In this document: piece after piece, positions 1 through 64,000 of the stretch
Layout of the letters: each line of letters begins with the position of its first letter
Position numbering within the stretch: the stretch's first letter is position 1
NCBI GenBank assembly: GCA_963977015.1
Contig: CAXBMO010000015.1
Location: 1 to 64,000, forward strand
DNA length: 64,000 bases
DNA from: an uncultured bacterium
Lineage (GTDB): Bacteria > Verrucomicrobiota > Verrucomicrobiia > Verrucomicrobiales > DEV007
Reading direction: 5' to 3'
The notes under the pieces: model-generated
What the model was told of the DNA's origin: nothing
Databases searched by the model: none
What the model saw: the letters and a program-made list of their open reading frames with translations, nothing else
Position numbers and translations under genes: made by a program

Positions 1-55
1 AGGAGGGTATGTGGTCGTTCGGCAACATCAGGAGGGTATGTGGTCGTTCGGCAAC
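1..55. repeat. Tandem direct repeat: 26-bp unit AGGAGGGTATGTGGTCGTTCGGCAAC twice, 29-bp period; may continue beyond the window edge
   Basis: Exact copies at 1-26 and 30-55 separated by ATC; the second copy runs into a small hairpin GGCAAC-CGA-GTTGCC (50-64). Confidence 0.9.
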
Positions 56-74
56 CGAGTTGCCTCACTCCCGC

Positions 75-614
75 TCAATTCCCATTTTGACGATTCTCGA
101 AGATCTCCAGGGCAGCGTCCAGGGTCGAGACCTGGTATTCTGCCTCGATTCCGACTGATTTGATGCCTTCAACCCGGATCAGATGGCCAACTCCGGCCCT
201 TCGCCCCATCTCAATATCGCGATCCGCATCTCCAATCAGCCAACTTCGCCCGAGGTCCAGATTCAATTCCAGTGCCGCGCGTTCCAGCATTTGCGGATCC
301 GGTTTCGGCTGATTCAAGCAATTCGGCAAACCGGTAAAGGCGTAAATCTCCGCGAATTCGACTCCATTCTCGCGAAGAAAGGTCTGCATGTTTCCATGAA
401 TCTCCTCCAAATCGGCTTCGGTCATGAGTCCCTTGCCAACGCCCTTCTGGCTCGTCACCAAAACCGGCACCAACCCCGCGCTCTTCGCCGCAACCAAGAG
501 TTCCACGATTCCCGGATTCCAATCCCACTGCTCCCAACTCAACACGTAGGGCTCCGGATGCGGGTCGCGATTGACTACGCCATCGCGATCAAAGAAAAAG
601 GCTGGGAGAGTCAT
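75..614 (-). CDS. gmhB: D-glycero-D-manno-heptose 1,7-bisphosphate phosphatase (HAD subfamily IIIA)
   Basis: FFFDRDGVVN HAD motif I, VTSQKG, PKP and IGDADRD motifs; 179 aa. Confidence 0.8.
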   Translation of the reverse strand: MTLPAFFFDRDGVVNRDPHPEPYVLSWEQWDWNPGIVELLVAAKSAGLVPVLVTSQKGVGKGLMTEADLEEIHGNMQTFLRENGVEFAEIYAFTGLPNCLNQPKPDPQMLERAALELNLDLGRSWLIGDADRDIEMGRRAGVGHLIRVEGIKSVGIEAEYQVSTLDAALEIFENRQNGN

Positions 615-681
615 AAATGGTTAATCAACTATCGGGATCAACGTGTCGCCAAATTCAAAACACTCAACACCCACTCCAAAA

Positions 682-697
682 TGTTCCACGTGGAACA
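682..697. other. parS centromere site (ParB binding), perfect palindrome
   Basis: TGTTCCACGTGGAACA matches the widely conserved parS consensus; intergenic, 1 bp from the stop codon of the 699-1208 ORF. Confidence 0.9.
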
Positions 698-698
698 C

Positions 699-1208
699 TC
701 ATAGATTTGCCTTTCGTGCTAAAATATAAACCCCTCCCAACAGCGAAACACCCAACCCAAATTTTGGCACATTCTCTTCGAACAGATTCCAAACGTAACC
801 ATGCGCAATTGAACTACCAACAAACGACACCAGAGCGATGAAAATTAGTGTCGTCCCCCAAATACCCATGGCCAAAGCAACTAGTGTTACCAAAAATTGT
901 CGTAACCAAGCTGAATCGATCTCCAATTCAGGAACGAGATCCACTCCTCTGGAATCCTTTTTCGACCGGCTCACCACGGTTCGGGAAATGGGTCTATGAA
1001 AGATCCACAACCCGATACCAGTCACGATCAAGACGATGCCAGGCAATTCATTCGCATAAACGTCGAAGATGTCAGAAAGATAGAGGACGTCATAGAAGTT
1101 GATCTGCAAGACGATATCGACAGCAAGCGCAACTCCTGCGATCGAGACCAGTATCGCTGCAACTCGCACCACCAAGCTTGCAATCTTCCTGAGATCCTGA
1201 TCCGTCAT
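699..1208 (-). CDS. Hypothetical membrane protein (about 4 TM helices)
   Basis: 169-aa ORF with four hydrophobic segments; region looks AT-richer than its neighbours. Confidence 0.65.
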   Translation of the reverse strand: MTDQDLRKIASLVVRVAAILVSIAGVALAVDIVLQINFYDVLYLSDIFDVYANELPGIVLIVTGIGLWIFHRPISRTVVSRSKKDSRGVDLVPELEIDSAWLRQFLVTLVALAMGIWGTTLIFIALVSFVGSSIAHGYVWNLFEENVPKFGLGVSLLGGVYILARKANL

Positions 1209-1268
1209 GCCAATATCTCATCCAACTGGTTTACATTCTTCAAGAAAATTCCAGGAACGTAGATCTGG

Positions 1269-2420
1269 CTATTTTGCCAGAAGGAAAAAATCGCCATCAC
1301 TCGGATCGATGTGAAATTTTCTCCCGTGTTCGCGATTCGATGCTCGAATTCTGGGTTCTTCAAACTCGATTAGGGCACGACTATTTCCCACCGGATTATG
1401 AACAACCAACGCGTTCTCAAATTTTCGTTGATAGGTGCCATCTTCCACAGATTGGCCAACTTCTTGCGGCTTGCCCAACTCCACATCCCAGAACGGATAC
1501 CAATCGTGGAGATGATCGGCAGTTGGAAGCGGATTGGGATCGGAAAACAGGCAAAACCCATCGGAGTGCGTCAAGACAAGGGTGGTCGTCGCCCGCATCT
1601 TGGCCAAATCCTGGCGTGAATCCTCAAACCAGGTTTCGAGACAATTGATCCGCGGCTCGCGGAGGTGCGATTCTGCCCAGCGCAGCGTTTCCGTGATCCT
1701 GGCCCAGTCTTCCGGCGTCGAGCTCCGCCAGCATTCCATGAAGAATCCGTTCAAATAGGGCGCCGAACGCGGCGCGAGCAGATCGTTGGCGTTTCCGAGG
1801 ATCAACGCTTCTTCACCGATCGCCTGCCGAATTTTCCGGATCAGCGCTAGACGCTCGTCGCCCTCGTGCCACCAATCCAGCATCACACCGTCAAATCCTG
1901 CCTTCATCGCAGCGGATGCCCGTTTGGCGACATGATCCTGGAATTCCGGATTCGCGAAATCGAGCAGGTAATAGCCGCCTTCTTCCCAACCAATGACGCG
2001 TTTTCCGGATTCATCGCGCTTCCACCACGGGGAATCCTCGGGCAGAAAACTGGTGTGGGCGTCGCGATACCGAATTTCGCAGAGTAGAATTTGATTCGGA
2101 TTCCGTCTTTGCATCTCGTCGCGAATCTTCCGCGCCCGCGGCAATGAATCAGCGGCAAACCGAGTCGCGAGACCTTCCGGTTTCTGATCCCAGGCCAACT
2201 GCAGTCGGTAAATGCTGTCAAAAACGAGATCGTGACGGGCGAGAGTCACTTCGGCCGCCTCATCGGGAAGATTGTCAGCGGGATTCCACGCCTGAAACAC
2301 CGACGGGAAATCACGGTGGGCAAGACGATCCTCCATCGTGCGCAGTTCCGGCGCATTTTCACCCAACGCAACCGCGCCACTGAGCAAGCAAGGGACGAAC
2401 AAGCTCCAGAACGGTTTCAT
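1269..2420 (-). CDS. Secreted putative glycoside hydrolase (GHL15/GH114-like TIM barrel)
   Basis: Signal peptide; LLDFANPEF..GFDGVMLDWW and NGFFMEC motifs typical of TIM-barrel GH-like families. Confidence 0.6.
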   Translation of the reverse strand: MKPFWSLFVPCLLSGAVALGENAPELRTMEDRLAHRDFPSVFQAWNPADNLPDEAAEVTLARHDLVFDSIYRLQLAWDQKPEGLATRFAADSLPRARKIRDEMQRRNPNQILLCEIRYRDAHTSFLPEDSPWWKRDESGKRVIGWEEGGYYLLDFANPEFQDHVAKRASAAMKAGFDGVMLDWWHEGDERLALIRKIRQAIGEEALILGNANDLLAPRSAPYLNGFFMECWRSSTPEDWARITETLRWAESHLREPRINCLETWFEDSRQDLAKMRATTTLVLTHSDGFCLFSDPNPLPTADHLHDWYPFWDVELGKPQEVGQSVEDGTYQRKFENALVVHNPVGNSRALIEFEEPRIRASNREHGRKFHIDPSDGDFFLLAK

Positions 2421-2450
2421 CCGATCACGAAAACGCGGCGAACCTTGAAT

Positions 2451-3506
2451 TCAATCTATTCCTTCCCGGTCCGGGTAAATCACCTTTGCCGAGACGCGCA
2501 TATCCGGCCCAAACGGCTTGATTCTCGGCTCCACGAGCTGGCAGCGAAAATCCTTCCCCTCAACCGCGCGGCGGCTTCCGCCTCCGATCAATGGTGCGAT
2601 ATAGAAGGTGATTTCATCGACCAATTGTTCCTCAAATGCCTGCGCCATCAGTCTTCCGCCGCATTCCAGAAGCACACTGGTGACTTCCATCTTTCCGAGT
2701 TCCTCCAAGACCGAGCCCAAATGTTCCACGTGGAACACTTTGGTTCGATCGCGAAATTCATCACTGAGAACCTTCGACCGTTTGGGGATCCGGCCGCTCT
2801 TCGTGACGACGATTCTCCAGGGCTGTGGCCGGTTGCCGGTCGCGAATTCGCCGCGCAGGGTCAAGGCGGGATCGTCATGGCGCACCGTTTGGCCGCCCAC
2901 CAAAATCGCGTCAACGCGTGACCGCAGCCGCTGAACGTCGCGCCGCGCTTTTTCTCCCGTAATCCACTGCGAACCACCCGGAGGCGGAGAGATTCGGCCA
3001 TCCAGCGTCATTCCCGTCTTCGCAATGACGTAGGGTCGCCCCGTTGTGACGTGTTTGGCGAAAAAGCGAATCAGATATTGGCAGTCCTTCTCCAAAACGC
3101 CGACTTCAGTCTCGATTTCGGCTCGTTTCAGAATCTTCAATGCCTTTCCGGCATGCTTGGGGTTCGGATCCAGGCAACCGATGACGACCCGCCGAATTCC
3201 GGATTTCTTGATCAAGGTCGTGCAGGCACCGGTCTTCCCACGTGTCGAACACGGCTCCAACGTGACATAGAGCGTCGCGCCAATCAGATCGACGGGGTCG
3301 GCTGCCTGAATCGCCTCGACTTCAGCATGGGGCATTCCGGCTTTTTGATGATGCCCCTTCGCCAGAAAACAGCCGCCCTTCACGATCACCGCTCCAACCG
3401 CAGGATTGGGACTGGTCGCTCCAAGCCCTTTGCGCGCTTCATCAATCGCCAGCCGCATCCAATGGATGTCGTCTTCGGTTCCCGGAGTTGAAATGCGATT
3501 CGGCAA
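2451..3506 (-). CDS. ribD: Bifunctional riboflavin biosynthesis deaminase/reductase RibD
   Basis: PNPAVGAV, HAE and TLEPCS deaminase motifs; SQWITG, DDPALT and ECGG reductase motifs. Confidence 0.95.
   Translation of the reverse strand: MPNRISTPGTEDDIHWMRLAIDEARKGLGATSPNPAVGAVIVKGGCFLAKGHHQKAGMPHAEVEAIQAADPVDLIGATLYVTLEPCSTRGKTGACTTLIKKSGIRRVVIGCLDPNPKHAGKALKILKRAEIETEVGVLEKDCQYLIRFFAKHVTTGRPYVIAKTGMTLDGRISPPPGGSQWITGEKARRDVQRLRSRVDAILVGGQTVRHDDPALTLRGEFATGNRPQPWRIVVTKSGRIPKRSKVLSDEFRDRTKVFHVEHLGSVLEELGKMEVTSVLLECGGRLMAQAFEEQLVDEITFYIAPLIGGGSRRAVEGKDFRCQLVEPRIKPFGPDMRVSAKVIYPDREGID
2722..2737. other. parS site inside the ribD coding sequence
   Basis: Perfect TGTTCCACGTGGAACA, read as V-F-H-V-E-H in RibD. 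Confidence 0.88.
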
Positions 3507-3574
3507 ACGTCTAAGGTTGTTTCAGCTACGGAGATCAGGCATAAAGAAAGCGCTCAGCCACCATTTGACGAAAT

Positions 3575-4585
3575 ATGCGCCTTACTCTTCGCGACAAGAC
3601 CCAACTTTATACCGAGCTGGCCAAGATGGTCAAAGCGGGATTCGGATTCGACAAAAGTGCGGCGGTTCTGGAGGAGCAGGCGACCAATTCCGCGCAGCGT
3701 GAATTTGCGAAATCGATTCAGGAAGGCTTGAAAGGCGGCAAAACGATTTCCCAGTCCATCGCCAAATCCGAGCTGGGCATCTCCGACCTCGAGACTTCAG
3801 TGATTCGGGCCTCGGAAGAAGGTGGCGTCCTGGAAGATGGCTTTGGCTATCTGCGCGATTATTTTGCGACGATTCGACAGACCCGCAGCCAAATTCAGAG
3901 CCGGCTGATCTATCCGGCGATCATTCTGCATTTCGGAGTTTTGCTACCTCCGGTGCTCAAATCGATCACCAATTCGATGACCGGTGCCGCGAAGGTCAAT
4001 ATTGGGGGCGAGATTCTTACCTCGTTGCTCATCATCTACGGGATCATCGCAGTTTTTTGGATGGGCGGGAGCTGGCTTCACCGCGCAGCTCGGAAAGGCC
4101 AGCCTTTTGACCGCTTCCTGCGGTTTCTCCCCCTGATTGGCCCAACGCGGCGGGCCATTGCCCTCGAACGGTTCACCAACGTCTTCCGGATCTACATTCT
4201 TTGTGGCCAAAAGATCTCAAACGGATTGGAAGCGGCCGGAAATGCCACGCAAAGCGCCGTGATCGATTCCGCAGCAGCGCGGATCGGCGAAACGGCGCGC
4301 CAGGGAAATTCGATCGGTGACGCCTTTTTGGCCGAGCGCGACTTTCCCCGCGACTTTTCCCGTTCCACCGCCAATGCCGAACAAACCGGGACTTTGGAAG
4401 AAGATCTCAAACGATGGTCCAGCTTCTTTTCGGATTCCGTCGTTCAACAAATGGAGAAGATCGGCTTTTGGACGCCGCGAATTCTCTCGGTAATTGTGAT
4501 GGTCTATGTGGGGTGGCAAATCGTCTCCTGGTATGCGGGTCACCTGAACAATGCGCTCGATATGATGGATATGGGTGGGTTTTGA
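3575..4585 (+). CDS. Type II secretion/type IV pilus inner-membrane platform protein (GspF/PilC family)
   Basis: Two T2SSF-like repeats (SEEGGVLE..LIYP; AEQTGTLE) with TM segments. Confidence 0.85.
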   Translation: MRLTLRDKTQLYTELAKMVKAGFGFDKSAAVLEEQATNSAQREFAKSIQEGLKGGKTISQSIAKSELGISDLETSVIRASEEGGVLEDGFGYLRDYFATIRQTRSQIQSRLIYPAIILHFGVLLPPVLKSITNSMTGAAKVNIGGEILTSLLIIYGIIAVFWMGGSWLHRAARKGQPFDRFLRFLPLIGPTRRAIALERFTNVFRIYILCGQKISNGLEAAGNATQSAVIDSAAARIGETARQGNSIGDAFLAERDFPRDFSRSTANAEQTGTLEEDLKRWSSFFSDSVVQQMEKIGFWTPRILSVIVMVYVGWQIVSWYAGHLNNALDMMDMGGF

Positions 4586-4633
4586 CGAGCGCTCCTCCTC
4601 GTTCGTCATCGTTCCTTCGACGAGGCAGCCAAA

Positions 4634-4649
4634 CGTTCCACGTGGAACA
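4634..4649. other. parS site upstream of recA (one mismatch)
   Basis: CGTTCCACGTGGAACA, flanked by AAA and TTT which extend the dyad to 4631-4652. Confidence 0.85.
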
Positions 4650-4660
4650 TTTGCGGACTC

Positions 4661-4689
4661 TTGCGGATGCGAAAAGTTCTAAGAATAAT
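4661..4689 (+). promoter_or_regulatory. Possible sigma70 promoter of recA
   Basis: TTGCGG (4661-4666), 17-bp spacer, AATAAT (4684-4689); imperfect match. Confidence 0.35.
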
Positions 4690-4702
4690 ACTCAAATAAA
4701 CA

Positions 4703-4718
4703 CTGGACATATGAACAG
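4703..4718. promoter_or_regulatory. Putative LexA (SOS) box upstream of recA
   Basis: CTGGACATATGAACAG fits CTG-N10-CAG and, with 2 mismatches, the Verrucomicrobia LexA motif TGTTC-N4-GAACA; about 70 bp upstream of the recA start. Confidence 0.65.
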
Positions 4719-4787
4719 TTTTTATTTAACCTAACCGAAGCATTACCCAAACTTCTTGCAAACTCGTTAGGCAAACTCATACATCCC

Positions 4788-5897
4788 ATGACCGCAGTCG
4801 CAGATAAACCAAAACTAAACAAGATGGCCTCTAAATCACAATCTGGAGAGAACTCAGCTCCTGAAGATGCTGGCAAAAAGCGGCTCGCTGAAGCTCGAGC
4901 CAAAAACCTGGACGTTGCCATATCGCAAATCCAGAAAGACTACGGTGAGGGAGCCATCATGAGGATGGGTGAAGGCACCAAGCAGAGCGTCGATGTTATC
5001 CCCACCGGAAACCTTCTCATCGACCGTGCCCTCGGCGTCGGAGGATTTCCTCGGGGCCGAATCGTTGAAGTTTATGGGCCGGAGTCTTCAGGAAAAACGA
5101 CTCTAACTCTGACCGCCATTGCTCAAGCCCAAAAAGCGGGTGGTTTGGCAGGATTCGTCGATGTGGAGCATGCTCTCGATCCAACCTATGCCAAGAAGCT
5201 CGGAGTCAATATGGAGGAGCTGCTGGTTTCCCAGCCAAGTTCCGGTGAAGAGGCCCTCCGAATTGTTGAAACGCTCGTCCGTTCCAACGCTCTCGATATC
5301 ATCGTGCTCGACTCTGTCGCCGCCTTGGTGACGAAAGCGGAACTGGACGGCGAGATTGGAGACACCACGGTTGGCGCCCAGGCCCGCCTCATGAGTGCCG
5401 CCATGCGAAAGCTGACCTCGTTGATTTCCAAGGCCCAGACCTGCGCGATTTTCACGAACCAGATTCGGGAAAAGATTGGCGTCATGTTCGGAAGCCCTGA
5501 AACCACTCCGGGAGGACGCGCCCTGAAATTCTACAGTTCGGTCCGGATCGATATTCGCCGGATTGGGGCCATCAAGCAGACCGACGGAACGGTATCGGGC
5601 AATCGCACCCGCCTGAAAGTCGTGAAGAACAAAGTGGCGCCGCCTTACACCGAAGCTGAGTTCGACATCATGTATAACGAAGGCATTTCTTCGGTTGGCT
5701 CACTGCTCGACCTAGCCTTGGAATACGATCTGATTCAAAAACGCGGAAGTTGGTTCAGCTACAAGGGCACCCAGGTTGCCCAAGGTCGTGACGGAGCCAA
5801 AGATGCCCTTAAAGCCGATCCGGAGATGTATGCGGATCTGGAGAAGGCCGTGAAGGAGAAAATGGCTGAGGTTCCTGAACGAAAGAAAAAGAAGTAA
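4788..5897 (+). CDS. recA: Recombinase A
   Basis: GPESSGKTT Walker [32 protein letters not shown] and KNKVAPP; alternative start at 4824. Confidence 0.99.
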
Positions 5898-5945
5898 TCC
5901 ACGTAGGGCTTGATCTCGCTGCCCAAAATCGCTTTTCTAGTTCGA

Positions 5946-6224
5946 ATGAAAAAACGCACCATCAATAGTTTTTGGAAAATCGCCCTCGTTCTCACTGCCG
6001 CCTTCGGGATTTCTTCCTGCGAGACGGTCGATAAAGGGAAAGAGAAATGGGACGGAATGAGCAAGAAAGATCAATCGACCATCATTGGTGGACTCGGAGG
6101 AGCTGTTGTTGGATCCGTGGTCACCGGCAAGAAAGCAACCGGTGCCATTCTCGGTGGAGTGGCGGGTGCCGTCGGTGGTCGGGTCTGGAACGAGAAGAAG
6201 AATTCAAGCGATCTGGCAGAGTAA
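5946..6224 (+). CDS. Glycine-zipper lipoprotein
   Basis: Signal with lipobox ISSC; GGLGGAVVG..GAILGGVAGAVGG zipper. Confidence 0.75.
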   Translation: MKKRTINSFWKIALVLTAAFGISSCETVDKGKEKWDGMSKKDQSTIIGGLGGAVVGSVVTGKKATGAILGGVAGAVGGRVWNEKKNSSDLAE

Positions 6225-6252
6225 GCCAACCCCTTCAAAAACAATTCTCACC

Positions 6253-6283
6253 AAAGCTGGCTCAGAAATGGGCCAGCTTTTTT
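6253..6283 (+). terminator. Rho-independent terminator
   Basis: AAAGCTGGCTCA-GAAA-TGGGCCAGCTTT stem (one G-U pair) followed by a T-run. Confidence 0.85.
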
Positions 6284-6340
6284 CGTGCCCATTTCACGCC
6301 GGGTTCATCGAGCGTTCACGCGAATGGAACATTTTGAACC

Positions 6341-6775
6341 ATGCCTTCCAGAACCAACCGCCCCAGCCGCTCACGACTGCTTGTTTTCCTCGCCATTCTC
6401 GCCTCTATCGCGCTGGGACTGGCCTCTCGAAGTTCGCTCATCCAGCACCCGATTTTGGTCGCTCACGCCGGCGATCTTCTCTGGGCGATGATGGTCTATT
6501 TCGGCTTCGCTTTTCTCGTTCCAGGCACGCGACCAACCGCCCTCCTGCTGCTGGCCGCCAGCTTCTGTTTGGTCATCGAACTGAGCCAACTTTCCAGCCA
6601 TCCGTTCCTGGTCAGCGCACGCCAAAACCGGCTGGGTGCATTGATCCTGGGAAGAGGATTTCTCTGGGTCGATCTTGCTCGCTATTCAGCAGGGATTCTC
6701 ATGGCGACAACCCTTGATTGGCTCTGGTTTTGGCGCCATGCAACAAAACGCAACAGCCGAGCGCGAACGTCTTAA
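6341..6775 (+). CDS. DUF2809 family membrane protein
   Basis: GDLLWAMMVYF, IELSQL and LGALILGRGF..DL..Y motifs. Confidence 0.8.
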   Translation: MPSRTNRPSRSRLLVFLAILASIALGLASRSSLIQHPILVAHAGDLLWAMMVYFGFAFLVPGTRPTALLLLAASFCLVIELSQLSSHPFLVSARQNRLGALILGRGFLWVDLARYSAGILMATTLDWLWFWRHATKRNSRARTS

Positions 6776-6906
6776 GCTGTCTTGGTTCTGCAAAACCTGC
6801 TGTTGCTGGCAAATTGCTAATACAGACCCGAAATAGGCTGTTTCTACGGGGAAAACTCCGAATTTTTCACCACAGGATGTAACACTCCGCAACGGCGCTT
6901 TTCATT

Positions 6907-7326
6907 ATGCAACACCTGACAACATTCGAAAAAGCTCCTTTCAACCTAGCTAATATCAGCTCAACCCAGTTCCCGACCTGAGAAATCAGTGTGCCGATTC
7001 GCGAGTCATCTTTCCCCGAATTCAAGGCGTTGGGAAGAGAGTGGAGCGGGTTTCATGACCGACCAAACCATGCAGAAATCGGGGAAGTGAGCTGCGGCTT
7101 CCTTTTCGAGCGAAGTGAGCAAGCCAGTCCCCAAAACTCAACCATCGGTGCAGAGATTTCTGGGACGCAGCGCCTGTTCCCAAGCTCAAGAATTTTGACT
7201 GAATCGAGAGAATGTCTTGAAGCTGAATTGACCCGGTTTCGCAGACATTTTGATCCCCCTTTTGAGGGCATTCGCATACGCTTGCACTTCTCCCGAAAGG
7301 TAAGCGCAACTCCAAGAATCGAGTAA
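6907..7326 (+). pseudogene. Possible interrupted ORF (in-frame TGA at 6979-6981), or a short hypothetical CDS from 6991
   Basis: ATG at 6907 is in frame with ORF 6991-7326, with a single TGA between them; no recognisable family. Confidence 0.3.
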
Positions 7327-7364
7327 TCCGTAAAGAAAGCCGCGACGCCTTTCCACGTGCGGAA

Positions 7365-10184
7365 TTATTGGCCCAAAAGGCCTCGGGCGGCCTCAAGCAA
7401 CTCTTCCACCTTGGAAGGATCGGCCCCGGCACCACGCGCCATTTCTGGCTTTCCGCCGCCTTTTCCGCCGACGATCGGAGCGAGATCCCGCATGAGCTCA
7501 CCGGCTTTAAACTTGTCGGTCACACCTTTCGCGACCGCGATTCCAATGTGGGCTTTTCCGCCGTCAACAAGGGTAAAGACGGCCACGCCTTCAAATTGCC
7601 GCTTCTTCAGCCCATTGAGGGCTTCCTGAAGCAAACTCGCATCGGTCTCGCCGAGATGATGCACAATCTGAGGAATCGCCGCGCCTTCGGCATTGGCTTT
7701 TTCAACCAATTCGCCAAGCAACTCATCCGCCTGCGCCGCCGCAGCTCCGGCGCTCGCTTTCTTGAAACGTTTTCCAGCATTCTGGACAGCAGCCTGAAAT
7801 TGATCGCGCTCTTTCTGCCGAGCCACCAGGGCCGCGTTCACCGCGTCAATGGCCGCATCACCCGGAATCTCCCCGAGCGTCCGTTCCGGGGCAATTTCCG
7901 GCACCTGGCCAATCTTTGCCAATGCTTCGTTGGTCGTTTGAAGCCGGCTTTCCAGATCATCGATTTCGACCTTGAGGGCTTCGTAGGTTTGCGTGACCAA
8001 TTCGCGGCCCGCGGCTCCACATTGGGCTTCAATCCGGCGAATGCCTGCGGCCACGGCGCCCTCTGAACCAATCTTGAAGAATCCAATGTCACCGGTGTTT
8101 CTGACGTGGGTTCCACCGCACAACTCCATCGAGTAGCCGTCGAGCTTCTGCTCCTTCCCCCCAATCTGAACCACTCGAACCACATCCCCGTATTTCTCGC
8201 CAAAGGCCTGCATGATTTCGGAGCGGTCCTTGACCTCTTCATGCGGGACTTCGGTCCAGGAAACGTAATCCTGTTCCGCAATCTTCGCATTCACCTTCTC
8301 TTCGATCGCGCGAACCTGGTCCGAGGTGAGGGCTTTGCTGTTGAAGTCGAAACGCAGACGGTCCGGCCCCACGAACGAGCCCTGTTGTCTCGCATCGGGG
8401 TCGACCACCTCATGGAGTGCCCAATGCATAATGTGCGTCGCGGTATGATGCTTCTCGATGTTGCGTCGACGGGACTGATCCAATTGAACCGTGGCTTTGC
8501 CGGTCGATTTGGGCGCGTCTGCCAGGTGTAGACAAAGCGCTTCGCCGACACTGCTGGTCGCGAGAATCGGAAACTCTTCTCCGTTCACGGTAAGGGTGCC
8601 GGTGTCGCCGACTTGGCCGCCTTTTTCGACATAGAGTGGAGACTTATCGACGATCACCACGAAGTTTTCGCCGTCATCAATGATTTCCAGGAGTTCGACC
8701 TCAATCTCGTCGGTATCGAAGCCGACAAACTCGGATTTGGCGTCGGTCTCGATGTCAACGGCACTGACGACCGATGTTTCTTGACCTTCCTCACCGGTTT
8801 TCTTGTGTTGTTCGATGAGTTTCGCGACTTCAGCTTCATCGGTCGTTAATCCCTTTTCCTGAAGCAACACGTCCGTAAGCTCCAGCGGAAACCCAAAGGT
8901 TTCCCACAACTTCACAATGGACGGTGGCGGGAATTCCTGACCGGAATCCAGCTTTGCCACGGCATCGTCAAACAAGCGCAGACCACGATCGAGCGTCTTG
9001 TTAAACTGTGCTTCCTCGCTGGTGATGATTTCCGTCACCTTGTCTTTTCGTTCGGCTAATTCCGGAAACGCGTCGCCCATCTCAGTCACTAACACGGGCA
9101 CCAATTCGTGGAGAAACGGACGATCACCTTCCAACCCCAATTCCCGCCCAAATCGGACCGCGCGGCGCAGAATCGCCCGAATCGTCGAGTTACGACCCTT
9201 GTTTCCTGGCAAAATCCCGTCGGCGATCGAAAAACTGACCGTGCGAATGTGATCGGCGATGACGCGGAATGCCACATCGGTTTGCTCTTGCTCACTCAAC
9301 CCTTCGCGAGACTTAGGAACGGTGCCGGTGTAGGTTCGGCCGGTGATTTCGGCCAATTTCGCGAACAACGGCGCAAAAACATCGGTATCGTAGTTCGAGC
9401 AAAGCTTCGAAAAATCGGTGAGTCCCTTGGTGCATTGCATCACACTGGCGGCGCGCTCGAACCCCATTCCCGTATCAACATGCTGGGCCGGCAAGGAGCG
9501 ATAGCTGCCATCCTCATCGTGATTGAACTGGATGAAAACCAGGTTCCAAATCTCGATGCAACGCGCATCGTCCATGTTCACCAGCTTGCCGCCGGTATCG
9601 CCTTTTTCGGTCAGATCGACATGCAGCTCCGAGCACGGTCCACAAGGTCCGGTATCGCCCATCGCCCAAAAATTGTCTTTGGCGTTCCCATCGATAATAT
9701 GCGCTTTCGGATCCAACCCCGCTTTCTCGAAGAGCACCGCCCAATGATCATAAGCTTCCTGATCAAACTCAGCCGGGTCGCCCTTTTCCGGAGCGTAAAC
9801 GGTGGCGTAGAGCCGCTCCGGAGGAAAACCCCAGCGCTCCACAAACAGTTCCCAAGCCCAGGCGATCGCTTCCTCCTTGAAGTAGTCCCCAAAGCTCCAG
9901 TTCCCCAACATCTCGAAAAACGTGTGGTGATAGGTATCGTATCCGACATCCTCGAGATCATTGTGTTTCCCGCCCGCGCGAATGCATTTCTGCGTATCGG
10001 CAGCCCGCGGCGGATCATACGGCGCCTTCTCCGTTCCGAGGAAATACGGCACGAACTGGTTCATCCCGGCATTGGTGAACTGCAAATTCGGCGAAGTCGG
10101 CATCAAGCTGGCCGAAGGCACAATCGTGTGCTGCTTTTCACGGAAGAAGTCGAGAAAGGACTGGCGTAGTTCGTTTGCGGTCAT
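7365..10184 (-). CDS. alaS: Alanine--tRNA ligase
   Basis: FTNAGMNQF, HHTFFEMLGNWSFGDYFK, DTGMGFER, HTATH and ELCGGTHV motifs; C-terminal GGKGGGK. Confidence 0.99.
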   Translation of the reverse strand: MTANELRQSFLDFFREKQHTIVPSASLMPTSPNLQFTNAGMNQFVPYFLGTEKAPYDPPRAADTQKCIRAGGKHNDLEDVGYDTYHHTFFEMLGNWSFGDYFKEEAIAWAWELFVERWGFPPERLYATVYAPEKGDPAEFDQEAYDHWAVLFEKAGLDPKAHIIDGNAKDNFWAMGDTGPCGPCSELHVDLTEKGDTGGKLVNMDDARCIEIWNLVFIQFNHDEDGSYRSLPAQHVDTGMGFERAASVMQCTKGLTDFSKLCSNYDTDVFAPLFAKLAEITGRTYTGTVPKSREGLSEQEQTDVAFRVIADHIRTVSFSIADGILPGNKGRNSTIRAILRRAVRFGRELGLEGDRPFLHELVPVLVTEMGDAFPELAERKDKVTEIITSEEAQFNKTLDRGLRLFDDAVAKLDSGQEFPPPSIVKLWETFGFPLELTDVLLQEKGLTTDEAEVAKLIEQHKKTGEEGQETSVVSAVDIETDAKSEFVGFDTDEIEVELLEIIDDGENFVVIVDKSPLYVEKGGQVGDTGTLTVNGEEFPILATSSVGEALCLHLADAPKSTGKATVQLDQSRRRNIEKHHTATHIMHWALHEVVDPDARQQGSFVGPDRLRFDFNSKALTSDQVRAIEEKVNAKIAEQDYVSWTEVPHEEVKDRSEIMQAFGEKYGDVVRVVQIGGKEQKLDGYSMELCGGTHVRNTGDIGFFKIGSEGAVAAGIRRIEAQCGAAGRELVTQTYEALKVEIDDLESRLQTTNEALAKIGQVPEIAPERTLGEIPGDAAIDAVNAALVARQKERDQFQAAVQNAGKRFKKASAGAAAAQADELLGELVEKANAEGAAIPQIVHHLGETDASLLQEALNGLKKRQFEGVAVFTLVDGGKAHIGIAVAKGVTDKFKAGELMRDLAPIVGGKGGGKPEMARGAGADPSKVEELLEAARGLLGQ

Positions 10185-10287
10185 GTCAGAGCCCGGGTTT
10201 CGCGGGAAGGGAATGTGTGAGGTTCCGCCCGGAGATCAAGGGGAATTGGCCAAACGTCTGCGATTGACCTGATCGAAAGCCGTCAGA

Positions 10288-10737
10288 CTACTCCTTCAAC
10301 CACGCTGCGTTCCCGAAAAAGGCTTTGTTCGCCTCGGAATGCGGCTCGCCAATGTGGAGCAGGTATCCGCCCGGATCCCAAACGTAGAGAATCTTCCAAC
10401 CCCACTCGGTAATGGTGGGTTCCGCGACTTTCACTCCAGGGTATTTCTCCTCGAGTTTCTTCGGAGCGAGAAATTGTTGCCAATCGTCGACATTCTCGAC
10501 CCACAACGACAGCATCCCCGCTTTCGCGCGAAGATCTCCGCCGAGATGCAGGCTGACCAGGAAGCGTTGGCCGATCCCGGTATCGAATTCGCAAACGTTT
10601 TTCGCGTCGCTCTCCCAATTCATGGCAAAGCCGAGATCGAGGTAGAAAGACTTCGCGCGTTCGTAATCCTCCGGGCTGTAGCCAAGGAAGGGGCGGAAAT
10701 CTTTGAGAGCTGGCGCGGATTCAGTCACGTTCACCAA
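10288..10737 (-). CDS. VOC/glyoxalase family protein
   Basis: YERAKSFYLDLGF and EWGWKILYVWDPGG VOC signatures. Confidence 0.8.
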   Translation of the reverse strand: MVNVTESAPALKDFRPFLGYSPEDYERAKSFYLDLGFAMNWESDAKNVCEFDTGIGQRFLVSLHLGGDLRAKAGMLSLWVENVDDWQQFLAPKKLEEKYPGVKVAEPTITEWGWKILYVWDPGGYLLHIGEPHSEANKAFFGNAAWLKE

Positions 10738-10750
10738 GCCATCAGCAACA

Positions 10751-11824
10751 TCACTGAAGCTCTTTCGGGATCTTTTCGATCAATTTTTTGATATCGTCGG
10801 CGCGGTCGCGATTGGCAATCAACAACGCGTCCTCGGTTTGAACGACAATCAGTTCATCAACATCGAGCAACGCAATGTGCTGCTTCGTCGTCGAGTAGAC
10901 GATGTTCTGGCGACTGTCGATCTCCGAAAGAGCGCCTTTGACCCGGTTCTCCGACTCATCGCCTTCCAGATAATTCGCCACGGATGGCCATCCACCCACG
11001 TCATCCCAGTCGAAGGTCGCTTCCAGGTTGTAGACCTTGTCCGCTTTTTCCATCAGGGCGTAATCGATCGAAATTTTCGGCAACGTCCCAAATTTGTCTT
11101 CGATGGTCGCCATCATGTCGGACGACTCCGCCAACTCGTCGATGAATCCGGCCAACTCCGGGCAATGTTCCTTCAAATTTCCGGTCACTGTCTTCAACGA
11201 CCAGATAAACATCCCCGCATTCCAACTGAAGTTGCCCTGACGAAGGAATTCTTCAGCCAAATCGGGACTCGGCTTCTCACGAAAGCGATCGACCTCGTAG
11301 ACCGGGACATCCGTTTCCAAATCAGCGAGGTTGGCCTGGCTGCCTCGTTCGATATAGCCGTAGCCAGGGCACGCCCAAGTCGGCTTGATGCCAATGGTCA
11401 CGATATGATCGCTCTTGGTCGCGACCTCGAGTGCACCGCCCAGAGTCCGATGAAATTCAGCATGATCCTGAATCAGGTGGTCCGCCGGCAATACAGCCAT
11501 GGTTGCGTCGGGATTCCGGTTTGCAACCCAACCAATCCCGAGGGCGACCGCTGGAGCGGTGTCACGTTTCGCCGGTTCTGCGAGGATATTTTCGGGAGGA
11601 AGCATGCTTGCTGCCGCCCGCATTTCATCCAGTTGCTCGTGATTGGTCAGAATCAGGATATTCTCAACCGGGATCAAGCCGTCGAGTCGGGAAATCGTCT
11701 TCTCAATCAACGTCTCTTCATCGAAGAGTTGGAGGAGCTGTTTGGGTCGGCGATGCCGGCTCAAGGGCCAAAATCGAGTGCCGCTACCACCGGCGAGGAT
11801 CAATGCAAAATTCTCAGAGGCCAT
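10751..11824 (-). CDS. manC: Mannose-1-phosphate guanylyltransferase
   Basis: ILAGGSGTRFWPLSR..PKQ, EPAKRDTAPA, LPADHLI, FREKP and WNAGMF. Confidence 0.93.
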   Translation of the reverse strand: MASENFALILAGGSGTRFWPLSRHRRPKQLLQLFDEETLIEKTISRLDGLIPVENILILTNHEQLDEMRAAASMLPPENILAEPAKRDTAPAVALGIGWVANRNPDATMAVLPADHLIQDHAEFHRTLGGALEVATKSDHIVTIGIKPTWACPGYGYIERGSQANLADLETDVPVYEVDRFREKPSPDLAEEFLRQGNFSWNAGMFIWSLKTVTGNLKEHCPELAGFIDELAESSDMMATIEDKFGTLPKISIDYALMEKADKVYNLEATFDWDDVGGWPSVANYLEGDESENRVKGALSEIDSRQNIVYSTTKQHIALLDVDELIVVQTEDALLIANRDRADDIKKLIEKIPKELQ

Positions 11825-11939
11825 TTGGAATCGTGATTTGGTGATGTATCGTCTCTACAGGCCATTCCTCAACCGGTTTATCATCTGGAAGTTTTTGGTG
11901 GAAATGGCGATATTTTCTGGAATTTGTAACACTAGGACC

Positions 11940-12281
11940 ATGGTAAATAACGAAGAGACTCCCGAAGTTGTTGATCGCACCCTTTTGACGACTGCGATTG
12001 CCGTAGCACCAGCCGCTGTCGGATGCGCAGTTGGAGTGCTGCTGGGCGAGCAGCTGAAAAAAGGTCAGCGAGGAAACGTCGCGACCGCATTGTTCACCCT
12101 GGGAGCATTGGTCGCCGTTCCTGCGGCGGTCGATTGCGTGACCAAGCTGATCAACGGACCAGTTTCAAAAGCGGGCGCAAAACGCACGCTGAAGGGGATT
12201 CGCCACAGCGTCGGAGTTCCCTTTGAGGAGCCCTACGATCAGGTAGACGACTATTCCGACGTCTTTCAGCAGGTTCAGTAA
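11940..12281 (+). CDS. Hypothetical small membrane protein
   Basis: 113 aa from ATG 11940; two hydrophobic segments and an acidic C-terminus. Confidence 0.65.
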   Translation: MVNNEETPEVVDRTLLTTAIAVAPAAVGCAVGVLLGEQLKKGQRGNVATALFTLGALVAVPAAVDCVTKLINGPVSKAGAKRTLKGIRHSVGVPFEEPYDQVDDYSDVFQQVQ

Positions 12282-12323
12282 CCTTCAGCGGACTCGATTC
12301 CTCGATTCCTCGAGTTTTCGGCT

Positions 12324-12962
12324 TTAGCTGTCGGGCCTGATTTGCTCGACCTTGAGTTCAAAGCGCGCATCAAACCTTCCTCCGTTGTAGGTTCGACAGC
12401 AATCGTAGCAGGCTGCTGCGCGTCGAATTTTGCGAACCCGGAAGATCTTGTGATCACAATTGGGGCACGAGTAGCAGTAGCGCCGTTTCTGTTGGGTCCG
12501 CTCAAACGGTAGATCGTGACACCGTTCCTCGTCGGGAATCCCCAAGTCCGCACAGGCTTGGCGCCATTCCCGGCCATGAGGCTCAATCCGCTTCCGCCCC
12601 GCGCGATAATACGCCACCAGATGGGCCAACTCGTGTTTCAAGGTCCGATCGACCTCACCCGCCGCATCTTCAATCTGTTCGAGGGCTGGATTGAGTTCCA
12701 CCAGTTGCTCGTTGCGATAAGCGCGTCCCGCAGTGGTTCGAAGCCGCGAATTCCAGGAAACCGTGATTTGCTTGGCGAGATCTTCCAAACCGACCGCGAT
12801 CACCAGTTCACGGGATTGCCGGGTCAGTTCCTCATCCAACCCCTGGCGCGGAGAGCGAAGTGGTTTGGAGAGTTTGGGCTTCGATGGAGGAGAAGAATCT
12901 GGCTGATTGAGTGGCAGATCCAGCTCAAGTTGTCGGCGGTCGGAAGATTTTCGTGATTTCAC
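12324..12962 (-). CDS. SprT-like zinc metalloprotease
   Basis: WNSRLRTTAGRA, HELAH and PHGREW motifs; C-terminal CPNC..CYDC zinc ribbon; start overlaps the cysE stop. Confidence 0.9.
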   Translation of the reverse strand: MKSRKSSDRRQLELDLPLNQPDSSPPSKPKLSKPLRSPRQGLDEELTRQSRELVIAVGLEDLAKQITVSWNSRLRTTAGRAYRNEQLVELNPALEQIEDAAGEVDRTLKHELAHLVAYYRAGRKRIEPHGREWRQACADLGIPDEERCHDLPFERTQQKRRYCYSCPNCDHKIFRVRKIRRAAACYDCCRTYNGGRFDARFELKVEQIRPDS

Positions 12963-13942
12963 GGAAGAACTGCAGGTTGGACGTCTGGTTTGTCGATATC
13001 GAGCTCCTGACCTGATGTCTTATCAAGAAACCGTTGGGCGGCTCCTTCAGTCGTTACCAGCGTATTGGGTGGGACGCTGCTGCGCAAGAAAACATTCGCT
13101 CCCACGGTCGAACGAGCTCCCAACCTGGTGTGTCCGCCAAGGATTGTGGCATTCGGATAAATCGTCACGTGGTCCTCCACGTCAGGGTGCCGTTTGTTCC
13201 CTTTAACCACCCGTCCTTCGGCGTCTTTCGGGAAACTTCGCGCTCCTAACGTGACGCCGTGATACAACTTCACGTGGTGGCCGATGGTGCATGTCTCGCC
13301 AATCACGACTCCCGTTCCGTGATCGATGAAAAAGTGCGAGCCAATGGATGCCCCGGGATGAATATCGATCCCGGTTCGACTGTGCGCCCATTCCGTCATC
13401 ATTCGGGGGATCAACGGCACTCCCTTGCGGTAGAGCACGTGGGCCAACCGCTGGATCGCGATCGCTTCAATGGCGGGATAGCTCAAAATGATGACCTCAT
13501 AGGATGTCGCCGCCGGATCACCTTCGTAGGCCGCCTCAACGTCCGTGCTCAGAAGTCTGCGGACCTCGGGGAGTTCACCCAAAAAATCACAAACAATATC
13601 TTCAGGTAAGTCCTGGTGCTCGCCACCACGTTGCTCGGAGTAATTCAGACTCTTCGCCACTTCGGGTTTCAGATTCTCAACCAGGTTGAAAATCCGATTT
13701 CGCGTCAACTCCGCGACCTTGTCGTGATGGATCGGCTCTTCGTCGTGAAAGCCGGGAAAAATGACTTGGAGTAAATCCGCAGAAATGGATTCAATTGCCT
13801 TCTTCGACGGCAAATTGATGCAATCAATCCGATTGATCCCACCGACTTCGTGATAGGACGAAACCAGTTCGTCCACGATTTTCTGTTTGGGGCAATCGTC
13901 AGGCATTTTGCTGATATCAGGGACGTCCTGACAGGCCATCAA
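12959..13942 (-). CDS. cysE: Serine O-acetyltransferase
   Basis: GDPAA, TGIDIHPGA, FFIDHGTGVVIGET and KRHP hexapeptide acetyltransferase motifs. Confidence 0.92.
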   Translation of the reverse strand: MMACQDVPDISKMPDDCPKQKIVDELVSSYHEVGGINRIDCINLPSKKAIESISADLLQVIFPGFHDEEPIHHDKVAELTRNRIFNLVENLKPEVAKSLNYSEQRGGEHQDLPEDIVCDFLGELPEVRRLLSTDVEAAYEGDPAATSYEVIILSYPAIEAIAIQRLAHVLYRKGVPLIPRMMTEWAHSRTGIDIHPGASIGSHFFIDHGTGVVIGETCTIGHHVKLYHGVTLGARSFPKDAEGRVVKGNKRHPDVEDHVTIYPNATILGGHTRLGARSTVGANVFLRSSVPPNTLVTTEGAAQRFLDKTSGQELDIDKPDVQPAVLP

Positions 13943-14027
13943 ATTAACGCCAGTCCCTCAAAAATCCAGCCTCAAATAAAGGAACTGCGGGTGGGGATCG
14001 TTATTCCCACACCCGCAGTAATTTCGA

Positions 14028-14369
14028 TCAATCTTCCTCTTCCAAGTCAGAGTGATCAATTTGCCAAGAGTCGTTCTCCATCAGGGCGCCGACTTTGGCC
14101 TTCAATTCTTTGCCCGGTCGAAACTTCACAATGGCGCGAGCTGGAATCTCCATCTCGACACTCGGATTTGCCGGGTTTCGCCCTTTCTTCGGTCGCTGTT
14201 CGACCACCTGAAAGGTGCCGAAGTTTCGCAATACAACTTGGTTACCCTTCGCCAGTTCGGTTGTTGAAGTGTCCAGAAAATTCTGAATCACATCCATAAC
14301 TTGAGCCTGGGTCAGGCCAGTATCTAAAGAGATCTTAATTACAAGATCTCGCTTCTTGATAGTTGCCAT
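14028..14369 (-). CDS. HU/IHF family DNA-binding protein with an acidic C-terminal tail
   Basis: LRNFGTF..GRNP..IPARAIVKFRPGKELK; start taken at MATIKKRDL. Confidence 0.92.
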   Translation of the reverse strand: MATIKKRDLVIKISLDTGLTQAQVMDVIQNFLDTSTTELAKGNQVVLRNFGTFQVVEQRPKKGRNPANPSVEMEIPARAIVKFRPGKELKAKVGALMENDSWQIDHSDLEEED

Positions 14370-14533
14370 ATCTTTTTTTAGGGGGGGAGTCTTCTTTCGA
14401 TGACTTAGGGGGGAATCTGTGTCACGCAAAATCCGAAAATTCAGCATAACATGGAGGGAACCCGCTCAGGCTAAGCGGCTTTCGCCTGCTCAACAACCTG
14501 CGATTTACCCATCCATACGGCAAGCCTATGGAA

Positions 14534-15442
14534 TCAGTTCAACTGATTTGCAAACCTAAAATGCGTCTTTCCGACTGTCGAAAGGAATTCGAACCCGTGA
14601 TCTTTGCGGATTTCTTTGACCAATTCCTGCACTTTTAGGCCTGCACCCCGGGGGAGCGTGGTGCCCAATTCTTCACTTTTTTGGGCCAACCAATCGATAA
14701 ATTTTTCCCGGGCGAGGATCGAGGCCGCAGCAACAGCAATGTCACTTTCAGCTTTTGTGCGTTGTTCGAGATCAATCTCCAGGCCTCTCGCCTCCAACGC
14801 CGAATTCAGTTCCCTGGGATTTGCGAATTGATCACTCAAAGCCCGCGGACAATCCGGCTTCGCCTTGGTCAATTCCTCGATCGTCTTCACATGTCCCCAG
14901 GCGAGCAGTTTGTTCAGGTTGCGAAAGCTTTGATACATCTCGTTGTATTTGGCCGGGCCAATCGAGACCACTTCCCAGGCCGCGCCCTTCGTCGATCGGA
15001 TCATTTGAGCCAGTTTTCGAATCTTCGCGTCAGATTTAATCGCCTTGCTGTCCTGAATTCCCTCATCGAGCCACCTTTTCGCAATCACCTTGTCCACGTA
15101 GGCTCCCGCGATCACCAGCGGGCCAAAGAAATCGCCCTTGCCGCTCTCATCGATCCCAAAATGCGGCTCAAACATCTCCGGATTCACCACTTCCTCATTT
15201 CCCAATTCCGCCACTCCCAGCACCATCGGTTCGAGGATGAACTGCACAAACTCCTCCGTTTCCTTGCCTTGAACGAGAATTTTGGGCCCTTTTTCGTAAA
15301 CCGCCACGTTCAGCTTGCCTTTCCTGGCGGCATAGATCGTCCAATCCTTCTCCACAAACTCAAATCCATTGGCCCGGAGAATCGGGCGCAATTCCTCGGC
15401 TTGGGTTGCAGTCAGGGCGTGCGTGTAGGAAGTCTTCGGCAT
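14534..15442 (-). CDS. rnhC: Ribonuclease HIII
   Basis: N-terminal extension (KILVQGK) plus GIDESGKGDFFGPLV, DSK, DQF and VAAASILAR. Confidence 0.92.
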   Translation of the reverse strand: MPKTSYTHALTATQAEELRPILRANGFEFVEKDWTIYAARKGKLNVAVYEKGPKILVQGKETEEFVQFILEPMVLGVAELGNEEVVNPEMFEPHFGIDESGKGDFFGPLVIAGAYVDKVIAKRWLDEGIQDSKAIKSDAKIRKLAQMIRSTKGAAWEVVSIGPAKYNEMYQSFRNLNKLLAWGHVKTIEELTKAKPDCPRALSDQFANPRELNSALEARGLEIDLEQRTKAESDIAVAAASILAREKFIDWLAQKSEELGTTLPRGAGLKVQELVKEIRKDHGFEFLSTVGKTHFRFANQLN

Positions 15443-15461
15443 CGGAACCGGAACCTAACTT

Positions 15462-16514
15462 GTGGACCAACTCGGAGCAAACAACGAATCGAAGCCTCTC
15501 GCAACGCGCGATCCGCTCGAACACGTCAAACAACTTCGAACCGCCGTGATTCGTTGGTATGAGGAAGTAGCCGAGGATTATCCCTGGCGGCGAACGCGCG
15601 ATCCCTACGAGATCCTGGTATCCGAGATCATGCTCCAACAAACCCAGATCGCCACGGTCCTCGGCAAGCGCTACTTCGAGCGTTGGCTGGAAAAGTTTCC
15701 CGATGTCGCCACCCTGGCGGCGGCTGATGAGTCCGAGATTCTCAAAGCCTGGGAGGGACTCGGCTATTACCGGCGTGCTCGGAATCTGCAAAAAGCCGCC
15801 CGCGCCGTAGTCGAGGAACACGGTGGGGAATTCCCAACCACCTACGACGCGATTCGCGCGCTTCCCGGAGTAGGCGATTACACGGCGGGCGCGGTATCCT
15901 GTTTGGCATTCGGGATGCCGGTGGCGATGGTCGACGCCAACATCGCCCGGGTTTTTGCACGCTGGTTCGATTACGACGAGCTGATCGATTCCACCCCCGG
16001 TAAGAAGCAACTCCAGACGTGGGGAATGCAACTGGTCGCTCCCAATTCCCCGAAACAGTTCAACTCCGGAGTTATGGAACTGGGCCAAAAACATTGCAAA
16101 CCCAGAAATCCCGTCTGTCACGAATGCCCGGTGACCAATTTCTGCGCGACTCGAAATCCCGAGCAGCTCCCGAAAAAGAAAGCCGCACAAACGATCGAAT
16201 CGATCACCGAATTCGCGTGGTTCGTCCGTGATGGCGACCGAATTTTACTGGAACAGGAAACCGGAAACCGCCGCGAAGGGTTGTGGAAGCTTCCGATCGC
16301 CTCTGCAGACGAAATTTCAGGTCGTGATGAGGTGCTCCGAACCCAATATTCCATCACCAAGTATCGGGTCACCCTCCGGATTTTTCGCGGGAACGCGACA
16401 GAAACCCATGGAACGTGGGTCACTCGCCAAAATCTCAACGAAATTGCGATTGCTGCGCCTTTTCGGAGCGCGCTTGAGCGATTGCTTGAGGTAGATCTAT
16501 TTGGTGTACCTTAG
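15462..16514 (+). CDS. mutY: A/G-specific adenine glycosylase
   Basis: PWR..DPYEILVSEIMLQQT, GLGYYRRARNL, LPGVGDYTAGA and C-X6-C-X2-C-X5-C Fe-S motif. Confidence 0.95.
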   Translation: MDQLGANNESKPLATRDPLEHVKQLRTAVIRWYEEVAEDYPWRRTRDPYEILVSEIMLQQTQIATVLGKRYFERWLEKFPDVATLAAADESEILKAWEGLGYYRRARNLQKAARAVVEEHGGEFPTTYDAIRALPGVGDYTAGAVSCLAFGMPVAMVDANIARVFARWFDYDELIDSTPGKKQLQTWGMQLVAPNSPKQFNSGVMELGQKHCKPRNPVCHECPVTNFCATRNPEQLPKKKAAQTIESITEFAWFVRDGDRILLEQETGNRREGLWKLPIASADEISGRDEVLRTQYSITKYRVTLRIFRGNATETHGTWVTRQNLNEIAIAAPFRSALERLLEVDLFGVP

Positions 16515-16524
16515 AGCCTACCAC

Positions 16525-16576
16525 GTTATACCTATTTATTCTGGAATTCAGGTATAAACGGGTATAACTCGATAGA
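16525..16576. repeat. Palindromic element A upstream of the AAA ATPase gene; diverged direct-repeat partner of 17763-17811
   Basis: Imperfect dyad GTTATACC...GAATTC...GGTATAAC (16525-16568); 16528-16576 matches 17763-17811 at 32 of 49 positions without gaps (counted by hand). Confidence 0.75.
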
Positions 16577-16580
16577 GTTC

Positions 16581-17756
16581 ATGGATCCCGTTCGAAATCC
16601 TTTCTCGCCAGGCGCGGGGTCGCCGCCGCCGGAACTGGTCGGTCGTGAGGAAGTGATGGAGCAAGCCCGGGTTTTGTTTGCCAGAGCGCTCCAAGGCCGG
16701 GCGGAGAAAAGTTTGATCCTCACCGGTCTGCGCGGGGCCGGAAAGACCGTGCTTCTCAACGAAATGTGCCGTTTGGCAGAGGAGGAGCACTATCAAACTC
16801 TTTTCATCGAAGCCCATGAAGACAAGACGCTCGCGGCCTTGCTTGCCCCGCAGCTGCGGCAACTATTCTATCGGCTCGATCGGTTGAAGAGCGCCAAAGA
16901 AAAGATCAACCGTGGCCTCGCTATCCTCAAAAGTTTCATTAGCAGCGTCAAAGTCACGTTCGATGACGTTTCCATCGGTCTCGACATTGAGCCGGAAAAG
17001 GGTTCGGCCGACAGCGGCGATCTGGAAATCGACTTACCGCAACTTCTCGCAGCCGTCGCTGCTGCCGCCACCGATACCAAAACGGGCGTCGCCATCATTA
17101 TCGATGAGTTGCAATACTTCAGCCAGGAAGAGCTGAGTGCCTTGATCATGTCGATGCACAAAATGCAGCAGCGCCAACTGCCACTGGTTTTGCTTGGAGC
17201 AGGTCTCCCAACCTTGCCTCGGCTGGCTGGAGAATCGAAATCCTATGCGGAACGCCTTTTCAATTTCCCAACGATTGGACCGCTTTCACCCGATGATGCC
17301 GCCCGCGCCTTGCGAGATCCGATCGAAAAGGAAGGTGAGCTAATTGATCCGCAAGCCCTCGATCAAATCGTTCAACTGACTCAAGGATATCCCTACTTTG
17401 TTCAGGAATGGGGCTACCAAGCCTGGAATCGGGCCGAATCCAGTCCCATCACAATTGATGTCATTCAAAAAGCCACCTCTGATACCCTTCGGAGACTCGA
17501 CGAGAACTTTTTCCGGGTTCGTTTCGACCGCCTTCGGCCCAGCGAGAGAATTTTCCTTCGCGCCATGGCTGAATTGGAAGAGCCTTGCCGCACTGGTGAT
17601 ATTGCCGAAAAATTGAAGGTTAAGGTCGGAAGTCTCAGTCCACGGCGGGCCCACCTCATCTCCAAGGGCATGATTTACAGTCCGACCCATGGCGATTTGG
17701 CCTTCACCGTCCCAATGTTTGGCGATTTTTTGCGCCGGACAATTCCCGAGTTTTAG
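16581..17756 (+). CDS. AAA+ ATPase (AAA_16/archaeal-ATPase-like) with a C-terminal winged-helix domain
   Basis: NPFSPGAG..LVGR, Walker A GLRGAGKT, Walker B IIIDELQ and TQGYPYFVQ; C-terminal TGDIAEKL..SLSPRRAHLISKGMIY is wHTH-like. Confidence 0.85.
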   Translation: MDPVRNPFSPGAGSPPPELVGREEVMEQARVLFARALQGRAEKSLILTGLRGAGKTVLLNEMCRLAEEEHYQTLFIEAHEDKTLAALLAPQLRQLFYRLDRLKSAKEKINRGLAILKSFISSVKVTFDDVSIGLDIEPEKGSADSGDLEIDLPQLLAAVAAAATDTKTGVAIIIDELQYFSQEELSALIMSMHKMQQRQLPLVLLGAGLPTLPRLAGESKSYAERLFNFPTIGPLSPDDAARALRDPIEKEGELIDPQALDQIVQLTQGYPYFVQEWGYQAWNRAESSPITIDVIQKATSDTLRRLDENFFRVRFDRLRPSERIFLRAMAELEEPCRTGDIAEKLKVKVGSLSPRRAHLISKGMIYSPTHGDLAFTVPMFGDFLRRTIPEF

Positions 17757-17762
17757 AATGGG

Positions 17763-17811
17763 ATACCTAACTATATCCACTTTTGGATATAAATAGGCAG
17801 AAGTCGATAGA
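17763..17811. repeat. Palindromic element B downstream of the AAA ATPase gene
   Basis: Core TATATCCA-CTTT-TGGATATA (17772-17791) with outer CCTA/TAGG arms; same symmetry axis as element A when aligned. Confidence 0.75.
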
Positions 17812-17817
17812 ATCACC

Positions 17818-18729
17818 ATGAAACCCGAACCGATCTGGATCCATTCCTCCCGCCAAATGGCCGCGGTGGCGAGTTTACGCCAATCCAGCCTGCCGAGCGG
17901 GAAAATCCCACATCTCTTTCACTACGAAGGACTTCGACAAAGCCAACTCTGGATGGAGGTGGCCCGGGCTCATGCTCCCAATACCGAGTCGACCTATCAT
18001 AAGATCTTCCAAGTGGCGCGGGAATGGATGGGAGACGAGCCGATTCATGTGGTGGGGCTTGGCGCGGGTGGCGCTTCGAAGGAACGCAAGCTGCTCGAAG
18101 GATTGACGAAACCGCAGTTTACGCCGGTGGATGTGAGCGATTCGCTCGCGCTGCTTTCCGCGCAGCAGACCCGGGATTTGACCGAACAACCGCCAAAGCC
18201 GCTAGTTGCGGACCTTCTTGCCTATCCGGACCTGCCGGAATGGTTGGATGAATTTGATTCCGGCCGGAAACGCCTCTTCACCGCCTTCGGTTTGACCCCG
18301 AACACGGCTCCGAGCGAGCTTCTTCCGGTGTTGCGCGGCTTTCTGCGCCCGGAAGACGCCCTTCTCGTCAGCGCGAACCTGTTCACGAGCGTTGACGATG
18401 TCATGAGCCAATACGACAACCCGGAAACGCGTGCCTGGCTTTCCCAGGTATTGATCGATTGGGGAATTCGCGATCGGCTGAGCAAACCGGCCTTCCGCTG
18501 GGGCGAAATCGATGGTCAAACCGCGGTCATCGCGGAATCGCGTTGGCTGGAGGACGCTGATTTGGAATGGGAAGGCGAAATGTTCCACGTGGAACAATCC
18601 CAGGTTTTGCGCCTGTTTTTCAGCATTCGTTACACCCGGGAAACGTTCGACAAGGTGCTGAGCGCGAACCAACTCCAACCCAAATCCGGTGCCACGGGTG
18701 GAGATTACATCTGTTTGGTGGAACGATGA
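17818..18729 (+). CDS. EgtD-like SAM-dependent methyltransferase (Methyltransf_33-like)
   Basis: P.LFHY.GLRQSQLW, GLGAGGASKE, PVDVS, YDN and FFSIRYT motifs; divergent member. Confidence 0.65.
   Translation: MKPEPIWIHSSRQMAAVASLRQSSLPSGKIPHLFHYEGLRQSQLWMEVARAHAPNTESTYHKIFQVAREWMGDEPIHVVGLGAGGASKERKLLEGLTKPQFTPVDVSDSLALLSAQQTRDLTEQPPKPLVADLLAYPDLPEWLDEFDSGRKRLFTAFGLTPNTAPSELLPVLRGFLRPEDALLVSANLFTSVDDVMSQYDNPETRAWLSQVLIDWGIRDRLSKPAFRWGEIDGQTAVIAESRWLEDADLEWEGEMFHVEQSQVLRLFFSIRYTRETFDKVLSANQLQPKSGATGGDYICLVER
18581..18596. other. parS site inside the EgtD-like CDS
   Basis: Perfect TGTTCCACGTGGAACA, read as M-F-H-V-E-Q. Confidence 0.88.
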
Positions 18730-19475
18730 CGTCACTCCTTTTCAACCCGGAATTCTCGGTCGTCGATGAGTCTCCGGACTGGATTGTGGCCGACAAACCG
18801 GCCCATCTCCTGAGCCATCCGAACAAACCGGGCAACCCGCCGACCTTGCTCGATGGTCTGGAGGGACTTTATGCGTTTGAAATCGCGAATGGAGCGCAAA
18901 TCTCGGTCATCACGCGGCTCGACCGCGATACGAGCGGTTTGGTTCTGCTTGCGAAGAGCTCGGAATCGACCCGCGATCTCAGCCTGGCGATTCAATCCGG
19001 CGCGATCGAGAAGGAGTATCTTGCTCTGGTTTGGGGATGGCCGTCGGAGGACGAATGGGAGGTCGATGCCCCCATTTTGCGGCTGGGAGAGGTCGAGGAG
19101 GCCAGGATTTGGCTGAAACGCGGCGTTCACCGCGACGGAAAGGCGAGCCGAACGCGTTTTCGGGTCGAATCCCGGTTCGAGCGCTCCACCACCAACGGAT
19201 CCCGCTTTTCGCTGATCCGCGCGTTCCCTTTGACCGGGCGCATGCACCAAATCCGGATTCATCTGGCGCATTCCGGCTTTCCGGTCGTGGGCGACAAAAT
19301 CTACGGGCCGGATGAGCAAAACTACCTCGAGTTCATCGAAACGGGTTGGACCGAATCGCTGTCGAAACGCCTGCTTCTCGATCGACACGCACTTCATGCC
19401 CATCGTCTGCGGTTCGGAGAGTTGGAGTGGGAGGCACCGCTTCACTCCGACATGGCCGGTTTTCTCGCCATTTAG
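18726..19475 (+). CDS. RluA family pseudouridine synthase
   Basis: DKPA, RLDRDTSG, KEYLALV, TGRMHQIRIH and VVGDKIYG; ATGA overlap with the upstream stop. Confidence 0.93.
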   Translation: MTSLLFNPEFSVVDESPDWIVADKPAHLLSHPNKPGNPPTLLDGLEGLYAFEIANGAQISVITRLDRDTSGLVLLAKSSESTRDLSLAIQSGAIEKEYLALVWGWPSEDEWEVDAPILRLGEVEEARIWLKRGVHRDGKASRTRFRVESRFERSTTNGSRFSLIRAFPLTGRMHQIRIHLAHSGFPVVGDKIYGPDEQNYLEFIETGWTESLSKRLLLDRHALHAHRLRFGELEWEAPLHSDMAGFLAI

Positions 19476-20395
19476 CTCTCCAGATTGAGCTTCAGCTTGG
19501 GCAGATACCCTCGGTTGATGCTGTGATCCTCGACGTTGGCGACGTTCGACTTAAAGTCCCTCCGCTCTTGCACGGTTTCATAAAGACCATGTTTTCTGAC
19601 ATGTTCTGCAAACTGCTTGAACTCTTCAGGAGAGAGCGAAGGCCCGAATTTGCGTCTGGTTTCCGTCACTTGATCCTCCAAGACCGCTCCGGCGGGATCA
19701 AACTGGATCAACTTGCCAACGTGGCGATAGAGCGGAGCCGGAGGAATCATCGTCACGATGTCGCGATGGTTCACGAACCGGAAAAACGCTCCCTCAAACT
19801 GCTCGTTCATGGATTTCGCAAACTTGGCGTTGCCAACCCGAGGTTGCCCAAAGGTGTAGATCGATACGATCGATTCCCGGTCAAACTTGGTCGCGATTCT
19901 AGCCGCCACAAGAGTGGCGATGGCACCTCCGAGGCTGTGGCCGGAAATGACGATCTTCTTGCCGCTGCTTTTCGACAACGCCATCAGCGGAATGATGACC
20001 GCGTCCCAAATCTGATTCAGCGCGCGCCAAAACCCGGTATGAATGCGGCCGGGAACATCAAACCAGATGTGACGCTGTTTCGCTTGAAGGTTGAGTTTCC
20101 AATCTTCTTTTCCCTTCGATCCGCGAATCACCAGAACGAAGCGTTCTTCGGTCTCCAAAACCATTCCCTGAGTCGCGTTCAACGAAAAGGGATTCATTTG
20201 GCTCCCCAAGTCTGCCAATCCTGCTCCCTGACCTCCAATCTCGCGAGTTACCCGCTCGGTATCGTCATCGTAAACCAGGAAGGAGGCGTGACCCAACGCG
20301 TAGGCTGCTCGAAACGAGAACGCGTCGGTCGCCAGCGAGTCTGAAGCAAACTCAAAGGGCAGTTCAGGTTCCGTTCCGGTTTCTCCATAGCTCAC
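19472..20395 (-). CDS. Lipase class 3 family protein
   Basis: VIRGS, IHTGF, GHSLGG nucleophile elbow, YTFGQPRVGN and DIVT..PP. Confidence 0.9.
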   Translation of the reverse strand: MSYGETGTEPELPFEFASDSLATDAFSFRAAYALGHASFLVYDDDTERVTREIGGQGAGLADLGSQMNPFSLNATQGMVLETEERFVLVIRGSKGKEDWKLNLQAKQRHIWFDVPGRIHTGFWRALNQIWDAVIIPLMALSKSSGKKIVISGHSLGGAIATLVAARIATKFDRESIVSIYTFGQPRVGNAKFAKSMNEQFEGAFFRFVNHRDIVTMIPPAPLYRHVGKLIQFDPAGAVLEDQVTETRRKFGPSLSPEEFKQFAEHVRKHGLYETVQERRDFKSNVANVEDHSINRGYLPKLKLNLES

Positions 20396-20438
20396 GACGC
20401 GAACCTAGAAGCGCCAAAGAGGCTGTCCAGCGACAAAT

Positions 20439-20870
20439 TCAGGGCGAACTCGCGCCCAGACGAACGCCGTCAGGCCACGGCGCGCCTTCCATGATCCAGC
20501 GATACACCAGCGTGCTTTGTTCTTCCGTCAATTGATGACCATCTGCCGGCATCGCTTCAACAAAGTAGTCCGGAAGCTGGGTCACGAGGAAAAAGGTGCT
20601 CTTTTCTGCCTTTCCGGGGACCAAAATCGGACGACGAGGCGTGGTGGCGGCCAAAATGCTCTCGCGGGTCGCCATGCTGAAGGCGACCTCAGAATTGGCA
20701 TGATGGCAATGGAGACATTGGGCTTCCAGAATCGGCTGAATCTGGCGCTGAAAGTCGATCGGCTCCAAATCAACGGCATACGTGGGAGGATCAACGCTGG
20801 GAAGCGGCTTCTGGACGGCACAACTCGATAGGCAAACCGCCAGGGTCGCGAGAAGGAAAGGGGTCTTCAT
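20439..20870 (-). CDS. Planctomycete-type cytochrome c lipoprotein
   Basis: Lipobox LSSC; DFQRQIQPILEAQCLHCH, VPGKAEKS, MP and WIMEGA. Confidence 0.8.
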   Translation of the reverse strand: MKTPFLLATLAVCLSSCAVQKPLPSVDPPTYAVDLEPIDFQRQIQPILEAQCLHCHHANSEVAFSMATRESILAATTPRRPILVPGKAEKSTFFLVTQLPDYFVEAMPADGHQLTEEQSTLVYRWIMEGAPWPDGVRLGASSP

Positions 20871-20939
20871 GACCTTAAATTGGAGGAACTTTACAGTTCC
20901 GACATCCCGCAAATTGCGAAGTCCCGGTCGCGGCTTGGG

Positions 20940-22151
20940 CTATCGCTTCCAGAAACCCAGTTTTTCCCCGAGCTGGATCCAGCCCGATGACGCGCATCGT
21001 TTCTGGAGGGACTCCAGTTTTTCCGCCGGGCTTTTCCCATCGTTGGAGCCCAACTTGCGACAAAGCCCTAGCGTTTGTCCGAGGGAAATCCAATGCGAAT
21101 CCTGGAGCCGGGCACGCAACCGGGTCAGCTCCTTCAACGCGGAGTTATCGCTTTTCGTCTCCGATTGGCTGCGTTTCAACTCACCCACCTTCTCAGCCAA
21201 AACGCTCGGGTCCTGGCTCTCGTTGACCAACGCCGACCCCGGATAGCGATTGAGTTCCTCGACGTTTAAATCAGCAACCACCTTTGCCAAACTGGAAGAT
21301 TCGACTCCCGCAAGCGACTGAGCCAGCGTTACTTGCAGCAACCCGGGATGAAGCGCGGAGATGCTCTTCCCGTTTCCGCGGGTGTAGTGGTAAAACCGCT
21401 TCCGAACTTCATCCTGGGTCAATTCCGGGGCGATGTAGCGATACAAATCGAGGTGCATCTGCAGCATTTCGCGAAGCAGCGGCGCCGGATCGACGTTCAT
21501 CGTGTTGTTGGCGTGAACCCGGTAGCGCATGAGCGGTTCGCGCACGATGTGGAGCTTCCCCCGAAGGGCGGCGCCGGCGAGAAAAAAGTAGTCGTGGTTG
21601 AAGCGGTAGGGTCGAAACAGGTTCTCGCGCAGGTACTTCGATCGCACGATGAGATTGCCGGTCGTCGCCGGGAAATTGGCCATGCCAAGCCATTCACAAA
21701 GGTCCAGATTCTCATCATCTCCAATCGCCCAGGCTGTTCGGAACCACTTGGCTCGCGACGAATCCTCCGGAAGCGGACTCCCATCGTCATCAATGAGATT
21801 CAACTCGGAGGAGACCACGGAAATCGCCTCGTCCGCAAAGGAGGGGAGGCATTGTTCGAACCGCGCCGGCTCGTAAAGATCATCCGAGTTGAGAATGCTG
21901 ATGAGATCGCAATCTTCCGCCACGGTCTCGATTGCCCGGTTCAAGGTGTTGTGGGCGCCGGCATTCTCCTGAACCACGCACTCCACGCCCTCTTTTTCAT
22001 AGCGTCGAATGACCTCCACAGAGCCGTCCTTTGACCCGTCATCGATGATCAGAAACCTTTCGGGAGGACGCGTCTGCCCGAGCACTGACTCGATCGCGGC
22101 CGCGACATAGCGCTCATGGTTGTAGCAGGGAATGACGACAGCGAGTTTCAT
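20940..22151 (-). CDS. Glycosyltransferase family 2
   Basis: VVIPCYNH, IIDDGSKDGS, NAGAH..N and LNSDD; C-terminal coiled segment. Confidence 0.9.
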   Translation of the reverse strand: MKLAVVIPCYNHERYVAAAIESVLGQTRPPERFLIIDDGSKDGSVEVIRRYEKEGVECVVQENAGAHNTLNRAIETVAEDCDLISILNSDDLYEPARFEQCLPSFADEAISVVSSELNLIDDDGSPLPEDSSRAKWFRTAWAIGDDENLDLCEWLGMANFPATTGNLIVRSKYLRENLFRPYRFNHDYFFLAGAALRGKLHIVREPLMRYRVHANNTMNVDPAPLLREMLQMHLDLYRYIAPELTQDEVRKRFYHYTRGNGKSISALHPGLLQVTLAQSLAGVESSSLAKVVADLNVEELNRYPGSALVNESQDPSVLAEKVGELKRSQSETKSDNSALKELTRLRARLQDSHWISLGQTLGLCRKLGSNDGKSPAEKLESLQKRCASSGWIQLGEKLGFWKR

Positions 22152-22205
22152 GCGCCGCCAATCAGGGCTCAAACCTCCCATCAGGTCAAGAACTGGACGC
22201 GCCGA

Positions 22206-24890
22206 TCACGAATTCGAGCGTTTCGACGCCCGCTCGCGGACGAGACTCACGACGAGTGACGTCCAACCGGTTTGGTGACTCGCGCCGAGCCCTTCACCGG
22301 TCTCTCCATGGAAGTACTCATGGAAGAGCATGAGATTCTGCCAGGGCTCCTCGTCGCTGTAACGCTTGGCGACACCGCCACCAAAACAGGGTCGATATCC
22401 GGTCTTGTTCTTCTGAAAAATCGAGATGAGCCGTTCGCTGATGAGATCGGCGAGTTGGGCGAGGTTTAACTGATTGCCCGATCCCGCCGGCGCCTCGATC
22501 GTGAACGTGTCGCCGTAAAAATGGTGATAGCGCCGCAACGATTCGACAATCAGGTAGCTGGTGGGAAACCAGATCGGGCCTCGCCAGTTGGAGTTGCCCC
22601 CAAACATCCAGGAGTCGCTTTCGCCCGCCACGTATTGAACCTCGTTGTATTCCCCGGCGTGGCTGAACCGAAAAGGCTCCTTTTCATGAATCTTGCTGAG
22701 CGATCGAATCCCAAACGGACTGAGAAACTCGTCCTCATTCACCAGGCGCTCCAAGCAACGGCGCAAACGCTCCCGGGAAGGAATGGCAAGCAGGCGAAGG
22801 GAGTTTCCGTTCGCTCCGCAAGGTCCGCATTCTCCATAACTGATGTGCTTTGCCAGCTCCTTGCGGTTGTCCAGAAACCAGTTCATCCGTTTCTTGAATC
22901 CCGGAAGCGCATCAATCGTTTTTTGTTCCAACGTGGCAACCGCGATCATCGGAAGCAGCCCGACGAGGGAACGCACCTTGAGCGGGATCGGGTTCTTGTG
23001 ATCGATGATGAGTTGATCGTAGTAGAAGCCGTCTTCCTCGTCCCATAAGCCGTCCCCGCCAAGGGAGTTGATGGCGTCGGTGATGTTGACGAAGTGCTCG
23101 AAAAACTTGGACGCAATGTCTTCGTAGGCTGGACGTTTCAAGGCCAGCTCAAGCGACATCGAGAGCATCAGGAGGCAATAGGACGCCATCCACGCGGTGC
23201 CGTCCGCCTGATTGAGGTGCCCCCCACCGGGAAGCGGTCGGGAACGGTCAAAGACTCCGATGTTGTCGAGCCCGAGGAACCCGCCACCAAAGACATGGCG
23301 ACCTTCCACATCCTTGCGATTCACCCACCAGGTGAAGTTCAACAGCAGCTTCTGGAAGGCGCGCTCCAAGAAATCGAGATCGCGCTGTCCCTTGGGATCG
23401 GCGATCTTGTAAACCCGCCAAACCGCCCAAGCATGCACCGGAGGATTAACATCGGAGAAGTTCCACTCATAGGCGGGAAGCTGTCCGTTGGGGTGCATGT
23501 ACCATTCCCGCAACAACAACAGCAACTGGCTTTTGGCGAAATCCGGATCGACCCGGGCAAACGGCATCATGTGAAACGCGGTGTCCCAGGCCGCGAACCA
23601 AGGATACTCCCATTTGTCCGGCATCGAGAGAATGTCGCGGGCGTAAAAGTGGGACCAATCGTGATTGCGGCCATGTTCGCGAGTGTCCGGGATGTTCGGC
23701 TCGTCGGATTTTCCGTGAATCCAGTCCTCGACGATGAATTCATAAAACTGCTTCGTCCAAAGCAGTCCGGCATAGCCCTGACGACAGATCATGGCCTCTT
23801 CCTCGCCAACCCCTTTCGGCACCAGCTCCTCGTAAAACGCATCGCACTCGGCGATCCGGGCCGAGTAGGTTTCCTCGTAGTCGGCCAGGCCGCTAATTCC
23901 GTTGTCCTCCTCAACCGGATGGAGGCGACAGCGGACCGTCACCGTTTCGCCGGGTGGAACCAGCAGCTCCCAATGCGCCGCTCCCTTGGTCCCACGAAGT
24001 TCCGGATTCACCACTCCTTCCTCGCTGTCGATCAGATGCCGGTGAAAGGCGTCCTTGGTGAACGGTGAAGTGTTCTCCGTGCCGAAAATCCGCTCGAAGT
24101 TGGTTTCATTCTCCGTGAAGAGCCATTCGGGCTGCGTTTCTCCGTCCGCGTCACTGTGGAACAAAAATTCTCCCAGATCGGCGTGTTGAATCCGAATCGC
24201 GCCGATCTCCTGATCGAACACCATTTCCGGCTTTTCCGGACATTCCTGATAGCTTCCCCCCCAGGTCCACACATTGCGAAACCACAAGGTCGGCAGAACG
24301 TGAATCGGCGCCGGGTCTTTCCCGTGATTCATGATGCTTAGCTTCCACAGCAAGTCATTGGGACTGCGTTTGGCGACTTCCTGGACCACATCAAAATAGG
24401 CGCCGTCTTGAAACAAACCCAGGTCCGCCAGCTCAATCTCGCCCAATTTTTTGTCCTGAGCCTGGTTCTTTCGCACCAGATCACCGTAGGGAAATCTGTT
24501 TTGGGGGTATTTGTAGAGCCCCTTGGTGTAGGAATGGGTGGGAGTCGCGTCGAGATAGAAATAGCACTCCTTCACGTCTTCACCGTGATTGCCTTCCTTT
24601 CCGCTCAGGCCAAACAAACGCTCTTTGAGAATGGCGTCCTTTCCATTCCAAAGTGCGGGGGCAAAACAAATTCGGCATTCGCGATCCGTCCAGCCCATCA
24701 AGCCATCCTCGCCCCAGCGATAGGCGCGGCTCCGTGCCTGATCGTGGGTGAAATATTCCCAGCTTTCCTGGTGCCCCGAATAGTCCTCCCTTACCGTTCC
24801 CCATTGACGCTCAGGAAGATAGGACCCCCAACGTTTCCAGTTTTTTTCTCGGGTTCGGTCTTCGGTCAGGCGCTGTTTTTCGTGATTCAT
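22206..24890 (-). CDS. GH63/MGH1-like glucosidase
   Basis: ERQWGTVREDYS, MPDKWEYPWFAAWD, GNSNWRGPIW and GLGASHQTGWT. Confidence 0.9.
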   Translation of the reverse strand: MNHEKQRLTEDRTREKNWKRWGSYLPERQWGTVREDYSGHQESWEYFTHDQARSRAYRWGEDGLMGWTDRECRICFAPALWNGKDAILKERLFGLSGKEGNHGEDVKECYFYLDATPTHSYTKGLYKYPQNRFPYGDLVRKNQAQDKKLGEIELADLGLFQDGAYFDVVQEVAKRSPNDLLWKLSIMNHGKDPAPIHVLPTLWFRNVWTWGGSYQECPEKPEMVFDQEIGAIRIQHADLGEFLFHSDADGETQPEWLFTENETNFERIFGTENTSPFTKDAFHRHLIDSEEGVVNPELRGTKGAAHWELLVPPGETVTVRCRLHPVEEDNGISGLADYEETYSARIAECDAFYEELVPKGVGEEEAMICRQGYAGLLWTKQFYEFIVEDWIHGKSDEPNIPDTREHGRNHDWSHFYARDILSMPDKWEYPWFAAWDTAFHMMPFARVDPDFAKSQLLLLLREWYMHPNGQLPAYEWNFSDVNPPVHAWAVWRVYKIADPKGQRDLDFLERAFQKLLLNFTWWVNRKDVEGRHVFGGGFLGLDNIGVFDRSRPLPGGGHLNQADGTAWMASYCLLMLSMSLELALKRPAYEDIASKFFEHFVNITDAINSLGGDGLWDEEDGFYYDQLIIDHKNPIPLKVRSLVGLLPMIAVATLEQKTIDALPGFKKRMNWFLDNRKELAKHISYGECGPCGANGNSLRLLAIPSRERLRRCLERLVNEDEFLSPFGIRSLSKIHEKEPFRFSHAGEYNEVQYVAGESDSWMFGGNSNWRGPIWFPTSYLIVESLRRYHHFYGDTFTIEAPAGSGNQLNLAQLADLISERLISIFQKNKTGYRPCFGGGVAKRYSDEEPWQNLMLFHEYFHGETGEGLGASHQTGWTSLVVSLVRERASKRSNS

Positions 24891-24937
24891 AGGCGATGGA
24901 GCGTCGTCGCGAAGCAAGATTCTTGCCGAACTGGAAC

Positions 24938-25087
24938 TCAGCGCAGAATCCATTCGCGCGCCGCGGCGATTCGGTCCTCCACACCAAGCTTCTCATCGCT
25001 CTTCCCGCAATGCTTTTCCACGGGGCGATTGGATCGGTGGATCCGTTGGACTGCCTCGAAAAGCTTGATCCGACGGCGTTGCTTCAT
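24938..25087 (-). CDS. Possible 49-aa small protein, below the ORF-track cutoff
   Basis: MKQRRRIKLFEAVQRIHRSNRPVEKHCGKSDEKLGVEDRIAAAREWILR, translated by hand; lies just upstream of, and co-oriented with, the glucosidase. Confidence 0.35.
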   Translation of the reverse strand: MKQRRRIKLFEAVQRIHRSNRPVEKHCGKSDEKLGVEDRIAAAREWILR

Positions 25088-25245
25088 CTCTGCCGCTTGC
25101 AAATTTTTATCGTTCCCGGCCCATTTGACTCACATATTCCAAAAATCTCGGCGATTTTACGTAGACCTACGTATGGAAAATTTTCCGTCACTCGATCAAG
25201 CTTGAACCCGTTCGATTCTGTCGAACGAAAGGCAAGGTATGACAT

Positions 25246-25306
25246 GGCGTGAGCGCGACCGGTTTGGGCAGCTGGAATTTTAACCCGCGCTCACGCCTCA
25301 TTTTTT
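25246..25306 (+). other. Strong stem-loop with downstream T-run in the lpdA upstream region (terminator/attenuator-like)
   Basis: GGCGTGAGCGCG (25246-25257) and CGCGCTCACGCC (25286-25297) form a perfect 12-bp stem, followed by TCATTTTTT. Confidence 0.55.
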
Positions 25307-25426
25307 CCCGATGGCCTCCTGATTTCAAGCTTGAATCAAGACTTCGTGTCATCAGGCGAACAATCACTTTACCGCTCCCAACTTCCGGCTAGGTTCGGGC
25401 GGTTTTTCCCATCCAACTACGATATC

Positions 25427-26812
25427 ATGTCAGATAAATACGATCTCATCGTCATTGGCGGCGGCCCAGGGGGCTACGTTGGCGCGATCCGGGCTGCCCA
25501 GCTCGGTAAAAAAGTTGCCTGTGTCGAAATGGACCGCGCGGGCGGCACCTGTTTGAACTGGGGTTGCATCCCCACCAAGTCGCTTCTCAAGAATGCGGAG
25601 TTGTTTCAGACACTGAGCCACGAAGCAGATCAATTCGGCCTGAAGATTGACGGATTGAGCTACGATTGGGAAAAAGTCATCGGCCGGAGCCGCGGAGTTT
25701 CCAACCAGCTCGCCGGCGGAATCGAGTTCCTCTTCAAGAAGAACAAGGTCGACTACATCCGCGGAAAAGGCACCCTGGCCGGAAACGGCAGCGTGGATGT
25801 GGAGGACGCCGACGGAAACAAATCCACGATCAACGGGACCAACATTCTCGTTGCCACGGGTTGCGTCAGTCGCCCAATGCCCGGCTTGCCCTTCAACGGA
25901 ACCACCGTGATCGGCAGCAAGGAAGCGATGGTGATGCCCAAGCAGCCGAAAGACATCGTCATCATCGGCGCAGGCGCCATCGGGATCGAGTTTGCCTATT
26001 TCTTCAACGCTTTCGGCACCAAGGTAACGGTGGTCGAGATGATGCCGAACATTCTGCCGGTCGAAGACACCGAAGTCAGCGCGACTCTCGAAAAATCCTT
26101 CAAAAAGCAGGGAATCGACGTTCGCACCTCGACCAAGGTGGTGGAGACGAAAGCGACCGACTCCGGTGTGGAAATCACGGTCGAAGGCAAAAAGACTGAA
26201 ACGATCAGCGCGGAAGTTTGCCTCGTTGCGATCGGTGTTTCGCCCGTCGTTCCCGGTGGACGCGAAATCAAAAAGGACGAGCGCGGCTACATCAAGGTCG
26301 ACGATCGCTACCAGACCAGCATCCCCAAAGTGTTTGCCTGTGGCGACATCACCGGTCCTCCATGGCTCGCCCACACCGCTTCGTATGAGGCGATTCAGGC
26401 CGTGAACGGAATTTTTGATTCCGGGTATTCGCCGAAGAAAGTCGATGTCTTCCCCGGTTGCACCTACTGCCAGCCTCAGGTTGCGAGCGTCGGTCTCACC
26501 GAGAGAGCGGCCAAAGAAAAAGGTCTCGAAATCAAAGTCGGCAAGTTCCCGTTCCAGGCGAGCGGGAAGGCGTTGGCCGTTGGCGAACCCGAAGGCTTCG
26601 TGAAGCTGATTTTCGGTCAACCCCACGGCGAAATCATCGGCGCCCACATCATCGGTCACGAAGCGACCGAGATGATCGCGGAAATGGGACTCGGAATCAC
26701 CCTGGAAGCGACTTACGAGGACATCGAAGCCACGATTCACGCGCACCCGACCCTGAGCGAAGCGGTTCACGAAGCGACGAGCGCGGCTTACGGCCACGCC
26801 GTTCACATCTAG
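25427..26812 (+). CDS. lpdA: Dihydrolipoyl dehydrogenase
   Basis: GGGPGGY, GGTCLNWGCIPTK redox disulfide, GAGAIG and HAHPTLSE. Confidence 0.97.
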   Translation: MSDKYDLIVIGGGPGGYVGAIRAAQLGKKVACVEMDRAGGTCLNWGCIPTKSLLKNAELFQTLSHEADQFGLKIDGLSYDWEKVIGRSRGVSNQLAGGIEFLFKKNKVDYIRGKGTLAGNGSVDVEDADGNKSTINGTNILVATGCVSRPMPGLPFNGTTVIGSKEAMVMPKQPKDIVIIGAGAIGIEFAYFFNAFGTKVTVVEMMPNILPVEDTEVSATLEKSFKKQGIDVRTSTKVVETKATDSGVEITVEGKKTETISAEVCLVAIGVSPVVPGGREIKKDERGYIKVDDRYQTSIPKVFACGDITGPPWLAHTASYEAIQAVNGIFDSGYSPKKVDVFPGCTYCQPQVASVGLTERAAKEKGLEIKVGKFPFQASGKALAVGEPEGFVKLIFGQPHGEIIGAHIIGHEATEMIAEMGLGITLEATYEDIEATIHAHPTLSEAVHEATSAAYGHAVHI

Positions 26813-26855
26813 ATTTCGGCCGCGTTTGCTGTCGACCGGACGAAGTTGACCTGGG

Positions 26856-28313
26856 ATGGAGTCACCTCTATCTCAGGGCATGCCCCTGTTTTCGCGATTT
26901 CTGCTTTCGTCATTCGTTTTTTTCGGAGTTGGCGCGCTCGCCGCTGCGGAGAGACCGAATTTCATCGTCATTTTGCTCGATGACGCGGGCTGGACCGACG
27001 TCGGCTGTTTCGGCAGCCGGATTGAAACGCCCAACATCGATCAACTGGCGGCGGAAGGGATGCGTTTCACCGACTGCCATTCCGCGGCGCCGAACTGTTC
27101 GCCCTCGCGCGCCGGGCTGCTGACAGGCCGGACGCCGACGCGCCTCGGCATTTACAGCTACCTTCCCAAAGATCATGTGATGCATCTTCGGGACGAAGAG
27201 ATCACGATTGCCGAGTTGTTGCAGAAGGAGGGCTACGCGACGGGCCATTTTGGAAAGTGGCATGTCTCCAAACTGCTCACGGACCAGCCTCAGCCGGCGG
27301 ATCAAGGTTTCGACTTTTCGTTGGCCACAGACAACAACGCTTCGCCCAGTCATCACAATCCCCGGAATTTCATCCGCAACGGCGAGCGGGTAGGGGAGTT
27401 GGAGGGCTACTCCTGCCAACTCGTTGTTGATGAATCCCTTACATGGCTCGAAAACCTCCAGAAATCGGAACCTGCAGCCCCATTTTTTGCCTGTGTCTGG
27501 TTTCACGAACCTCACACGCCGATTGCCTCACCACCGGATCTGGTCGCCAAATACCGGGAGCGATTTCCTGAACTTACCAAGAAAGAGGCGACCTATCACG
27601 CCAATATCGAAAACGTGGATCGCGCGGTTGGCCGCCTTTTGAGGAAGCTGGACGAAATGGACCTGGCGGACGATACGATGATTTATCTGACCTCCGACAA
27701 TGGACCGCTCAATCGCTTCTCCCGGGTTGGCTTGCGCGGTCAGAAATCCAACATCTGGGAAGGCGGCCATCGCGTTTTCGGGATGATGCGCTGGCCGGGC
27801 CGCATCCAGGCCGGGTCGGTTTGCGATTTCGCGATCAGTGGAGTCGATTACCTGCCCACGGTCTGTGAGATCACCGGAATTGAGGTTCCGAACGACCGAA
27901 CCATCGACGGAACCAGCATTCTGCCGCTTCTCGAAGGACGAAACGAGGACTTCACGCGCGGGAATCCGCTTTACTGGTTTTTCTACCGTCTCAATCCTTC
28001 CCTGGCGATGCGTGATGGGGATTGGGTGCTGATTGCAAATACCACGGACGCGCAACGGCCGAAAGCGCATCCGTTGACGCGGGAAGACATGCCGAAGATC
28101 CGCGAAAGCGAGTTGGTCGACTTTCAGCTCTACCATTTGAAAGGCGATCTCGCGCAGCAGCATGACCTCGCGGAAACCAATCCGGAAGTGCTCGATCGAC
28201 TCCGCAAAAAGGCGGTCGCGATGCACCGCGACGTGATCACCGAGGGACATGATTGGGACATCCCGGAATCCTACGGCGCGAAGAGCAAACGGAAGGTGTG
28301 GAATTCCGAATAG
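26856..28313 (+). CDS. Secreted formylglycine-type sulfatase
   Basis: RPNFIVILLDD, CSPSRAGLLTGR, GKWH, SDNG and WEGGHRV; alternative start at 26880. Confidence 0.93.
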   Translation: MESPLSQGMPLFSRFLLSSFVFFGVGALAAAERPNFIVILLDDAGWTDVGCFGSRIETPNIDQLAAEGMRFTDCHSAAPNCSPSRAGLLTGRTPTRLGIYSYLPKDHVMHLRDEEITIAELLQKEGYATGHFGKWHVSKLLTDQPQPADQGFDFSLATDNNASPSHHNPRNFIRNGERVGELEGYSCQLVVDESLTWLENLQKSEPAAPFFACVWFHEPHTPIASPPDLVAKYRERFPELTKKEATYHANIENVDRAVGRLLRKLDEMDLADDTMIYLTSDNGPLNRFSRVGLRGQKSNIWEGGHRVFGMMRWPGRIQAGSVCDFAISGVDYLPTVCEITGIEVPNDRTIDGTSILPLLEGRNEDFTRGNPLYWFFYRLNPSLAMRDGDWVLIANTTDAQRPKAHPLTREDMPKIRESELVDFQLYHLKGDLAQQHDLAETNPEVLDRLRKKAVAMHRDVITEGHDWDIPESYGAKSKRKVWNSE

Positions 28314-28328
28314 ACGGTATGTTAGCGC

Positions 28329-29222
28329 GTGGAAGCCGCGATTGACCAATTCATCCGTTTTCTCGCGACCGAGCGGGGCCTCTCGACCAACTACCAACTT
28401 TCGGTTCAGCAATCGCTCGAACACTTTCGCGCCTGGATGGAGGCGGAGCACCAAATCGACGACGTCGCGCAGGTCGAGCTTCACCATCTGACCGACTTTC
28501 TCGCGGACCGCAAGGCGATGGAGTTGGCCTCCAGCACGCTGCGCCTCAACAACCTCGCGCTGAAAGTTTTCTTCCGCTTCCTGCATCAGCGCAAAGTCCT
28601 GCCACGGGACATCGCAGATTCGCTGATGTCGCCCAAAATGGAGAAGCACCTTCCGGGCACGCTCAACGAGATGACGATCGAGACCATCATCGAATCGATC
28701 GATCCGGAACTGGAGCGCGGGTTGCGTGATCGGGCCATCATCGAACTGTTCTACAGTTCCGGGCTGCGATTGACCGAACTCGTCGAAGCGACCCTGGACG
28801 CGGTGAACTTCGACGAACGGCTCATCCGCGTGCTCGGCAAAGGCGGCAAAACGCGGATTGTTCCGTTTGGGAACCGGGCGCGCGAGGCACTCGAATCCTA
28901 CGTTTCGATCGAACGCGTCCGCTTTGCCAATCGCCGAACCGGAAACGAGATTTTTCTCTCCATCCACGGATCGAAACTCTCCCGCCAACGCGTCTGGCAG
29001 ATCCTGCGCGAACGTGCCGTCGGGGCCGGATTCGAACCCTCAATGATTCATCCCCACCTGCTCCGGCACTCCTTCGCGACCCACCTTTTAAGCAACGGTG
29101 CAGATCTTCGAGTGATCCAGGAGATGCTTGGTCATGCCGACATCTCGACCACGCAGATTTACACCCATGTCGACGGCAAACGCCTCAAACAAGTCCACCG
29201 ACAGTTCCATCCACGCGCTTGA
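28329..29222 (+). CDS. xerD: Site-specific tyrosine recombinase XerD (XerC/D family)
   Basis: RDRAIIELFYSSGLRLTE, GKGGKTRIVP, HPHLLRHSFATHLL and LGHADISTTQIYTHV..FHPRA. Confidence 0.85.
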   Translation: MEAAIDQFIRFLATERGLSTNYQLSVQQSLEHFRAWMEAEHQIDDVAQVELHHLTDFLADRKAMELASSTLRLNNLALKVFFRFLHQRKVLPRDIADSLMSPKMEKHLPGTLNEMTIETIIESIDPELERGLRDRAIIELFYSSGLRLTELVEATLDAVNFDERLIRVLGKGGKTRIVPFGNRAREALESYVSIERVRFANRRTGNEIFLSIHGSKLSRQRVWQILRERAVGAGFEPSMIHPHLLRHSFATHLLSNGADLRVIQEMLGHADISTTQIYTHVDGKRLKQVHRQFHPRA

Positions 29223-29331
29223 GTGTTGCCAATTGCCAAGAAATTCGGTAATCCTCTCGCTCTGATTGGGGCAAACTCTCGTCTGACAACCAGGACGCGG
29301 CTCCATCTTGCAACCCCGACCTCGACCCCTG

Positions 29332-32300
29332 ATGTATAGATTGCTGAAAGACAAACGCTTGATCATTTCCCTCGTGGCCATGGCAATCGTTGCCTGGATG
29401 TTCTGGACCGGGTCTCGCTATCCTCAACTGGGAGCAAAGGCATCCATGGGGATGATCGCCAACATCCAGAGCCTTGGCCTGGATGCCAAATGGGAACCCA
29501 TGCCGGAAGATCCCCTTTGGGTCCGTGTTCCCAAGTTCGCGGTCAACTGGATCTATGCCAACAAACGGGGGATGAAGTTTGGACTCCTGTTTGCCGCCTG
29601 TTTGATGACGGCGCTTTCCCGCGTTGGCCAAATCCGGATTCGCGGCGGTTTCAACAACACCCTGGCCGGGACGATCATTGGAGCCCCGCTCGGAGTTTGC
29701 GTGAACTGTGCTACGCCCATCATGCGGGGAATGCATGAGAAGGGGATGCGGTTGGAGATGTCGCTGGGCACGATGTTCAGCTCTCCCACGTTCAACGTGA
29801 TTGTGATTTCGATGCTCTTCACGCTCTTCCCATGGCAACTGGCGGCCTTGAAAATCGGATTCTCGATCATTCTGATACTCGCGATGGTTCCGCTCCTGGT
29901 CCATTACGCAAGACTCAAGGGTTGGGTAACAAGCGACGATTGTGTGCCGTTAGATTCGAAGTCATGTGACCTCACCCCGGACACGGTGGAGCCGGATGCT
30001 TCCAATTGGCTTTCCGCGCTCCTGGTGACCGGTCGCGATTTTTTGAAAAACCTCTGGGTCATCTGCTACAAAACGGTGCCGTTGATGATCGCCGCCGGGG
30101 TTTTTGCGGCGATTTTTCTGGAGGTCTTTTCGCTCGAGGACCTTGCCAAGAATACCGCGAATCTGAACTTCCTTCAAACTCTGGGGATTCTGGCAGGCGT
30201 CTCGTTGGTTGGAGCGCTTCTCCCCATTCCGATGGCCGTTGATGTGATGCTTGCCGCGACCCTCTATGCTGCTGGTGTGCCGGCCAAATTTGCCATGGCG
30301 ATTCTGTTTACCGGCGGAATCTACAGCGTTTACTCCCTTTCGGTGATCGGAAAATCCATTTCAGCGAAACTGGGTTGGATGTTTTTCGCGACAGTTGTGG
30401 GCATCGGGATCATCACCGGATTTGCGGCTGAGCTTGGTGAGAAATGGCACACGAACCGGGTGGAAAAACACTTTGTTACCAGTCTCGCAGAAACCAAGCC
30501 CTCGGAGAAGCCGGTCTTTGCAGCTCTGGCCGAAGGAGAATCCGGAGACACGATTCTGGCCTCTCTCAACTCTGGACGCCTCACCTACATTGCCCAGGAT
30601 CTGGAAGCTACAGACCGCATTTCCCTGCAGAGCCGAACGTTCGCCACCCCTCCCAATCCCGCAGCCGAGGGGGAGCCCTCCTTTGCGAGGCATCTGGGCA
30701 GTGACCTCGGGATCAATGTTCCTTTCCACAATCACACGGACAAACTGACGACCTTCCTTGGAACCTTCTCCCGCACGATCGCGAGTGGTGATGTTCATGG
30801 CGATGGCTGGCCGGACTTGTTGGTTAGTGGCGACTTCAACTCCGGTGGTCTCGCGCTGTTTGCGAATCTGGGCGGGAAGAGATTTCTCCAGCAATCCCTC
30901 GATTTGGGCGACCTGGCATCGGCCAGAGTGACCACCGCATCCTTGATCGATCTCGACAACGATGGCTGGAAGGACATCTTTTTCTCGACCTTTGATCACG
31001 GGATTTATGTCATCCCGAATCGAGAAGGGCAATTCTTTGAGAAAGACCTCTCAAAAATTTACGACAAGCCGGGATCAAGGGCCGCCGCAGTTGGGTTTGC
31101 CGACCTGAATGGTGACTCCCGATTGGAAATCGTCGTCGGAAACTGGGTTCAGTCCTGGGCAATCTCCAAAGTCGAAGGAGCGTGGGAAGCATCCCGAAAC
31201 GAAATTCTCTGGTCAACACCCGATGGCTCGTATGAGGCGAAGCCGCTTCCCGGCGAGCCTGGTGAAACCCTTTCGATTCTGCTCAGCGACTTCAACATGG
31301 ATGGACATACGGACCTGGTTGTCGGAAACGATTTTGATGAGCCGGACATCTTCTATCTGGGCGAGGGGAACGGGAAGCTCCGGCAACTGAAGGTCACGGA
31401 CGGGATCATTCCGGTTACGACACACTTCACCATGGGAATTGAAACGGCGGACCTCAACAACGACCTGTTTCCCGAGATGTTTATGGCAGGAATCGCGATT
31501 GGCGGCGTTTCACGGCGGACCGGAACTTCCATTGCCGCCAATTCCGTTTACAGCAAGATCAGTGATCCGGCGCAAGCTGCGGAATATCGGGAGTTTATCA
31601 AACAAGTCGGCCATATCGTCACCGCATGGCGCAATCCCCAATACATGGATGCCAAGCACGAGTTGCGGGATCAGCAGAACGGGATTGCCTGCAACATCTT
31701 CCTCAATTCCTTTTCCAAGGGGCGACAGGATTGGCTGGACTACATCCCCGAGCATCGTGAGGATTTACGCGCGATCGTCTCCAATCTTCGCCAACCGCGT
31801 TACGAGCCAACCGCCCAGGAGATTGCGAATGAAATCCCCCAGGTTCAGCAACGGAACGTCCTGCTTTCCTCCAGCCAGAGCGGAATGAAGGACCAGACAC
31901 GCGACTTTGGCCTGGAATTTTCCGGTTGGACCTGGAACGCCAAGTTTGCCGACTTGAACAACGATTCCTGGCAGGACATTTATTTCCTGAACGGCTATCT
32001 CCCGGATCCCCGTCGCGAATCCAACTACCTTTTCCTGAACCAAGCCGGAAAAACCTTCGTCAACTCCACCGAAGAAGCGGGACTGACCAACTATCTTGCT
32101 TCGGCATGCTATACCTACACGGATTATGATCAGGACGGTGATCTCGATATCATCATGGTTCCCATCGCCGGACCGATTGAAGTTTGTGAGAATCGGTTTC
32201 CCACCAAGAACTCCATCGCCTTTGAAGTGGATGACCAGGTTGGGAATCGTTCCGGCATCGGTGCGAAGCTGATTATTCAGTATGGAGAAGGCGGGAAGCT

Positions 32301-32523
32301 CAAGCAATACCGCGAAATCAAGGCAAGCGGCGGATTTGCATCCTTTGACGCACCGGTCGCTCACTTTGGCATTGGCGATGAAACATCGATTCAACAACTC
32401 TGGGTCTTTTGGCCAAATGGCGACCAAACGAAGTTCGATCGCGAGTTCGAGGCGGGTCGGATCTGGCGGATTCGACGCACCCAGCCTGACTTGCCTGATT
32501 CAAGTCCCAAACCAGAGTCATGA
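29332..32523 (+). CDS. Fusion of a DUF318/ArsP-like permease, FG-GAP repeats and a C-terminal ASPIC/UnbV (CRTAC1-like) domain
   Basis: N-terminal multi-TM part with GVCVNCATP and FSSPTFN; repeated DxDxDGxxDL motifs; C-terminal GNRSGIGAKL..GGFASFD..AHFGIG..WPNG. Confidence 0.8.
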   Translation: MYRLLKDKRLIISLVAMAIVAWMFWTGSRYPQLGAKASMGMIANIQSLGLDAKWEPMPEDPLWVRVPKFAVNWIYANKRGMKFGLLFAACLMTALSRVGQIRIRGGFNNTLAGTIIGAPLGVCVNCATPIMRGMHEKGMRLEMSLGTMFSSPTFNVIVISMLFTLFPWQLAALKIGFSIILILAMVPLLVHYARLKGWVTSDDCVPLDSKSCDLTPDTVEPDASNWLSALLVTGRDFLKNLWVICYKTVPLMIAAGVFAAIFLEVFSLEDLAKNTANLNFLQTLGILAGVSLVGALLPIPMAVDVMLAATLYAAGVPAKFAMAILFTGGIYSVYSLSVIGKSISAKLGWMFFATVVGIGIITGFAAELGEKWHTNRVEKHFVTSLAETKPSEKPVFAALAEGESGDTILASLNSGRLTYIAQDLEATDRISLQSRTFATPPNPAAEGEPSFARHLGSDLGINVPFHNHTDKLTTFLGTFSRTIASGDVHGDGWPDLLVSGDFNSGGLALFANLGGKRFLQQSLDLGDLASARVTTASLIDLDNDGWKDIFFSTFDHGIYVIPNREGQFFEKDLSKIYDKPGSRAAAVGFADLNGDSRLEIVVGNWVQSWAISKVEGAWEASRNEILWSTPDGSYEAKPLPGEPGETLSILLSDFNMDGHTDLVVGNDFDEPDIFYLGEGNGKLRQLKVTDGIIPVTTHFTMGIETADLNNDLFPEMFMAGIAIGGVSRRTGTSIAANSVYSKISDPAQAAEYREFIKQVGHIVTAWRNPQYMDAKHELRDQQNGIACNIFLNSFSKGRQDWLDYIPEHREDLRAIVSNLRQPRYEPTAQEIANEIPQVQQRNVLLSSSQSGMKDQTRDFGLEFSGWTWNAKFADLNNDSWQDIYFLNGYLPDPRRESNYLFLNQAGKTFVNSTEEAGLTNYLASACYTYTDYDQDGDLDIIMVPIAGPIEVCENRFPTKNSIAFEVDDQVGNRSGIGAKLIIQYGEGGKLKQYREIKASGGFASFDAPVAHFGIGDETSIQQLWVFWPNGDQTKFDREFEAGRIWRIRRTQPDLPDSSPKPES

Positions 32524-32549
32524 GGAAAACCGAACCACCCGCTCCCGCT

Positions 32550-32578
32550 TTGACACCTTGCCACAGGCTCGGTATCGT
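32550..32578 (+). promoter_or_regulatory. Sigma70-like promoter for the 32591 gene
   Basis: TTGACA (32550-32555), 17-bp spacer, TATCGT (32573-32578). Confidence 0.55.
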
Positions 32579-32590
32579 TGAAACGCACCA

Positions 32591-34774
32591 ATGTCTGTAA
32601 AACGACTCAAGCTTCTAACTCGATTGTTGTGCTTCGCTTTTTTGTCGACAACCGGCCTCCAACTGTGGGCGGATGTCGTCGTTCCTTCGAAGAGTGCTGA
32701 GCAAAGTCGAACGGAGAGAGAACGGGAACGCCGGAGCAAGATCGAGAAGATGGAGGGAAACCTGGGCGAGGAGAATCGCATCCCGACCCTGGCCGTCCAG
32801 GATTTCAAGGTCGATCGCGGCGAGACCATCACGATTGAGTTGCAGACGGTTGGTGACAGCAATGCCCAGGCCGTGCACTACATCATCAAGGACGAGCCCC
32901 TCGCCGGCACTCTTTCCGAAGTCCGTTTTCTGGATACCTCTCGATCGAAAGCCGAAGTCGATTACACCGCGACGGCGGATTCAAGGTTGCCTTCGGATCG
33001 CTTCAGCTTTTCCGCGCAGTATCCCAACGGTCGCGTATCCGCGCCACAGACGGTTTCCATCACCATCGTTCAGCCAAAACCAGCTCTCATCGCCCCGGCC
33101 AACCTCGACTTTGGAAAAACGATGATGGGCCAGGAAGCCACCATTGAGGTTAGCCTTGAGAACAAGGGTAACTACTACTTTGAAGGCGGCTTTAAATTGG
33201 AGAAACCGTTTTTCATGGTGCGTAAGCCGGGCGATCCGGAAACGATTCGGATTGATCCCGGCGAAACCAAGACGGTCACCTTTGGATTCCGGCCATTCCA
33301 TCAGGGCCTGCGAATGCATCGCATGAGTTTCCCGGCGAGTGAAGAGGGGTCCATCCGGTTTACCGGCGAAGGCTACGTCCCCTTCACCTTGGGCGGCCCC
33401 GAATTGACGTTGGCTTACGATCCAGAGACGCGCAGTCGCCGCGGAATTCTGAGTATTCGCGGCAACGACACCCCCGGAGTCCGATTGTCAGTGGACCCCA
33501 GCGAACGACTCTTTATCTGGGGTGGCCAGAAATACTGGCTGGAAGGACGCGACCTGATCAGCATGGTCATGCAATTGAATTCGACCGACACGGCACCGTT
33601 CGAAGGCGAGATTCTGATTGAGGCGGGTGGTTACCAACGTCGGGTCAAGGTCCAGGCTGACGCCAGTCCGGCCCACCTCGTCTTGACGGGACATCCGATC
33701 ATCGATTTTGGAAAAGTGGAATTCGGAAGCGAGGCCACCCAAACATTAACTGTCAGCAATTTGGGTGGCCAGGATGGTCGTCTCATCTGTCCCGATTTTT
33801 CGCCATTCGCATTGAAGGGCCGCCAATCCCTCTCCTCGATCCCGGTCCCGGCAAATGGCAGCATCGAACTGGAAATCGGCTTCCGCCCACCAAAGCCGGA
33901 GCGATTTCAACGAACCTTTAAACTTGATGGGGGAGACCAGAAGCTTCTCGTGATCCTGGAAGGGGAGGGAATGACGCCCGAAGCGTTGGCCGAGTTCGCC
34001 GATTTGAGAACGGACGATTCCGGAGCCTATGGATCGGTCGGCACGTATGCCAGCCAGGGACCTGACGGCCAGGTCAGAACCGGATCCGGGCTGATCCTGA
34101 GACCCGGTGCTGGAGGATCCAACCAGATCGTCTCGCCATTGGCCCGATCCAGCTATTACCAGGAATTGGCGAAAGCGCGCCAATCGCAATCGGCCCGCCC
34201 TCTAACCGCGGAAGACCTCAAACGGCGCGACCTCGTTCAGGAGATCGAAGCCACCGTGACCGGACAACTTGGTAAAATCCCGCTTCCGGTCACCCTCGCC
34301 CGTGACGGAATGCTCGCCTTCAGCCCTTACAAAACGAAGACGGATCCAACCTTGCCGAGAATTTCGCGCTTCGGCGTTATCAAATCAAAACCAACTTCCG
34401 TCAGTCTCGTTTTTCGGGCCCCCGCCGGCAAAGCATTTGAAGATTATGCGCTCGAGATGCGAATCACCCGGTCCAATCCCAAAAAGCAGCGCTATGAGGC
34501 GGTTTGGATTCCTTACCACAACGTGAAGTTCACCTCGAAAGACGAACTGGTTGTGGCGGAGTTGGTCGGGCTGAAACCGGACGCCTACTATTTGATGCGC
34601 TTGTTCACCATGGGGGAGGGCGAGACCAACAGTCTACCCTCGGAAGAATTCGGAACGCGCACGCCGGTTGCGAAGATGGGGTTGGGAATGCAGATGCTGA
34701 TCGGTTTGATCGCGCTCATCATTGTCTCCGTGGGAGGAATGCTGATGTATCTCAAGCAGACCGGTTTGGCGTAG
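32591..34774 (+). CDS. Secreted, C-terminally anchored multi-Ig-like protein (ASH/choice-of-anchor-D-like and FN3-like domains)
   Basis: Signal peptide; LDFGKT..VSLENKG and IDFGKV..LTVSNLGG repeats; GLKPDAYY FN3-like strand; C-terminal TM helix. Confidence 0.65.
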   Translation: MSVKRLKLLTRLLCFAFLSTTGLQLWADVVVPSKSAEQSRTERERERRSKIEKMEGNLGEENRIPTLAVQDFKVDRGETITIELQTVGDSNAQAVHYIIKDEPLAGTLSEVRFLDTSRSKAEVDYTATADSRLPSDRFSFSAQYPNGRVSAPQTVSITIVQPKPALIAPANLDFGKTMMGQEATIEVSLENKGNYYFEGGFKLEKPFFMVRKPGDPETIRIDPGETKTVTFGFRPFHQGLRMHRMSFPASEEGSIRFTGEGYVPFTLGGPELTLAYDPETRSRRGILSIRGNDTPGVRLSVDPSERLFIWGGQKYWLEGRDLISMVMQLNSTDTAPFEGEILIEAGGYQRRVKVQADASPAHLVLTGHPIIDFGKVEFGSEATQTLTVSNLGGQDGRLICPDFSPFALKGRQSLSSIPVPANGSIELEIGFRPPKPERFQRTFKLDGGDQKLLVILEGEGMTPEALAEFADLRTDDSGAYGSVGTYASQGPDGQVRTGSGLILRPGAGGSNQIVSPLARSSYYQELAKARQSQSARPLTAEDLKRRDLVQEIEATVTGQLGKIPLPVTLARDGMLAFSPYKTKTDPTLPRISRFGVIKSKPTSVSLVFRAPAGKAFEDYALEMRITRSNPKKQRYEAVWIPYHNVKFTSKDELVVAELVGLKPDAYYLMRLFTMGEGETNSLPSEEFGTRTPVAKMGLGMQMLIGLIALIIVSVGGMLMYLKQTGLA

Positions 34775-34782
34775 CGCCAGGA

Positions 34783-35688
34783 TCATTGGCGAATCAAACG
34801 GCCGCTTTTTTCCCGAAGGTAGGCGATTGCGAAGCTGATTTCTTCTCCCTTCAAAAAGCTACAGACCAGCAGCATCATCAGGAACTGGAAGAGGAAGAGG
34901 AACATTCCATAAAAAATCGCGAGATGGAGCACCAATCCGAGCGCGACTCCCACCAAACGCGTTCGCGGAATCCACAGCAGAAACGGGAGCAGAAGTTCGA
35001 CAAGAATCACCGCCCAAGTCACCAGCTTCTGAAGAAGCAGGGATTGCAGGAAAAAGCCCGGAATTGGGAAATGCTCGTATTGGGCGAGCTGAAAGACGTA
35101 GTACAACGCATGCCCGCTGGTCCAGTCGTCGCTTTGCAGCTTGTAAATCGCCGACGAAAAATAGACCAGCGTGAGTTGAATCCGCACCAATTGCAGCGCC
35201 CATAGTTTCCTGGGCGTTGGAGTCTTGCTCGAGGAATCGATTGCCCAACGATTTCCCAGCGGCATCAGGATGAGGAAGAAGCTCAGCAACCGAAAAAGCA
35301 CGTCTGAAGCATCGAGAATGAGTGGATTGCGATTTTGGAAGGAAACCAGCCAGACAAATACCGCGATGGCCTGGAGTCTGGATTTCCAACCCAACAGAAG
35401 CGCAACCAAGTGAAATGCGAGCAGCGCAATCGCCAGCCAAACCACCCAATCACGCTTTGGGAGCAGCGCAAAAAGGGTCCACTGCGTCGAAAATTCGACG
35501 ACTGTCCTCGATGCGACGTAGGGGAGGAGACCGTGTTCACCAAACCAGAGCGTCCCATCCAACGCCAGAAATCCCAGATTGATCAGGCCCAGAATCGAAA
35601 ATCCGATCCGCAGAAGATCGCACGTCGTTGGATCGCCAAGCCCAAAAAAGAACCGATTCCACATGTTCGTCAGACGATTCGCCAACAT
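34783..35688 (-). CDS. HTTM-domain membrane protein (SdpB/vitamin-K-dependent carboxylase-like)
   Basis: LLRIGFS, FQNRNP..D, QLTLVYFSSAIYKL..W.SG.AL and H..I..M motifs; ATG at 35688 overlaps the upstream TGA. Confidence 0.85.
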   Translation of the reverse strand: MLANRLTNMWNRFFFGLGDPTTCDLLRIGFSILGLINLGFLALDGTLWFGEHGLLPYVASRTVVEFSTQWTLFALLPKRDWVVWLAIALLAFHLVALLLGWKSRLQAIAVFVWLVSFQNRNPLILDASDVLFRLLSFFLILMPLGNRWAIDSSSKTPTPRKLWALQLVRIQLTLVYFSSAIYKLQSDDWTSGHALYYVFQLAQYEHFPIPGFFLQSLLLQKLVTWAVILVELLLPFLLWIPRTRLVGVALGLVLHLAIFYGMFLFLFQFLMMLLVCSFLKGEEISFAIAYLREKSGRLIRQ

Positions 35689-36227
35689 CAGCGATAAAGC
35701 AGGGTTCGTTCTGAATAGAGGGTTGTGTCCCACCCACGCGAGTTTGGCATCTGGTCGCTTTCACTGTTGGAAGGAGGAGGCTCACTGGCGATCCAACTCC
35801 AGACAATCGCCGGTCTCGTCGTGGTACCACCACCACCATCAAACGCAAATTTGGAAAGGCCATCGAATGCCAGCGAGTCACTCATAAAAGGAAGAATGGT
35901 TTCATAGGGGCTCATTCGGTAGCTTCGCCATTTTTCAAAAATTCCCGTTTCCGCCCAATCCGGCGTCTCCCACAGCACGCCCTCGCTGCCGACCGCTTCG
36001 ATCTTCGCATTGTTCCGCTTAATCTCAGGACTGAACAAAGCCCACTCTCCTTGTTTCAGGCCGGTAGCCCATGCCACTGGTACGAATTGAGCCCGGATTA
36101 CGCGTTGGAAAGGATGAACAATCGGGAATGCCTGCACCACCATCAGCAGGAGAACCAGGAAGATGAATTTCGAAAGAATATCGTTGGAAATTGAGGAATT
36201 TGCATCCCCAGTGGATTCGTCCGCCAT
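35688..36227 (-). CDS. SdpA/DUF5819-like membrane-anchored partner of the HTTM protein
   Basis: N-terminal TM segment followed by TGLKQGEWALFSPE (Q-W-xF-xP motif); apparently translationally coupled to the HTTM gene. Confidence 0.6.
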   Translation of the reverse strand: MADESTGDANSSISNDILSKFIFLVLLLMVVQAFPIVHPFQRVIRAQFVPVAWATGLKQGEWALFSPEIKRNNAKIEAVGSEGVLWETPDWAETGIFEKWRSYRMSPYETILPFMSDSLAFDGLSKFAFDGGGGTTTRPAIVWSWIASEPPPSNSESDQMPNSRGWDTTLYSERTLLYR

Positions 36228-36360
36228 ATCTCAAACTCTGCGCCGGAAGAGAACTTTTTAAAAGTTCAAATCCCCACGCAGTTTGTCTCAAAAAATACTT
36301 GGATAAAATTTGAGATGGGTGTTGACGTTAAGATTTCAATTGTGTTTACATCGTAAAACT

Positions 36361-37356
36361 ATGAACCGCAACGCTTTCGTCCTCCCTCTCTTGGCGGCCA
36401 TTCTTATGCCCGTTCAGTCACAAGCAATCACAGGAGGTCCCTGGGACCACCTGTTTCCCGAGAAGTTTAGCAGAAACAACACCGATGGCGTTTATGAGGC
36501 TGTTGTTTCGCTGACGAACGGGTCCGGCTTCATCAAATTTGAAAGTCAGGCTACGCGCTTGACGCTTGACGACCCGACCGTTGAAGAGCAGCAGGCCCAA
36601 GCCGGTTTTTTCTCCGCCACCACCACCTCCACGGACGTCAGCACAACGCTGGCTGCGGTGTCCAACTCGATCATCTTTTTCCAGGGCAATAGCTACTTTG
36701 GAAATACCTTTGGTTCCGTTGATGCCCAAACGGGTGATGTCAGTGGTTCTACCACGGGACAGTCTTCCATCGTCAGCAATATTGAGAACAGCTTGTCAGG
36801 TCTCACGGATACGGCCGGAGCCGCCATCGATGTCTCTGGTCTGTCCGAGACGATGAACATGTCTTTCACCGGTAACATTACCGAAAGAAACCCTCAGGTT
36901 CGATTTGAAGCCGAAGGCGACATCAACTTTTTGAGTCGGCCTCCCATCAACTTCCAGTTCATTACTCAAACCACTCCCGGGGCGCAAAACAACCCTCCGA
37001 CCACCACACTGGTCGCCACGATTGCTCAAATTGCAGCAGGCGGATCAACTACCGAATCCGTGACCACCACGGGTAATGAAACGACCACGACGCAGGACTC
37101 GACGGTGATCACTACCACGACCAACGATACGGTCGGCAATACCACGACCAACACCGTTCGCACTCAACAGACGGGAAGCGGTCCGGACACCAACACGATT
37201 GCGACCAACCGGACCAGAAACGAACCCACCGAGTCCTCAGGAGCACCTCTTGAGCCCGACTTGACCCGCACGATTCGTCTGTTCGGAGGTCGCGTGGCAC
37301 TTGAAGGCGTCTCCGCAGGGGATGCGACTGCCGCAGCGCAATCCGGCGGAGGTTAA
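36361..37356 (+). CDS. Secreted Thr/Ser/Gly-rich hypothetical protein
   Basis: Signal peptide ending SQA, mature start ITGGPWD; long Thr-rich C-terminal half; no Cys in the mature part. Confidence 0.75.
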   Translation: MNRNAFVLPLLAAILMPVQSQAITGGPWDHLFPEKFSRNNTDGVYEAVVSLTNGSGFIKFESQATRLTLDDPTVEEQQAQAGFFSATTTSTDVSTTLAAVSNSIIFFQGNSYFGNTFGSVDAQTGDVSGSTTGQSSIVSNIENSLSGLTDTAGAAIDVSGLSETMNMSFTGNITERNPQVRFEAEGDINFLSRPPINFQFITQTTPGAQNNPPTTTLVATIAQIAAGGSTTESVTTTGNETTTTQDSTVITTTTNDTVGNTTTNTVRTQQTGSGPDTNTIATNRTRNEPTESSGAPLEPDLTRTIRLFGGRVALEGVSAGDATAAAQSGGG

Positions 37357-37385
37357 ACCCTTGCTACGGTAAGAAGATTCGGTTT

Positions 37386-37904
37386 ATGAATCCAAAATTT
37401 CGAAACCATCATCTTGGCTTTACCTTGGTCGAGATGATGGTTTCAATGGCAATAATGGCAACGCTCGCCGGGATCATGACGATCTCCTACGGGGCGTTTC
37501 GAGAGCGCGCCGAGAAGGTTGCCTGCATGGGCAAACTCAAAACTCTCCACAGCGCGTTCGCCACCCATGTTGAAGACGTTGGCTATTGGCCTCAGATTCC
37601 TGAGGACGTTGGCGATGCGTTCGAATACTACAATGCCATCATCAAAGCAGTATCTCCCTATGGGGGCGACCGCTACGCTTGGATGTGCCCGACGGAAGCA
37701 CGCATCGGCCTCGTAAGCATCTCTCGAGATGACTTCATGGGTTCCTACGCTCCCACCATGTACGACACCGTTCCCGGGCGACCCTATGAATGGGGATCAC
37801 AGCCCTGGTTGATTGAGCGCGTCGATAATCATGGGACCGGGCAACTCTTTGTCCTGCCCGACTCCTCGATTCACTCCGTTGGCGACCTGATGAAGGGCCG
37901 CTAG
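37386..37904 (+). CDS. Type IV prepilin/pseudopilin (N-methyl-Phe)
   Basis: GFTLVEMMV cleavage/methylation site; C..KLK, CP and HG..LPD motifs of PVC pilin-like proteins. Confidence 0.88.
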   Translation: MNPKFRNHHLGFTLVEMMVSMAIMATLAGIMTISYGAFRERAEKVACMGKLKTLHSAFATHVEDVGYWPQIPEDVGDAFEYYNAIIKAVSPYGGDRYAWMCPTEARIGLVSISRDDFMGSYAPTMYDTVPGRPYEWGSQPWLIERVDNHGTGQLFVLPDSSIHSVGDLMKGR

Positions 37905-37973
37905 CAGTGCCGTTTCCTCACAGGACTGCGATCGCTCGTTGAACTTCCTGTAGTCTGAAGCAAAGTTGGTTCC

Positions 37974-39563
37974 GTGAACGCGCACGCTCAACGGATCGCC
38001 TTTTTCGCCGCTGCGGTTGTTGCGACGCTCTTGGTCTATTTTCCAATCGCTTCATCGGCGGACCGCTATTCACTCTACAAAGTGCTGGGACGGATGCCCG
38101 CTTCGATCGAAGAGCCGACTCTGCCCAGCCACAGACTGACGGACTCCGAAGTTCCCAACTTTTCGCAGCTGAATCAGGAATACACTCGCGTAATCGCGCA
38201 TGTGATTCCTTCGGTCGTAAGTATTGACACCACTTCAGCCAAACAGGTTCCGGAACTGGAGATTGTGAAAAGCAAGGCCATGCGGAGCATGCGTATGCCT
38301 GACGGGAAAGAGGCAACGGTGATGATCCCGACCGAGACCCGCGTCACCAGCCGGGATATTTTCACCGAGATCCCGGGTGTTGGTTCCGGCGTTTTTATTT
38401 CAGAGGACGGCCACATCATCACCAATCACCATGTGGTGCAGGGTGCGGATGACATTTTGGTTACCACCCATGACCAACAGCAGTTCAATGCGATCGTCAT
38501 CGGTGCCGATTCCACCGTTGATCTTGCCGTCCTCCTGATTCCCGATGCCGGGGACCGAAAGTTCCCCGTCCTTAATTTTGCGGATTCGGAATCCATTCAG
38601 CCAGGCCAAATCGTTTTCGCCTTCGGAAACCCATTCGGCCTTTCGGAATCCATCACCCAGGGAATCATCAATGGAACGGGGCGCCGATTTTACGGTTCGA
38701 GCGACAACGCCTACATACAGACGGACGCAGTGATTAATCCCGGGAATTCGGGCGGCCCCTTGTCTGATATCTATGGTCAGGTCGTGGGAATCAACGTCAT
38801 CGCGTATGCCGGCGAACAGGATCCTGATCCCAGACGAGTCCGGGCCTGGCAGGGAATGGGCCTGGCGTTGCCCTCAAACCGAGTCGTGAGAGCCTATGAG
38901 GAAGTCATGAATCTCGGGCAACGCAAGCGGCCCTACCTCGGTGTCATTTTCAACGAAGTGAAGCAAGAAATGGCTGATGCTGTTGGACTGGAAGAAGCGT
39001 CAGGTGCGATGATTTACTCCCTCGAAGAGGACTCGCCAGCTCGCGATATTCTGCAGGAAGGAGACATTGTTTTGGAAATCGGAGGAGAACCGGTTCAATC
39101 CGTAATGGATGCTTCCCGAACGATTCGATCTCAATCTCCCGAGACCCCGGTTGAGATCAATGTGTGGAGAAAAGGGGCCAATCAGTCGGTCAAGGTCAAG
39201 CTGGCCCAGTTTCACGACGTCAACCAAATCGCGCGTTTGCCCGCCATCCTTTCAGAAGGTTTGACCATGTCGGAACTGCGAAGCTCGCTCGGATTGTTGC
39301 TTCGAGAATTGACGCCACGCGATAAAATCGAATCGGGAATGCCCAAAGATCTGGGCGGAATTTTCGTCTGGAGGGTTGATGAGCAGTCTCCCATGAGTGG
39401 CCATGTTGAAGGCTATGATTTGATCCACGAAATTAACGGACACCCGGTCTGGACGGAGGAGGACTTTTATACGCTTCTGAGCGAATTGCCCACTGATCAG
39501 CCATCCACAATGATGCTGACACGAAATCGCCGACGCTATTACCTTGAGTTTAGGCCTGGTTAG
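37974..39563 (+). CDS. DegP/HtrA-like serine protease with two PDZ domains
   Basis: GSGV..ITNHHVV, DLAVL and IQTDAVINPGNSGGPL; two PDZ-like regions. Confidence 0.93.
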   Translation: MNAHAQRIAFFAAAVVATLLVYFPIASSADRYSLYKVLGRMPASIEEPTLPSHRLTDSEVPNFSQLNQEYTRVIAHVIPSVVSIDTTSAKQVPELEIVKSKAMRSMRMPDGKEATVMIPTETRVTSRDIFTEIPGVGSGVFISEDGHIITNHHVVQGADDILVTTHDQQQFNAIVIGADSTVDLAVLLIPDAGDRKFPVLNFADSESIQPGQIVFAFGNPFGLSESITQGIINGTGRRFYGSSDNAYIQTDAVINPGNSGGPLSDIYGQVVGINVIAYAGEQDPDPRRVRAWQGMGLALPSNRVVRAYEEVMNLGQRKRPYLGVIFNEVKQEMADAVGLEEASGAMIYSLEEDSPARDILQEGDIVLEIGGEPVQSVMDASRTIRSQSPETPVEINVWRKGANQSVKVKLAQFHDVNQIARLPAILSEGLTMSELRSSLGLLLRELTPRDKIESGMPKDLGGIFVWRVDEQSPMSGHVEGYDLIHEINGHPVWTEEDFYTLLSELPTDQPSTMMLTRNRRRYYLEFRPG

Positions 39564-39620
39564 GCAATATCGTATTTAAGTTTTAAAACGGATAAATTTT
39601 CTCAAGATTAAGAGGTACGT

Positions 39621-39649
39621 TTGACAGCAGATCCGAAGCAGCAAACACT
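39621..39649 (+). promoter_or_regulatory. Possible sigma70 promoter for the OmpA-family gene
   Basis: TTGACA (39621-39626), 17-bp spacer, AACACT (39644-39649). Confidence 0.4.
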
Positions 39650-39669
39650 CCCTCACAGATTCATCTCTC

Positions 39670-41052
39670 ATGAAAAATCATAAAGTTGCTGGAAGTATCA
39701 GCGGACCGGTTTTGGCCTTCCTAGGTGTCTTGGTAGTCGGCCTTGGCGTGGCTGCATTTTTGTTTGTGCCCAAATTCAAGGAGGTGTTGAAACAGAAAGC
39801 AGAAGACGAAATCGCTGCCACTGAGGATCCCAGCAACGAGTCCTCTCCCACAACTGCGGAACCCGAAAGCACTCCTGAACCGGTAGCTCCGAAGCCCGTG
39901 ATGGTTGAACCGGAAGGTGAAAAACCATCGCCGTATTTGACCGATTCGGTCCTGATCTCAGATCTGACATCCAAACTTCAAAGTGGGGACATCGTTGGCT
40001 TTTTGGAACTGTCGGGAGAAAAAATTGCCACACCAGTCAACAAACAACGGCTAAAGAGCCTCATCGTTGATCGCAAATATATCGTGGATGCCGATCGTCC
40101 CCAAGTTGAGCTCGGCAGCGAGGGAGACGCCAAATCCTGGGGAATCAATTTGACCCCTCCCGCTGAAAGCAAGGATTTGGGCGCACAGCAAATCAAATTG
40201 GGATTGGCCAATTCACCGAATTTGGGCTGGAACCTTGTCAGCCTGGCAGTTCCAGATATTGAAGCAATTGCCGCAGCTCAGGCGAAGAAAGCCAGCGAAG
40301 AGATGGAAGAGCCTGGCGTGAAACCGGTCGATATTGCGCGTGAATTCTTTGAGGCTGTGTTGAACCGGAATTTCCGAGAGGCGAAGGCACACGTCAATCC
40401 TGACCGGCTTACCGACGAGAAGCTAGCTGCACTTTTCATCGTCGTCGAAGAAGGCGAATTTAAGCCTCACAGCAAAAACGCCCTTGTTGCCACTGCCGCG
40501 CAGGAGCGAAATGCCTGGGTCATTGCGCGCCTGGAGTCTGCTGCAAAGCAATCCGATTTCGGAATCGAAATGGAGCGAAAAGCCGTGAGCGAACCTTGGA
40601 AAGTGGTCGGTTTGAACTTCTCCAAACTGATCCAGGCTCAAGCGGCGATGCTCGGCGCTGGAGATATTGCCTACACGCCCATCAAGAAGAACCTCAAAGG
40701 CGGCGACTCCCTCGTTCTTTATTTCGAGTATGACGATACTGAGTTGAATCCGCGAGCCGCAAAGCAGTTGGAAATTATTGCGCAGATTCTGAAACAGGAT
40801 CCCAAACGCCAGCTGCACATCAATGGGCATGCTGACGCGATGGGTGACGAGGACTACAACGAAGGTCTCAGTAACAATCGAGCCACCAATGTGCGCAGCT
40901 CACTGATTGCCTACGGGATCCCTGCAAACCAGATCGTGACAAAGGGTTTCGGGGAAAGCGCCCCTAAAGCGCCCAACCTCAATCCAGACGGAACCGACAA
41001 TCCGAGTGGACGGGCTCAAAACCGGCGGGCTGAAGTTTACCTCGACTTCTAG
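39670..41052 (+). CDS. Membrane-anchored protein with a C-terminal OmpA-like peptidoglycan-binding domain
   Basis: N-terminal TM segment; GHADAMG..YN..LS..RA, GFGES.P and GRAQNRRAEV. Confidence 0.9.
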   Translation: MKNHKVAGSISGPVLAFLGVLVVGLGVAAFLFVPKFKEVLKQKAEDEIAATEDPSNESSPTTAEPESTPEPVAPKPVMVEPEGEKPSPYLTDSVLISDLTSKLQSGDIVGFLELSGEKIATPVNKQRLKSLIVDRKYIVDADRPQVELGSEGDAKSWGINLTPPAESKDLGAQQIKLGLANSPNLGWNLVSLAVPDIEAIAAAQAKKASEEMEEPGVKPVDIAREFFEAVLNRNFREAKAHVNPDRLTDEKLAALFIVVEEGEFKPHSKNALVATAAQERNAWVIARLESAAKQSDFGIEMERKAVSEPWKVVGLNFSKLIQAQAAMLGAGDIAYTPIKKNLKGGDSLVLYFEYDDTELNPRAAKQLEIIAQILKQDPKRQLHINGHADAMGDEDYNEGLSNNRATNVRSSLIAYGIPANQIVTKGFGESAPKAPNLNPDGTDNPSGRAQNRRAEVYLDF

Positions 41053-41082
41053 GTCGACGACCTCTTCCGACTCCCACTCAGC

Positions 41083-41814
41083 TTAGAGAAATTCCTGATA
41101 GAGGGGCTTCACAATGATCTCCGGCACGACGACGTGTTTGGGAAGTTGTGCAATCGCGACGACCATCGCCCCAATATCCTCAGGATGAACCATTTGGGCC
41201 TTCTTCTCGTCAGGGACCGGTTCCGGACGATCGTCCAACAGAGGCGTATTCACTTCGCCAGGGTAAACGTTGGTGATTCGGATCCCGTTTCCGGCTTCTT
41301 CGGCTCCGATTTCGGTTCCGAGCGCCGTTGCTGCGAATTTTGAGGCGGCATAAGCAGCTCCGGCAAGCGGCAAGGCCCGTTTGCCGGCAATCGAAGAAAC
41401 GTTGAACACGATTCCATCTTTTCGCTGGCGCATGGAGGGCAAAACCGCGTGAAGGACATTGAAGAAACCGGTGCAATTCACCGCGATCAACTTGTCGAAA
41501 TCAGACGGGTCGAGAACCTCCATTCGCCGTTTCGCGATATTGACTCCCGCACTGTTCACAACAATGTCGATTTCTCCGATTTGCTCGTTGGCCCACTCAA
41601 AAAGCTGCCTGGCGTCCGTACGGTCCGCCACATCGCAGGCTTTCACCAAAGGCGGATTTTCATCGAAAGACTCAGCAGCTTTTTTCAGTTTGTCCTCGTT
41701 TCGACCCGCGATCACGACCTTGGCGCCAGCTGAAGCAAGCGATTGGGCAATGCCCAAGCCAATCCCACTTCCACCTCCCGTGACGACAACGTTTTTTCCT
41801 TCGATGGGGTTCAT
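41083..41814 (-). CDS. SDR family oxidoreductase
   Basis: TGGGSGIG, NSAG, SSIAG, YAASKF and PGEVNT. Confidence 0.92.
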   Translation of the reverse strand: MNPIEGKNVVVTGGGSGIGLGIAQSLASAGAKVVIAGRNEDKLKKAAESFDENPPLVKACDVADRTDARQLFEWANEQIGEIDIVVNSAGVNIAKRRMEVLDPSDFDKLIAVNCTGFFNVLHAVLPSMRQRKDGIVFNVSSIAGKRALPLAGAAYAASKFAATALGTEIGAEEAGNGIRITNVYPGEVNTPLLDDRPEPVPDEKKAQMVHPEDIGAMVVAIAQLPKHVVVPEIIVKPLYQEFL

Positions 41815-41875
41815 TTTCGAATCAGAGTCAGCAGGTTTTTAGAAATTTGTGGGAACTAGCCGGTCGGTTTGGAAA

Positions 41876-42973
41876 TCAGCGGACGACCCGGGCGCCTCCA
41901 CCGGCCATGATTTTTTCGACCTCACCGAGCGACGCCATCGTCGTATCTCCTGGTGTCGTCATCGCCAGCGCGCCATGAGCAGCGCCATAATTCACGGCCT
42001 TTGCCGGATCATTGTGCTCCAAAAACCCGTAAATCAGCCCCGAGGCAAAGCTGTCGCCACCTCCAACCCGGTCAAGAATTTCGAGCCGGTCTCGTTGCTC
42101 GGCCTGATGGAATTCGCCATCGTGCCAGCAAATCGCACCCCAATCGTTCACCGTAGCGGTATGAACTTCGCGAAGGGTTGTCGCGGTTGCCTGGAAGTTG
42201 GGAAACTCTTTGATCGCGGTCTCAATCATGCTCTTGAAGTTGGCAACGTCGATCCCGGAAATGTTCTCGTCCACGCCCTCGACCTCGAAGCCTAGCGAAG
42301 CTGTGAAATCCTCCTCATTGCCGATCATCACATCCACATATTTCGCGATTTCCCGGTTCACCTCCTGCGCTTTTTTCTGGCCGCCAATCGATTTCCAAAG
42401 CGAAGGCCGGTAGTTGAGATCATAGGAGACAATTGTGCCGTGTTTTTGGGCGGCCTTGCAGGCTTCAATGGTCACCTCTGCGGCGGACTCGGATAGAGCC
42501 GCAAAGATTCCTCCGGTATGGAACCAGCGCGAGCCTGCCTTCCCAAAAATGTTGTCCCAATCGACATCTCCAGGCTTCATCTGGGACGCAGCCGTATTGC
42601 CTCGGTCAGGACAGCCCACCGCACCACGAATGCCAAATCCTCGCTCCGTGAAGTTGAGCCCGTTGCGGACTTCCCTGCCAATTCCATCATAATCCTTCCA
42701 TTGAATGAACCGGGTATCGACCCCGCCTTGAAGGATGAAATCCTCAATCAAACGCCCAACGGGATTGTCCGCAAACGCAGTCACAACCGCACCCCTCAAG
42801 CCGAAGCAGCGCCGAAGCCCTCGGGCCACATTGTATTCCCCTCCACCTTCCCATGCAGCAAAGGATCGACTCGTATGAATTCGACTCTCACCGGGGTCAA
42901 GTCGCAGCATCACCTCGCCGAGGGATATGCAGTCGAATTCACAATCAGAACTGGGGCGTAATTTAATGGACAT
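41876..42973 (-). CDS. kdgK: PfkB sugar kinase, 2-keto-3-deoxygluconate kinase-like
   Basis: LGEVMLRL, GGGEYNVA, YDLNYRPSLW, NEEDF and DRVGGGDSF. Confidence 0.8.
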   Translation of the reverse strand: MSIKLRPSSDCEFDCISLGEVMLRLDPGESRIHTSRSFAAWEGGGEYNVARGLRRCFGLRGAVVTAFADNPVGRLIEDFILQGGVDTRFIQWKDYDGIGREVRNGLNFTERGFGIRGAVGCPDRGNTAASQMKPGDVDWDNIFGKAGSRWFHTGGIFAALSESAAEVTIEACKAAQKHGTIVSYDLNYRPSLWKSIGGQKKAQEVNREIAKYVDVMIGNEEDFTASLGFEVEGVDENISGIDVANFKSMIETAIKEFPNFQATATTLREVHTATVNDWGAICWHDGEFHQAEQRDRLEILDRVGGGDSFASGLIYGFLEHNDPAKAVNYGAAHGALAMTTPGDTTMASLGEVEKIMAGGGARVVR

Positions 42974-43275
42974 TCTAGGGTAGAGTTTAGCTGGTAAAAA
43001 GTGCCTGGGGCCGGGAAATGCTTGATGGATGCGCAACAACGGCAGAATCCCTCCCCTCGGCAGGTGTATCCTTCTCTAGCTGGGTTTCCCCGATTGTCGA
43101 CCGCAAAACCAATGCGGACAAGATACCGGGTATCCTCGCACTATCGCAAGAACATGAATGCGACCCCATTTATCCGTTGACTCTCCATGACGAGGCTGAG
43201 ATTATGAAAATCACTGAAGTTTCTAATTTTTGTTGACTTAAGTTAAAAGTCTAGAAAACTTAATAGAAGAACTTT

Positions 43276-44931
43276 ATGAAAATCCCGCATCGATTTCTCG
43301 TCCCATCCGCCCTTCTGCTTTTGCCTTTCGGCAATCTCGCACATGCTGAAGACTCGGTAGTCTACACGGACATCATTGCTCCTGTATTGGAAGCAAAATG
43401 CGTCTCCTGCCACGGAGCCGACAAGCAAAAAGGAAAGTTGAGAATGGACTCCATGGAGTTCCTCAAGAAAGGCGGCGGCGAAGGACCTGCGATCGTCGCA
43501 GGAAATGTGGATGAAAGCCTCGCGTTGTTTCGGCTCTCCCTGCCGTTGGACGACGATGAGCACATGCCGCCCGAAGACAAGGAACAGTTTACAGAGGCCG
43601 AGACCAAGCTTCTGACCTTCTGGGTGGAGAAAGGTGCAAACCCGACAATTAAACTCAGCCAACTCGGATTGCCTGACGACCTCAAGGGAAGTGTAAACAC
43701 GATTTTGGCATCACTGAAGGCCAAGCCTGCCAAACCCGCACCAACTGCAGAGGAATTGAAACAGGCAGAAGCCAAGAAAAAGCTCGCCGCAGAGGTCATG
43801 GCGAAGGTCAACGCCACCGGTGCCACATTGATGCCGATTGCCCAGAACACGCCCGAGCTCCGGTTTTCCGCACTGAATGTTGCCAAGGACTTTGGCGATG
43901 CCCAGCTCAAAATGCTTGAGCCTGTTGCCGACCAGATTGCGACGGTCGACATTGCCCGCACCCAGGTTTCCGATGCCGGTTTGGCGACAATTGGGAAAAT
44001 GTCCAACCTGAGGCAACTCAAGGTGGAGAAAACAACCATCTCCGACGCAGGCTTGAAACACCTCACCGGGCTCAAGAATTTGGAGTATCTCAATCTCTAT
44101 GGAACTCAGGTAACGGATTCCGGACTCGCTCACCTTTCCGGACTATCCAATCTTTCCCGACTTTATCTCTGGCAGTCGAAAGCGACGAGTGACGGAGCAG
44201 AAAACCTGAAGAAAAAACTTCCCAAGGTGATCATCAACCTGGGTTGGGAACACGAAGCGAAGCAAAAAGCCGTTCAAGTTGCCGCCGCAAAGCCCACTCC
44301 CGCCCCAGCCCAAAAACCGGCGCCAGCGCCAGCGCCCAAACCGACTCCCAAGCCCGCTCCAGCTCCAAAACCCGAACCTAAGCCAGCGGCTGCTCCTGCC
44401 ACACCCGCACCTGCAGCCACCGCTGCGGCAGGCGTAACTTTGGCCGTGCTCGAGTCCCATTTGAAAGCGGCTCACGATGAAGCCAACCGTCTCAACTCGA
44501 CTGCAACCAAAGTCTTGGCTGATGCAAAAGCAGCGTCTGCTGCCGCTGCCACAAGTCTAGACCAGGCAAAGAAAGACGCAGCTGCAAAGCAAAAAGCGGC
44601 GGAGTTGGCCAAAGGTCAAATTAAGGACCGCGAAGCTGCGGTGAAGGCCATTCAAGGAGCTCTGGAGACCACCAAGGCACAGGCTGCGCTCGCGGCCCTC
44701 TCAAAGCGTCTCGAAGCAGATCTTGCTGAAGCTCAAAAACTTCTCACGGATGGTAGGAATGCCGTGACTGCCGCTGATGATGCGGCCAAGAAAGCAACTG
44801 CAGCCATTGCTGCAGCTGAGAAAACTGCTGCCGCCAAGGCGCAGGCTGTTGAGTTGGCCACCAAACAGGTTGCCAAGGTCGAAATGATCACGAAATCGAT
44901 CGTCGCTGCCGTCGCATCTTCCAAGAGCTAA
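43276..44931 (+). CDS. Planctomycete cytochrome c + leucine-rich repeats + Pro/Ala linker + Ala/Lys coiled-coil protein
   Basis: Signal peptide; KCVSCHG and HMPP; LRRs (LEYLNLYGTQVTDSGL); PAPAPKP linker; long helical tail. Confidence 0.85.
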   Translation: MKIPHRFLVPSALLLLPFGNLAHAEDSVVYTDIIAPVLEAKCVSCHGADKQKGKLRMDSMEFLKKGGGEGPAIVAGNVDESLALFRLSLPLDDDEHMPPEDKEQFTEAETKLLTFWVEKGANPTIKLSQLGLPDDLKGSVNTILASLKAKPAKPAPTAEELKQAEAKKKLAAEVMAKVNATGATLMPIAQNTPELRFSALNVAKDFGDAQLKMLEPVADQIATVDIARTQVSDAGLATIGKMSNLRQLKVEKTTISDAGLKHLTGLKNLEYLNLYGTQVTDSGLAHLSGLSNLSRLYLWQSKATSDGAENLKKKLPKVIINLGWEHEAKQKAVQVAAAKPTPAPAQKPAPAPAPKPTPKPAPAPKPEPKPAAAPATPAPAATAAAGVTLAVLESHLKAAHDEANRLNSTATKVLADAKAASAAAATSLDQAKKDAAAKQKAAELAKGQIKDREAAVKAIQGALETTKAQAALAALSKRLEADLAEAQKLLTDGRNAVTAADDAAKKATAAIAAAEKTAAAKAQAVELATKQVAKVEMITKSIVAAVASSKS

Positions 44932-45094
44932 TATCGAGCCTGACTCTCCTTTCAAAAGAGAAACGATTTCGGAGGAACATCGTTTCGATCAATGGCTGAC
45001 ACCTCGCCTGCGATGAACTGACCGGGCCACCCCATCTCCGGTGGACCCCCGGCTCACGAGGGCCTTTTTACCCAATAAATTTGCGTGCATATCA

Positions 45095-45127
45095 AGGGCC
45101 ATTCCGTCTTCAAAGGCGGGTGGCCCT
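45095..45127. terminator. Stem-loop between convergent genes, probable terminator
   Basis: AGGGCCATTCCGTCT-TCAA-AGGCGGGTGGCCCT; weak T-run. Confidence 0.5.
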
Positions 45128-45180
45128 AACCCCGTTTCTGTGAAACGAGTTTGATGGGTTCCCGCGGCGTGCTCCTCGAA

Positions 45181-46275
45181 TCAATCTCCTCCGCCGGAGT
45201 TCGCCAAGGCCTGGTATTCCTCAGGAAGTGCTTTGGCGAACCGGGTCTTGTCGATCGCCTTCATGTAGGCTTCCACGGCACCGACCTTACCCTGCACCAT
45301 TTGGTCCCAAATGGCCTCATCCATGAACTGCATTCCGTGTGCCTTGCCACCGGTAATGATGTCATAGAGTTTCTGGGTCGCTCCTTCCCGAATCACCGCT
45401 CCCACAGCAGGAGTTGCCACGAGGATCTCGTTGACGGCGACGCGACCTGGCTGGTCCTCACGCTTCAACAACAACTGCGCGACGACTCCTCGAAGGGAGG
45501 CCGAAAGCATGGTTCGAACCTGCGCCTGTTGGTCGGAAGGAAACACATCGATAATCCGATCAACGGTCTTGCGCGCGTTGTTGGTGTGAAGAGTACCAAA
45601 GACAAGGAGACCGGTCTCTGCCGCGGTTAATGCCAGTGAAATGGTTTCCAAATCACGCATCTCACCCACCAGAACAATGTCGGAGTCCTCCCGCAACGAG
45701 GCGCGAAGTCCATCCGCAAACGAAGGCGTCTGGATCCCGACCTCGCGCTGAGTGATGATGCTCTTCTTGTTGTTGTGAACAAATTCGATCGGTTCCTCAA
45801 CGGTGATGATGTGGCGTGAAAAATTCGAATTGATGTAATCAATCAAGGCCGCCAGCGTGGTGCTTTTTCCGGAGCCTGTCGGGCCGGTCACCAAGACCAA
45901 CCCGCTCTTCATCTGACCAAAGTGTTCGACCACGGAAGGAATGCCCAACTGCTCCAATGTCGCGATCTTGGTTGGAATCAGTCGAAACACGGCTCCCAAT
46001 CCGTTCTGCTGCTTGAAATAGTTGCAGCGGAAACGGGAATCCGCGTTCATCTCGTAGGCAAAGTCGAGATCACCGGTTTCCATGAACTTCTCGAACGCCT
46101 TTGGTTCGCAAATCTCGGAGAGCATGTCTTTGAGCACGTCATGGGTGAGGACACCTTCTGAGATCGGGCTCACCGCGCCGTGCACACGCACTTTGGGCGG
46201 TTGGCCTTCGCTGAGGTGAAGATCGGAACCTCCACCGTTCACCAGAACGTCAAAATATTGGTCGATTACAGCCAT
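45181..46275 (-). CDS. pilT: Type IV pilus retraction ATPase PilT
   Basis: SDLHL, GPTGSGKSTT, EEPIE, QRE, GEMRD and GTLHT. Confidence 0.9.
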   Translation of the reverse strand: MAVIDQYFDVLVNGGGSDLHLSEGQPPKVRVHGAVSPISEGVLTHDVLKDMLSEICEPKAFEKFMETGDLDFAYEMNADSRFRCNYFKQQNGLGAVFRLIPTKIATLEQLGIPSVVEHFGQMKSGLVLVTGPTGSGKSTTLAALIDYINSNFSRHIITVEEPIEFVHNNKKSIITQREVGIQTPSFADGLRASLREDSDIVLVGEMRDLETISLALTAAETGLLVFGTLHTNNARKTVDRIIDVFPSDQQAQVRTMLSASLRGVVAQLLLKREDQPGRVAVNEILVATPAVGAVIREGATQKLYDIITGGKAHGMQFMDEAIWDQMVQGKVGAVEAYMKAIDKTRFAKALPEEYQALANSGGGD

Positions 46276-46310
46276 TTCAGTATGTAGAGAGGAGTTTTCG
46301 AGAAAGTGCG

Positions 46311-47405
46311 TTAGTTAGGAGTGGCAAGACCAAAGTGTTGCCGCATCACCGTTTGATCGATGGAACGCATAATGCATTCCTCCTGCGTGATTTTTCCGGC
46401 GGCATGAAGATCTCGCAGGGCGTCGTCCATCAGGATCATCCCGACATTGCGACCCGTTTGCATGATCCCCGGGAGCATGAAGGTTTTGCCGTCGCGGATA
46501 CTGGCGGAAACGGCGGGAGTATTTACCAGCAATTCCATCGCCAGTGCGCGTCCATTTCCGTCTGCGGTTGGGACGAGTTGCTGGCTGATGACACCGCGCA
46601 GCGACTCGCTCACCATCTGGCGAATCTGACCACGCTGGTCGACCGGAAACACGTCCAACACCCGGTCGAGGGTTCGGGCCGCGCTCCCGGTGTGCAGGGT
46701 CCCCAGAACCAGGTGACCGGTCTCTGCCGCGGTGATGGCGAGCGAAATCGTTTCCAAGTCACGCATCTCACCCACCATAATGACGTCGGGGTCTTCCCGG
46801 AGTGAGGCACGGAGGGCCCGCGCAAATGAATCGGTGTGGAGATGCACCTCCCGCTGGTTCACATGGCAGCGTTTCGAATCGAAAATGTATTCGATCGGGT
46901 CTTCCAAGGTAATGATGTGGTCGTCGCGATCCTCGTTAATCTCGTTCACGAGCGAGGCGAGAGTGGTCGATTTGCCACTGCCGACAGAACCCGTCACCAA
47001 AATGAGTCCGTTGGTGTATTGAAGAAGTGGTTTGATGTGCTGAGGCAGCTTCAGATCATCCATCGTCCGGATTTCCGTGCTGATGATCCGGAAGACGATT
47101 TCCCAGCCAAGGCGCTGTTTCACTACACTGGCTCGGAAACGCCCAAACTCATTGTGATAAGCAAAGTCGATATCACCGCGCTCCATAAACCGCTGAAGCT
47201 CCGGGCCGCTGAGAAAGCCTTTCACCAATCGCTCGGAGTCTTCCTTGGTGATGATGTCTGCGTTCTCCCAAATCGGCTGCAATACTCCAAATCGCCTCCA
47301 GGTTGGCGGCGCCGCGGCAGGCAGGTGAAGATCGGAGCAATCGTATTCGACAGCAACTTTCAGATAGTCATCAACGTGATCAAAAACAGCAATCGTGTCT
47401 GACAT
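46311..47405 (-). CDS. Second PilT/PilU family ATPase
   Basis: GSVGSGKSTT, EDPIE, QRE, LREDPDVIMVGEMRD and GTLHT. Confidence 0.9.
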   Translation of the reverse strand: MSDTIAVFDHVDDYLKVAVEYDCSDLHLPAAAPPTWRRFGVLQPIWENADIITKEDSERLVKGFLSGPELQRFMERGDIDFAYHNEFGRFRASVVKQRLGWEIVFRIISTEIRTMDDLKLPQHIKPLLQYTNGLILVTGSVGSGKSTTLASLVNEINEDRDDHIITLEDPIEYIFDSKRCHVNQREVHLHTDSFARALRASLREDPDVIMVGEMRDLETISLAITAAETGHLVLGTLHTGSAARTLDRVLDVFPVDQRGQIRQMVSESLRGVISQQLVPTADGNGRALAMELLVNTPAVSASIRDGKTFMLPGIMQTGRNVGMILMDDALRDLHAAGKITQEECIMRSIDQTVMRQHFGLATPN

Positions 47406-47477
47406 AAGCCAGTTAAAAAGGGGATTAAGAAATTGGGTGGTTGGTTATGTAGGCTGAAACCGCCATCAAATGCAACC

Positions 47478-47888
47478 CTATTGCTTTGAGGACATGCCTT
47501 TCGCCCAGTTTTCGACGGCTTCTGTCGCCATTTTCGTCAAAGTTGGTCGCGCCATGGCGATCCCTCCCTTGACCAATCCCGCCAAAATCGGCCCAACCAT
47601 CGAAGCCTTGCGGGGTCCCTTGACTTTGGCGGTTCCCTGGGGTCGTGGCTTCGTGGGGCGCTTGGAACCCTTTTTCGGAAGGACCAAAAATCCCGTGACA
47701 ACTCCGGCGACCAATACCGCGCCAAGCCACTTCCATTTTCCGTCGTGAAACGACTCCTTGATTTGACCGGGAATGTTGAGAAAATCGCCGACCTCTTCGA
47801 AATCAATCACCAAATCACGACGCGATTCATCGAGAGACGCAATCAGCGCTCCCTTTTTTTCTTCGATGGAAGATTCTGAGCCAGCCAT
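47478..47888 (-). CDS. Hypothetical membrane protein (YqjK-like position)
   Basis: K..LIA.LDESR helix followed by a TM segment; overlaps the upstream gene. Confidence 0.6.
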   Translation of the reverse strand: MAGSESSIEEKKGALIASLDESRRDLVIDFEEVGDFLNIPGQIKESFHDGKWKWLGAVLVAGVVTGFLVLPKKGSKRPTKPRPQGTAKVKGPRKASMVGPILAGLVKGGIAMARPTLTKMATEAVENWAKGMSSKQ

Positions 47889-48271
47889 TTTTCGTCCTTT
47901 TCCAATTCCTGAAGAGTGGCCTCAAAAATCGGCTTATTACGCACGGTCCTTGCCACTATGATCAGAATACAGCCGGCAACAACATGGAATGCCGCAATTG
48001 CCAATCCCACATACTCCCACTTCGTTCCAAATCGGTCGGCAATAAGATTTACCAGAGCGGCGATCGAAAGCATGTATCCCGTGAACAGGAATCCAGCTCC
48101 TACGGCAATAAATACGGCCTGATCCGCCAAGAGCCTCGAAGCTTCGCGAGTTTCCAGAATGGCGAGTTGGACACGAATCTGACCATAATCAATCAATGCA
48201 CGAAGCGAATCCCGCGCCTGTTGCTTGAGGCTGGATGGGCCGGATTCGTCACGATTTTGAGGATTCGTCAT
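47843..48271 (-). CDS. YqjE-like (Phage_holin_3_6-type) membrane protein
   Basis: RVQLAILETRE, two TM segments and FEATLQELEKDEKWL C-terminus. Confidence 0.75.
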   Translation of the reverse strand: MTNPQNRDESGPSSLKQQARDSLRALIDYGQIRVQLAILETREASRLLADQAVFIAVGAGFLFTGYMLSIAALVNLIADRFGTKWEYVGLAIAAFHVVAGCILIIVARTVRNKPIFEATLQELEKDEKWLAQNLPSKKKRER

Positions 48272-48311
48272 CTTCGGAGCTGGCGCGAAGCGTGCGACTG
48301 ATCTCAAGCAA

Positions 48312-48674
48312 CTAGCGCCGCAGCAACATCCCAAGAAACACGCCGATTCCAAAGGTTGTCAAAACCGCTTTGGTGGGATTCTCTCGAACGTAAGCCTCCA
48401 ACTCCACTTTGAGATCCTCCACCTTGGCTCGAGCATCGCGAAGCCCCACTTCTGCAACTTCGCGAACGTGGCCGGCTTGCTCGCCAGCCGCGCTTTTCAG
48501 CGTATCTGCCTGTTCACCGGCGACATCGCGAATCTGGCTGGCCCGAGATTCCGCCGCCTGCTTCAATTGAGCAGCTTTTGCACTTGCCGCCGCACGGAGT
48601 TCCTCCGCGGCTTGCAACGCATGAGATTTGGTGGATTCGAGCGGCGTATCTTGATTCTGGACAGGTGAACTCAT
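48312..48674 (-). CDS. DUF883 (ElaB/YqjD) family tail-anchored protein
   Basis: Ala-rich helix followed by YVRENPTKAVL..GIGVFLGMLLRR. Confidence 0.88.
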   Translation of the reverse strand: MSSPVQNQDTPLESTKSHALQAAEELRAAASAKAAQLKQAAESRASQIRDVAGEQADTLKSAAGEQAGHVREVAEVGLRDARAKVEDLKVELEAYVRENPTKAVLTTFGIGVFLGMLLRR

Positions 48675-48755
48675 GCTTTAGAAAAATGGTTATTCTTCAT
48701 CAAACCACCGGTGCCTGCAAAATCAACCAACAACCCAGGGGAAGGTGCGCGGCGT

Positions 48756-48968
48756 TCAGTCCAGAGTTTCGATGATCCGGGCCTGGCTCATGTCATAGGC
48801 CGAAAACTCAACCCTCACGAGATCATCGGTCGCAACATCGGCCTTTATCCCTTTTCCCGAATATCCCCGGGCCCGGTAACCATTCGGCAGCTCAACCCAG
48901 TAAAAACCACTCGAGCTCAACTCCACCACTTTTCCGGTCGCTTGAATCGGCTGTCTTCTCTCCATCAA
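48756..48968 (-). CDS. Divergent translation initiation factor IF-1-like protein
   Basis: IQATGKVVE..VELPNG..SGK..D.VRVEFSAYDMSQARI aligns with IF-1 but lacks the MRK.YIRI loop. Confidence 0.7.
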   Translation of the reverse strand: MMERRQPIQATGKVVELSSSGFYWVELPNGYRARGYSGKGIKADVATDDLVRVEFSAYDMSQARIIETLD

Positions 48969-49044
48969 AATAACAAATAACGGTTGTGTAAATCTAAACC
49001 GTCTTTATAATTACCATAACCAGTAGAACTTACTAGCCCTACTC

Positions 49045-49473
49045 ATGGCCGCACACAACGATCCAGTTCCTCCAATCCTTCACCAACTTTGGAATTTGTC
49101 TTCGCAAATCCATCAAACGAGTGAATATCTGCCCCCACACCAAGCAATGCTGGGCGACGAGCACATCACCTATGTTCGCGAAGCAGCCATGGGCATGTTG
49201 CAAAAACTGCACGCAATGATGCACGCCTGTGTGTCGATGTCTACCAACGGACAAGAAGTGGTCAATCCGCTCGAAAACAAGGACGAGCGGCATGACATGC
49301 GCAACCAGGTCGCGGTCGTCAGAGGTTTCAGCGATCTGATGTTGATGGACGTTCCCCCTGGCCATCAATCCGCCCAAATTTTGGATCATCTTCGCAATTT
49401 GGCAGACAGCTATTGTGGCGTCTTGGACCAAATCAAGTCAGCGGACGAGCATGTGAACGTTTTCGCCGGCTAG
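49045..49473 (+). CDS. Small helical protein with a HisKA-like H-box and no ATPase domain
   Basis: RHDMRNQVAVVRGFSDLML resembles the H-box HDLRNPL..I.GF..LL; 142 aa. Confidence 0.65.
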   Translation: MAAHNDPVPPILHQLWNLSSQIHQTSEYLPPHQAMLGDEHITYVREAAMGMLQKLHAMMHACVSMSTNGQEVVNPLENKDERHDMRNQVAVVRGFSDLMLMDVPPGHQSAQILDHLRNLADSYCGVLDQIKSADEHVNVFAG

Positions 49474-49643
49474 TAATCGAATCTTTTTCTCGCGAAACTG
49501 AGAATAGAATCTCAGACCAAACGTCAGAACTGAGCGGATCCGTGGGCATCCGTACCCTAACACGTTTCCAAAAGTCGTAATTACTGAATTTTTTGGAAAA
49601 GTTTAGTTGTTTGTTGGCACAGAATTAGGCATTCTTTTACCTT

Positions 49644-51638
49644 ATGGAAAACGACACTCCTAAAGGTGGCCAAGAGGCCAACGACAAAACGGTCGTCGCG
49701 ACTCTCGCGATGGCCTTGGGAATGCCTTTTCTCCTGGCGTTGTTCATCATCATCTCAAGCTGGAACCACATCGTCGAGCCTAACGACGATTCCGTGGATC
49801 GTCCCCCGCTTGAAACGGCATCCAACGTTTCAGAAGAATCGGCTTCGAAGGCAGCTGCACAAGCCGCCCTTCAAGACGCTAAAAAGAGTAGCGAAACGGT
49901 CGCTGCTGTTAAGCCTGAAACCGAGAAATCGGAAACACCTTCGAAGTCGGATGATCCCCCTGCTGAAACGGTAGCGGCGAAAACCGAACCCACCGAAAAA
50001 GCGGATGAGTCGAAGCCCGCCGCTGTGGTCGCCAAAAATGATGCGCCCGCCGAGGACACCAAGCCGGCCGAAACCACTGAACCTGAGAAACCAAGCCTGG
50101 CCCAGAACATGCAGTCGAGTTCTCTGGAACTCGAACCCAATCTGGTAGCGGCCCAGCCTCCGGTCGAAGTGAAAAAGGATGAGCCGAAAGCAACGCCGGT
50201 CGTTGCTGAGGTGAAGAAAGATGAATCGGCAGACTTGGCTCTCCAAGTCAAAGAACTGAAGAACCAGCTCAAAGCTGCTGAGGCAAAGCTCGTGTCAGAG
50301 CAGGCCGTAAAAGCCAGCCTCCTCGCCAAAGTCACCAATCTTGAAGCCGAGTCGGAGAAAGCTAAGGAATGGCAATCTCTTGGCGCCCGTGCCCAGGCCC
50401 GCCTTGCCGACGCCCAGAAGCTTGCGAACAATCGCCAGGAAAAAATCTCCAAGCTTGAGAACACGGTAAAAACTCAAGCCAACCAGATCGCCGCAATCGA
50501 GAAATCGGCCAAGACGCTCGCCGTAGAGCCGTTCCAGGTAAAACTCCGCTCGCTTGAGGCCGAATATCAAATGATCCTTGCGAGCTTGGACGCATCCAAG
50601 GCTGATGCCGCAAAAGCGGAATCCGCCATTGCCGCTTCCAAGAAACAAGTCTCCGCCGCCAACGCCATGGTCGCGAAACTGCAATCCGATCTCGCCTCGT
50701 CGCAAAAGGCACTTGCTGTTGCCGCGAAAAAGCCTTCCTCCACCGAACCGATGGAAGCAAAGCTCCGCTCGTTAGCCTCAGAAAATGCCACGATGGCTTC
50801 CCAGCTCAAGGACGCGCAATCTCAAATGCTCGCTGCGCAAACCGCGGCGGCTTCCGCGAAGAAGCAGGCTCAGTCTGCGGCAGCGAAGGCCCATCAGATG
50901 ATTTCCAGCTCGAACACGGAGATGATGGAAATGAAGCAAGCGCTGATCGCCGCCCAGAAGGCTCCCAAGAAGGACGCAAATATTGAGGCTTATGAAGCCC
51001 AACTCCGCTCCATCACCGCCGAGAACAAGGCGCTTCGCTCTCGCCTCACCGGCATGGAAGCTCAAATCGCCAGCCACGACACCGCGAGCAACAAGCTGCG
51101 CCATCAAGTGGCATCGCTCAATCGTCAGCTTTCTCAGACCGCGGTTGTGGCCAAAGCTCCCGCCGCAAAACCGACTCCCGACGTCGCCGCGCTTCAGGAG
51201 CTGCATGCAAAGACCCAGGAGCGACTCGCATCGGCGCAGAAGCTCGCGAACACTCGGGGAGAAACCATTCAAACGCTTCAAGCTCAGCTCAAAAGTGCTC
51301 GCGACAAAATGGTTGTGGTCACTTCCAAGCCTCCGGCCGCAGCAGACAGCGCACCGTTGAAAGTCGAGGTCGAAAGCCTTGCCGCAAAGCTGTCTACCGA
51401 ACAAGCTGTCAAAGCCGATTTGATGCGCAAGGTATCCGATCTGCAGACCAAGCTGAAAACGGCCGCCGCAAATTCCGACTGGCTGAACAAGCTGGGCAAA
51501 GAGATCACGATTCTGAAGCAACAGAACGCCGAAACCCAGGCCCGGTTGGCTGAAGTTCAGGCGCAGGCACAGAGTCGCCATGAGAAATTCTCGCAACTTG
51601 AGAGCGCCGTCAGCGACGCGCTCAAAGGCGAGAAGTAA
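49644..51638 (+). CDS. Membrane-anchored long coiled-coil protein with internal repeats
   Basis: Single N-terminal TM segment, acidic/Pro-rich linker, then a long Ala/Lys/Gln-rich heptad region. Confidence 0.85.
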   Translation: MENDTPKGGQEANDKTVVATLAMALGMPFLLALFIIISSWNHIVEPNDDSVDRPPLETASNVSEESASKAAAQAALQDAKKSSETVAAVKPETEKSETPSKSDDPPAETVAAKTEPTEKADESKPAAVVAKNDAPAEDTKPAETTEPEKPSLAQNMQSSSLELEPNLVAAQPPVEVKKDEPKATPVVAEVKKDESADLALQVKELKNQLKAAEAKLVSEQAVKASLLAKVTNLEAESEKAKEWQSLGARAQARLADAQKLANNRQEKISKLENTVKTQANQIAAIEKSAKTLAVEPFQVKLRSLEAEYQMILASLDASKADAAKAESAIAASKKQVSAANAMVAKLQSDLASSQKALAVAAKKPSSTEPMEAKLRSLASENATMASQLKDAQSQMLAAQTAAASAKKQAQSAAAKAHQMISSSNTEMMEMKQALIAAQKAPKKDANIEAYEAQLRSITAENKALRSRLTGMEAQIASHDTASNKLRHQVASLNRQLSQTAVVAKAPAAKPTPDVAALQELHAKTQERLASAQKLANTRGETIQTLQAQLKSARDKMVVVTSKPPAAADSAPLKVEVESLAAKLSTEQAVKADLMRKVSDLQTKLKTAAANSDWLNKLGKEITILKQQNAETQARLAEVQAQAQSRHEKFSQLESAVSDALKGEK

Positions 51639-51663
51639 GGAAACCGACTCCGCCAGAGTTTTC

Positions 51664-51700
51664 AAAGCGACCGCTGCGTGATCCGTGGCGGTCGCTTTTT
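51664..51700. terminator. Bidirectional Rho-independent terminator
   Basis: AAAGCGACCGC...GCGGTCGCTTTTT between convergent genes. Confidence 0.85.
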
Positions 51701-51709
51701 CTTGGGCGG

Positions 51710-52816
51710 TTACCGTGGTCGGCTGAGAATTTGGGTGGCCAACTGGCTCAACACCGTGCCGGGCTCCATTTGCGTGGTCACCAATCGCCGATTGGCATCG
51801 AGACAGGCAACCAAGGCTGCCCGCAACTCCTTGAGGGTAAATCTCTGACAGCCTTTGGTCGCCAGAAAAATGGGATAGGCGCTGATGCCGCCATCTTTCT
51901 TTCGAGGCAAATGGGCGGTGGCTGACTTGGGCAGTCGATTGATGTTCGATTCGTAGGAACGGTAATTGCCGCCGTTGAGCCCGAAATTTTCCAACAAATC
52001 GCGAGCCAGAAGGAGGCTGCGGACTCTCGGGACAATCGCCGCGAGCAAAATCCCAATCGCATTCTCGCCTTTGCGAAGCTGCTGATCGATCAATTCGATG
52101 GATCGTGGAAGGTTGCGTTCGGCGATCGCGTCTCCAATCTCAAAAATCACCCCCGCTCGCGTCGTCGCGACCACCGCACGGACATCGTCCGTTGTCGCCA
52201 CCTGACCTTCGCCCAGATAAAGACCCAGCTTCTCAAGCTCGCTGTCGAGTTGCCGCGTATTTTCACCGGTCGCCATGACGAAGTATTCCAACGCTTCTCG
52301 TTCGAACTGAAAACCGATCCGTTTCGCGTGTTTCTCCGCCAGCAGCATCACCTCCTGCTCCCAACCGGATTTTGACGGATCCGGAAGATCGTGAATCGTG
52401 ATTTCACCAATTTTGCCCAGCTTCTTGTAGAAGGCCCGGCGCTTATCGATGCCCGTCCCGCTGATGATGAGGTGAACGCCGGGCGCAAGTCCCTGCTCCA
52501 TCAGTTTCGTGAGTTGCTCGACCGCCGCCTGCGTCGCCGCCGCGCGCCCCATCACGTTGTCTGCAAAGAAATTCGCCCCTTGCAGCCAAACCGTCTTGTC
52601 TCCCCCGAGGAAGGGGAGGGTTTGCAGCGCCTCAATCGTATCGCGGACGATTCTCGAAGCATGTTCGCTGGTCTCCGCGTTTCCATTGATGAGATCCAGC
52701 CCGAAGTCCGCGTTTTCCTCAGGCGTGAGTTCACGCGAAAGCTTCAGCGCGTCTTCTTTCACTCGCGCATCGTCCGTTCCAAAAAAAGCGATGATCTGTT
52801 TGCCCGATTTCGGCAT
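51710..52816 (-). CDS. holA: DNA polymerase III subunit delta
   Basis: TLPFLGGDKTV, DKR..FYK and ELEKL.LY..DV..VV..IFEIGDAI. Confidence 0.85.
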   Translation of the reverse strand: MPKSGKQIIAFFGTDDARVKEDALKLSRELTPEENADFGLDLINGNAETSEHASRIVRDTIEALQTLPFLGGDKTVWLQGANFFADNVMGRAAATQAAVEQLTKLMEQGLAPGVHLIISGTGIDKRRAFYKKLGKIGEITIHDLPDPSKSGWEQEVMLLAEKHAKRIGFQFEREALEYFVMATGENTRQLDSELEKLGLYLGEGQVATTDDVRAVVATTRAGVIFEIGDAIAERNLPRSIELIDQQLRKGENAIGILLAAIVPRVRSLLLARDLLENFGLNGGNYRSYESNINRLPKSATAHLPRKKDGGISAYPIFLATKGCQRFTLKELRAALVACLDANRRLVTTQMEPGTVLSQLATQILSRPR

Positions 52817-52924
52817 AGCGGAGGAAACTAGCTGGCGATTGCGGCTACGCTAGGGCAATTTTTGCCCGAATTTGCCCACTCATTTCCCCTTGACCCCGCA
52901 TCGCCCCGGTCGTGGAATGCAAGG

Positions 52925-54085
52925 GTGAAAACCCCACTATTCCTGTTTTTTGCCTTGGTTGGCTCCCTCTTCGCGGCTCCGCCACCACCTGGCGGTGTCA
53001 AAACGCTCGAAATCGGGAGCCCCGCGCCGGACTTCACGTTGCTCGGCGTTGATGGGAAACAGCACACCCTCGCGGCGTATGCCGACAAGAAGGTGCTCGC
53101 GGTGCTGTTTACCTGCAATCACTGCCCAACCGCGCAGGCAGTTGAGGAACGGGTGAAACAGTTGGTGACCGACTTCACCGGCGAAAGCTTTCAACTCCTC
53201 GCGATTTCGCCCAATGACCCGCTTTCCGTCCGCGTGGATGAGCTTGGCTACTCCGTTTACGGCGACAGCTATGAGGAGATGATCGCTCACGCCAAGGAAT
53301 ACGGATTCAACTTTCCGTATCTTTACGATGGCGAGACTCAGGAGACTTCGATGGCGTTCGGAGCGATGGCGACACCTCACATCTTCATTTTCGATCATGA
53401 GCGCAAGCTCCGTTACCAAGGCCGGCTCGACGATTCGAAATATGAGGATGGCGCGACGACTCACGATGCGCGAAACGCGATCAACGCCCTGCTCGCCAGC
53501 CAACCGGTTCCGGTCGAGACGACCCGGATTTTCGGCTGTTCGACGAAGTGGGCCTACAAACGCGACTTGGTGAGCAAGCACGAAACTGGCTGGAAAGAAC
53601 GCGAGGTAACCCTTGAAAAGACCGATGCCAAGGGAGTTCGCCAGCTCGTGGCGAACCAGAGCGACAAACTCCGGCTCATCAATCTGTGGGCAACCTGGTG
53701 CGGACCTTGCGTCGCAGAATTTCCCGATCTGGTTTCCCTGGGACGCCAATTCGAAAACCGCGGTTTTGACTTCATCAGCCTCAGCATGGATGAGCCGACT
53801 CAGGAAGCCAAAGTTCTCCAGTTTCTCAAAAGCGAGCACGCTGCCCTGGGAAAACGAACCGAGTTATCGGTCAAAGAAGAAGGCCGCACCACCAACAACT
53901 ATCTTTTCACCGGAAGCCAGGATGCGATGGCGAAAGCACTCGATCCCAGTTGGAACGGTAGCCTGCCCTATACCATCCTGGTGAAGCCCGGCGGTGAAAT
54001 CGTTTGGCGCCATGAGGGAGAGCTTGATCTGATGGAAGCCCGGATGGCCATCGTAGGGGAACTCGGTCGCTTTTACGCGAAATGA
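52925..54085 (+). CDS. Secreted double-redoxin protein (AhpC/TSA-like + TlpA-like)
   Basis: APDF.L and FTCNHCP in domain 1; NLWATWCGPCVAEFP in domain 2. Confidence 0.85.
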   Translation: MKTPLFLFFALVGSLFAAPPPPGGVKTLEIGSPAPDFTLLGVDGKQHTLAAYADKKVLAVLFTCNHCPTAQAVEERVKQLVTDFTGESFQLLAISPNDPLSVRVDELGYSVYGDSYEEMIAHAKEYGFNFPYLYDGETQETSMAFGAMATPHIFIFDHERKLRYQGRLDDSKYEDGATTHDARNAINALLASQPVPVETTRIFGCSTKWAYKRDLVSKHETGWKEREVTLEKTDAKGVRQLVANQSDKLRLINLWATWCGPCVAEFPDLVSLGRQFENRGFDFISLSMDEPTQEAKVLQFLKSEHAALGKRTELSVKEEGRTTNNYLFTGSQDAMAKALDPSWNGSLPYTILVKPGGEIVWRHEGELDLMEARMAIVGELGRFYAK

Positions 54086-55083
54086 AGCTGGTTGCCCAAA
54101 GTCTGTTTTTCCTCGCACTTCTTGTTGGGACCAGGGTTGCGGCTGAGCCCATCTCAACGCACGAATTGGTTCCGCTGCCGAATCACGAAGTTTCGTTTCA
54201 GATTGAAGGATCCGAGAAACTCCGGTGGCATTTCGGCAAGCAGTATCCCCGGCCGTTCTTTTACCCCTTCAAGGGACCTTCGGGCGCTTCGCTGACTCGG
54301 ATGGGCCATCCCGGAGCCCAAAATCACGATCATCACCGCTCGATCTGGTTTGCTCACAATGACCTTAACGGGGTGAACTTCTGGAGCGATTCAACCACGG
54401 CGAAGATCCGGCAAAAGATGTGGCTATCCTATCACGACGGTGATGAGGAAGCGATCATGGCCAGCTTACTGGGTTGGTTTGACGGGGAAGGTGTCGAGGT
54501 GATGGAGCAGGAATTGGTTACCTCGTTGCGTGTTGTTGACGAAGGCGAACACGCTCTCGAAATTCAGATCACGCTGAGGCCGGCCAAGGAGGCCAAAACG
54601 GTTGAACTGGGCAAAACCAATTTCGGCTTTCTCGCCGTGCGCGTCGCAAAATCCATTTCCGAGTATTTTGGGGAGGGTCTTCTCACCAACAGCGAAGGCC
54701 AAATCCATGAAGCTGAGATTTTTGGAAATCCCGCTCGCTGGATGGACTACAGCGGTCCGGTCGCGATCGGCACCGGTTCCGACCGAAAAACCGTGGTCGA
54801 AGGCATCACCTATTTTGATCACCCGTCGAACCCTCGCTATCCCACCAAGTGGCACGTTCGCCAGGATGGCTGGATGGGTGCGTCATTTGGCATGGATGAG
54901 GCCTTTACCATTTCCCACGAGTCGCCACTCGTCTTGCGCTACTTGCTTCACGCCCACCAAGGAGCCTACGATGCGGAAAAAGCGGGCCGCGTCGCGTCGG
55001 ATTTTCACGATCGGCCGGGATTCGTTGTTCAGAAGCGCACCAAACGGCATGGCCAGTTTGATGTGCTGAGGATTCCGAAGTAA
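54082..55083 (+). CDS. Secreted DUF6807 (so-called PmoA-family) protein
   Basis: RPFFYP, HDHHRSIWFAH, GFLAVRV, ARWMDYSG and DHPSNPRYP..WHVR. Confidence 0.75.
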   Translation: MKLVAQSLFFLALLVGTRVAAEPISTHELVPLPNHEVSFQIEGSEKLRWHFGKQYPRPFFYPFKGPSGASLTRMGHPGAQNHDHHRSIWFAHNDLNGVNFWSDSTTAKIRQKMWLSYHDGDEEAIMASLLGWFDGEGVEVMEQELVTSLRVVDEGEHALEIQITLRPAKEAKTVELGKTNFGFLAVRVAKSISEYFGEGLLTNSEGQIHEAEIFGNPARWMDYSGPVAIGTGSDRKTVVEGITYFDHPSNPRYPTKWHVRQDGWMGASFGMDEAFTISHESPLVLRYLLHAHQGAYDAEKAGRVASDFHDRPGFVVQKRTKRHGQFDVLRIPK

Positions 55084-55180
55084 AAAGTGCGCCAATTTTC
55101 GAGGTAATCGGCGATGACGTCGAAATTGCTGAAAGGAACTGGACGCGGGGAAGAATCGAACAAAGTTAGCTTCCGAACCG

Positions 55181-56710
55181 ATGGACAATCCTTTTCGTGA
55201 ATTCCTTGTCTCGCGCAACGCTCCCGAGCCTTGCACAATCGTCATCTTCGGCGCCACCGGCGACTTGACGCACCGCAAACTAATCCCGGCGCTCTACAAC
55301 ATGCATTCCGCGGGAGATCTTCCGGCCGGAACCCGCGTGATCGGATTTGCCCGCCGTGAGAAATCGCACGAGCAATTTCGAACTGAGTTGGCGGAGATGA
55401 ACCGAAAGGTTTCCCGCAGTGGTCACAGCGAGGATGACTGGAACCTTTTCGCGAACTCGATTTTTTATCACCAAAGCGAGTTTCAGGATGAAAGCGGCTA
55501 TCAGGGCCTCTCCACGTTTTTGGCCGAATTGGAGAAGGACTGTGCGAATCCACCCAACCGCCTCTACTACCTCGCCAGCGCGCCGGAATTCTTTGACGAC
55601 ATCCTCGAGAAAATGCGCGTTACCGGCCTCAACGAGACTTCCGGGAACGGTTGGGCGCGTGTCGTGGTGGAAAAACCATTCGGAACGGACCTGAAGACCG
55701 CACAGCGTCTCAACTCGATCGTTAACGCGACGTTCGACGAAAAGGACACCTACCGGATCGATCACTACCTCGGGAAAGAGACGGCGCAAAACATCATGGT
55801 GCTTCGCTTCGCGAACGCCATTTTTGAGCCGATCTGGAACAATCGGCACATCGATCACGTCCAGATTACCTGCGCCGAAAACCTGGGAATGGAAGGCGGA
55901 CGCGGCGGCTACTACGACACCGCCGGCGCTCTCCGCGACATGGTTCAAAACCACCTGCTTCAGCTGTTCAGCCTGATTGCGATGGAACCTCCGGTCGACC
56001 TCAGCGCAGACGGCATTCGTGACGAAAAGGTGAAGGTGATCAAATCGCTTCGCCCGATGGAAGGCCGGGTCGGGGAGAACGCGGTTCGCGCCCAATATAC
56101 CGAAGGCACGATTCTTGGGGAAGTGGTTCCCGGTTATCGCCAGGAAGACCGGATCGCTCCCAATTCCATGACGGAACCCTATGTCGCGCTGCGTTTGCAA
56201 ATCCAGAACTGGCGCTGGGAAGGCGTCCCGTTTTACATGCGCATGGGCAAACGGCTCCCTAAAAAGGTCACCGAGATTTCCATTCACTTTAAAGAGCCGC
56301 CGGGCGTCCTCTTCAGCCATTTCCCGGTTACGGCTCGAGAGAACGTCCTCACGATCCGAATTCAACCGGACGAAGGCATCTCGCTCCGGATGCTTTCGAA
56401 AATTCCCGGTCCGTCCATTCGGATGGAACCCGTGAAGATGGATTTTCACTATTCGAGTTCGTTTGGAAAGGCGAGTCCCGAAGCTTACGAGCGGCTGTTG
56501 CTCGATGCGATGGCGGGCGATGCGACTTTGTTCGCCCGGCGCGACGAAGTGGAGAACGCCTGGCACTTCATTGATCAAATCGAACACGGCTGGCATGGCG
56601 TCGACGAAACGCTCCAACCGCCCATGGCCGAATATCCCGCCGGAACCTGGGGACCGACGGAAGCAGACGAACTTCTTCATCGCGATGGACGACGCTGGCG
56701 CCGGTTATAA
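55181..56710 (+). CDS. zwf: Glucose-6-phosphate 1-dehydrogenase
   Basis: GATGDL, EKPFG, RIDHYLGKE and RDMVQNHLLQ. Confidence 0.98.
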   Translation: MDNPFREFLVSRNAPEPCTIVIFGATGDLTHRKLIPALYNMHSAGDLPAGTRVIGFARREKSHEQFRTELAEMNRKVSRSGHSEDDWNLFANSIFYHQSEFQDESGYQGLSTFLAELEKDCANPPNRLYYLASAPEFFDDILEKMRVTGLNETSGNGWARVVVEKPFGTDLKTAQRLNSIVNATFDEKDTYRIDHYLGKETAQNIMVLRFANAIFEPIWNNRHIDHVQITCAENLGMEGGRGGYYDTAGALRDMVQNHLLQLFSLIAMEPPVDLSADGIRDEKVKVIKSLRPMEGRVGENAVRAQYTEGTILGEVVPGYRQEDRIAPNSMTEPYVALRLQIQNWRWEGVPFYMRMGKRLPKKVTEISIHFKEPPGVLFSHFPVTARENVLTIRIQPDEGISLRMLSKIPGPSIRMEPVKMDFHYSSSFGKASPEAYERLLLDAMAGDATLFARRDEVENAWHFIDQIEHGWHGVDETLQPPMAEYPAGTWGPTEADELLHRDGRRWRRL

Positions 56711-56713
56711 ACC

Positions 56714-57829
56714 ATGAATCCAGAATCTCTCATCACCCCGGAGCTCAACCAGAAGCTCGAGTCCGGTGCTCTCGGCAAGCCGGTGGCACTCGAAAAAATT
56801 ACGTTGGAACTGGAGGCGTTCTTTGGCGACGACGAGATGATGACTCGCGCTTCGCTGATGAACTTTGCGGTTTTCAGCGAGTCACCCGAGTGCCTGATCG
56901 AGAATCACGAGCTGATTCGAGATATCACCCGCAGTCACGCCTGTCGCGCCCTGCTTATTTGTGTCGCGCCCCACGAAACGGAGAATCGAGTCCGAGCGTG
57001 GATTGAGGCCCTTTGCGAACTCAATGATCGGGGAGGCAAAATGGTCTGCTCCGAGCAGGTCTCGTTTTTGCTCGAAGGCACCAGCCGGGATTCGCTTTCC
57101 AGTCTGGTGTTTTCCCACCTTCGTTCGGACTTGCCTTTGGTGGCGTGGTGGAAGGGCGAATTGAGCGAGTATTTTCAAAAGGGGCTCTATAGCCGGATTG
57201 ACCGTCTCATCGTGGACAGCAACCGGTGGACCGATCCGAGAAAACAATTCCAGATTCTCGCCGAAGCCCATCAAGCCAAGGGCAATCAATTCGACGAAGC
57301 CGGCAAGAGCCAGTTCCTGATCCACGATCTGGCCTACACCCGCGGCCATCAGCATCGGCGAGCGATTGCGCACGTATTTGATGATCCTCGTTGGTTGAAG
57401 GAGCTCGATTCGATTTCTGAAGTTGAGGTCAACTACGCGAATCCTCATCGGACCGCGGCGCTCTACTGGGCGGCATGGCTCGTAGCCCAACTCCAGGCGT
57501 CGCTGGTATCCAAGGAGAATGACGAGTTTCAATACGACTCAAACGGAAAGGCGCTTCGCCTGCGCTTGTCTGAAACGACTGACTCGGAAAGCGATCGCTT
57601 TTTCTCTTCCATTCGGCTCGTCAGCGCAATTGGCGAAATCCTCATCACTCCCAACGAGGATCCCCGGTTTCTCTCGCTCGTCGCCAAACTCGGTGGCTCC
57701 GTCACTCTCGATGAGTTGTTTCCCGCGACTCAGGGAACCGATGCGGATCTGGTGAGTGAGATTCTGATGCGGGGAGGCAGAAACCTGCTTTTGCGGAAGG
57801 TGCTCCCCAAACTCCGCGAAATGCTCTAG
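56714..57829 (+). CDS. opcA: G6PD assembly/activator protein OpcA
   Basis: Directly follows zwf; RASLMN, HACRA, VCSEQV, DLPLVAWW, RLIVDS and DLAYTR. Confidence 0.8.
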   Translation: MNPESLITPELNQKLESGALGKPVALEKITLELEAFFGDDEMMTRASLMNFAVFSESPECLIENHELIRDITRSHACRALLICVAPHETENRVRAWIEALCELNDRGGKMVCSEQVSFLLEGTSRDSLSSLVFSHLRSDLPLVAWWKGELSEYFQKGLYSRIDRLIVDSNRWTDPRKQFQILAEAHQAKGNQFDEAGKSQFLIHDLAYTRGHQHRRAIAHVFDDPRWLKELDSISEVEVNYANPHRTAALYWAAWLVAQLQASLVSKENDEFQYDSNGKALRLRLSETTDSESDRFFSSIRLVSAIGEILITPNEDPRFLSLVAKLGGSVTLDELFPATQGTDADLVSEILMRGGRNLLLRKVLPKLREML

Positions 57830-58132
57830 CTCGAAAAACGGTCTCGCCGAAAACTGCCCATTTTTCGCATGCCTGCGAATATCAGGCGGATATTTTCCCA
57901 TTCATGAGTCGAAATCGCGTTAAATTGCGAGATTAAGTCATATTTTTCATAAAAACTGCGTTTTATAGTTGAGAAAATTCTAAAATGATGGAATCTATAT
58001 TCATCACGAGCGAGACACGGTGAGACGATCCCAACGCTCCTACGAATTTCCCAATTTTGTGAGAACCATAGTTATTGTTTGTTTATTTGTTTTCAGTTTG
58101 AGTGAGTAGCTAACTGAGTGAGTGACTGGATT

Positions 58133-58160
58133 AGGGCCGACAGATTTCTGTCGGCCCTTT
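58133..58160 (+). terminator. Terminator-like hairpin in the long opcA/EF-hand intergenic region
   Basis: AGGGCCGACAG-ATTT-CTGTCGGCCCT perfect 11-bp stem followed by a short T-run. Confidence 0.6.
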
Positions 58161-58239
58161 CCATGTACCGAAAACGCGCTTTCTCGTTTTCTTGAAACTA
58201 ATGTAACGGGCCGGGGTTGATATCGTCTGAAAATCCAAG

Positions 58240-58950
58240 ATGAAAATCATGACAAAAAATCTTCTGATTGTTGCAGCTTCGGCGGCAGGACTGACTCTCG
58301 GCTTTGCTGAGGGCGATGGTAAAAAACCAGAGCGTGGGCCGGGAGGAGGAAACCCTCTCAAGGCACTCGACACCGATGGCGACGGAGCCATTTCCAAAGC
58401 TGAAGCGGGTGACAAATGGGAGCGCATGGGCAAACTCGACAAGAACGGTGACGGCTCCATCACGGCAGACGAGATGCCGAAACGAGGTCCAGGGGGACCA
58501 GGTGGTGATCGCCGCGGAATGATGGAGAAGATGTTTGAGCACATGGACAAAGACCAAGACGGCAAAATCACTCAGGCAGAAGCTGGAGAGCGCTGGGAGC
58601 GTCTCGGAAAACTCGACAAAGACGGCGACGGAGCGGTGGCGAAGTCTGAAATCCCCCAAGGTCCTGGACCAGGCGGTCCTGGTGGCCCTGGCGGTCGCGG
58701 CGATCTCTTCGCCAAAGCTGACAAGGACCAGAATGGTCAGTTGACCGAAGACGAAGTTCCTGCGGAAGCATGGGCCAAGATCTCCAAAGCCGATGCCAAC
58801 AGCGATGGCGCGGTCACCAAGGAAGAGATGGCAGCAGCTCGCTCGAAAGCCGGCGGACCTGGCGGAAAAGGCCCAGGAAAAGGAAACGCCGACGCTGGAA
58901 GCGGCAAAAAGCCATCCCGTCCTCCACTCGAAGAAGACGCAGCATCCTAA
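58240..58950 (+). CDS. Secreted EF-hand protein with six EF-hand loops and Gly/Pro linkers
   Basis: DTDGDGAISKAE, DKNGDGSITADE, DKDQDGKITQAE, DKDGDGAVAKSE, DKDQNGQLTEDE and DANSDGAVTKEE. Confidence 0.9.
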   Translation: MKIMTKNLLIVAASAAGLTLGFAEGDGKKPERGPGGGNPLKALDTDGDGAISKAEAGDKWERMGKLDKNGDGSITADEMPKRGPGGPGGDRRGMMEKMFEHMDKDQDGKITQAEAGERWERLGKLDKDGDGAVAKSEIPQGPGPGGPGGPGGRGDLFAKADKDQNGQLTEDEVPAEAWAKISKADANSDGAVTKEEMAAARSKAGGPGGKGPGKGNADAGSGKKPSRPPLEEDAAS

Positions 58951-58978
58951 GTTCAACCTCACCCACCCATTTTTTCAG

Positions 58979-59011
58979 AAAAGGTCGCCTGGATACCCGG
59001 GCGGCCTTTTT
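58979..59011 (+). terminator. Rho-independent terminator
   Basis: AAAAGGTCGCCTGG-ATAC-CCGGGCGGCCTTTTT (G-U pairs in the stem). Confidence 0.8.
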
Positions 59012-59083
59012 CTTTGCGCGCGAGAGGCGGATTCCCTCCGGCGATTTCCTGTTCTCCTCATCAAATCAACGGTATGTTCCCGC

Positions 59084-59539
59084 ATGAAATCAACCCTCGC
59101 ACTCTGTGTCGTCCTCGGGCTGCTCTCGACCATTTCCACCTATGCGGATCAATTAGCCTACATTTCCAAAGCTGATGCCGAGCGAGCTGCCGAACACATT
59201 CAAGATCAGCAACTCATCATTACCTATTGCTCCCTCTGCGACAATGAACCCGTCGAACTGTGGCACGTTCAGGAGACCAAAGTCGCCCACACCGGCTACG
59301 AGAACTACTTTGAAGTGATCGTCAAAGCCCGCCGAATTCTCACGTCCGCCCGGGTCTTCAATAGCGGAGAATACACAGAACCGGTCGAGCTCGACTATGT
59401 CGGCCATCCCGAATCCGCGCTCGAAGAATTGAAGCTCGATTTGGCCTACGTCTATACCGCTTCCGACGGTGCCTGGCTCTGCGTTGGCAAGCTTCTCGAA
59501 ATGGACTGCGAAATTTTGGTCGAGAAAATCCGGCTATGA
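59084..59539 (+). CDS. Secreted hypothetical protein with CxxC
   Basis: Signal peptide, then DQLAYI..YCSLC..DLAYVY..C..C. Confidence 0.7.
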   Translation: MKSTLALCVVLGLLSTISTYADQLAYISKADAERAAEHIQDQQLIITYCSLCDNEPVELWHVQETKVAHTGYENYFEVIVKARRILTSARVFNSGEYTEPVELDYVGHPESALEELKLDLAYVYTASDGAWLCVGKLLEMDCEILVEKIRL

Positions 59540-62128
59540 ACTTTCCACCCGGCTCATCCGGACCAGATCGCTCATCACAATCGCGGTAATCACCGCCGAA
59601 TAAGTGCCGCCTGATTTCTGGGCAGTTTCATGAATCTGCTGCACGATTTTCGCGTCATCGACGGTCAGCGGACGGCCCAGTGCAAACTGAGTCAACTTCC
59701 ACGTTAGGCTTTCCCGCACCCGGTCGCTCTTCGCCAGCAGATCCATCAACTCCGCCGATGTCTCGTAGCTTACCGGCGACTCCGCGCCCGGAAAGAGAAT
59801 CTCGCCGTCGTCGCGCAACGGGTTTCCATGGTGATCCTTTTCGTGATACGCGCCAATTCCGTCGAACTTCTCCAAGCCAAAGGCAAGCGGTTCAAACCGG
59901 GCGTGACAGCCGCCACAACTGACGTTGGCAATGCGTTGCTCGGCCACGTTGCGATGCGTGAGACCTTCCTTCGTCGGCACCGGTGCGACGTTCAATCCTG
60001 GAGGCGGTTCCTTGACACTGCCGCGCAGAAGATCGTGCAGCACAAAGAGACCACGCGTCACCATGGAAGCTTCGTCGCCACCGATCGTGAGAATACTGCC
60101 CTGCGTGAGCAATCCACCACGCGCCGGAATCGACGCCAACTCATAACGGGCAAGCTCGGCACCCTGAGATTCCAAGCCGTAGTGCCGGGCCAATCTCCCG
60201 GAAGCGAAGGTGACTTGCGCGTTCAGCAGATCCGCCAGCGGACGATTTTGCTTCCAGACAATCTCTTCAAAAAACGCGAGCGTTTCGTTTTGCATGTCCG
60301 CCGCCAATTCCGCACTCCACTTGGGAAACATTTTGGCATTCGGCTGCAAGTGATTAAGGCGATCCAGATCGAGCCATTGCGAAACGAACTGGCGGGACTG
60401 ACGAATCGCTCTCGGGCTCTTCAGCATCCGCTCAACTTGACTCGAAAGCGTCGCCGAATCCGTCAGCTCACCGTTTTGGGCCGACACCAACAGCGCCTGA
60501 TCCGGTGGTCCTCCCCAAACAATGTAGCTGAGTCGTGAAGCCAGCTCGAAGTCGTCAACCATTCCGCCAGACCGCTGATTCTCGATGCGATAGATGAACC
60601 GCGGCGATTGCAACATCGCCTCCAGCACATAACTCATCGCCTCGTCAAAATCGCCACCCGCCGCGGAGACGGTCGTCGCGATTCCTCGAAACGCGTTCAG
60701 CTCAAAACTCTCGACCGGCCCCCGCAAAAGCAATCTTCCCATGTTCTCCAACAACGGACGCATGGGTCTGTCTTCCATACTTCGGCTGCGCCCAAACTTC
60801 GCCACAAACCCGGCGACATCCATTTGCCTGACAATGATGCCGGCCAGTTGCGCATACGCATCCACGTGTTTCAGGTCAACATTCAGGTTGTACGCCGTGT
60901 TGGCAAAGCCGTCGGTTCGCACATCCGGAGGAAGCAACTCCAAGGCTTCCTGCCGAATATCAACACCCACCGTATGCTGAACCGTCTCGATGTATTCGTC
61001 TCGAGTCAGGCGCTGAACCCAGACCTGGCCGCTGGCGCCGTCGTGCTCGTAGATCGCCGGATCGATTGTTTCCAGCGTCCATGGCGCTCCGGCCAAAATC
61101 CATTCCTTGATCAACTGCTTCTCCTCGGAACTCAGGGGATCCCGTTCGTCCGGCATGTCATCGTGTTCGATCTCCTGCCAAATCGCGCTCTTTTCCAGAT
61201 TCCCCGGGACCAGCGCCGGACCACCTTTTCCACCGGCCAGTGCCATTGCCTTTCGAGACAGATCCAGCTTCCCTTTGCGAATGCCGGAATCGTGACATTC
61301 CAGACAATGTTGGGAAAGGAGCGGCGCAATCTGGTGTTCGAACAACTCCGCACCTGGATCCGGACCGCGATTCACCAGCTGCCCTTCATCGATTTCCGAC
61401 GTTGGTCCTGCTTTGAAGCGATTGACAATCTCCGGCCCTTCCAGTTCGCGACTGTAGACGGCCACCCGATAAAAGGTTCCCAGCCACGGCCGGTCCTTGC
61501 TGAGTTCGTTCGCCAAAGCCAGTTGAAAGTTTCCGTCCCAGTTCCGGAGATCCCCGGAAACCTGCTTTTCGACATTCCGTTTCCCGTTCACGAAAATTCG
61601 AGCCTTGCCGTCCCGATTCCGCGTGTAAACAACGTGGGTCAGCTTGGTGGTTACCTGCCCCGAACCGGATGAAACCGACGGCATCCCATTCTTGCTCGTC
61701 TTGCTGCTTCGAAGCCGCACGTCCAAACGATCTTTCTCCTGACCCAGCGTCAGGTTCCGTTCGCTACTGTTTCGCGAAATGGTGAGAATTCGCGCCGGAC
61801 CTTCCTGCCTGGTGTTGTCGGGTTTGATCCAGACTTCGATCGAAATTTCGCCGCTCTTGCCAACTGCCTCACGAACCTTGTCGGGCTTTCGCTCACTTCG
61901 AATGAGGGTTTTTCCGGTGACTTCGAGCGAGCCGACCCGCCGTTGAACCATTTTGGGATTGTCGATCTTCAAGTCGATTGGCTGACCAACTCCGGAACGA
62001 TCATAGACCACGTCGCCAGAGGCGGCGGCAAAGTCGTAGAGAACAATTGGCCCGGATTCTTCCGCAAATCCGCGAATCGCAAAACAGAGGCAGAGAAGAA
62101 AGAGGGAAGGGGACGACTTCGACGGCAT
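59534..62128 (-). CDS. LamG + Planctomycete cytochrome c + DUF1587/1592/1588/1585-type protein
   Basis: LamG-like HVVYT..FVNG; CLECH; RLTRDEY; FELASRLSY..PPD; RGGLLTQ; CGGCH..GLEKFDGIG. Confidence 0.85.
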   Translation of the reverse strand: MPSKSSPSLFLLCLCFAIRGFAEESGPIVLYDFAAASGDVVYDRSGVGQPIDLKIDNPKMVQRRVGSLEVTGKTLIRSERKPDKVREAVGKSGEISIEVWIKPDNTRQEGPARILTISRNSSERNLTLGQEKDRLDVRLRSSKTSKNGMPSVSSGSGQVTTKLTHVVYTRNRDGKARIFVNGKRNVEKQVSGDLRNWDGNFQLALANELSKDRPWLGTFYRVAVYSRELEGPEIVNRFKAGPTSEIDEGQLVNRGPDPGAELFEHQIAPLLSQHCLECHDSGIRKGKLDLSRKAMALAGGKGGPALVPGNLEKSAIWQEIEHDDMPDERDPLSSEEKQLIKEWILAGAPWTLETIDPAIYEHDGASGQVWVQRLTRDEYIETVQHTVGVDIRQEALELLPPDVRTDGFANTAYNLNVDLKHVDAYAQLAGIIVRQMDVAGFVAKFGRSRSMEDRPMRPLLENMGRLLLRGPVESFELNAFRGIATTVSAAGGDFDEAMSYVLEAMLQSPRFIYRIENQRSGGMVDDFELASRLSYIVWGGPPDQALLVSAQNGELTDSATLSSQVERMLKSPRAIRQSRQFVSQWLDLDRLNHLQPNAKMFPKWSAELAADMQNETLAFFEEIVWKQNRPLADLLNAQVTFASGRLARHYGLESQGAELARYELASIPARGGLLTQGSILTIGGDEASMVTRGLFVLHDLLRGSVKEPPPGLNVAPVPTKEGLTHRNVAEQRIANVSCGGCHARFEPLAFGLEKFDGIGAYHEKDHHGNPLRDDGEILFPGAESPVSYETSAELMDLLAKSDRVRESLTWKLTQFALGRPLTVDDAKIVQQIHETAQKSGGTYSAVITAIVMSDLVRMSRVESS

Positions 62129-62208
62129 GAAGGGTTTGTCACCCGCAATTCCCGGAGGTTCGAAATTCGGCTGGCTGAAGTCCGGCTGTCAGACGTAATT
62201 GACCTGAA

Positions 62209-63108
62209 ATGAAGATCGGAATCACGGGAATACGCGGTTACATCGGATCAAGCCTGGCTCGGGCATGTCGCACTGCCGGTCACACGGTCGTCGGGTTTTC
62301 GCGATCAACGAACGCGGCGAGTCCGGAAGCGGATGAGATGCGGGTTCTCCGCGACGGGGAAGGAGACTTGAGCGGGCTCGATGCGTTGGTCCTCCTTGGT
62401 CACGAACCGATCTTTGGAATCTGGACGCCGGAAAAGGCGAAACGCGTTTGGAACAGCCGGGTCGAAACCACGGAAAAACTTCGAAACACCCTGGAAAAAC
62501 TGGATGCGGCGGAAAGGCCCGGCGTTTTGGTTTCCGCATCGGGCATCGCGATTTACGGCGATCGCGGTGATGAGTGGCTGAGCGAAGAGGCCGGAAAAGG
62601 GAAACGCGAATACTTCACCGATCTAACGGAAGCCTGGGAACGCGAAGTGCTGTTGGCTGAAAAACTGGGCGTCCGTCCCGTTTGCGCCCGAATTGGTGTG
62701 GTGCTGGGCAAAGACAGCCCGGCCTGCAATCTCTTCGGCAAGGTCTTCGGGATGGGCCTGGGCGGCAAACTCGGCAGCGGGCGGCAATGGTTTAGCTGGA
62801 TCGGGAGTCAGGATCTCACGCAAATGCTGTTTCGCGCAATCGAAGACTCCAGCATTTCCGGTCCCATCAACTGCGTCAGCCCAAATCCGGTTCGCAACGC
62901 GGAAATGACCCACTTGATCGGCAAGACGCTCAACCGGCCCACCCTGATTCCGGCGCCTGCATTCGGCGTGAAACTTGCGTTTCGAGAGTTGTCGCAGGCT
63001 CTCCTTTCGAGCCAACGGGTCGACCCTGCATTTTGGAAAGGGCGCGACTTCGAATGGGAGGTCGATTCGATCGAAACCGCCTTTGCCGAGGCATTCGGAA
63101 AGGCCTGA
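62209..63108 (+). CDS. TIGR01777 (YfcH-like) NAD-dependent epimerase family protein
   Basis: ITGIRGYIG, SRVETT, RIGVVL, GLGGKLGSGRQWFSWI and GPINCVSP. Confidence 0.9.
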   Translation: MKIGITGIRGYIGSSLARACRTAGHTVVGFSRSTNAASPEADEMRVLRDGEGDLSGLDALVLLGHEPIFGIWTPEKAKRVWNSRVETTEKLRNTLEKLDAAERPGVLVSASGIAIYGDRGDEWLSEEAGKGKREYFTDLTEAWEREVLLAEKLGVRPVCARIGVVLGKDSPACNLFGKVFGMGLGGKLGSGRQWFSWIGSQDLTQMLFRAIEDSSISGPINCVSPNPVRNAEMTHLIGKTLNRPTLIPAPAFGVKLAFRELSQALLSSQRVDPAFWKGRDFEWEVDSIETAFAEAFGKA

Positions 63109-63111
63109 TCC

Positions 63112-63489
63112 TCAGCCAATGTGGGCGCAATAGGACGCCACATCCATCAAGTGATCCAACGCGTCATCACCGCTCACTTTGATCTTGAACATCCAGCCCT
63201 CGCCGAACGGATCGGTATTCACTTTGGCGGGATCTTCGCCCGTCGCCTCGTTGACCTCGACGACTTCACCGGCGACCGGAGCGTAAATGTCGCTCGCTGA
63301 CTTCACGGACTCGATCACCGCGACCTCTTCTCCAGCTTCCACGACCTTGCCAACTTCCGGCAACTCCAGATAAACGATGTCCGTTAGTTCCGCCTGGGCG
63401 TGATCCGTGATTCCTACGGTGACAATATCGCCTTCGAGGCGAGCCCATTCGTGGGACGTAGCGTATTTGAGTTCGTCGGGAACATTCAT
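63112..63489 (-). CDS. gcvH: Glycine cleavage system H protein
   Basis: HEW, VGITDHAQ, ESVK lipoyl-Lys motif and NTDPFGEGW. Confidence 0.96.
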   Translation of the reverse strand: MNVPDELKYATSHEWARLEGDIVTVGITDHAQAELTDIVYLELPEVGKVVEAGEEVAVIESVKSASDIYAPVAGEVVEVNEATGEDPAKVNTDPFGEGWMFKIKVSGDDALDHLMDVASYCAHIG

Positions 63490-63569
63490 GCTAGGAACGA
63501 ATGGAGCGGGATGGGAACGAATTCAAATCGAACCTGCCATTGGCCGAAAATCGGCTCGCTCCCTTCCGG

Positions 63570-63980
63570 TCACCCAACCCAGATAAATTCGACGGGGATT
63601 TCGATATCGTGGAGCAGGCTTTGATGAACCGGACAGGTCAACGCCGCTTTCTCCAGGGCTTTGGCTCTGGGATGGTCCGAGGGGAGGGGAATCTCGATTT
63701 CGACCTCCAGTCTGGCGATGCGGCGGGGCGGATCGGTCTTCATGATCTTGCGGACTTTCGCCGTCATCCCTACCAAGTCGATTTCGTGCTGCTGAGCATA
63801 GATCCCCATCACGGTTTGCATGCAGGAGCCCAGTGCCGTCGCCACCAGATCGGTCGGTGAAAAGCTCTCGCCTTTCCCGTGATTGTCGACGGGCGCATCG
63901 GTGAAGAGCTTTTCGCCGGATGGACCATGGGTAGCGGTGGTTCGCAAATCACCGTCGTAGGAAAATTGGATTTCTACCAT
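63570..63980 (-). CDS. OsmC family protein
   Basis: TDAPVDNHGKGESFSPTDL..LGSC and CPVHQSL. Confidence 0.92.
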   Translation of the reverse strand: MVEIQFSYDGDLRTTATHGPSGEKLFTDAPVDNHGKGESFSPTDLVATALGSCMQTVMGIYAQQHEIDLVGMTAKVRKIMKTDPPRRIARLEVEIEIPLPSDHPRAKALEKAALTCPVHQSLLHDIEIPVEFIWVG

Positions 63981-64000
63981 GCGTGAACGGTAGGACAATC

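Follow-up and report, generated by a model that had tools for sequence, protein, structure and literature searches.

Genomic setting of the ATPase gene

The window, that is, the whole 64,000-nucleotide stretch analysed here (positions 1 to 64,000 of contig CAXBMO010000015.1, from an uncultured bacterium of the Verrucomicrobiales), contains a gene for an AAA+ ATPase that sits between two other genes on the same strand and has a repeat-bearing spacer on each side. Upstream lies mutY (15462 to 16514, + strand), encoding an A/G-specific adenine glycosylase with Pfam HhH-GPD, EndIII_4Fe-2S and NUDIX_4 domains; its product scores 275 bits against NCBIfam TIGR01084, slightly below the cut-off of 286.5. 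The whole mutY-ATPase spacer is occupied by element 1 (16516 to 16580, + strand), predicted from its profile match and its dyad to be an operator of a type found throughout the ATPase family, and the operator match begins 2 bp past the mutY stop codon. The ATPase gene itself (16581 to 17756, + strand) encodes P0001, a protein of 391 aa. Element 2 (17761 to 17813, + strand), a putative and diverged second operator copy recognised by its identity to element 1 and by the same profile, lies in the spacer between the ATPase gene and a gene for a SAM-dependent methyltransferase of the EgtD-like Methyltransf_33 type (17818 to 18729, + strand; Pfam PF10017, 40.4 bits, cut-off 23).

The methyltransferase scores 26 bits against the NCBIfam egtD model, for which the cut-off is 290.9, and is thus not EgtD proper. 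Identity among its homologues decays in a normal, lineage-type way, and the named ones are from Verrucomicrobiota. Homologues of the ATPase at 92% and 80% identity, and of the methyltransferase at 86% and 68%, are listed with longest contigs of equal length, 66,530 and 3,287 bp respectively; the equal sizes of these contigs, taken by themselves, suggest that the adjacency of the two genes is kept in relatives.

The ATPase and its predicted fold

From the letters and translations alone, the earlier note had proposed that the protein combines an AAA+ domain with a C-terminal winged helix, as in Orc1/Cdc6-like and STAND-like ATPases. The ORC/Cdc6-clade architecture is borne out by Pfam, by an AlphaFold model and by fold matches. 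AAA_16 (PF13191) covers residues 18 to 204 at 66.7 bits, above its cut-off of 32.6; AAA_22 is also matched, and the Walker A (GLRGAGKT) and Walker B (DE, residues 175-176) motifs are invariant in an alignment of 30 sequences. The AlphaFold model of the 391-aa protein (pLDDT 80.8) includes the C-terminal winged helix. Foldseek returned 2qby_A (Cdc6/Orc1), 2v1u_A and 1fnn_A as top matches, with probability 1.00 and TMq of 0.42-0.48, and the highest TM-scores by query belong to the archaeal ATPase_2 proteins 2qen (0.57) and 2fna (0.55). As modelled, the protein therefore has the AAA+ domain and C-terminal winged helix of the Orc1/Cdc6 fold. By sequence it falls outside Orc1/Cdc6, scoring 32.1 bits against TIGR02928 (cut-off 181.3) over residues 16-95 only, and a PDB sequence search found only ORC4 (E 4.7e-4, residues 14-67). 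The STAND comparison fails: nSTAND6 reaches 20 bits where 27.7 is required, and the chain, 391 residues long, ends with the winged helix and is too short to accommodate a sensor-repeat domain.

The Pfam ATPase_2 model (PF01637) scores 29.5 bits, under its cut-off of 33.2. Many of the ATPase homologues carry a precomputed PF01637 label. None of the PADLOC-DB v2 defence models was significant; the best, mad8 (E 1.1e-5, 23 bits), covers the P-loop region only, the matches after it have E of 1e-3 or worse, and no BREX model is among them. A homodimer prediction with two ATPase copies returned a score of 0.00 and no answer, which counts neither way for oligomerisation. On the model and its fold matches, the ATPase belongs to an uncharacterised bacterial AAA+ family of predicted ORC/Cdc6 fold with a winged helix.

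Distribution and gene context of the family

Taking one representative per 50%-identity cluster, the family numbers 947 clusters at E<=1e-30 and 4233 at E<=1e-10. The only name given to it in the sources is 'ATP-binding protein', and in the ESM Atlas it likewise appears as unnamed 'ATP-binding protein' clusters. Homologues 61-69% identical to the ATPase of the window occur across many phyla, phyla are intermixed in the protein tree, and the family is present in 120 plasmid records. Phages yield a single weak homologue (41% identity), hence no phage link for the ATPase. On the evidence of these sequences, the gene has clearly spread horizontally on an evolutionary scale.

The surroundings of the gene change from locus to locus. 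The neighbouring ORFs of the fetched loci, 488 in number, fall into 448 clusters, and none of the neighbours in the window is shared with the fetched loci apart from one distant RluA-like and one HU-like match, both kilobases away from the ATPase gene. Type I restriction operons, defence islands and plasmids are frequent settings of the gene. In a number of loci the following gene begins no more than 14 bp beyond the ATPase stop codon or overlaps it, and encodes a NERD/UvrD-type helicase (intact in L026, L041, L044 and L045, with remnants in others) or HsdR (L004, L006, L008, L022 and L047). Most loci, the window included, have no adjoining motor gene.

Elements 1 and 2 in the window

Aligned without gaps, 16528-16576 and 17763-17811 agree at 32 of 49 positions, as the earlier note had counted, and the details of the repeats that it gave are likewise found. 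Both segments begin with ATACCTA and finish with TCGATAGA, the latter 4 (element 1) and 6 (element 2) bases 5' of the ATGs at 16581 and 17818. The right-arm heptamers follow each other in exact 10-bp steps: GGTATAA (16551), GGTATAA (16561) and GATAGAG (16571) in element 1; GATATAA (17786), GGCAGAA (17796) and GATAGAA (17806) in element 2. Left-arm units also lie 10 bp apart, namely TTATACC (16526), the exact inverse of GGTATAA, and TTATTCT (16536) in element 1, and GGATACC (17761) and CTATATC (17771) in element 2. The centre of element 1, comprising the 8 bp between the innermost units (16543-16550), is GGAATTCA. Element 2 has the inner palindrome TATATCCA-CTTT-TGGATATA, in which 12 of 14 positions are complementary as read from the sequence. 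Both spacers are AT-rich, with G+C of 0.38 and 0.36 against 0.55 for the window.

The resemblance of the two spacers exceeds anything that shuffles or the rest of the window give. The best ungapped overlap of the whole spacers gives 35 matches, a value reached by none of 2000 shuffles (mean 22.2, sd 1.8, maximum 30). When the 49-mer of element 1 was slid across both strands of the window (127,691 positions), the best place was element 2 with 32/49; the runner-up, with 29/49, was an AT-rich spacer at 43219 that has no match to the operator profile described below, and the remaining positions gave 26 or fewer. ATACCTA occurs four times in the window against 0.47 expected, and exact TCGATAGA is confined to these two spacers.

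The two spacers had also been described as imperfect palindromes about the same axis. This holds for element 1, with 20 of 28 complementary positions and 0 of 200 shuffles as good, and approximately for the axes, which read from the coordinates lie at about 16547.5 and 17781.5 and differ by no more than about 1 bp once shifted by the 1235-bp register. The dyad of element 2 taken entire is weak (15 of 28 complementary positions; 16 of 200 shuffles as good). In element 2 all five units are nonetheless in register with those of element 1, both 7-8-bp end blocks are identical, and the position relative to the ATG is the same. The two elements are in direct, not inverted, orientation to each other. 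The middle right unit of element 2, GGCAGAA, has lost its TA core. In both elements the third right unit shows the same departure from the family consensus (CGATAGA), which together with the kept register of the five units suggests that element 2 arose by local duplication. The only match in the region to the sigma-70 consensus is TGGATA-18-TAGAAT (17784-17813), in element 2, and is not above shuffle expectation; the same scan found no promoter in element 1.

A phased element upstream of the gene across the family

Conservation of the upstream element was examined in 77 regions, the 70 bp before the ATPase start in the window and in 76 homologous loci from many phyla. The shared phased element that the earlier note had proposed to seek among homologues is present: 10 bp is the best repeat offset in 67/77 regions, with a mean identity of 0.452 compared with 0.275 for shuffled sequence, and there is a second peak at offset 20. 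An alignment of the upstream regions anchored on the ATG gives a smeared logo because the register shifts by whole units, and it was set aside in favour of per-locus maps and a profile. The maps show a usual layout of two to three inverted units, a short centre and two to three direct units. In the other loci, about 8-16 bp separate the innermost units of the two arms, as judged by eye. The dyad score was equalled by at most 2 of 200 shuffles in 53/78 regions. Unit sequence varies among loci and the two arms vary jointly, as in the pairs TCTAAC/GTTAGA (L079), CTTATG/CATAAG (L004) and TTCTAT/ATAGAA (L046).

A profile trained on 18 operators from other loci, with the window left out, identifies element 1 at 16516-16576 (E 2.1e-12 on the + strand, 5.8e-9 on the - strand). 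Its sole further match in the window is element 2 (17763-17813; E 0.016, 11.2 bits). The profile matches the gene's own upstream region in 70 of the 77 loci with defined gene bounds, and it also matches directly 5' of the ATPase gene in L013, L015 and L080; it has no match in the remaining seven of the 77, one of which has just 21 bp of upstream DNA. Elsewhere in the approximately 0.9 Mb of loci and window searched, matches above 5 bits are restricted to element 2 and to L048:2995-3020, and element 2 is the best match outside a gene's own upstream region.

The boundaries of the element are those of the DNA that travels with the gene. Upstream of the gene, homology between loci ends within 90 bp in all but 9 of 1280 locus pairs, and its limit is the left edge of the element. 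The element falls between 2 and 80 bp upstream of the ATG, within a spacer of 66 bp, and half of the loci (34/68) fall in two of ten residue classes for repeat phase relative to the ATG, so that the phase is constrained relative to the start codon. The element accompanies the gene in over 15 phyla and on plasmids; its layout recurs on a Protochlamydia plasmid and in three of five plasmid homologues at about 50% identity. The earlier view of the region as a self-contained module is supported for the gene and its upstream element, the phased dyad repeats following the gene into unrelated genomes and plasmids. By these comparisons the element tracks the gene, not the host or the neighbours. A cis-element kept with its gene across hosts and overlapping the promoter region is what is expected of an autoregulatory operator, and the upstream element fits this in its conservation and position.

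Covariation between protein and DNA was also explored. Raw Fisher tests flagged a number of columns (K348, close to the winged helix, among them) and were rejected as evidence; a phylogeny-aware test had six independent pairs, too few for significance. The sole visible co-change, TCTAAC-type units together with an altered helix start, is confined to one clade.

The downstream side and second copies

Bracketing of the gene by two elements is not a family trait: the profile finds no downstream match in any of the 80 fetched loci. Homology between loci stops within 10 bp of the ATPase stop codon in 1544/1591 pairs, and in the exceptions it extends into a partner gene, never into a repeat. Second copies occur only in the window and in one Elusimicrobia locus (L048), each 5' of another gene; that of L048 (33/45 matches) is directly upstream of a same-strand gene. 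None was found within 5 kb in the other fetched loci, which argues against control of a neighbouring gene as a general trait of the family. The second putative operator copy of this genome is a rare one.

A putative autoregulatory operator

Most likely, element 1 is the putative binding site of the ATPase itself. Autoregulation had been one of two alternatives raised in the earlier note, and as an account of a conserved cis-element it is the best-supported reading, with the ATPase as the putative binder. We consider it probable, in full, that element 1 is the family's conserved autoregulatory operator, bound by the ATPase, and that element 2 serves as a second operator or anchor before the methyltransferase gene. 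That gene is accordingly a candidate second target of the putative operator-binding protein. The near-invariance of the presumed recognition helix across loci with differing units counts against the operator reading.

A mechanism can be proposed on this basis. The winged helix of each protomer would read one 7-bp unit, and the exact 10-bp spacing would place successive protomers on the same face of the DNA, with adjacent protomers linked through their AAA+ domains, presumably under nucleotide control. Two opposed arrays (two to three units on the left and three on the right) would then span the whole 60-66-bp spacer including the promoter, and the ATPase would set its own level, in the simplest form by autorepression. 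Gene and putative operator move jointly as a single horizontally transferred unit. Here, and probably in closely related genomes, a diverged operator duplicate would lie past the ATPase stop codon and ahead of the next gene, where it may put the Methyltransf_33 gene under ATPase control or offer the ATPase a second anchoring site.

Whether element 2 functions at all bears directly on this. It is possible, if somewhat doubtful, that function is limited to element 1, element 2 being a duplicate in decay or an accidental likeness among AT-rich promoter regions, and that the methyltransferase gene is outside ATPase control; the modest profile score of element 2 (11.2 bits, E 0.016), its non-significant dyad, the GGCAGAA unit without a TA core and the spacer at 43219, which lacks a profile match and still agrees with element 1 at 29/49 positions, would all fit. 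Chance or decay accounts less well for units that are all in register, for identical 7-8-bp end blocks, for a placement before the ATG like that of element 1 and for the top rank of element 2 among non-own profile matches in about 0.9 Mb. An origin-like assembly site, at which the ATPase would oligomerise to melt an AT-rich centre or to load or activate an adjoining motor, with transcription control secondary, is quite unlikely. The closest folds are those of origin-bound Cdc6/Orc1 and of the archaeal ATPase_2 proteins, inverted repeats around an AT-rich centre beside the initiator's gene resemble archaeal origins, and a NERD/UvrD-type helicase or HsdR gene is directly next in some loci. The centre, however, is just 8 bp in the window and some 8-16 bp by eye elsewhere, the motor gene is absent next door in most loci including this one, and the host chromosomal setting holds no other replication functions; a repeat phase constrained relative to the ATG suits promoter control better.

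The other alternative of the earlier note, that the elements are the recombination ends of a mobile cassette holding one gene, has become very improbable. Such ends, comparable to attC sites or terminal inverted repeats, would have served to insert the ATPase gene at the mutY-methyltransferase junction. The gene is evidently mobile on an evolutionary scale, and in the window related elements do enclose exactly one gene, the left one beginning 2 bp past the mutY stop codon. A two-ended cassette should nevertheless carry a related end on both sides in independent copies, and comparison gives this no support: downstream copies are absent from the 80 loci and homology ends at the stop codon, its few extensions entering a partner gene and not a repeat. 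Moreover, the two elements run in the same direction, the gene comes without a recombinase, the equal-sized contigs of both genes' homologues suggest a stable pair, and the G+C of the gene (0.546) equals that of the window (0.55), so nothing marks a recent insertion. Element 2 is better read as an extra operator before the methyltransferase gene than as a cassette end. No more credible is an action of the palindromes as RNA (a 5' leader hairpin, attenuator or terminator) or as sites for a host factor in place of the ATPase. Both spacers can fold (element 1, -18.6 kcal/mol, z -3.28; element 2, -12.4 kcal/mol, z -1.94), but a hairpin needs no in-phase direct repeats within its arms, Rfam covariance models gave 0 matches at E up to 1 on both strands of 16300-18000, and neither spacer contains a terminator-like site. 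That the element stays with its gene in over 15 phyla and on plasmids, even as its units drift, is something no host factor can account for.

Comparison with known systems

The operator reading can be set beside several known systems. Archaeal Orc1/Cdc6 proteins (PDB 2qby, 2v1u), the best fold matches, likewise join an AAA+ domain to a winged helix at the C-terminus; at archaeal origins, repeated recognition elements are inverted around an AT-rich centre beside the initiator's own gene. The ATPase differs from them in a sequence far under the family cut-off (TIGR02928, 32 vs 181 bits), in units of 7 bp at strict 10-bp phase instead of long ORB elements, with a centre of 8 bp in the window, and in being bacterial and horizontally scattered. 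The archaeal ATPase_2 proteins PAB2304 (2qen) and SSO1545 (2fna) have the top TM-scores, are of comparable size, share the layout of AAA+ domain and winged helix, and are likewise functionally uncharacterised; P0001 differs in scoring below the PF01637 cut-off (29.5 vs 33.2). We know of no DNA sites for either protein.

Comparable in genetic logic are the controller (C) proteins of restriction-modification systems and their C-boxes, in which a DNA binder (here predicted) has a dyad operator before its own gene. The parallel extends to context, since the ATPase gene is on mobile DNA and in a subset of loci lies directly ahead of, and overlaps, hsdR. C proteins are small Xre-type HTH proteins, whereas the ATPase is a 391-aa AAA+ protein with five to six phased units instead of two short palindromes, and most ATPase loci, the window among them, have no adjoining restriction gene. 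In OmpR/PhoB-type regulators and plasmid iteron initiators, winged helices bind short direct repeats one helical turn apart, a spacing that permits head-to-tail cooperative arrays. The putative site of the ATPase is analogous in its phased short direct repeats; it differs in that the arrays are opposed in a dyad, and the protein has no receiver or Rep domain, coupling through AAA+ being proposed in their stead.

BREX BrxC and BrxD share with the ATPase the ORC/Cdc6 AAA+ clade and a defence context. The BrxD gene is tightly paired with a helicase gene (PMC12839542), and the ATPase family similarly pairs with a NERD/UvrD-type helicase in some loci. BrxC has 1200-1300 residues and BrxD is described without DNA-binding domains (PMC12839542). 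P0001, unlike either, matches no PADLOC BREX model.

Implications

Within the one limited literature collection searched, no published description of such sites or of the family was found, in keeping with the earlier note. A wider reading, which we regard as unlikely, is that the family represents an unrecognised mobile switch, an ORC/Cdc6-fold ATPase forming nucleotide-controlled opposed arrays that gate its own gene and the genes behind operator copies. If true, the gated genes would be a restriction subunit or a NERD/UvrD-type helicase of a defence island elsewhere and a methyltransferase here, and the system would be an ATP-driven analogue of restriction-modification controllers or a sensor releasing its operator upon foreign DNA.

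For the operator reading itself, the conserved and readily recognised cis-element is the family's first testable molecular handle. It supplies a defined candidate DNA ligand for binding and structural studies, and the regulon would be discoverable by genome scans for more operator copies. The window provides a natural two-operator case, open to direct testing, and the element offers a way into the question of the gene's frequent siting in defence islands and operons for type I restriction.

Two related elements beside the ATPase gene

The ATPase gene (16581-17756, 391 aa) lies between mutY (15462-16514, plus strand) and a Methyltransf_33 (EgtD-like) methyltransferase gene (17818-18729), with rnhC (14534-15442, minus strand) beyond mutY. 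Element 1, the candidate operator, occupies the spacer before the ATPase gene (16515-16580, 66 bp, G+C 0.38) and element 2, the second copy, the spacer after it (17757-17817, 61 bp, G+C 0.36). Both spacers are AT-rich, as previously claimed, against a window G+C of 0.55; the ATPase gene itself (0.546) has the window value. The 64-kb window contains no further ATPase paralogue.

The coordinates and motifs reported in the earlier note were all correct on re-check. Aligned without gaps, elements 1 and 2 are identical at 32/49 positions, and the similarity of the spacers exceeds chance: the best overlap has 35 matches, a value equalled by 0/2000 shuffles (mean 22.2, maximum 30). When the element-1 49-mer was slid over both strands of the window (127,691 placements), element 2 ranked top with 32, the runner-up at 43219 scored 29 and all remaining placements scored 26 or less. 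The phased heptamers are likewise present, with five units per element in a common register, two on the left and three on the right at 10-bp spacing. The palindromy claimed for both elements is strong, if imperfect, in element 1 (20/28, reached by 0/200 shuffles) and not significant in element 2 as a whole (15/28, 16/200 shuffles), within which an inner palindrome of 12/14 can be read by eye. Element 2 also holds the sole sigma-70-like consensus match of the region. The left end ATACCTA is common to both elements, and the third unit of element 2 is CGATAGA, as in element 1, where the family has GGTATAA; given this shared end and derived unit, the simplest reading is that element 2 arose from element 1 by local duplication.

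The runner-up placement, 43219-43267 (29/49 versus element 1), is an AT-rich spacer preceding a PSCyt1 and leucine-rich-repeat gene (43276-44931). It contains TTTCTA...TAGAAA, has TAGAA-like words at a spacing of about 10 bp, and is not matched by the family profile; it may be a chance resemblance or a very weak third site.

Surrounding genes of the window

Methyltransferase homologues number 50 at E 1e-10 or better, with identities of 86, 77, 74 and 68 and then at most 54%. Those that are named come from Verrucomicrobiota, and the distribution, judged from these matches, is of lineage type. Among the closest ATPase and methyltransferase homologues, two pairs are listed with equal longest contigs (66,530 and 3,287 bp), suggesting that the two genes are kept together in relatives. 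Next comes an RluA-type pseudouridine synthase gene whose longest ORF (18567-19475) shares 163 bp (18567-18729) with the end of the methyltransferase gene; its actual start is probably further downstream. On the other side, rnhC and mutY are divergent with an intervening spacer of just 19 bp (15443-15461), so the promoters of both must lie inside coding regions or overlap. With PADLOC, mutY hits 'REase_II, type II nicking endonuclease' (E 2.4e-38), which we interpret as common HhH-GPD glycosylase ancestry and not as a defence role.

A large and horizontally spread family

A word-indexed protein search returned at least 8000 ATPase homologues, the best 120 of which are 65-92% identical, nearly all 390-400 aa long and annotated at most as 'ATP-binding protein'. 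An exhaustive search of 50%-identity representatives gave 947 matching clusters with E at or below 1e-30 and 4233 with E at or below 1e-10. Genome scanning confirmed at least 588 relatives, from which 80 loci (L-numbers below), 61-69% identical to the window ATPase, were kept, representing Pseudomonadota, Verrucomicrobiota, Planctomycetota, Nitrospirota, Acidobacteriota, Chloroflexota, Actinomycetota, Campylobacterota, Elusimicrobiota, Omnitrophota and Deinococcota, among others. Homologues also occur in 120 plasmid records and, weakly, in one phage record. In a FastTree phylogeny of 76 rows (75 loci and the window, leaving aside L013, L015 and L080 for want of defined bounds, L053 for want of upstream DNA and L020 for its truncated gene), phyla are mixed within well-supported clades, e.g. 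Actinomycetota with Nitrospirota (support 97) and Elusimicrobiota with Omnitrophota (support 100); the window ATPase is sister to Verrucomicrobia locus L002 (support 99). The family is thus large, uniform and horizontally spread.

The upstream element as a family trait

The earlier note had proposed looking for a shared phased dyad beside homologues, and one is present across the family in upstream DNA. A common architecture is seen throughout in the 90 bp that precede the start codon in the 77 of the 80 loci with settable bounds (not L013, L015 and L080). Over 77 regions, comprising 76 loci and the window, mean identity at a 10-bp offset is 0.452 versus 0.275 in shuffled sequence, with a second peak at 20 bp, and 10 is the best offset within 7-14 in 67 of them. 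Maps of individual loci display two to three, sometimes more, inverse units on the left, a short centre and, to its right, two to three direct units. Right arms of TATA[AC] type occur in 54/76 loci; others use TCTAAC/GTTAGA, CTTATG/CATAAG, TTCTAT/ATAGAA and similar words, and the arms always agree. In 53/78 regions the dyad score is equalled by at most 2/200 shuffles. Direct repeats that keep phase, in arms that change in concert, argue for the site of an oligomeric protein and not for an RNA hairpin; an Rfam search of the element region gave no match.

Both strands of the window were scanned with an nhmmer profile built from 18 operators of other genomes, excluding the window sequence. It matched just two places: element 1 (16516-16576; E 2.1e-12 plus strand, 5.8e-9 minus strand) and, weakly, element 2 (17763-17813; E 0.016 plus strand, 0.73 minus strand). 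Among the fetched loci with bounds, 70/77 were matched in their own upstream region; of the misses (L008, L012, L044, L053, L064, L077 and L079), L053 has no more than 21 bp upstream of the gene, and the units of most others are of a type other than TATAA. In L013, L015 and L080 a match lies directly before the gene. The only remaining matches above 5 bits are element 2 (11.2 bits) and L048:2995-3020 (5.6 bits). The element is also tied to the start codon, the distance between a fixed profile position and the ATG clustering at 2-3, 12-13, 22-23 and 32 bp, with 34/68 loci within two residue classes of this phase. The operator of a Protochlamydia plasmid copy (64% identity) is nearly superimposable on element 1. 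Five plasmid copies with about 50% identity were inspected by eye and autocorrelation: L084, L085 and L087 have the phased dyad of the family, L083 and L086 no clear-cut one.

Genomic context in other genomes

Neighbouring genes are highly variable (488 ORFs in 448 clusters), and none of the fetched loci shares the window neighbourhood, the only likenesses being one RluA-like and one HU-like match kilobases from the ATPase gene. Many loci, the window included, have ordinary housekeeping neighbours; recurrent neighbours are of defence or mobile kinds. Type I restriction genes lie at +1/-1 or immediately follow the ATPase gene in L003, L004, L006, L008, L009, L012, L022, L047, L063 and L076, and on the Sphingobium plasmid L083. 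In these loci the ATPase gene sits within type I restriction-modification operons, noted in L004, L006, L008, L022 and L047 over the stretch between the gene end and about +3.2 kb. In Rubrivivax-type loci hsdR opens 40 nt ahead of the ATPase stop, an overlap suggesting translational coupling.

A 693-aa NERD/UvrD-type helicase (best PADLOC model 'NERD+UvrD', E 7e-32) starts 0-14 bp past the ATPase stop in L026 (3237-5318), L041, L044 (6194-8275) and L045. Elsewhere it is reduced to a truncated stretch of its first few dozen codons: L038, L070 and L078 keep remnants, whereas L031, L057, L067 and L073 keep short traces. ATPase and helicase look like a decaying two-gene module. Immediately upstream of the operator are a defence-type reverse transcriptase, RT_UG14 (L026:274-1815, E 4e-212), and a HEPN_Swt1-domain protein (L044:2949-4667), and both settings are defence islands. 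Further neighbours include Fic, HEPN, relaxase, toxin-antitoxin pairs, recombinases and IS elements.

The protein and related systems

The AlphaFold model (30-sequence alignment; pLDDT 80.8, pTM 0.80) bears out the predicted architecture, an AAA+ core with a C-terminal winged helix (about residues 320-376). Its top PDB fold matches include Cdc6/Orc1 on origin DNA (2qby_A, 2v1u_A), the archaeal ATPases PAB2304 (2qen, TMq 0.57) and SSO1545 (2fna, TMq 0.55), and RuvB. By sequence, Pfam gives AAA_16 (66.7 bits) and AAA_22, with ATPase_2 and nSTAND6 under cut-off; NCBIfam orc1/cdc6 matches partially (32 bits versus a cut-off of 181), and PDB yields ORC4 alone (E 4.7e-4). The protein thus has a fold in common with ORC/Cdc6 and archaeal ATPase_2 but fails their sequence cut-offs. 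PADLOC returned nothing above a P-loop-level match, its BREX models included, and in the ESM Atlas the protein falls in unnamed clusters only.

In archaeal origins, inverted recognition repeats adjoin the initiator's gene. The element layout is alike, yet nothing in the present data indicates replication. The closest functional analogues would be autoregulated operator binders on mobile DNA, such as the restriction-modification controller proteins, and regulators whose winged helices read phased direct repeats, both of which differ from the ATPase in fold or coupling module. In PMC12839542 two ATPases of this ORC/Cdc6 clade, BrxC and BrxD, are described as acting in defence, the latter in a pair with a helicase. 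The literature searched contains no description of the family or its sites, in agreement with the earlier note.

Operator or cassette end

The elements had been proposed either as sites bound by the ATPase on both sides of its own gene or as recombination ends of a one-gene cassette. BLASTN alignments running from the gene into upstream DNA (1280 locus pairs, 9 reaching 100 bp or more) have extents peaking at 20-39 and 60-79 bp, the span of the operator. Downstream, homology ends within 10 bp of the stop codon in 1544/1591 pairs, the exceptions falling into two groups with a partner gene behind the ATPase gene, and no conserved 3' element was found after the gene in the 1591 pairs. The mobile unit is therefore operator plus gene, and the cassette-ends reading is not supported.

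Second operator copies are uncommon. With each operator slid along its own 5-kb flanks, background was 22-27/45 in all but L048, L027, L011 and the window (28/45). L027 (30/45) and L011 (29/45) proved on inspection to be low-complexity matches, leaving L048 alone among fetched loci; its copy (L048:2990-3075, 33/45) lies about 2 kb upstream of the ATPase gene in the spacer preceding a same-strand metallophosphoesterase gene. That metallophosphoesterase weakly matches candidate defence model PDC-S10 (E 4e-9). Both second copies precede another same-strand gene, which is consistent with an added regulatory target and not with a cassette end. The reading that the ATPase binds its own flanks is supported for the upstream element and plausible for element 2. 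Counting against the self-operator reading, element 2 is weak by itself (E 0.016; dyad not significant), and the presumed recognition helix is near-invariant across loci although the units vary; one protein-DNA co-change is visible, confined to a single clade, and a phylogeny-aware test was without power.

The feature is rated a predicted self-operator of a DNA-binding ATPase from a large uncharacterised family. Each protomer's winged helix would read one unit, the 10-bp spacing would line up protomers along one DNA face, and the AAA+ domains would couple them in a nucleotide-dependent manner. Two opposed arrays would fill the whole spacer, and hence the promoter, giving autoregulation; element 2, as the duplicate, would most simply have been recruited ahead of the methyltransferase gene. 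The observation is broader than could be seen from the window, the upstream element being family-wide in ATPases often found in defence-gene and plasmid contexts.
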